A stretch of DNA of 32,000 nt from Candidatus Omnitrophota bacterium (GCA_963662715.1 OY759724.1:1590001-1622000); one strand, 5' to 3'; shown: positions 1-32,000, counted from the first letter of the stretch. Numbers and translations are program-made. Notes: generated by a model from the letters alone, not told the origin.

Positions 1-267
1 GCGATGCAAAAAAGTCGGGACTTTGTTCCGGATCTTATTATTATGGATCTGGTTTTGCCGGATGTGGACGGCGCAGAAGTTGTTACCCGTTTAATAGAAA
101 GGACGTCTTTTAAAAATATGCCCAAAATTATTTTTGTTTCAGGGGTGATTTCTAATAATGACGCCAGCTCGGAATTTATTACTGTTAAGCAGTGGCAGTT
201 CCCGATCATTGCCAAACCTCTTGATATTAAGAGAATCAAAAGCGCAGTGAAAGAAATTCTGCAATAA
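1..267 (+). CDS. Response-regulator receiver (REC) domain protein, 5'-truncated by the window edge
   Basis: The frame is open from base 1. DLIIMDLVLPDVDG is a phospho-acceptor Asp motif and IIAKPLD holds the conserved Lys of CheY-like receivers. Stop codon TAA at 265-267. Confidence 0.8.
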   Translation, partial: AMQKSRDFVPDLIIMDLVLPDVDGAEVVTRLIERTSFKNMPKIIFVSGVISNNDASSEFITVKQWQFPIIAKPLDIKRIKSAVKEILQ

Positions 268-275
268 ATTTTATC

Positions 276-968
276 ATGAAACAATTCGTTCAATACCTGG
301 AGAATATGTTGCAGGCGCACCGCCGTCCCGCTTTGTGGAGCGCTGCTTTTTTATTTGTCTTTGGCAGTGCCGTGTACGGATTGTTGCTGGCACAAACAGA
401 GGCCGCTTTGACACATTTTGTCGTGCTGCCCTTTTGCTTCTCGATAAGTTTGTATGCCTTCTTTTTGGGTATGGGTATGGTATCCTCTGGGCAAAAGACT
501 GCTTGTTGTGATATCCGGAAAATTTTAACAGCTTTCGTGATTCTTGTTTTCAGCGGCAGTCTCCCGGTTATATTTTTAAAAATTTCTGCTTTCTGGGGGA
601 TCAGCCGGATTATTTTTATATGCCTATCGTACCTCTGCATCGCCGTCGCCGGTTATGTCTCGGGGAAAGGATTCTCCGCCTTTATAAATATCGTCCGGGG
701 GCAGGACGAGAAGGATGTCCCGCGTCTGTTGGGGGTGGGGGCCTGCGGGATTCTGTCCGGGATGTTGTGTTTTGCGTTTTTCTTTTTCCCCCGTTTAGGC
801 TTGCTGCGGGCATCTTTGCTCGCCGCTTTTATCACGGCCGGAGCGTCCATCCTGTTAACCTCACAGTATCATCTTGTCGCTCCGGAGAAGAGGGCAGAAA
901 CGGATGGTTTTGTTTTCTTGCATTTTGGGATATTTATTCTCTCCGGGGTTTTGTTTTTCCTTATATAA
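276..968 (+). CDS. Polytopic integral membrane protein, family unknown
   Basis: ATG-initiated 230-aa ORF with multiple hydrophobic helices (ALWSAAFLFVFGSAVYGLLLA, ILTAFVILVFSGSLPVIFL, FVFLHFGIFILSGVLFFLI). I recognise no family motif. Confidence 0.6.
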   Translation: MKQFVQYLENMLQAHRRPALWSAAFLFVFGSAVYGLLLAQTEAALTHFVVLPFCFSISLYAFFLGMGMVSSGQKTACCDIRKILTAFVILVFSGSLPVIFLKISAFWGISRIIFICLSYLCIAVAGYVSGKGFSAFINIVRGQDEKDVPRLLGVGACGILSGMLCFAFFFFPRLGLLRASLLAAFITAGASILLTSQYHLVAPEKRAETDGFVFLHFGIFILSGVLFFLI

Positions 969-1004
969 GGGGAGCCGGGGCTTTGATGAAGAATCATGGC
1001 CCTT

Positions 1005-2738
1005 TCAGATGTCTTTTGGGGCTTCTGCGGCGGGCGTCTGTCCGGCCGGGATTTGCCCGGAGGCCCGGTTTAAACACTTGTTCGGAGGTTCATCGATTCT
1101 TTTGTAGATCTTGACCGCATGGTTCCATCCCCAGCCTGCCTTTGTGTTCCACGAACCGAATAAAGCCTCGGTTTTAAAGTGATCCTGCATGTACTGATAA
1201 ATGAGAGGACAATATGTCCTGCCAAATACCCCCAGATGCTCTTGCGAGGAAATCGCCCTGTTGGAAAGAATGATGTACCGGACGCGGTGTTTTTCCAAAT
1301 CAGCGATAACGTTTCTTTCCTGTTCCGGCGTGATGTTTTTATGATCAAAAAAGATCAGCTGCCGGCTGGCCCCGTCGCGTCCGGTTAAAAAGTAATAAAG
1401 CGGATCAAAAGGCAGAGCAAAAATTTTTTCATCGTCCTCGGTGTGGTCCTGAATGTATCGGCTGGCCCGGGTTACGGTCTGTGTCCAGTCAACGGGGGAA
1501 GTTACGTAAACATTGCTCGCGCCGCAGACTAAGTGATTCAGGGGGTAGCTTTTCAGGAACTGCACCAGGACTCTTTCTCTGTAGATGTTTGTGAGGGACA
1601 AAATAAGAAGGGTGATAAAGATGAGGAATTTTATCCAGGGGTTGGATATCATCCGCGTTCCGGTCGAGATAATGATAAACATCAGGATCATAAAAGGGGG
1701 AATGATCCACAAGAGCCGGTAGTGGACGCCGCTGGCGATAAATTCATGAAGGGAAACGATCATCAGAAATATAATGGCCGAAGAAGCCAGTATGATATCG
1801 GAGCGTCTGGATGGATCGATTTGCCCTTTACGGAAGGATATGATGGCCTGGATCAGGGACAGCAACAGAAGCAGCGCAATAATAACCCGTCCGAAATCTT
1901 TCGTGCAGTTTATGATAATGGTTCTCCAGAGCATGCTCAAAGAACCTCCAACTCCGGTGGTTGTGTCTGTCCGGTAGCTTTTGAAAAAGGGAAAGGTCTG
2001 GCCCAGAACATAACCGGGGAGCGGGTATAATAAATAGCCGTAAATAAGGGTGACAATAAAGATGAGACCGAGAACAAGGCACAGGTAAATTTTGCGGTTT
2101 TTACCCCTTTGAGGATTTTTTTTGACCCCGTCTATGATCAGGAGGCTGGTGAAAAAAGCCGCAAGAGTGGAGACGCCCAGGTTGACGCGTATCAATAAAA
2201 TCATCAGCACACTCAAAGATCCCAGGAGGACGAACTTCCTTTTGGGCTTACGGATATATTTCAGAATAAAATACAGGGCTGTGACCAGAAAAAGCAGGGC
2301 CCCGGCATGGTTGTACGTATAAAAGAATTCCACGCCGCGGTAAGCCCAATACCAGGTGGCGCAGACAAAGGCGAGGGAGGGGGAAATAAAGATTGTACAG
2401 CACAGGTAAAGCACAAGTCCGATGAGCAGGATAAGGATATTCTGGCCCAGGAGAACGCTCTGAATGCTGACCCCGAATAACCGGTAAAAAATAATATAAT
2501 AATAAGGCATGAGCGGCCCGAAGAGCCAGGAGTAATCACGGTAAGGCAGGGCCCCTTCCATTGTTTTTTTAAAACAGTATAAATCCCGGCCATGATCTCC
2601 GGTTGAGATCATAAACTGGAAGTCGTTGAAAGGCCATAAGGTCAGAATCCCTACAAGGAAAGAGAGGAGAAAAAATATTTTTTTTGAGCTTGGTTTCCTT
2701 TTGGTTAATATATCTCGGATTCGGGCATAGGTTTTCAT
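1005..2738 (-). CDS. Polytopic membrane protein, GT-C-fold glycosyltransferase-like, with a C-terminal soluble domain (paralog of 3338..4975)
   Basis: Long ORF. I prefer the ATG at 2738 (MKTYARIRD...), which has an AGGA 7 nt upstream, over the TTG at 2765 used by the track. There are 10 or more predicted TM helices. The first loop motif after TM1, GDHGRDLYCF...LPYRDYSWLFGPLMPYYY, resembles the acidic-loop/PYRD motifs of polyprenyl-phosphate-dependent GT-C enzymes. The C-terminal ~150 aa are non-hydrophobic. The function call is weak; the coding call is strong. Confidence 0.75.
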   Translation of the reverse strand: MKTYARIRDILTKRKPSSKKIFFLLSFLVGILTLWPFNDFQFMISTGDHGRDLYCFKKTMEGALPYRDYSWLFGPLMPYYYIIFYRLFGVSIQSVLLGQNILILLIGLVLYLCCTIFISPSLAFVCATWYWAYRGVEFFYTYNHAGALLFLVTALYFILKYIRKPKRKFVLLGSLSVLMILLIRVNLGVSTLAAFFTSLLIIDGVKKNPQRGKNRKIYLCLVLGLIFIVTLIYGYLLYPLPGYVLGQTFPFFKSYRTDTTTGVGGSLSMLWRTIIINCTKDFGRVIIALLLLLSLIQAIISFRKGQIDPSRRSDIILASSAIIFLMIVSLHEFIASGVHYRLLWIIPPFMILMFIIISTGTRMISNPWIKFLIFITLLILSLTNIYRERVLVQFLKSYPLNHLVCGASNVYVTSPVDWTQTVTRASRYIQDHTEDDEKIFALPFDPLYYFLTGRDGASRQLIFFDHKNITPEQERNVIADLEKHRVRYIILSNRAISSQEHLGVFGRTYCPLIYQYMQDHFKTEALFGSWNTKAGWGWNHAVKIYKRIDEPPNKCLNRASGQIPAGQTPAAEAPKDI

Positions 2739-2805
2739 GAGAGACGGTCCTTGTCTGTTGAACAATCACTCCTTGATTGTCCGGAATGTTTTTTTGAATG
2801 TCGCA

Positions 2806-2822
2806 TATCATAAAATATGATA
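2806..2822. repeat. Perfect 7-3-7 palindrome TATCATA-AAA-TATGATA in a divergent intergenic region
   Basis: Read directly from the sequence. Each arm contains a TATGAT -10-like hexamer, one per strand. It lies between the divergent genes starting at 2738 (-) and 2992 (+). Confidence 0.5.
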
Positions 2823-2991
2823 AAATGAAATCTTTCTCACGCCCTGCGGCAAGTCTTCAGACCTCTTCCGAGCGCTGAATGAGGCCCCGGCAGAATCAAA
2901 AGACCGTGAGAATGATAAACTTAACTAACGATATCACACAATCCTTCATTTATGGATAAAAATCGTAAAAGAAAACAGTAAGGAGTAGATC

Positions 2992-3312
2992 ATGGTTCAG
3001 TTGCAGGATTTTCAGCAGATAGAATTAGTCGTGGCCCGAATTAAAGAGGTGCAGGACCATCCCAAAGCCGACCGTCTTTATGTCTTGAAGATTGATACCG
3101 GACAGCAGGAAAAACAGCTGGTGGCCGGCATCCGGTCTTCCTATTCCAAGCCGTCTTTGATCGGCCGCCAGATCATTGTTATCAATAACCTTGAGCCGGC
3201 TGTTATCCGGGGTGAAAAGTCTGAAGGCATGCTTTTGGCCGTGGGGGATGAAAAGGGCGTGGCCTTGATAAGCCCGGACCGGGACATGCCTCCCGGTACA
3301 CGCGTGCGATAA
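2992..3312 (+). CDS. Stand-alone tRNA-binding OB-fold protein (Trbp111/CsaA/EMAP-II-like)
   Basis: AAGGAG lies 6 nt upstream of the ATG. VARIKEVQDHPKADRLYVLKIDTG...QLVAGIR...IGRQIIVINNLEPAVIRGEKSEGMLLA is the canonical tRNA_bind signature seen in MetRS/PheT appendages and in CsaA. Confidence 0.85.
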   Translation: MVQLQDFQQIELVVARIKEVQDHPKADRLYVLKIDTGQQEKQLVAGIRSSYSKPSLIGRQIIVINNLEPAVIRGEKSEGMLLAVGDEKGVALISPDRDMPPGTRVR

Positions 3313-3337
3313 CTTCGAAAGTCGGCAGCCCTGCCTT

Positions 3338-4975
3338 TCAAAACTTCCGTTTAATAATGATGGTGCCGTGATGTTCGACCCATTGCGCAGGAGTTTTCCA
3401 GTCACCGAAAGCGGCAACCTGCTCGAAATTATCAATAAAATATTGTGCCAGGAGCCGGCAATGGGTCCTCCCGAAATAGCCGAGGCGGGACTCTCCGGTG
3501 TTTACACGGTTGGATAAGACGACGAACCGGACCCTCTGTTCCTGGAGGTCCTGAATGGTTTCGATTTCCTGTTCCACGGGAATGTGATTGTTGTAAAACA
3601 ACATCAGCTGCCGTGTCGGGGCTATCCGGTCCGTTAAATAATAAAGAGGATCATACGGAAAGACAAAAAATGTTTCTTCCGGCTGAAGATGTTTCTGCAG
3701 GTAGGCGGCGGTCTGTTCGACAGTATTGATCCATTGCGGGCTGTTCTGAAAATAGATCTGCGCCCGGGGATGCGACCAAAAGCGCCCGGAGGCTTTGAGC
3801 TCTCCTACGTCCTTCCGTATGGATGTCAGGCCGAGGAAAACCGAGAAGAACAGGTACAGAAACCATCTGAAATACCGGGAGCTGTATGTCGCCAGCAGGG
3901 AAAAGAGAGTGAACATAAATATGATGTGGAAAGGCGAGGCCCAGAAGAGCCGGTATTGAACGCCGCTGAAAAGATATTCATGGAGATGCGTTATGGAAAA
4001 CAGACCAAGGATAAGGATGGCTGTATAAACGTAGGGGGAAACTGTCTTGTTTTTTTTCTTTTGAAAAGTGTGCAGGACAGTGGATATGGCGGCGATGCTC
4101 AGCAGACTGAAAAACAGTTTTGAAAACCATGTTTTTGTGATTTCTTTTATGAGGTGTGTTTTGTAAACTTTCGCGGCCATAGATGCGGGCAGGCTGAACT
4201 GCCGGTCAGACCCCAGGAAGGGGAAGGATTGCCGGATGACATAAAAGGGAAGCCCTTTAAAGAACAGGTGGTAGAAGAAGGCTACCGCGAGAGGAAGAAT
4301 GACGCCAGCCAGGAGGTAGAAAAGCTTTTTGTCAGAAAATTTTCTGCGGTGAATCAGGTCCGTTATCCCGACCGAAAGAGTGAAGCTGAAGAGCGAACAT
4401 AACCCCATGTTCAGTTTTACAAAGGACAGCAGAAATATACCGAAAAGCCCTTTGTAAAGAGCAGAGGGTTTATTGTGAAAAAGGTACTGAACAAGAAAAA
4501 AGATGATCGCCGTAATTAACGTTATGCCTCCGGTATGATTATAGGTGAAAAAGAAGTAGGGGTAAAAATTCCAGAACCAGAGCGCCGCCAGCATGCCCCA
4601 GAAAGGACGGGCCAGGATGCGTAATGTGCGGTAAATGAAAAGACCGGCGGTGAGTTTCAACATGATTTCCCCGATAAGGATGCTCGGTATGGATAAGCCC
4701 AGGATCTTAAGGAAAAAGGCATAATAATATGGCATCAGCGGACCGTAAACCCACCAGTAATCCTGATAAGGAACCTGTCCTTTTAACGTCGCTGCGTAAC
4801 AGTAATAATCCCGGCCGTGATCCCCTTGGGCGATATTATTTTGATAGTTGTACAAAGGCCCCAGCATAATACATCCCAGTAAAATTAATACGGGAGGCAG
4901 GAATTGGGCCGTGGGGATTCTCCGGATACGGCGGAGAAAATTATGAAATTTATTTAAAATGAGGGATGTTTTCAT
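3338..4975 (-). CDS. Polytopic membrane protein, GT-C-fold glycosyltransferase-like, with a C-terminal soluble domain (paralog of 1005..2738)
   Basis: Long ORF. I prefer the ATG at 4975 (MKTSLILNKF...) over the TTG at 4993. It shares blocks with the other copy: GDHGRDYYCY...VPYQDYWWVYGPLMPYYY, FTYNH, LHE(Y/F)..SGV.YRL.W, and C-terminally F.FP(Y/F)DPLYY...RQL..F...I..EQE...I.DL...RVR(F/Y)..LSNR...LG.FGRT.C.L. Confidence 0.75.
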   Translation of the reverse strand: MKTSLILNKFHNFLRRIRRIPTAQFLPPVLILLGCIMLGPLYNYQNNIAQGDHGRDYYCYAATLKGQVPYQDYWWVYGPLMPYYYAFFLKILGLSIPSILIGEIMLKLTAGLFIYRTLRILARPFWGMLAALWFWNFYPYFFFTYNHTGGITLITAIIFFLVQYLFHNKPSALYKGLFGIFLLSFVKLNMGLCSLFSFTLSVGITDLIHRRKFSDKKLFYLLAGVILPLAVAFFYHLFFKGLPFYVIRQSFPFLGSDRQFSLPASMAAKVYKTHLIKEITKTWFSKLFFSLLSIAAISTVLHTFQKKKNKTVSPYVYTAILILGLFSITHLHEYLFSGVQYRLFWASPFHIIFMFTLFSLLATYSSRYFRWFLYLFFSVFLGLTSIRKDVGELKASGRFWSHPRAQIYFQNSPQWINTVEQTAAYLQKHLQPEETFFVFPYDPLYYLTDRIAPTRQLMLFYNNHIPVEQEIETIQDLQEQRVRFVVLSNRVNTGESRLGYFGRTHCRLLAQYFIDNFEQVAAFGDWKTPAQWVEHHGTIIIKRKF

Positions 4976-5081
4976 ATGAGTGTTTTCAAACAAAAGCGTA
5001 AGGACAGAATTTCAGTAATGCCGACAGGGCTACAATGTGTTACAATAGCAACGTTTTTAAAATAACATAAGCCCGGCTTAA

Positions 5082-5555
5082 ATGGAGAATTTATATAAAA
5101 ACTTTTTGAGGCCGGATGAGGCCGCGAAAGGAGGGGGCGTGACGGTTCATACAGCCTATATTCATTTATCGACCAACGGCCATGCCGATGTTGAAGATGT
5201 GACGCAGCAGGTGCAGCAAAAAGTATCGGCTTCAGGCCTGCAGGACGGAATTGTTACGGTGAGCGTCATCGGATCAACGGCGGCTGTCACAACCTGCGAG
5301 TTTGAACCCGGCCTGGTCAGGGATATTAAAGATATCCTGGATGCCCTGATCCCTCGAGGCTCTTATCATCATGATCAGACCTGGGGCGATGGGAACGGCC
5401 ATTCTCATTTAAGGGCTTCGCTGATCGGCCCGTCTTTGACCATCCCTTTTGCGGCAGGAAAGCTTATTTTAGGGACATGGCAGCAGATTATTCTTGTTGA
5501 TTGCGACAACAGGAGCAGAAAACGGCAGATTGTCGTGCAGATTTTGGGGGAATAA
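5082..5555 (+). CDS. YjbQ/UPF0047 family protein (secondary thiamine-phosphate synthase-like), divergent subtype
   Basis: The C-terminal signature GDGNGHSHLRASLIGPSLTIPF..GKLILGTWQQIILVDCD....RQIVVQILGE is typical of UPF0047. An alternative GTG start at 5139 directly follows AAAGGAGGGGG and would give a family-typical ~138 aa. Confidence 0.8.
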   Translation: MENLYKNFLRPDEAAKGGGVTVHTAYIHLSTNGHADVEDVTQQVQQKVSASGLQDGIVTVSVIGSTAAVTTCEFEPGLVRDIKDILDALIPRGSYHHDQTWGDGNGHSHLRASLIGPSLTIPFAAGKLILGTWQQIILVDCDNRSRKRQIVVQILGE

Positions 5556-5558
5556 GGC

Positions 5559-6101
5559 GTGGAATTCAAACAATTCGTCCCTTCTTTGGTTTGTTTGTCC
5601 TGTGACGGCTGCTGCCGTTTTCATGACCCTGCGAGCGGCTGGCGGCCCAAACTGGGAGCCGGGGAGCAGAACTCGGCAGGGCCTTTGGCAGGCTGTCTGG
5701 ATCTGGCCGCTGACAGCCGAGGGCTTGATGAAGAGGGCTTTATCCGTACGGAAGCAGACCAGGGCCAGCATCGTTGCCGTTTTCTTCAATTCAAGGACAA
5801 TACCTGCCAGGTTTATTGTTTTCGGCCGTTTGAGTGTCAGCTTTATCCTTTTCTCCTGATAAAGGAAGGAAAAGATTTCTTGGTCGGCCTGCATTTGAGT
5901 TGCCCGTTTGTTCAGAAATTTTTTGGAAAAGAGGAACTGGAAGCGTATAAGCTGTACCTGAATGATTTTTTGCGGCATCCGGAAATGATTCATTTTCTGC
6001 GGGATAATATTTCTTTGTTTGGCGATTATCAGGCATGGGCCCGGGAATGGGTCCCTGTCTTTTCCCTGACGGAATTGCTGTCATCAACATGTGATGGATA
6101 G
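5559..6101 (+). CDS. YkgJ-family Cys-cluster protein (putative Zn/Fe-chelating CxxCxxCC domain)
   Basis: GTG start 3 nt after the upstream stop. N-terminal CLSCDGCCRF and a distal CRFL....NTCQVYCFRPFECQLYPF match the UPF0153/YkgJ pattern. Confidence 0.7.
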   Translation: MEFKQFVPSLVCLSCDGCCRFHDPASGWRPKLGAGEQNSAGPLAGCLDLAADSRGLDEEGFIRTEADQGQHRCRFLQFKDNTCQVYCFRPFECQLYPFLLIKEGKDFLVGLHLSCPFVQKFFGKEELEAYKLYLNDFLRHPEMIHFLRDNISLFGDYQAWAREWVPVFSLTELLSSTCDG

Positions 6102-6987
6102 AGAACTTGAGCATTATAAGGATTTGGTTGATAAATATTTGCGTTTAAACCGCTATGCGCTTTGCGCGTATTCATTTGTTTCCGTTTTTCTCTGGAAAGA
6201 TTTTTTTCAGTTTCATTTCGAGATTATTGACGGCCAGCTTTGTATCTTCGCTGAGAATGATTCGGGGATTTTTCTTTATCTGCCTCCTTTAGGAAGGGAA
6301 TTCAACCCGGAAACAGTGCGGGATTGTTTCGCTTTGATGGGGCGGAGGAATTCCGGGCAGGGGGTGACGAGGATAGAAAATGTTGACTGGCGTCAGATAT
6401 CGTTTTTCTCCGGGGACAGCCTTTGTTATTTAAAGGGGTACGAATTTCTTTATTACAAAAAAGATATCATTCAGTTGAAAGGAAAATCGTATAAATCGAA
6501 ACGTTCGGATTATAATCATTTTATCAAAACACATAAATACCTCTTTGCCCCTTTTTGTGAGACCATGAAGGATGAATGTTTGAACCTTTACGACCAGTGG
6601 CAGGAGGACCGGGCCAGGAAGCACCCGGATGACATTTACCGTCATATGCTCTCGGAGAACCGTCAGGTTCATGCCCTGGGCATGCAGAACGCACGGTTAT
6701 TGGATCTGGTCGGACGGGTCGTTATCGTGGACGGAGAGATTAAAGCGTATACGTTCGGGTATTGGGTTCAGGATGCTGTTTTCTGTGTTCTTTTTGAAGT
6801 CGCGGACTGTACGTGTAAGGGGTTGCCGGTGTTTGTTTTTCATGAACTCTGTGCCGATGAGGAATTAGGGAGAGCCCGTTTTATCAATACGATGGACGAT
6901 TTCGCCATGCCGCAGCTTGAGAGAACGAAGGAGTCCTTCCGGCCGATTATGAAGCTTCCGTCTTACACCGTTTCTCCGGCGTCGTAG
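6091..6987 (+). CDS. DUF2156 / MprF C-terminal-domain-like (double GNAT-fold) protein
   Basis: The start (GTG 6091 or ATG 6094) overlaps the YkgJ stop at 6099-6101. Blocks FVSVFLWKDFF, LKGKSYKSKRSDYNHF, VDGEIKAYTFGY and INTMDDFAMPQLERTKESFRP follow the DUF2156 (LPG_synthase_C-like) consensus as I recall it. Confidence 0.6.
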   Translation: MMDRELEHYKDLVDKYLRLNRYALCAYSFVSVFLWKDFFQFHFEIIDGQLCIFAENDSGIFLYLPPLGREFNPETVRDCFALMGRRNSGQGVTRIENVDWRQISFFSGDSLCYLKGYEFLYYKKDIIQLKGKSYKSKRSDYNHFIKTHKYLFAPFCETMKDECLNLYDQWQEDRARKHPDDIYRHMLSENRQVHALGMQNARLLDLVGRVVIVDGEIKAYTFGYWVQDAVFCVLFEVADCTCKGLPVFVFHELCADEELGRARFINTMDDFAMPQLERTKESFRPIMKLPSYTVSPAS

Positions 6988-7035
6988 GGACCTGTGCATA
7001 TGGAATAAAAAAACAGCAATGTCGGGACAGGAATT

Positions 7036-7869
7036 ATGGAGCATATTCAGGACACTTGTTTTGTCATTCTCGATGTCGAGACGACAGGGCTGTCCACCCG
7101 TAACGGGGATAAAATCATTGAAGTGGCCGGACTGAAACTGCAGGGACTGAATATCGTCGACCGTTTCGAAAGCCTGATTAATCCTCTACGGCCTCTTTCC
7201 TATGAAGCTTTCTTAGTCAACTGGATCACCCCTGAGATGGTGGAAGGGGCTCCGGCGGCCGCAGAAATTTTACCGCAGTTTTATGCTTTTTTGCAGGACA
7301 GTTGTCTGGTGGGGCACAATATCAAATTTGATTTGTCTTTCCTGTCGTATGAGTTTTCTTCGCTGGGGTTGGACCTGGATAAAAAGATCCCTGCGCTGGA
7401 TACGTGTAAAATGGCCCGCGGTCTTATGCCGGAATTAGGACGGTATGCCTTAAAAGCCGTTGCGTATGCTTTGGGTGTTGTTGAGCCCCAACGGCACCGT
7501 GCCATGGCGGACGTTGAAATGACATACGAGGTTTTTCGTTCCCTGATGGATATGGCCGAACGTCGGGACATTTATGCCCTTCCCATTTTGTTGCGCCTTT
7601 TTGGCCGGCCCGGCAGTTGTCCCGCAACAGAGCGACAGGGATTTGTGGAAATGATCCGGGAAGCGATGAACACATCCCGGTCTTTAGAACTGATTTATTC
7701 CGGCCGCTGCGGCAGAGATATCACATTCCGAACGGTCACTCCTAAACAGATCGTCGGGAACGGGCCCCGGGCTTTTCTGGTCGGTCATTGCCATCTGCGG
7801 CAGGAGGAACGGATGTTCCGGTTGGACCGGATCGTGTGGCTGGCCAAGAATCGGGAGGCAGATTCATGA
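7036..7869 (+). CDS. DEDDh (DnaQ/epsilon-like) 3'-5' exonuclease fused to a C-terminal WYL domain
   Basis: Exo I is VILDVETTG, Exo II is GHNIKFDLSFL and Exo III is HRAMADVEMT. The C-terminal LELIYSGRCGRDITFRTVTPKQIV....RAFLVGHCHLRQEERMFRLDRIVWL follows the WYL pattern (Y..G....R.V.P......yL.a.C.....R.FRLDRI). Confidence 0.8.
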   Translation: MEHIQDTCFVILDVETTGLSTRNGDKIIEVAGLKLQGLNIVDRFESLINPLRPLSYEAFLVNWITPEMVEGAPAAAEILPQFYAFLQDSCLVGHNIKFDLSFLSYEFSSLGLDLDKKIPALDTCKMARGLMPELGRYALKAVAYALGVVEPQRHRAMADVEMTYEVFRSLMDMAERRDIYALPILLRLFGRPGSCPATERQGFVEMIREAMNTSRSLELIYSGRCGRDITFRTVTPKQIVGNGPRAFLVGHCHLRQEERMFRLDRIVWLAKNREADS

Positions 7870-7920
7870 AGGAAAGCCGCCGCAACGCATGTCAGGGTAT
7901 GTTGAGGGCAGGGAGTCAAT

Positions 7921-9318
7921 ATGGAGTATAAAAGTTTTGTTTGCAAAAACAATGCGTGGCAGGTCTTTAGGGCTTTTTCAAAACAGCCGCATGCTTTTCT
8001 TCTGGAAAGCAGTTTGCGGGAACCGCATTTAGGCCGGTATTCCATGATGGGGTGCCAGCCGTTTGAATTCTTTTCATCCTCAAGCAGGAATGCCTTACAG
8101 GACTTGAAAGACCGTTATAACATCTATGCCCGGGATTCTCGTCAGCCCGGAACATTACCCTTCACTGCCGGGATAACAGGATATATCAGTTATGACTACG
8201 GCCGGACATTGGAAAAGATCTCTTCTCAGTGGCCGGGGACCGGCATCCCGGACGTCTGTTTCGGTTTTTATGATTGCGTGGTCCTCTTGGATCATTTAGC
8301 CGGCAGACTTTATGTGGTATCCAGCGGTTTTCCGGAGAGAGTGCCGTCTCTGAGGGCCAAACGGGCCCGGGAGCGTTTAAAAGCCATGACCGCGTTATTG
8401 CGGCAAACAGAAATTTCCCCGGGCCGGGAAAGACAGCCGCCGGGACAGTTTTTCCCCTCTCCCTCCGGGGTGAAACTGGAGAGGGAAATGACGTCGTGCC
8501 AGTACCAGAAAAGCGTCAAGCGGGCTCTGGATTATATCCGTAAAGGCGATATTTATCAGGTGAACCTGTCGCAGCGGTTTTTTGTTAACGGGAAAATGCG
8601 CCGTGCCTTGCCGGAAGCCCTGCCGTTATACGAAAAGCTGCGTGTTTTGTCCCCTTCCTGTTTTAGTGCCTATTTTGACGGGGGGGCTTTTCAGATTGTC
8701 AGCAGTTCTCCGGAGCGTTTCCTGCGGTTAAGGAAGCGGCAGGTTGTCACCCGCCCGATGAAGGGGACACGCGCCCGGGGAAGAACGCGTCAGCAGGACA
8801 GGCAGAACCGGCGGAAACTTCTGGACAGCAAAAAAGAGAAGGCGGAGCTGCTGATGATCACCGATCTTGAGCGGAATGACCTGGGGCGGGTGTGTGAATA
8901 TGGCTCTGTGCGGGTTGATGCCTTAAGAACTCTGGAATCCTATGCGACGGTTTTTCAGGCGACTTCGACGATCAGCGGACGGCTTAAAGATTCCCTGGAC
9001 GGGTTTGACCTTTTACAGGCATGTTTACCGGGGGGCTCCATTACCGGTTGCCCCAAAATACGGGCCATGCAGATTATTGATGAACTTGAAGTTTCCCGCC
9101 GGTCCATTTACACCGGGGTTTTAGGCTACATGGATTTTAACGGGGATTTGGATTTTAATATTCTCATCCGGACGCTTTTAGTCCGGCCCCGGACGATCTC
9201 CTTTCATGTCGGGGCCGGAATTGTTTCAGACTCGAAACCGGAAGCGGAATATGAGGAAACGATCATTAAAGCACAAGCGATGTCCCAGTGTTTGCAGACG
9301 AAAGGATGGCGCCGGTGA
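7921..9318 (+). CDS. pabB: Aminodeoxychorismate synthase component I
   Basis: GGGAG lies 5 nt upstream of the ATG. Chorismate-binding signatures are present (GDIYQVNLSQRF, SSSPERFL, RPMKGTRARG, ITDLERNDLGRV, LPGGSITGCPK, IYTGVLGY). The Lys in PMKGT is the PabB-type residue (Ala in TrpE). pabC lies immediately downstream. Confidence 0.85.
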   Translation: MEYKSFVCKNNAWQVFRAFSKQPHAFLLESSLREPHLGRYSMMGCQPFEFFSSSSRNALQDLKDRYNIYARDSRQPGTLPFTAGITGYISYDYGRTLEKISSQWPGTGIPDVCFGFYDCVVLLDHLAGRLYVVSSGFPERVPSLRAKRARERLKAMTALLRQTEISPGRERQPPGQFFPSPSGVKLEREMTSCQYQKSVKRALDYIRKGDIYQVNLSQRFFVNGKMRRALPEALPLYEKLRVLSPSCFSAYFDGGAFQIVSSSPERFLRLRKRQVVTRPMKGTRARGRTRQQDRQNRRKLLDSKKEKAELLMITDLERNDLGRVCEYGSVRVDALRTLESYATVFQATSTISGRLKDSLDGFDLLQACLPGGSITGCPKIRAMQIIDELEVSRRSIYTGVLGYMDFNGDLDFNILIRTLLVRPRTISFHVGAGIVSDSKPEAEYEETIIKAQAMSQCLQTKGWRR

Positions 9319-9332
9319 ACCGGAGAAAGACT

Positions 9333-10148
9333 ATGTATATGGTCCTGGATGATGTTGTCCTGAACGTTGATGAGGATGCCCTTCGGGAATTCACTCCGGG
9401 CTTAATGAAGGCCAGGGGCGTTTTTGAAACGCTCCGCGTCACGCAGGGGAAGGCCCTTTTCTGGAAGGAGCATATTCTCCGTCTTAAAAAAAGTTTGCGC
9501 GCTTTGCAAATGCCTTTCCCGGCTGTGGAGAACATCCTGTCCCGGAGGACGGCCCAGCTGATCGATTTGAATCATATCGATGAAGGGCGGCTGCGGTTGT
9601 CCGTGTGGACAAAACACCGCAAGATTCATTGGGCCGTTTGTACCGCTCCATGGAAAGGGATGTCCCCTCGGAAATGCCTCCGGGGTTTAAAAATGATTAT
9701 TGCTCCTCAAAGGATCGATGAATCCGATCCGGGCGTGTCGCTTAAAATGATGGCTTACCGCCCTTATTATCAGTCTTTTCTGTATGCGCAAACCAACGGT
9801 TATGACGAGGCGCTTCTTCTTAACAGCAAAAAGGAAATCGTCGAGGGAAGCCGGACAAATATTTTTTGGGTTTCGGACGGGCTCCTTTTCACTCCGGCTT
9901 TGAAGACAGGGTGTCTTCCGGGGATCGTCCGGTCGCAGGTTTTGAAAATTGCCCGGCGGAAACACATTCCCTGCCGGACGGTTTGTGCTCAGCGTGAAAT
10001 ATTTTCTAAAGCGGAAGAAGCGTTTTTAACCAATTCATTGTTGGGGATTGTCCCTTTGGCGGAAGTCGGAGGGGTGAGAATCGGCCGGAACAAGAAAAAG
10101 GGAATCACGGGAATCCTGGAAAACGCTTACCGGAAACTTGGGGGTTGA
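9333..10148 (+). CDS. pabC: Aminodeoxychorismate lyase (class IV PLP aminotransferase fold)
   Basis: I prefer the ATG at 9333, which has GGAG 7 nt upstream, over the GTG at 9288. RGVFETLRV, EGSRTNIF, LPGIVR and AFLTNSLLGIVPL are class-IV fold motifs. It is adjacent to pabB. Confidence 0.75.
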   Translation: MYMVLDDVVLNVDEDALREFTPGLMKARGVFETLRVTQGKALFWKEHILRLKKSLRALQMPFPAVENILSRRTAQLIDLNHIDEGRLRLSVWTKHRKIHWAVCTAPWKGMSPRKCLRGLKMIIAPQRIDESDPGVSLKMMAYRPYYQSFLYAQTNGYDEALLLNSKKEIVEGSRTNIFWVSDGLLFTPALKTGCLPGIVRSQVLKIARRKHIPCRTVCAQREIFSKAEEAFLTNSLLGIVPLAEVGGVRIGRNKKKGITGILENAYRKLGG

Positions 10149-10306
10149 AACTTTTTTCGTCAGGCCGTGAAAGACCGTTTTTTTTTTCTGCGCAGACCAG
10201 CCGGGAAGAATGTCTCCGGTCATCCCCCATGCCTTTGTTTATTCGCCGCAAGATGGGAGGCGGGAAGCTTTATGAAACTATCCTTAAGAAAATGATAAGT
10301 TTATGA

Positions 10307-10335
10307 TTGCTCTCATAATGCGAACTCAGTATAAT
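10307..10335 (+). promoter_or_regulatory. Sigma70-type promoter TTGCTC-17 nt-TATAAT, ending 7 nt before the ATG at 10343
   Basis: Hexamers and spacer read directly from the sequence. There is no Shine-Dalgarno between the -10 and the start codon. Confidence 0.45.
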
Positions 10336-10342
10336 TAAAATC

Positions 10343-11368
10343 ATGAAAAAATATATCTGGATGATATGTCTTTTGATCTTGGGAGTTCCTTTGCGGCCGG
10401 CATTTTGTCAGGAGGAGGACACGTCATATGCCGCCGATGACGGTGGCGGGGGGGCGAAAGTCTGGCAGGAATCTGTGGGATCATTAAGAAGACAAACCGA
10501 AGCCTTGCTGGACCGTAACAGGGAATTAAACGGAGAATATACATCCTTGCAGGAAAAAATCACGAATATTCAGATTAACATGAAGCAGATGAAAATCGAT
10601 ATTGAGAATTACCGTCAGGAAAATAAACAGTTGCAGGAGGCCCAGGAAAAGAATGCCCGGGAACAGAGAGAACTGGAAAAAAAGTTTTTGCAGGATCAGA
10701 AAGTTATTGAGCCCTTGGAGACACAAAATTCCGATTTAAAAAAGGAATGGATGGACGTCAAAAAGGAGACGGAGAAATGGCGGGAACGCGTTGCGGACCT
10801 TGAGCAGGAAAAACAGGAGTTGATCAGACAATTAAAAATGCGGGAAGAGTCTAAGGACGATATGTCGGGGGCCTTGGATGATGAGATAAAAAAATTGGAC
10901 AGTATTTTAGCAGGCTATGAAGACGAAGAAGCGCTTTTGGATCTGGAGAAGCAGTCGTATGACAAAGAAGAGGAAGAAATCGCCCGCATTAATGCCATGT
11001 TGGAAGGAGATATTGAAGATCTTGAATCTGAAGGGGATCAGCTGAAAGCTGAGATATCCGGGCAGAAAGAAGAGATCGCTCAAATCAAGCAGCCTAAAAA
11101 AGATGTCCGGATTTCTCCGGAAATGATTAAAGAGAAGAAAAGGCTTGAGGCTCATCTCGGTCAGTTGGAAAGTCAGCTGGAATCGATCAAAAAATCCGTA
11201 GAGGAAACGTCTTTGATTTTGGAAAAGAAACGCGCCTTGATGGATAAAATTATGGCCATAGATTCTGAGAACCGTGAATTAAGGGCGCAGGTCTCGGATT
11301 TAATGGATCAATTAAAAGACCTGAAACAGGAATCCCCTTCTGCGGATGCTGATCCTGACGTGAAGTGA
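10343..11368 (+). CDS. Secreted/periplasmic coiled-coil protein, function unknown
   Basis: N-terminal signal-like MKKYIWMICLLILGVPLRPAFCQEE, followed by ~300 aa of E/K/Q/L-rich heptad-like sequence. Confidence 0.7.
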   Translation: MKKYIWMICLLILGVPLRPAFCQEEDTSYAADDGGGGAKVWQESVGSLRRQTEALLDRNRELNGEYTSLQEKITNIQINMKQMKIDIENYRQENKQLQEAQEKNAREQRELEKKFLQDQKVIEPLETQNSDLKKEWMDVKKETEKWRERVADLEQEKQELIRQLKMREESKDDMSGALDDEIKKLDSILAGYEDEEALLDLEKQSYDKEEEEIARINAMLEGDIEDLESEGDQLKAEISGQKEEIAQIKQPKKDVRISPEMIKEKKRLEAHLGQLESQLESIKKSVEETSLILEKKRALMDKIMAIDSENRELRAQVSDLMDQLKDLKQESPSADADPDVK

Positions 11369-11530
11369 AGGCCCGATAATCTTTCCTGATTCACTCCCTT
11401 CCCGGATTAAGGTGTTCGTCGTCAAAACTGCCTGCGGGGCTTTCCGCAATAAATCATTAGAACAATTATTAATATTGATATATAATTTTAACCATATTCT
11501 TTGTTAGAAATATTACAGAAGGGATTTTTT

Positions 11531-12016
11531 ATGGACGAGATATTGGAAATATTATCAAATGATGCCAGGGTTACGCCGGAAGAAATCGCTAAAATGACAG
11601 GGCAGGACCTCGCAGCCGTAAAGAAAAAAATCAAGAAATACGAGAAAGACGGGACCATCGTCAGGTATAAGGCGATCATTAACCAGGAGCTGGCCTGCGA
11701 TGCCAATACTTTTGTCCGGGCTTTGATAGAAGTGAGCATCGATCCTCAAAGGGACGTCGGCTTTGATAACGTTGCGGAACGTATTTACAATTTTTCGGAA
11801 GTGAGCAGCTGTTATCTGGTTTCCGGGACATATGATCTTTTGGTTATCGTTGAAGGGAAGAATTTGCAGGCGGTTTCAAATTTTATCGCTTCAAAACTGG
11901 CTCCTTTGGCGCATGTCAGAAGCACCACAACGCATTTTCTGTTAAAGAAATACAAAGAGGACGGGCATATATTTAAGAAAGCCAAAGCACAAAAGAGGTT
12001 GAATATTTCCTATTGA
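11531..12016 (+). CDS. Lrp/AsnC-family transcriptional regulator (alaR-like by context)
   Basis: ATG at 11531 with GAAGGGA upstream; the track start at 11501 is TTG. An N-terminal HTH (ILSNDARVTPEEIAKMTG...VKKKIKKYEKDGTI) is followed by a RAM/AsnC_trans_reg domain (ALIEV......V.....E.I.....V..CY.VSGTYD). Confidence 0.85.
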   Translation: MDEILEILSNDARVTPEEIAKMTGQDLAAVKKKIKKYEKDGTIVRYKAIINQELACDANTFVRALIEVSIDPQRDVGFDNVAERIYNFSEVSSCYLVSGTYDLLVIVEGKNLQAVSNFIASKLAPLAHVRSTTTHFLLKKYKEDGHIFKKAKAQKRLNISY

Positions 12017-12056
12017 TAATTTTATTGTTTATCTTCGAAACAGCAGAGAGAAAAAA

Positions 12057-13217
12057 ATGAATGCAAGAATTTCTAAGACAGTCGAACATTTGGCCCCTTC
12101 CGGGATCAGAGCCTTTTTTGACCTGGTCCTGAATATGAAGGATGTTATCTCCTTAGGGGTCGGTGAACCGGATTTTGTTACGCCCTGGCGTATCAGGGAG
12201 AAAGCTATCTCTTCCCTGGAAGAAGGGTTTACGTCATACACGTCCAACAAGGGGATGATCGGGCTCCGGCGGGAAATTGCCCGGTTTTTATCAGCCCGTT
12301 ACGGAATTCATTATGACCCGGAGGACGAGATTCTCATTACAGTCGGCGTGTCAGAAGGCGTTGACCTGGCTGTCCGTGCCATTTTGAACCCCGGTGAGAA
12401 AGTTCTGGTTCCGGAACCCGCTTATGTCTCCTACGGCCCTGTTGTTGAACTGGCGGGGGGGAAGCCGGTGTATCTGAAAACCAGTCTTGAGCACGGCTTT
12501 AAATTGTCGGCACAGCTTATTGAGCAGGCTTGTGCGAACGGCCGGGTGAAAGCCCTGCTGATCAATTATCCGGCCAACCCGACCGGAGCTTCTTATACCC
12601 GCCGGGAATTATCGGCCATCGCTGCTGTTGTTAAAAAACATGATCTGCTTGTGATCAGCGATGAAGTTTATGATGAGCTGACGTATGATTTTGATCATAC
12701 GCCCCTGTCCTCTTTGCCGGGGATGAAGGGGCGGGTCATCTACTTGAACGGCTTTTCCAAGGCTTACGCTATGACGGGGTTCCGTCTGGGCTGGGCAAGC
12801 GGCCCCGCGGATTTGGTCGGGGCGATGACGAAAATCCATCAATACACGATGTTATGCGCTTCTATCACAGCGCAGATGGCGGGAGGAGAGGCCCTAAAAC
12901 ACGGCATGCGATCCGTTCAGGAGATGAAACGGGAGTATGACCGTCGCCGGCGTTTTATCGTTGATGCTTTGAACGATATCGGCTTAAGCTGTCACTTGCC
13001 TCAGGGGGCATTTTATGTTTTTCCTTCCATAGAAAAAACCCGGCAGTCTTCCTTGGATTTTGCCCAGGGGCTTTTGAAAAAGAAAAAAGTTGCGCTTGTC
13101 CCGGGGACGGCTTTCGGTCCTTCGTGCGACAATTTTGTGCGTATTTCCTATGCTTCGAGTTATGACAATCTTAAAGAAGCTGTACGCCGGATAAACGAAT
13201 ACGTTCAGACACTGTAA
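12057..13217 (+). CDS. Class I/II PLP-dependent aminotransferase (AspC/AlaT-like)
   Basis: Supporting motifs are LGVGEPDF, NYPANPTG and the PLP-lysine motif NGFSKAYAMTGFRLGW. Pairing with an upstream Lrp-family regulator mirrors the Bacillus subtilis alaR-alaT arrangement. Confidence 0.85.
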   Translation: MNARISKTVEHLAPSGIRAFFDLVLNMKDVISLGVGEPDFVTPWRIREKAISSLEEGFTSYTSNKGMIGLRREIARFLSARYGIHYDPEDEILITVGVSEGVDLAVRAILNPGEKVLVPEPAYVSYGPVVELAGGKPVYLKTSLEHGFKLSAQLIEQACANGRVKALLINYPANPTGASYTRRELSAIAAVVKKHDLLVISDEVYDELTYDFDHTPLSSLPGMKGRVIYLNGFSKAYAMTGFRLGWASGPADLVGAMTKIHQYTMLCASITAQMAGGEALKHGMRSVQEMKREYDRRRRFIVDALNDIGLSCHLPQGAFYVFPSIEKTRQSSLDFAQGLLKKKKVALVPGTAFGPSCDNFVRISYASSYDNLKEAVRRINEYVQTL

Positions 13218-13240
13218 ATTTTTTGTGGGAGATAGCTGTT

Positions 13241-13633
13241 ATGGCGCAAAGTCAGAACGATGATTTGGATTTTCAGATCGCTTTTTATGAAGGGATCCTG
13301 GAAAAAAGTCAGGATTTCCTGCAGGCCCTTATGGCGCTGGGAGACCTTTATACGAAAAAAGGATTGTACGAAAAAGGCTTGAACGTCGACCAGAAATTAG
13401 CCGAGATCCGGCCCAAGGACCCGTTAGTGCTTTATAACCTCGCTTGCAGTTACTCATTGCTGGGACAGGTGGATTTGGCTTATCAAGCCATGAAGCGCGC
13501 GCTGGCCTGCGGTTATAATGATTTTGAATATTTGCTTCAGGATAAAGACCTTGCCAATCTTCTCGCTGATAAGCGTTTTCAGCAGGTGCTTGCCCGGGCC
13601 AGAGGGCAGTCCATGTCTCACGATAAAAAATAA
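13241..13633 (+). CDS. Small TPR-repeat protein
   Basis: ATG at 13241; the track start at 13223 is TTG. TPR-like repeats are present (ALMALGDLYTKKGLYEKGLNVDQKLAEIRPKDPLVLYNLACSYSLLGQVDLAYQAMKRAL). The stop at 13631-13633 lies one base before the next start. Confidence 0.75.
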   Translation: MAQSQNDDLDFQIAFYEGILEKSQDFLQALMALGDLYTKKGLYEKGLNVDQKLAEIRPKDPLVLYNLACSYSLLGQVDLAYQAMKRALACGYNDFEYLLQDKDLANLLADKRFQQVLARARGQSMSHDKK

Positions 13634-13634
13634 T

Positions 13635-14759
13635 ATGACACATTCGGAAGATCAGGGACAACGATACCATCAGGTTAAGAATCAGCTGTTGTATTTGACC
13701 ATAGGGATGGATGTCGTGCTGTTGGTCCTTTGGGTGACGACAGGTCTTTCTGTCTGGCTGGCTCAAATGGCGCAGAGATTCTTTCCCTCGGTATGGATGA
13801 TAAATGCTGTTTATCTGGCAGGGTTTCAGCTGGCTTTTTCCGCTGTCCATTTCCCTTTTGATTTTTTTCTTGATTATTACTGGGAGCATCGATTCGGTTT
13901 GTCCCGTCAGTCATTATCGCAGTGGCTGAAAGATGTGGCGAAGAAATTTTTGTTGAGTTTCGTGTTCATCCTGGTCTTTGTTGAAGCCGTTTATTTCTTC
14001 CTGAGGCATTTTGCCCCTGTCTGGTGGGTGCTGGCCGCGGGGTTTTGGCTCTTGGCCTCTTTATTCCTGGCGCGTATACTGCCGCAGGTCATCATCCCTT
14101 TGTTTTATAAATATATTGAAATCGAAAACCCGTCACTTAAGGAACGGCTGATGTCTCTTTTCCGGAAGTGTGCGGTTCCCCTGCAGGATATTTACGCGAT
14201 CAATATGTCGGAGAAAACCAAGAAAGCCAATGCTTTTATCTGCGGGATCGGCCGTAGCCGGCGGGTTGTCCTGAGCGATACATTGATAAATAATTTTTCT
14301 GAAGAACAGATCGAAACAGTCGTGGCCCATGAATTAGGACACCATAAGAAGAAACATCTTCTTAAACTCATCGCCGTTAATGCCCTCCTTACCTTTGTGG
14401 CCTTCTTTGTCGTTCATCATGTCCTTTCCTGGGGGCTGGGCCGCTGGGGGAATATTCCCCTTGCTGATATTGCCGGGTTCCCTCTTCTGGTTTTGACGCT
14501 TCTTTTGTTCGGTTTTGTGACGACGCCTTTGAGTAACGCCATAAGCCGCGCTTTTGAAATAGAGGCTGATCGTTTCAGCATGCAGCTAACTCAGGAAAAA
14601 GAGCATTTTATCTCCATGCTGCAGAAAATCGGCGAGTTAAACCTTGCCGAGGTCGCCCCCCACTGGTTTAACGAAATGATGTTTCATGACCATCCTCCTT
14701 TGGAGAAAAGAATCAAACTTGCACAAGGGTATGATTATTCCCATGACAGGAACAGATAG
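13635..14759 (+). CDS. Ste24/CAAX-protease-like M48 family zinc metalloprotease (integral membrane)
   Basis: ATG at 13635; the longer track ORF overlaps the TPR gene out of frame. An N-terminal multi-TM module with LDYYWEHRFGLSRQS matches the Peptidase_M48_N type. It has HELGH, a distal EIEADRF and HDHPPLEKRI. Confidence 0.85.
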   Translation: MTHSEDQGQRYHQVKNQLLYLTIGMDVVLLVLWVTTGLSVWLAQMAQRFFPSVWMINAVYLAGFQLAFSAVHFPFDFFLDYYWEHRFGLSRQSLSQWLKDVAKKFLLSFVFILVFVEAVYFFLRHFAPVWWVLAAGFWLLASLFLARILPQVIIPLFYKYIEIENPSLKERLMSLFRKCAVPLQDIYAINMSEKTKKANAFICGIGRSRRVVLSDTLINNFSEEQIETVVAHELGHHKKKHLLKLIAVNALLTFVAFFVVHHVLSWGLGRWGNIPLADIAGFPLLVLTLLLFGFVTTPLSNAISRAFEIEADRFSMQLTQEKEHFISMLQKIGELNLAEVAPHWFNEMMFHDHPPLEKRIKLAQGYDYSHDRNR

Positions 14760-17580
14760 TCTTCAATCAGGGGTAAGACTGCTCCTCATCTTTGCCTGGA
14801 TGTTTTTGTCCGGAAGCCCGGCATCCGCCGGGCAGGCCCCCTCCTACAGGATCAGCGCGGAACTGGACACGCAACAAAAGACACTTGCGGCAACAGAAGT
14901 GCTGTCTTGGCGGAATCCGGGGCCGTCTCCCGTTGATCATATGGTTCTGCATATTTACCCGAACCGCCGGTATTCACAGGAAGAACAGGATTTCATGTTC
15001 CGTTACGGAGGCTATTTTAAAATCAATCCCTATCCCGAGGGGTTCCCGGAGAAAACGATGGATGTCATCAGTGTCCGTCAGCAGGGCCGGGGGCTTGATT
15101 ATGAAATTTCAGGAGAAGAAGCAACTCTGCTGACGGTCAAATTGCCGCATCCCCTGAAGAAGGGCGAGACGGCGGAGGTTGAGATCAGGTTTAAATTATT
15201 CCTGCCGCATGCTTACGGCCGTTATGGCTGGCATGAGAATATCATTAAATTATCCCGGTGGTACCCTATTCTTGCGGTTTATGAAAAGGAAGGCTGGAAC
15301 GAAAATCCCTTTTTCCCCTTTCACCGGCCTTTTTTCAGCGAAAGCTCTCTGTATGACGTTGAATTGACCGCTCCAGCGGACCAGGTGGTGATTCATACGG
15401 GGCGGAAAACCGGAGAAGAAAGGCTCGGGGCCGTAAAAAAATACCGCTTAAAGACAGACCTGCCTGTCCGGGAATTTACCCTGGCCTTAAGCGAAGATTA
15501 TCTGCTTAAGGAAGACCGGTTCGGCGACGTGAGGATTAAATCCTATTATCTGCCCGGCGATGAAGATGCGGCCCTTTTGGCTATCTCTGATGTGAAAGAT
15601 TTGATGGGGTTTTATTCGGAGCTGTTCGGCCCGTCCCCTTATAAAGAGTTCAGCCTTGCTCCTGTTCATCTGGGCTACGGGGGAGAGCAGATGGGGCAGA
15701 TGGCTTTTATAGATACGCGGGTTTACCGACTGCCGAAATTTCTCGACAAGTATTTTGATTTTCTGATATCGCATGAAACAGGGCATTTGTGGTTTTATAA
15801 CTTGGTCGGCATGAACGAGTATACGCAGATGTGGTTGGAGGAAGGGACGAACGCTTATTTTAACAATGAATATCTTTATTCTAAATACGGGGAAGACGCC
15901 GATATCCTGACTTATCCGGACTGGTTTAACGGGGGCTCGGTGTTGCTGCCCAGGTTTACCTTCAAACAGACGAGGATGTTCCGTTACCTGATGCTCGAAC
16001 GCAGCGGCTGGGACCATCCGGTCGTTGACAAATTGTCCAGTTTCCAAGAGCCCACGAGTATTTTTTCCATTACCTACGGGAAAGGGTCCAGGATCGTGGG
16101 GATGCTGGAAGCCGTGATCGGCCCGGAGACCTTCCGTAAAGTTTTTCAGCGTATTTTTAAAGAGTACTGTTTTAAGAATTTAGAGCTGCAGGACTTTATC
16201 CGCATTTGTGAAGAAGAGAGCGGGCAGGACCTTTCCATGTTTTTCGAACAATGGCTTTATAAGGCCGGCCGGTATGATTATGCCGTTGCCGGGGTGTCAG
16301 GGCAAAACATTATTTTGAAGAATTTGGGGGATATTGAAATGCCGGCTCCTGTCAAAGTGACTTTTGCGGACCAAAGCACCCGGACATTTATCTGGGACGG
16401 ACAGCAGAAAGAACAGAGCATTCCTATGGAAGGCCCGGCCCCGATAGAACGCGTCAGCATCGATCCCGAAGAGACTTTACTGGATGTTGACAGGGTCGAT
16501 AATCAATGGCCCAGAGCTTTCCACGTCAATGCTGTCCCGATTTATTGGGGACTTTACGATATCCCGCTGTTTCTCCCGGAAGACGGCTATAATATTGTCA
16601 TCGGGCCGGAATCGGCTAATTCCGGCCTGGGGCTCAAGGCATCCCTGCACCGTCCTTATGACTGGGTTCTATATTCCGGAACAGATTATGAATTCGGCGA
16701 ACAGCTTCTTCATTCCCGGCTGGGCTATCAATTAAAGAATGTCTTCCGTTCCCAAACGTCGGCCGGTTTTGAGTTGGCCAATACCCATGACTTTGATGAC
16801 GGAGACGATGACCTGGCCAGCGGCAAGGTTTATCTGCGCCAGGAACTTTGGCCGGCGGCGTATGGCGTGTTTAAGGATAATGATCACTGGACGCTTTATT
16901 TGATCCGGAACCAGCGGCTGGGGGATCGTCATGATGCCATCGTTAAGCAGGAAGAGGATCAGTATTTGGAATATTCCCGCCGTGAAGAAGCCATTGTGGG
17001 AGCCGTGCTGCATCTGGACCGCACCGGGCCTTATCCTGACCCGAGACAAGGCTGGGGTGCGCATGCTTTCCTGGAAAGTGCGGGGCATTTCCTGGGCGCG
17101 ACCCAGTATTTTTACCGTTCCGGTTTTGACGTGCGGATCATCGAACCTGTCAGCCCGCAGACCCGGCTGGCCCTGCGGGTCAAGTACGGCTGGGGTTATC
17201 CCCGGCATAAGGAACTTTTTCATTTGGGCGGGATGGACGGCCTGCGGGGATATCAACGAAAAGATGTGCGGGGCGCGAACATAATTCTGGGGAGCGCTGA
17301 ATACCGGTTTCCTCTGCTTCCGTCTCTGGATATCTCGGTCGCCGACCATCTTTTCGGAATCGAGTCGTTAGGCGGCGTGATATTTTTTGACGCCGGTCAA
17401 AGCTGGATGGAGAATTTTTCAGACGCTGATTTCAAAAAAGATGTCGGGGCCGGCTTGAGGGTTCAGGTGAATATCGGATCCTTTCTGGAAAAGATCACCG
17501 TGCGTTTGGATGTGGCGCAGGCTTTGGGGGAACCCCAAGAGGACACAAGGTTCTGGTTCGGCCTGAATCATGCCTTCTGA
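14743..17580 (+). CDS. M1-family zinc aminopeptidase fused to a C-terminal Omp85/BamA-type (Bac_surface_Ag) beta-barrel
   Basis: One uninterrupted ORF. Possible starts are 14743, 14731 and 14686, all overlapping the M48 stop. Signal-like LLLIFAWMFLSGSPASA. HETGH at 15772-15786 is followed by WLEEG (HExxH-X18-E). The C-terminus carries GGMDGLRGYQ, VIFFDAGQSW, DVGAGLRVQ and ends ...FGLNHAF. Confidence 0.85.
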   Translation: MTGTDSLQSGVRLLLIFAWMFLSGSPASAGQAPSYRISAELDTQQKTLAATEVLSWRNPGPSPVDHMVLHIYPNRRYSQEEQDFMFRYGGYFKINPYPEGFPEKTMDVISVRQQGRGLDYEISGEEATLLTVKLPHPLKKGETAEVEIRFKLFLPHAYGRYGWHENIIKLSRWYPILAVYEKEGWNENPFFPFHRPFFSESSLYDVELTAPADQVVIHTGRKTGEERLGAVKKYRLKTDLPVREFTLALSEDYLLKEDRFGDVRIKSYYLPGDEDAALLAISDVKDLMGFYSELFGPSPYKEFSLAPVHLGYGGEQMGQMAFIDTRVYRLPKFLDKYFDFLISHETGHLWFYNLVGMNEYTQMWLEEGTNAYFNNEYLYSKYGEDADILTYPDWFNGGSVLLPRFTFKQTRMFRYLMLERSGWDHPVVDKLSSFQEPTSIFSITYGKGSRIVGMLEAVIGPETFRKVFQRIFKEYCFKNLELQDFIRICEEESGQDLSMFFEQWLYKAGRYDYAVAGVSGQNIILKNLGDIEMPAPVKVTFADQSTRTFIWDGQQKEQSIPMEGPAPIERVSIDPEETLLDVDRVDNQWPRAFHVNAVPIYWGLYDIPLFLPEDGYNIVIGPESANSGLGLKASLHRPYDWVLYSGTDYEFGEQLLHSRLGYQLKNVFRSQTSAGFELANTHDFDDGDDDLASGKVYLRQELWPAAYGVFKDNDHWTLYLIRNQRLGDRHDAIVKQEEDQYLEYSRREEAIVGAVLHLDRTGPYPDPRQGWGAHAFLESAGHFLGATQYFYRSGFDVRIIEPVSPQTRLALRVKYGWGYPRHKELFHLGGMDGLRGYQRKDVRGANIILGSAEYRFPLLPSLDISVADHLFGIESLGGVIFFDAGQSWMENFSDADFKKDVGAGLRVQVNIGSFLEKITVRLDVAQALGEPQEDTRFWFGLNHAF

Positions 17581-17678
17581 TTTAGAAGAAAACCCGAATC
17601 TGTCACGGGAAAACAGGCCTCAGAAGGTCCGTCCCGTGCGAAAGACCAGTTCATTTAAAATTTTTAGGGAGGCGTGTT

Positions 17679-18098
17679 ATGAAAAGTTATCGAGAAGAAC
17701 TCTGGTTTAATACCAGTTCCCGCAGGAATTACCTCAATATTACGGATAAGGTGCAGGAGGCTATCCAGAAGAGCGGGATAAAAGAAGGACTGTGCCTCGT
17801 CAACGCTATGCATATCACGGCCAGTGTCTATATCAATGACGATGAGTCGGGCTTGATCCAGGATTATGATGACTGGCTGGAGAAGCTGGCGCCCCATGCC
17901 CCGGTGTCTCATTACCGGCACAACCGGACCGGGGAAGACAACGGGGATGCGCATCTTAAGCGTCAGATTATGGGGCGGGAGGTGGTTGTGGCCGTTACTC
18001 AGGGGCGTCTGGATTTTGGCCCGTGGGAACAGATTTTCTACGGGGAGTTCGACGGCCGCCGCAAAAAACGTGTTTTAGTGAAGATCATCGGAGAGTAA
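17679..18098 (+). CDS. YjbQ/UPF0047 family protein, canonical subtype
   Basis: AGGGAGG lies upstream of the ATG. The 139-aa product carries [52 protein letters not shown] and RVLVKIIGE. Confidence 0.85.
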
Positions 18099-18347
18099 TC
18101 TGTTTTTAAGGGATCTGCCTTTCTCTGAATTTGTGTTTTATGCCGTCTTGCCGGCGTTATAGCGTGAGTTTTTCTGGGCGGTGGGGCCGGGCCGCGTGGC
18201 TCCGAAAGAATTCAGGAACGTCTGCCGCTGAATGAAAATTTGCTAAATCTTATTTCTTCTAGAGATAATATACGTTAGAATACTTTTTGAAAAGTCAGGC
18301 GTTTTTGCATATCTTTTTTTAATATCCTGAAGATTAACGGGGGACAT

Positions 18348-19481
18348 ATGTTTCATCGCCGGATCCTTATTATTGAAGATGACGTAAACCTGGGGAATTT
18401 AGTCGGGGAGTTGTTTAAAGAACGCAACTTTGATGTTGACTTGGCTCATAGCGGTCAGGAGGCCATTGAAAAAGTAAAATTGCATCCGGATATTATTTTG
18501 CTTGATCGAAACCTTCCGGATATGGAAGGCCTTGATTTTTGCCGTATGGTTCGGGAAGACAAGCGGTTCCGGGGTGTTCCGATTATTATTATCAGCGGAC
18601 GGGACACGACGGAAGATAAGATTCAGGGACTGTATATCGGGGCGGATGATTATATTACAAAACCGTTTTTGCCCGCTGAGCTTATGGCTCGTGTTGATGT
18701 TATATTACGCCGGGTGCATTTTGCCAATCAATTGCAGGAAGAAAGAGAGGAGTTCCTGGCTGAGTTGGACAGGATTATGAAAGAGGATCTTATTACGATC
18801 TTTTATCAGCCTATCTTTCATTTTCAGACTAACCAGCCGTTGGGATTTGAAGTGTTAAGCCGCCCGCCTCAGGACAGCGTTTTAAGCAATCCGGAATTTC
18901 TTTTCAAGGTTGCTCTTTCCTGCGGAAAATATTATGAATTGGAAATGTATTGCTGGAAGAAAGCTTTTTCCCAATGGAAGAAAGCTGCAAGATTTGAGAA
19001 CCTTTTCCTGAATTGCAGCCCTTATCTGGTGGAATGCGGAGAGTTTGATAAGAGCATCTTGGAAAAAGCCGGGCTGGATCCCCAGCAAATCGTTATGGAA
19101 CTTACCGAACGCATTGCGATCAACGATTATGGATATTTTTACAGCAAGCTGCATGAGTTCAGGAAAATGGATATCAAAATAGCGGTGGATGACGTGGGAT
19201 GCGGATACGCCAGTCTGAACATGGTGGCAGAAATAAAACCGCTGTTTTTGAAAATAGACGCTCCTTTAGTCCGGTCTATAGAAAAAGATAAATTAAAGCA
19301 GGATATCGTTGATGCCATTATCGGGTTTTCCCGGAAAAACGGTATGATCACCATCGCAGAAGGCATTGAAACCGAGTCGGAACTTCAACAAGTCCGGTCC
19401 TTAGGTGTGGATGCCGGGCAGGGGTTTTTCCTGGCCAGGCCGAACCCCTCTTTAACCGCTACCTATCAACTGAAGTCTTAA
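18348..19481 (+). CDS. Response regulator with a REC domain and an EAL-type c-di-GMP phosphodiesterase domain
   Basis: REC motifs are ILIIEDD, ILLDRNLPDMEG and ITKPF. EAL-domain motifs are YQPIF......GFEVLSRP, LFLNCSP, ELTER, KIAVDDVGCGYASL, LKID, IAEGIE and GQGF. Confidence 0.85.
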   Translation: MFHRRILIIEDDVNLGNLVGELFKERNFDVDLAHSGQEAIEKVKLHPDIILLDRNLPDMEGLDFCRMVREDKRFRGVPIIIISGRDTTEDKIQGLYIGADDYITKPFLPAELMARVDVILRRVHFANQLQEEREEFLAELDRIMKEDLITIFYQPIFHFQTNQPLGFEVLSRPPQDSVLSNPEFLFKVALSCGKYYELEMYCWKKAFSQWKKAARFENLFLNCSPYLVECGEFDKSILEKAGLDPQQIVMELTERIAINDYGYFYSKLHEFRKMDIKIAVDDVGCGYASLNMVAEIKPLFLKIDAPLVRSIEKDKLKQDIVDAIIGFSRKNGMITIAEGIETESELQQVRSLGVDAGQGFFLARPNPSLTATYQLKS

Positions 19482-19552
19482 AAAATTTTTGTTTATTTGT
19501 TTTTTTGGGAATCTGAGTTCTTCTGTCGGTTTTGTATGCTTAACCTGCTTAG

Positions 19553-19580
19553 TTGCAAATATTTTCCTTCCTGTTATAAT
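19553..19580 (+). promoter_or_regulatory. Strong sigma70-type promoter TTGCAA-16 nt-TATAAT with an extended -10 (TGT immediately upstream)
   Basis: Read directly from the sequence. The predicted transcription start near 19587 leaves a leader of about 240 nt before the PfkB ATG at 19830. Confidence 0.55.
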
Positions 19581-19829
19581 ATTCCATCTTTAAATTTTGT
19601 ATCAATATTCAGAGCCGGGACAGAAGCCGATAAAAAAGTTGGCCTCACACGGACGGGAAATAAAATCTTTTGTTCTCTGCCGGGCGCTTGGTTATGAAAA
19701 ACGCTCATGATGAGGTCGTGCACTCTGTCGGAAAGCCGCGCACGCCGGGGGCCGAAAAAATAAAGCAGCCTCTCCGGCCGCCGCTCGGCAGCGTAAAGGC
19801 TTGGAGCTCGATTACCCTAAGGAGCAGGT

Positions 19830-20738
19830 ATGAGTCTTTTGGTTTTAGGAACAGTGGCATTAGATAATATTAAAACGCCCTCGGGATTCAAAAAAGATCT
19901 CTTGGGCGGCTCCGCAGCCCATTTTTCTATGAGCGCGCGCCTTTTTACCGATGTCCACCTTGTTGCTGTTATCGGGAAGGACTTTCCCAAAAAGCATGCG
20001 CAGTTTCTGAAGCGTAAAGGCGTCAACTTGACGTCCCTGCAGGTGGGTGAAGGAAAAAGTTTTCGCTGGGAAGGAGAATATAAGAAAGAAGATTTGAATT
20101 CCGCGTTGACGCTGGCTACGGAGTTAGGGGTTCTTGTCGGCTTCCGTCCCCAGGTGGCGCAGGAACAGAGGGGCATCCCGCATGTTTTTCTGGCCAACAT
20201 TGATCCGGATATTCAGATGGAATTATTAGAGGGGATGAAGAATCCCCGGCTTGTTGGTCTGGACAGCATGAATTTATGGATTACCCATAAGTTGAAATCC
20301 CTGAAAGCTTTGATGCGGCAGGTCGACCTGTTTGTGGCGAATGATGGAGAAGCCCGGGCCATCAGCGGGGAGGATAACCTGATACGGGCGGCGCGCGCAC
20401 TGCGCCAGTTAGGCCCTAGACTCATTGTTATCAAAAAAGGCGAGCATGGCGTTTTATTTTATTGCGACAAGTTCATGTTTTCTTTTCCTGCTTACCCGGT
20501 CGATCAGGTCATTGACCCTACAGGAGCGGGCGACACCTTTGCCGGCGGTTTAATGGGGTATCTTTCCCAGGCGGGGAAAATTAATGAAAAGACTCTGAAG
20601 AAGGCGGTCATTTATGCCACGACTTTGGCGTCTTTTAATGTCGAAGGATTCGGAATGTCCCGGACAGCCCCTTTAACGATGACTGAGGTTCACCGCCGGA
20701 TGAAGACGCTTATGCGGTTTATGCATCCGGGGGAATAA
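19830..20738 (+). CDS. PfkB/ribokinase-family carbohydrate or nucleoside kinase
   Basis: AAGGAG lies 5 nt upstream of the ATG. The N-terminal GTVALD....GG motif and the C-terminal DPTGAGDTFAGG anion-hole/catalytic-Asp motif are present. Confidence 0.85.
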   Translation: MSLLVLGTVALDNIKTPSGFKKDLLGGSAAHFSMSARLFTDVHLVAVIGKDFPKKHAQFLKRKGVNLTSLQVGEGKSFRWEGEYKKEDLNSALTLATELGVLVGFRPQVAQEQRGIPHVFLANIDPDIQMELLEGMKNPRLVGLDSMNLWITHKLKSLKALMRQVDLFVANDGEARAISGEDNLIRAARALRQLGPRLIVIKKGEHGVLFYCDKFMFSFPAYPVDQVIDPTGAGDTFAGGLMGYLSQAGKINEKTLKKAVIYATTLASFNVEGFGMSRTAPLTMTEVHRRMKTLMRFMHPGE

Positions 20739-20758
20739 GGAAACGGACAGGTTAGAAG

Positions 20759-21028
20759 ATGGTGTTGGATTGGATCGACAGAATAGGGTTGCTGGCCTCG
20801 ATTATTCTTCCTTTATGGAATATCCCCCTTATCGTGAAGATCATCCGCCGGAAGTCCTCCCGGGACATCAGCTTGGCCTGGGCTTTAGGGGTCTGGTTCT
20901 GTATCATCTTAATGGCGCCGTCCGGATTTCGGTCGGCGGACATTGTCTGGCGGACCTTTAATATCATTAACTTAATTTTTTTTAGCGGAGTCGTTTTTGT
21001 AACATTGAAATTCAGAAATGGAACATGA
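20759..21028 (+). CDS. SemiSWEET/PQ-loop-like 3-TM small membrane protein
   Basis: 89 aa with three hydrophobic helices. NIPLIVKIIRRKSSRDISLAW aligns with the SemiSWEET TM1 motif (PQ.....KxxxRDIS), with Gln replaced by Leu. Confidence 0.55.
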   Translation: MVLDWIDRIGLLASIILPLWNIPLIVKIIRRKSSRDISLAWALGVWFCIILMAPSGFRSADIVWRTFNIINLIFFSGVVFVTLKFRNGT

Positions 21029-21989
21029 TACCCCCGAAAAACCTTATGAATCTGATCCCGGCGTTTTCCCGGAGGCCGGCCCGGATTATCGTTGCGGCAC
21101 TGTCTCGATCGTCGGGCGTCCGAATGTGGGAAAATCAACGCTGTTGAACCGCATCGTTGGGGAAAAGATCGCCATTGTCTCTCACGTCCCGCAGACCACC
21201 CGGAATCAGGTCCGCGGGATATACACCGAGGAACGGGGGCAGATCATTTTTGTTGATACCCCGGGACTGCACAAGAACAGCGATAAGCTGGACCGCTTTA
21301 TGAACAAAGCTGCTTTGGGGACAACCGCGGATACGGATTGTATTATTCATCTTGTCGACTGTCAGGACCCTGTTGGGGCGGAAGAAGAGGTGATCGTGCA
21401 GAAACTGGCCCCTTTAGCCGTTCCGGTCATCCTGGGGCTCAATAAGGTCGATATCACAGATAAATATATCCCGGATTATATCTCTCTCTGGGAGAAAGGC
21501 CGCGGAAGACCGGTGACCGAGATGGACTGTTTTGTCCTGATTCCTTTATCCGGACAGGACGGAATACATTGTGATAAACTGCTGGATATCCTGTTTGATA
21601 TTCTGCCGCCGGGTCCGCCTTTATATCCGGAAGATATTGTCTGCGACGTGCCCCAGCGCATGGCGATCGCAGACATTATCAGAGAGAAATTTTTTCAGAT
21701 TATGCGCCATGAAGTTCCGCATGCTTTGGCTGTCCTGATTGAAGATATGCAGACAGCCAAAAGGAAAGTGCTTCATATCCGGGCGCTGGTTTTGGTGGAA
21801 AGGGCTTCTCAGAAAAATATTGTTGTGGGCAAGAACGGGCATGTTCTCAAAGAAGTCGGGACATTGGCCCGCAGTGAGCTGGAAGACCTTCTGGGCTGCA
21901 AGGTGTTCCTGGAGCTATTCGTTAAAAGCAAGCGGAACTGGCGGGAGGATAATTCTTTGTTGATCGAAATGGGGTATCACGACACTTAA
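21018..21989 (+). CDS. era: GTPase Era
   Basis: G1 is [10 protein letters not shown]3 is DTPG and G4 is NKVD. A C-terminal KH domain is present (VLVERASQKNIVVGKNG..LK..G). The ATG overlaps the upstream gene by 11 nt. There is an N-terminal extension of about 25 aa. Confidence 0.9.
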   Translation: MEHDTPEKPYESDPGVFPEAGPDYRCGTVSIVGRPNVGKSTLLNRIVGEKIAIVSHVPQTTRNQVRGIYTEERGQIIFVDTPGLHKNSDKLDRFMNKAALGTTADTDCIIHLVDCQDPVGAEEEVIVQKLAPLAVPVILGLNKVDITDKYIPDYISLWEKGRGRPVTEMDCFVLIPLSGQDGIHCDKLLDILFDILPPGPPLYPEDIVCDVPQRMAIADIIREKFFQIMRHEVPHALAVLIEDMQTAKRKVLHIRALVLVERASQKNIVVGKNGHVLKEVGTLARSELEDLLGCKVFLELFVKSKRNWREDNSLLIEMGYHDT

Positions 21990-22151
21990 AACAGACGTGC
22001 TGTCCCGGGGTCTGATTTCTCTTCTTCTTTTTCGGAGACGGGCTTGTTTCTAGACGGATAATTGCTGATTTTTCTTTTAATTTATCTGTCTTTAGCTTAT
22101 ACTATTTTTAATCTGCAAAAATTTTCAGGCGGCATATTTTATTTTCGGAAC

Positions 22152-22838
22152 ATGAAAAGGCTTCATCAGAATCAGCGGGCCGTGACGGTTGCAGCCATAC
22201 AAAAGCTTGACACAATGGCTATTGGAAAATACCATGTCCCGTCTATTGTCTTGATGGAGAATGCCGGGAAGGCCGTTGCTGTCGAAGCGGTGCGATTGCT
22301 GAAGAAAATTCCCCGGCCGCACTGCACCGTTGTCTGCGGTTTAGGGAATAACGCCGGGGACGGTTTGGTGGCCGCCCGGCATCTGTTCAATGCCGGCGTG
22401 CAGGTTAATGTTTTTCTGGCCGGCTCACCGGAAAAGCTTAAGAACGATGCGGCGGCCAATTATCGGATATTGGTCAACTGTGGATACCGCATAAAACCCG
22501 TTCAGAAAATAACAGCGGCTTTTAAGAATGAACTTAAACGCACAGATTTGATCGTCGATGCCATTTTCGGGGTGGGGTTGAACAGAACTGTTGATAACCC
22601 TTTCGCTTGTGTTATCGAAGCGTTGAACGGCTCCGGCCAGAAGATATTGTCGGTAGATATCCCTTCCGGGCTGGATGGAACAGACGGTTTTATTTATGGA
22701 ACATGTGTTAAAGCTTATAAAACAATAACTTTCAGCTGTCTTAAAAAAGGCCTTGTGAAGAAAGACGGCCCTAAATATGCCGGGTGGATTGAGGTCGCGG
22801 ATATCGGTATCCCGCGAAGGCTGTTCTCGAAAATATGA
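22152..22838 (+). CDS. nnrE: NAD(P)H-hydrate epimerase (YjeF N-terminal domain only)
   Basis: ATG at 22152; the track start at 22062 is TTG. Supporting motifs are LMENAGKAVA, GLGNNAGDGLVAARHL, DAIFGVGL and SVDIPSGL. Confidence 0.8.
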   Translation: MKRLHQNQRAVTVAAIQKLDTMAIGKYHVPSIVLMENAGKAVAVEAVRLLKKIPRPHCTVVCGLGNNAGDGLVAARHLFNAGVQVNVFLAGSPEKLKNDAAANYRILVNCGYRIKPVQKITAAFKNELKRTDLIVDAIFGVGLNRTVDNPFACVIEALNGSGQKILSVDIPSGLDGTDGFIYGTCVKAYKTITFSCLKKGLVKKDGPKYAGWIEVADIGIPRRLFSKI

Positions 22839-22841
22839 GTC

Positions 22842-31067: not shown

Positions 31068-32000
31068 ATGGATGAATGGCATAAGTTAGACGATACGATT
31101 GTGGCCATATCCACGCCGTTGGGGCAGGGGGGGATTGGGATCGTGCGTTTAAGCGGACCGGAAGCATTGTCTATCGCTGATCAAATATTTTTGATAAAAA
31201 AAGGCGTCCCGGTGTCCCGTTGTCCGTCACATACTGTCCATTACGGACATGTTGTAGAAAGGCCGGCAACGGCCCGCTGCCCGGGGCCGGAAGAAGAGGA
31301 ACCGGAGATCATCGACGAGGCATTGGCCGTCATTCTGAGGGCCCCCCGGACGTATACCGGAGAAGATGTTGTCGAGATAAACTGTCACGGAGGGATTGTC
31401 GTCCTGAAAGCGGTTGTTCGGCTCGCTATTGAACGGGGCGCCCGGCTGGCGGACCCCGGGGAATTTACCAAGAGGGCTTTTTTGCACGGCCGGATCGATC
31501 TGACGCAGGCAGAAGCTGTTTTGGATATTATTCAATCCAAAACAGAGGCTTTTTTAAAAGTCAGCACCCATCAATTAAAAGGGGAACTGACCTTGCAACT
31601 GGAACAGATCAGAGAAGTTCTTATGGCGGTTTACGCTGAACTGGAAGCCCTGGTGAACTTCCCTGAAGAGGACATTGAAGGCCAGATGACAGAGTCCTGC
31701 CAGCAGAAACACTCTCCGCCCGGAGAGGAAAGGCCTTTGCACAGGCAAGGGTTCAGCCGAACTATCCGGCAGGTTTCTTCCAAAGTGCAGACATTGATCC
31801 GTTCTGCTGATCAGGGCCGCGTTTTAAAAGAAGGGATAAAGGTTGTGATTTGCGGAAGGCCTAATGTGGGCAAGTCTTCGTTATTGAACCGTCTGTTAAG
31901 ATCACCCCGGGCTATCGTAAGTCCCATTGAAGGCACGACCCGGGATACGATTGAAGAAACCGTGCAGATTCAGGGGCTTCCTTTTCAGATCGTTGACACG
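31068..32000 (+). CDS. mnmE: tRNA modification GTPase MnmE (TrmE), 3'-truncated by the window edge
   Basis: Hand-translated open frame running to base 32000. Supporting motifs are [70 protein letters not shown] and GTTRD. In-frame alternative ATGs lie at 31044 and 31008. Confidence 0.85.

What the first reader, a model, noticed from the sequence alone, without database searches (positions are those of the whole stretch)
13241..17580. M1 aminopeptidase fused to an Omp85/BamA-type barrel, coupled to a Ste24-like M48 protease and a TPR protein
Seen in the sequence:
- 14743..17580 is one uninterrupted ORF.
- It has a signal-like N-terminus (LLLIFAWMFLSGSPASA).
- It has a complete gluzincin M1 core: HETGH at 15772-15786, then the WLEEG glutamate 18 residues on.
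- The last ~350 aa (roughly 16500-17577) carry the Omp85/Bac_surface_Ag hallmarks: GGMDGLRGYQ (loop-6 VRGF/Y-type motif), VIFFDAGQSW, DVGAGLRVQ and a C-terminal aromatic (...GLNHAF).
- The linker (VKVTFADQSTRTFIWDG...VSIDPEETLLDVD) looks like an all-beta peptidase tail rather than a POTRA repeat.
- The ORF start overlaps the stop of a 7-TM Ste24-like M48 protease (HELGH). That gene's ATG (13635) sits one base after the stop of a small TPR protein.

Established knowledge: Omp85 barrels normally carry POTRA domains (BamA, TamA, TpsB). In type Vd autotransporters such as PlpD they carry a patatin passenger plus POTRA. E. coli BepA combines M48 and TPR modules and acts with BAM in outer-membrane-protein quality control.

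Inference: this is either a type-V-like surface display or release system with an M1 peptidase passenger, or a three-part envelope proteolysis/quality-control module in which BepA-like functions are split and a peptidase is anchored directly to an Omp85 barrel. I do not know of a characterised example of this architecture.
Basis: partly seen in the sequence, partly recalled or inferred. Interest (0 to 1): 0.75.

Follow-up and report, generated by a model that had tools for sequence, protein, structure and literature searches.

The report
Zinc aminopeptidase fused to Omp85 barrel
One gene really does encode a complete M1 zinc aminopeptidase joined to a BamA/TamA-type outer-membrane barrel with no POTRA domain; this fusion is conserved in many uncultivated bacterial phyla, has never been studied, and its link to the neighbouring M48 protease is only a local feature of some Omnitrophota.

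Summary
The ORF 14743..17580 (945 aa) has a signal peptide, M1 peptidase domains I-III with all catalytic residues invariant, and a conserved connector. It ends in a 16-strand Omp85 barrel that carries the L6 LRGY and beta13 FFDAG lid-lock motifs and a terminal Phe.

- **Structure:** AlphaFold2 is confident (pLDDT 90, pTM 0.90). The barrel's best solved matches are TamA and BamA. The 65-aa intermediate domain is all-beta, so it is not a POTRA domain.
- **Not an artefact:** all 120 listed homologues, from independent assemblies, carry both Pfam domains. I found 109 Omnitrophota-type genome loci.
- **Spread:** related M1-plus-barrel proteins occur in Planctomycetota, KSB1, WOR-3, TA06 and Zixibacteria.
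- **Location (inferred):** canonical Omp85 topology puts the N-terminus of beta1, and hence the peptidase, in the periplasm. PlpD was shown to sit there in 2024.
- **Neighbours:** the M48 gene is Ste24-type and integral to the membrane. The TPR protein has no signal peptide. So neither is a split BepA.
- **Linkage:** M48 lies upstream in only 19 of 56 informative loci, inside a long block of conserved housekeeping synteny. It is absent from the two distant relatives checked.
- **Literature:** no paper found describes this architecture, and it is not among the ten published Omp85 subfamilies.

Verdict: a new variant of the enzyme-Omp85 fusions, of moderate interest.

The parts
13241..13633 (+). 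Small TPR protein (130 aa from ATG 13241; 136 aa from TTG 13223). It has no signal peptide, so it is presumably cytoplasmic.
   Evidence: Pfam TPR_17/TPR_2/TPR_8. NCBIfam TPR_END_plus 3.6e-16, above its cut-off. N-terminus MAQSQNDDLDF. Found upstream of the M1-Omp85 gene in 41 of 56 informative loci.
13635..14759 (+). Ste24-type (M48A-like) integral-membrane zinc protease, 374 aa. HELGH at 14328-14342 and EIEAD at 14556-14570.
   Evidence: Peptidase_M48_N 8e-22 and Peptidase_M48 6e-35. Six to seven hydrophobic segments. Motif coordinates. Homologues of 366-375 aa are named M48 metallopeptidase or STE24 endopeptidase in Omnitrophota.
14743..14829 (+). Signal peptide of the M1-Omp85 protein (aa 1-29, ending ASA|G).
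   Evidence: Sequence. Modelled as a helix at aa 6-22 followed by a low-confidence segment. Poorly conserved, 17% identity.
14830..16272 (+). M1 peptidase N-terminal beta domain plus thermolysin-like catalytic domain (aa 30-510). Motifs: GGEQ at 15679-15690 (within YGGEQM, 15676-15693), HETGH at 15772-15786, E367 within 15832-15846, catalytic Tyr445 within 16069-16089.
   Evidence: Pfam. Foldseek matches to IRAP, ERAP1 and F3 at 1e-25 over about 590 columns. HMMER alignment to aminopeptidase A 4kx7. H344, E345, H348, E367, E315 and Y445 are invariant in 64 sequences.
16273..16467 (+). All-beta sandwich domain (aa 511-575), equivalent to M1 domain III. It is not a POTRA domain.
   Evidence: Six strands and no helices in the model. 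It falls within the roughly 590-column Foldseek alignments to full M1 enzymes. No POTRA hit in Pfam.
16468..16584 (+). Conserved connector (aa 576-614) carrying the LLDxDRxNNxWPR motif, a short strand and a short helix.
   Evidence: D583, W589, P590 and R591 are invariant. It is 56% identical on average, the same as the catalytic domain and the barrel. pLDDT is about 90-94.
16585..17580 (+). 16-strand Omp85-type barrel (aa 615-945) plus the stop codon. L6 GGMDGLRGYQ at 17227-17256, beta13 VIFFDAGQSW at 17377-17406, terminal GLNHAF at 17560-17577.
   Evidence: Sixteen strands in both models. The best PDB matches are the TamA barrel 4n74 (5.5e-10), P. aeruginosa TamA and BamA. Pfam Omp85 1.3e-15. 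R835, G836, F881, G885, W888 and F945 are invariant.

Best explanation
The gene encodes one Sec-exported polypeptide. An active M1-family zinc aminopeptidase (domains I-III) is permanently tethered to the outer membrane by a TamA/BamA-like 16-strand Omp85 barrel. The barrel occupies the position held in ordinary M1 enzymes by the helical domain IV.

The N-terminus of beta1 in an Omp85 barrel lies in the periplasm. The barrel also keeps the L6/beta13 lid-lock that closes BamA and TamA towards the outside. The peptidase therefore most likely sits on the periplasmic face of the outer membrane, as PlpD's enzyme domain does. There it would trim free N-termini of peptides or unfolded exported polypeptides that reach the inner face of the outer membrane.

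The upstream Ste24-type M48 protease and the cytoplasmic TPR protein form a separate inner-membrane/cytoplasmic pair. They happen to be co-transcribed with the fusion gene in this lineage.

- Shown: architecture, fold, motif conservation, family distribution, gene order.
- Inferred: periplasmic location, aminopeptidase activity, substrates.
For: **Architecture and fold**
- Pfam hits exceed their cut-offs.
- The full-length model has pLDDT 90.4 and pTM 0.90. It shows 16 strands, and its longest inter-strand connections fall at L4 and L6, the canonical Omp85 topology.
- TamA and BamA are the best structural matches for the barrel. M1 enzymes are the best matches for the first ~590 residues.

**Catalytic competence**
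- The HEXXH-X18-E motif, the Glu of the GXMEN-equivalent GG-EQ, and the YxKG Tyr are invariant in 64 sequences of 48-65% identity.
- The connector is conserved and structured, so it is not a flexible or cleavable spacer.

**Reality of the fusion**
- All 120 listed homologues carry both domains.
- There are 109 genome loci, almost all in Omnitrophota.
- The same layout occurs in Gemmataceae/Planctomycetota.
- Profile comparison finds it in KSB1, WOR-3, TA06 and Zixibacteria proteins too.

**Precedent**
- The enzyme domain of PlpD resides exclusively in the periplasm (PMC11116518).

**Independence of M48 and TPR**
- M48 is found in 19 of 56 loci.
- It is absent from the two KSB1-type loci examined.
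- TPR-M48-PilZ persists without the M1-Omp85 gene in L084.
Against: - Location is inferred from topology rules and analogy. I could not inspect model coordinates, so I do not know whether the connector runs through the barrel lumen or where the active-site cleft points.
- The GXMEN motif is altered (GG-EQ, one residue shorter, Asn to Gln). Strict aminopeptidase specificity is therefore unproven.
- Without domain IV the cleft may be open, so the enzyme could act as an endopeptidase.
- The TPR gene is adjacent in 41 of 56 loci, and TPR-M48(-PilZ) recurs upstream even in relatives of 37-42% identity. A functional link is not excluded.
- There are no expression, localisation or activity data for any member.
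Confidence: 0.55

Rival explanations
1. Surface display or release. The barrel exports the N-terminal M1 peptidase to the cell surface in a type-V-like way, and it digests extracellular peptides for nutrition. This would parallel the P. aeruginosa AaaA aminopeptidase autotransporter.
For: - The order is passenger then barrel, with an N-terminal signal peptide.
- The family is common in uncultivated anaerobic heterotroph phyla, where extracellular peptide use is plausible.
- An aminopeptidase autotransporter is a precedent (PMC3426542, title as listed).
Against: - There is no POTRA domain and no long unstructured linker. The connector is short, structured and conserved.
- The barrel keeps the BamA/TamA lid-lock motifs.
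- The M1 moiety is a ~560-aa zinc enzyme that would have to cross the membrane unfolded.
- The only studied enzyme-Omp85 fusion, PlpD, proved to be periplasmic.
Confidence: 0.15
2. A degradative or substrate-handling Omp85. The barrel is a working BamA/TamA paralogue that engages beta-signal-bearing or stalled outer-membrane-protein substrates at its beta1/beta16 seam. The M1 domain replaces POTRA and degrades those substrates from the N-terminus, giving built-in outer-membrane-protein quality control.
For: - The barrel is closest to TamA and BamA.
- It has a short beta16 (aa 936-941), a near-invariant Gly940 and a terminal Phe.
- Both halves and the connector are equally conserved, and pTM is 0.90. 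Together these suggest a fixed geometry between the two halves.
- One distant relative lies beside three SurA-like chaperone genes.
Against: - Nothing shows that the barrel opens or binds substrates.
- Barrel conservation can equally reflect folding and insertion constraints.
- The SurA neighbourhood is a single case.
- M1 enzymes are usually oligopeptide-trimming enzymes.
Confidence: 0.15
3. A three-gene envelope quality-control module. TPR, M48 and M1-Omp85 act together as a split BepA-like system.
For: - Spacing is tight: a 1-nt gap and a 17-nt overlap.
- The TPR-M48 pair recurs upstream of the fusion gene in Omnitrophota down to 37% identity.
- Many M48 and M1-Omp85 homologues share contig lengths in the hit lists, some of them short contigs, which fits adjacency.
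Against: - The M48 protein is Ste24-type with M48_N membrane helices, not a soluble periplasmic BepA-type enzyme.
- The TPR protein has no signal peptide.
- M48 is present in only 19 of 56 loci.
- The genes sit in a syntenic block more than 15 kb long made of unrelated housekeeping genes.
- L084 keeps TPR-M48-PilZ without M1-Omp85.
- Neither partner lies next to the KSB1-type relatives.
Confidence: 0.1
4. Assembly or frameshift artefact that joins two separate genes.
For: None found.
Against: - All 120 listed homologues from independent assemblies are full-length and carry both domains.
- 109 genome loci exist.
- The junction residues D574, D583, W589, P590 and R591 are invariant.
- Only one of the 64 aligned sequences differs by more than 8 aa in junction length.
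Confidence: 0.01

Closest known systems
PlpD / patatin-like Omp85 proteins ('type Vd')
   Same: An N-terminal hydrolytic enzyme is fused to a C-terminal 16-strand Omp85 barrel in one polypeptide. The enzyme domain is now known to be periplasmic (PMC11116518).
   Different: The enzyme here is an M1 zinc peptidase, not a patatin lipase. PlpD has one POTRA domain and this protein has none. Dimerisation and strand-swapping could not be tested here.
Heinz & Lithgow non-POTRA Omp85 subfamilies ('Metallo' PF00149, WD40, noNterm) (PMC4104836)
   Same: An Omp85 barrel carries a non-POTRA N-terminal module, and function is uncharacterised. The authors proposed the same two options, periplasmic quality control or export.
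   Different: Their 'Metallo' domain is PF00149, a different family. PF01433/M1 does not appear anywhere in the text of that classification.
TamA and BamA barrels
   Same: They are the best structural matches. They share 16 strands, the L6 (L/V)RG(Y/F) and beta13 FxDxG lid-lock, and a C-terminal aromatic residue.
   Different: There are no POTRA domains. Scores lie far below the NCBIfam BamA cut-offs (32 bits against 297). No TamB or BAM lipoprotein partner is evident in the window.
M1 aminopeptidases (PepN, ERAP1/IRAP, tricorn factor F3, LTA4H)
   Same: Domains I-III, the zinc ligands, the catalytic Tyr and the Glu of the exopeptidase motif.
   Different: The helical domain IV is replaced by a membrane barrel. 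GAMEN is changed to GG-EQ. The protein is exported and anchored in the outer membrane.
BepA (E. coli M48 + TPR periplasmic protease acting with BAM)
   Same: M48 and TPR modules are encoded next to an Omp85-family gene.
   Different: The M48 protein here is Ste24-type and integral to the membrane. The TPR is a separate protein with no signal peptide. Linkage is inconsistent across relatives.
AaaA aminopeptidase autotransporter of P. aeruginosa (PMC3426542)
   Same: An aminopeptidase is tethered to the outer membrane by a barrel within the same polypeptide.
   Different: From my own knowledge, not checked here: AaaA is an M28-family enzyme on a classical 12-strand type Va barrel and is surface-exposed.

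Membership tests
Omp85 superfamily | 16-stranded C-terminal beta-barrel | tested here: met
   Sixteen strands over aa 615-941 in two independent AF2 runs. TamA and BamA are the top Foldseek matches at 5.5e-10.
Omp85 superfamily | Pfam PF01103 above its gathering score | tested here: met
   58.2 bits against a cut-off of 24.
Omp85 superfamily | L6 (V/L)RG(F/Y) motif and beta13 (F/G)xDxG lid-lock | tested here: met
   LRGY at aa 834-837 lies between strands 11 and 12. FFDAG is at aa 881-885. R835, G836, F881 and G885 are invariant, and D883 is conserved in 61 of 64 sequences.
Omp85 superfamily | [quoted passage not shown] | tested here: not met
   No POTRA hit in Pfam. The only candidate domain (aa 513-573) is all-beta, with six strands and no helix. 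This matches the non-POTRA subfamilies.
Peptidase family M1 (gluzincin aminopeptidases) | HEXXH-X18-E zinc site | tested here: met
   H344, E345, H348 and E367 are invariant.
Peptidase family M1 (gluzincin aminopeptidases) | GXMEN exopeptidase motif | tested here: inconclusive
   GG-EQ aligns to GAMEN of aminopeptidase A with a one-residue gap. The Glu (E315) is invariant and Asn is replaced by an invariant Gln.
Peptidase family M1 (gluzincin aminopeptidases) | Catalytic Tyr in the YxKG motif | tested here: met
   Y445 in ITYGKGS aligns to ISYSKGS of 4kx7 and is invariant.
Peptidase family M1 (gluzincin aminopeptidases) | N-terminal beta domain plus thermolysin-like catalytic fold | tested here: met
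   Foldseek 1e-25 to IRAP, ERAP1 and F3 over about 590 columns.
Peptidase family M1 (gluzincin aminopeptidases) | C-terminal helical domain IV | tested here: not met
   Residues after aa 575 form the connector and the barrel.
Peptidase family M1 (gluzincin aminopeptidases) | Aminopeptidase activity | not testable with these tools
   Needs an enzyme assay.
Type Vd secretion (PlpD-like) | Patatin-like passenger domain | tested here: not met
   The N-terminal module is Peptidase_M1.
Type Vd secretion (PlpD-like) | POTRA domain between passenger and barrel | tested here: not met
Type Vd secretion (PlpD-like) | Translocation of the passenger across the outer membrane | not testable with these tools
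   Needs localisation experiments. The feature is itself disputed for PlpD.
BepA-type M48-TPR periplasmic protease | A soluble, signal-peptide-bearing M48 domain fused to TPR repeats in one periplasmic protein | tested here: not met
   The M48 protein has M48_N membrane helices and no fused TPR. The TPR protein is separate and has no signal peptide.
Ste24-type (M48A) membrane protease (upstream gene) | Peptidase_M48_N plus Peptidase_M48 above their cut-offs, HEXXH and EXXAD motifs, multi-pass membrane topology | tested here: met
   78 and 121 bits. HELGH at aa 232 and EIEAD at aa 308. Six to seven hydrophobic segments. Substrate specificity was not tested.
Heinz-Lithgow 'Metallo' Omp85 subfamily | N-terminal PF00149 domain | tested here: not met
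   No PF00149 hit; the domain found is PF01433. The definition comes from PMC4104836.

The most novel reading that the evidence does not exclude
The barrel is not a passive anchor. It is a working Omp85 machine whose POTRA arm has been replaced by an aminopeptidase. Unfolded or stalled outer-membrane-protein clients (or imported or exported peptides) that engage the beta1/beta16 seam or the lumen would be fed straight into the M1 active site. That would make it a self-contained 'degradative BamA', a way of coupling membrane-protein recognition to proteolysis that has not been described, and one present across several candidate phyla.
Probability: 0.15. Interest if true: 0.8.

Novelty: new variant of a known kind. 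Interest (0 to 1): 0.55.

Why it matters
Until recently all studied Omp85 proteins were thought to assemble or translocate proteins through POTRA-guided barrels. PlpD showed that the scaffold can be reused to hold an enzyme in the periplasm. This family would be a second, unrelated and much more widespread example: a zinc peptidase on an Omp85 barrel with no POTRA domain at all. It is found in Omnitrophota, Planctomycetota and several FCB-group candidate phyla.

It gives a clean test of two questions. Are such barrels mere anchors, or are they substrate-handling devices? And how do little-known diderm phyla organise proteolysis at the outer membrane? It also warns against reading Omnitrophota gene overlaps as functional coupling.

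Tried and rejected
- **PDB by sequence, barrel half:** a single-sequence phmmer search with aa 511-945 found nothing even at E<=10. Barrel identity therefore rests on Pfam and on structure comparison.
- **Foldseek, full model:** the listed top 50 hits were all M1 enzymes. I modelled the C-terminal 445 aa separately to classify the barrel.
- **Model coordinates:** they are not available to me, so the orientation of the active site relative to the barrel could not be read.
- **Promoter and terminator scan, 10-19 kb:** no better than shuffled sequence (16 against 10.5±3.5, and 14 against 11.4±2.9). Operon structure is therefore inferred from spacing only.
- **P0033 (TPR fused to M1-Omp85):** the signal peptide becomes internal. 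I treat it as a probable gene-call or stop-loss artefact, not as evidence of coupling.
- **PilZ650 C-terminal domain:** no PDB, Pfam or NCBIfam match, so it gave no functional clue.
- **Literature:** five searches found no paper on M1-Omp85.
- **Coevolution analysis between the two halves:** not attempted, because there are too few diverse full-length sequences for a 945-residue protein.
- **M48-TPR pairing outside Omnitrophota:** I could not test whether the pair recurs elsewhere. The 120 listed M48 hits are all at least 41% identical to the query, and those that carry a source name are Omnitrophota.


Full report
**1. The observation**

The ORF is real. It is open from 14686 to 17580, and the ATG at 14743 gives 945 aa.

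| Motif | Coordinates |
|---|---|
| Signal-like h-region | 14779-14829 |
| HETGH | 15772-15786 |
| WLEEG (HEXXH-X18-E) | 15832-15846 |
| GGMDGLRGYQ | 17227-17256 |
| VIFFDAGQSW | 17377-17406 |
| GLNHAF | 17560-17577 |

Pfam finds Peptidase_M1 (1.2e-22) and Omp85 PF01103 (1.3e-15), both well above their gathering scores. No NCBIfam model reaches its cut-off, so no curated family claims this protein.

The upstream gene (13635-14759) carries Peptidase_M48_N plus Peptidase_M48, which is the Ste24 type. The gene at 13241-13633 is a small TPR protein. The junctions are as described:
- TAA at 13631-13633, then ATG at 13635.
- TAG at 14757-14759, overlapping the ATG at 14743.

**2. Structure**

An AlphaFold2 model built on 64 family members is confident, with pLDDT 90.4 and pTM 0.90. 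It shows these parts:
- Residues 34-510 form the M1 N-terminal beta domain and the thermolysin-like catalytic domain.
- Residues 513-573 form a six-strand all-beta domain with no helix. This is M1 domain III and not a POTRA domain.
- Residues 576-614 form a structured connector.
- Residues 615-941 form 16 strands.

The longest connections between strands fall between strands 7 and 8 and between strands 11 and 12. The second of these holds LRGY. This is the canonical Omp85 L4/L6 pattern, and it places the N-terminus of beta1 on the periplasmic side.

Foldseek aligns the first ~590 residues to IRAP, ERAP1, ERAP2 and tricorn factor F3 at about 1e-25. A separate model of the last 445 residues (pLDDT 87) matches the E. 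coli TamA barrel best (4n74, 5.5e-10). P. aeruginosa TamA and many BamA structures follow.

**3. Catalytic and barrel motifs**

In 64 sequences of 48-65% identity these residues are invariant:
- H344, E345, H348 and E367, the zinc site.
- Y445, the catalytic Tyr in YGKG.
- E315 and Q316.

HMMER aligns GG-EQ to GAMEN of human aminopeptidase A with a one-residue gap. The amine-binding Glu is kept, but the motif is not canonical.

In the barrel, R835, G836, F881, G885, W888 and F945 are invariant, and D883 is conserved in 61 of 64. Mean identity is 56% for the catalytic domain, 56% for the connector and 56% for the barrel. All three are under similar constraint. The junction therefore does not look like a disposable linker.

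**4. Not an artefact, and not rare**
- All 120 listed homologues carry PF01433 plus PF01103. They come from NCBI, JGI, ENA and Logan assemblies.
- A scan of one genome per species found 109 loci. The 80 kept are almost all Omnitrophota MAGs, at 37-66% identity.
- An exhaustive search of 50%-identity cluster representatives gave 897 proteins at E<=1e-30. Full-length M1-plus-barrel members go down to 27-34% identity.
- Members in Gemmataceae/Planctomycetota have the same two Pfam domains.
- A further large set of ~900-1000-aa M1 proteins comes from KSB1, WOR-3, TA06, Edwardsbacteria and Zixibacteria. They have signal peptides and aromatic C-termini.
- The C-terminal ~400 residues of representative members of that set are homologous to this barrel by profile comparison (probability 95-97%, E 1e-7 to 1e-10). 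Some already carry precomputed PF01103 hits.
- No POTRA hit appeared in any of the ten representatives scanned.

**5. Gene neighbourhood**

I searched the 80 loci with the window's proteins and with HMMs built from the hits. The fullest order is TPR - M48 - PilZ-domain protein - HhH-GPD (EndoIII-like) - M1-Omp85. It is seen even in the most distant Omnitrophota members, for example L049, L054, L070, L079 and L080.

Of 56 loci with at least 5 kb of upstream sequence, these genes were found upstream:

| Upstream gene | Loci (of 56) |
|---|---|
| TPR | 41 |
| Aminotransferase | 34 |
| AsnC | 33 |
| PilZ protein | 27 |
| M48 | 19 |
| HhH-GPD | 19 |

Downstream, UPF0047 and PfkB follow in about half of the loci. 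The cluster therefore sits in a long block of conserved housekeeping synteny. That synteny also runs through the window: Era, YjeF_N, HhH-GPD, MgtE and a Ddl-like gene.

Three results argue that M48 and M1-Omp85 do not depend on each other:
- Most loci lack M48.
- L084 keeps AsnC-AT-TPR-M48-PilZ and the downstream genes, but has a 583-aa TPR protein where M1-Omp85 should be.
- Two KSB1-type loci have neither M48 nor the small TPR gene upstream.

The tight spacing in the window also applies to the unrelated aminotransferase gene. The promoter and terminator scan gave no more sites than shuffled sequence.

**6. The neighbours are not a split BepA**

The M48 protein has the M48_N membrane helices, HELGH, EIEAD and six to seven hydrophobic segments. 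JGI names homologues 'STE24 endopeptidase'. The TPR protein starts MAQSQNDDLDF and has no signal peptide. From established knowledge, BepA is a soluble periplasmic M48-TPR fusion. These two proteins instead work in or at the inner membrane and the cytoplasm.

**7. Most likely mechanism**
- Shown: a Sec signal, an apparently active M1 enzyme, a rigid conserved connector and a closed-lid TamA/BamA-like barrel.
- Inferred: the enzyme hangs on the periplasmic face of the outer membrane and trims the N-termini of peptides or unfolded exported chains.

The inference rests on two things. One is Omp85 topology. The other is the only experimental precedent for an enzyme-Omp85 fusion: Hanson et al. [quoted passage not shown]

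Surface display remains possible but is disfavoured. A more interesting variant is not excluded, in which the barrel handles substrates and feeds them to the peptidase.

**8. Comparison with what is known**

Heinz and Lithgow's classification of ten Omp85/TpsB subfamilies includes non-POTRA types: 'Metallo' (PF00149), WD40, patatin and noNterm. PF01433 does not occur in its text. Later papers repeat that list. Five literature searches found nothing on an M1-Omp85 protein. Automated annotation calls these proteins 'M1 family aminopeptidase' or 'BamA/TamA family outer membrane protein'.

**9. Verdict**

This is a new, widespread and unstudied variant of the enzyme-on-Omp85-scaffold theme. The M48/TPR 'coupling' is a lineage-specific adjacency and not a conserved system.

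Noticed in passing
L017:5909-7915, L080:5359-7392, L036:4906-6858 (absent from the window): A ~650-aa Omnitrophota protein family lies between M48 and M1-Omp85 in 27 of 56 loci. It has an N-terminal PilZ domain, one TM helix, a coiled coil and a ~350-aa C-terminal domain with no Pfam, NCBIfam or PDB sequence match. Short PilZ-only versions occur in L014, L024, L084 and L085.
   Followed up: partly
L084:9554-11305: In an otherwise syntenic locus (AsnC-AT-TPR-M48-PilZ-X-YjbQ-PfkB-Era-YjeF_N-HhH-GPD-MgtE), a 583-aa TPR protein takes the place of the M1-Omp85 gene.
   Followed up: no
window 5082-5555 and 17679-18098: Two paralogous UPF0047/YjbQ genes lie 12 kb apart on the same strand. The second immediately follows the M1-Omp85 gene and holds that position in about half of the relatives.
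   Followed up: no
window 18348-19481: A response-regulator-EAL (c-di-GMP phosphodiesterase-type) gene lies just downstream. Relatives carry PilZ (c-di-GMP receptor-type) genes just upstream of the M1-Omp85 gene.
   Followed up: no
window 10343-11368: A 341-aa, highly charged coiled-coil protein has an N-terminal signal or lipoprotein-like sequence (…LRPAFCQEE). It is conserved at this position in many relatives at only 24-53% identity.
   Followed up: no
P0033 (public protein, 1088 aa): One cluster is called as a single ORF that fuses the small TPR protein to M1-Omp85, which leaves the signal peptide internal. This is probably a lost stop codon or a gene-calling artefact.
   Followed up: partly
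P0140 (public protein, 1204 aa): A tandem duplication of the M1 plus beta-sandwich module with no barrel. Many ~500-680-aa 'short' relatives have the M1 module (some with the beta-sandwich) and no barrel, which suggests the soluble form preceded the fusion.
   Followed up: no
L081:1061-3298 and L083:10839-14642: In a KSB1 locus a second Omp85-family gene (DUF5686+Omp85) lies 3 kb upstream of the M1-barrel gene. In another distant locus three SurA-like PPIase genes and a TPR gene flank it.
   Followed up: no
window 22842-23504: An HhH-GPD (EndoIII-like) gene lies 5 kb downstream in the window. A related gene sits directly upstream of M1-Omp85 in deeper-branching relatives (26% identity by tblastn to the L080 copy), which fits local rearrangement within one syntenic block.
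   Followed up: partly
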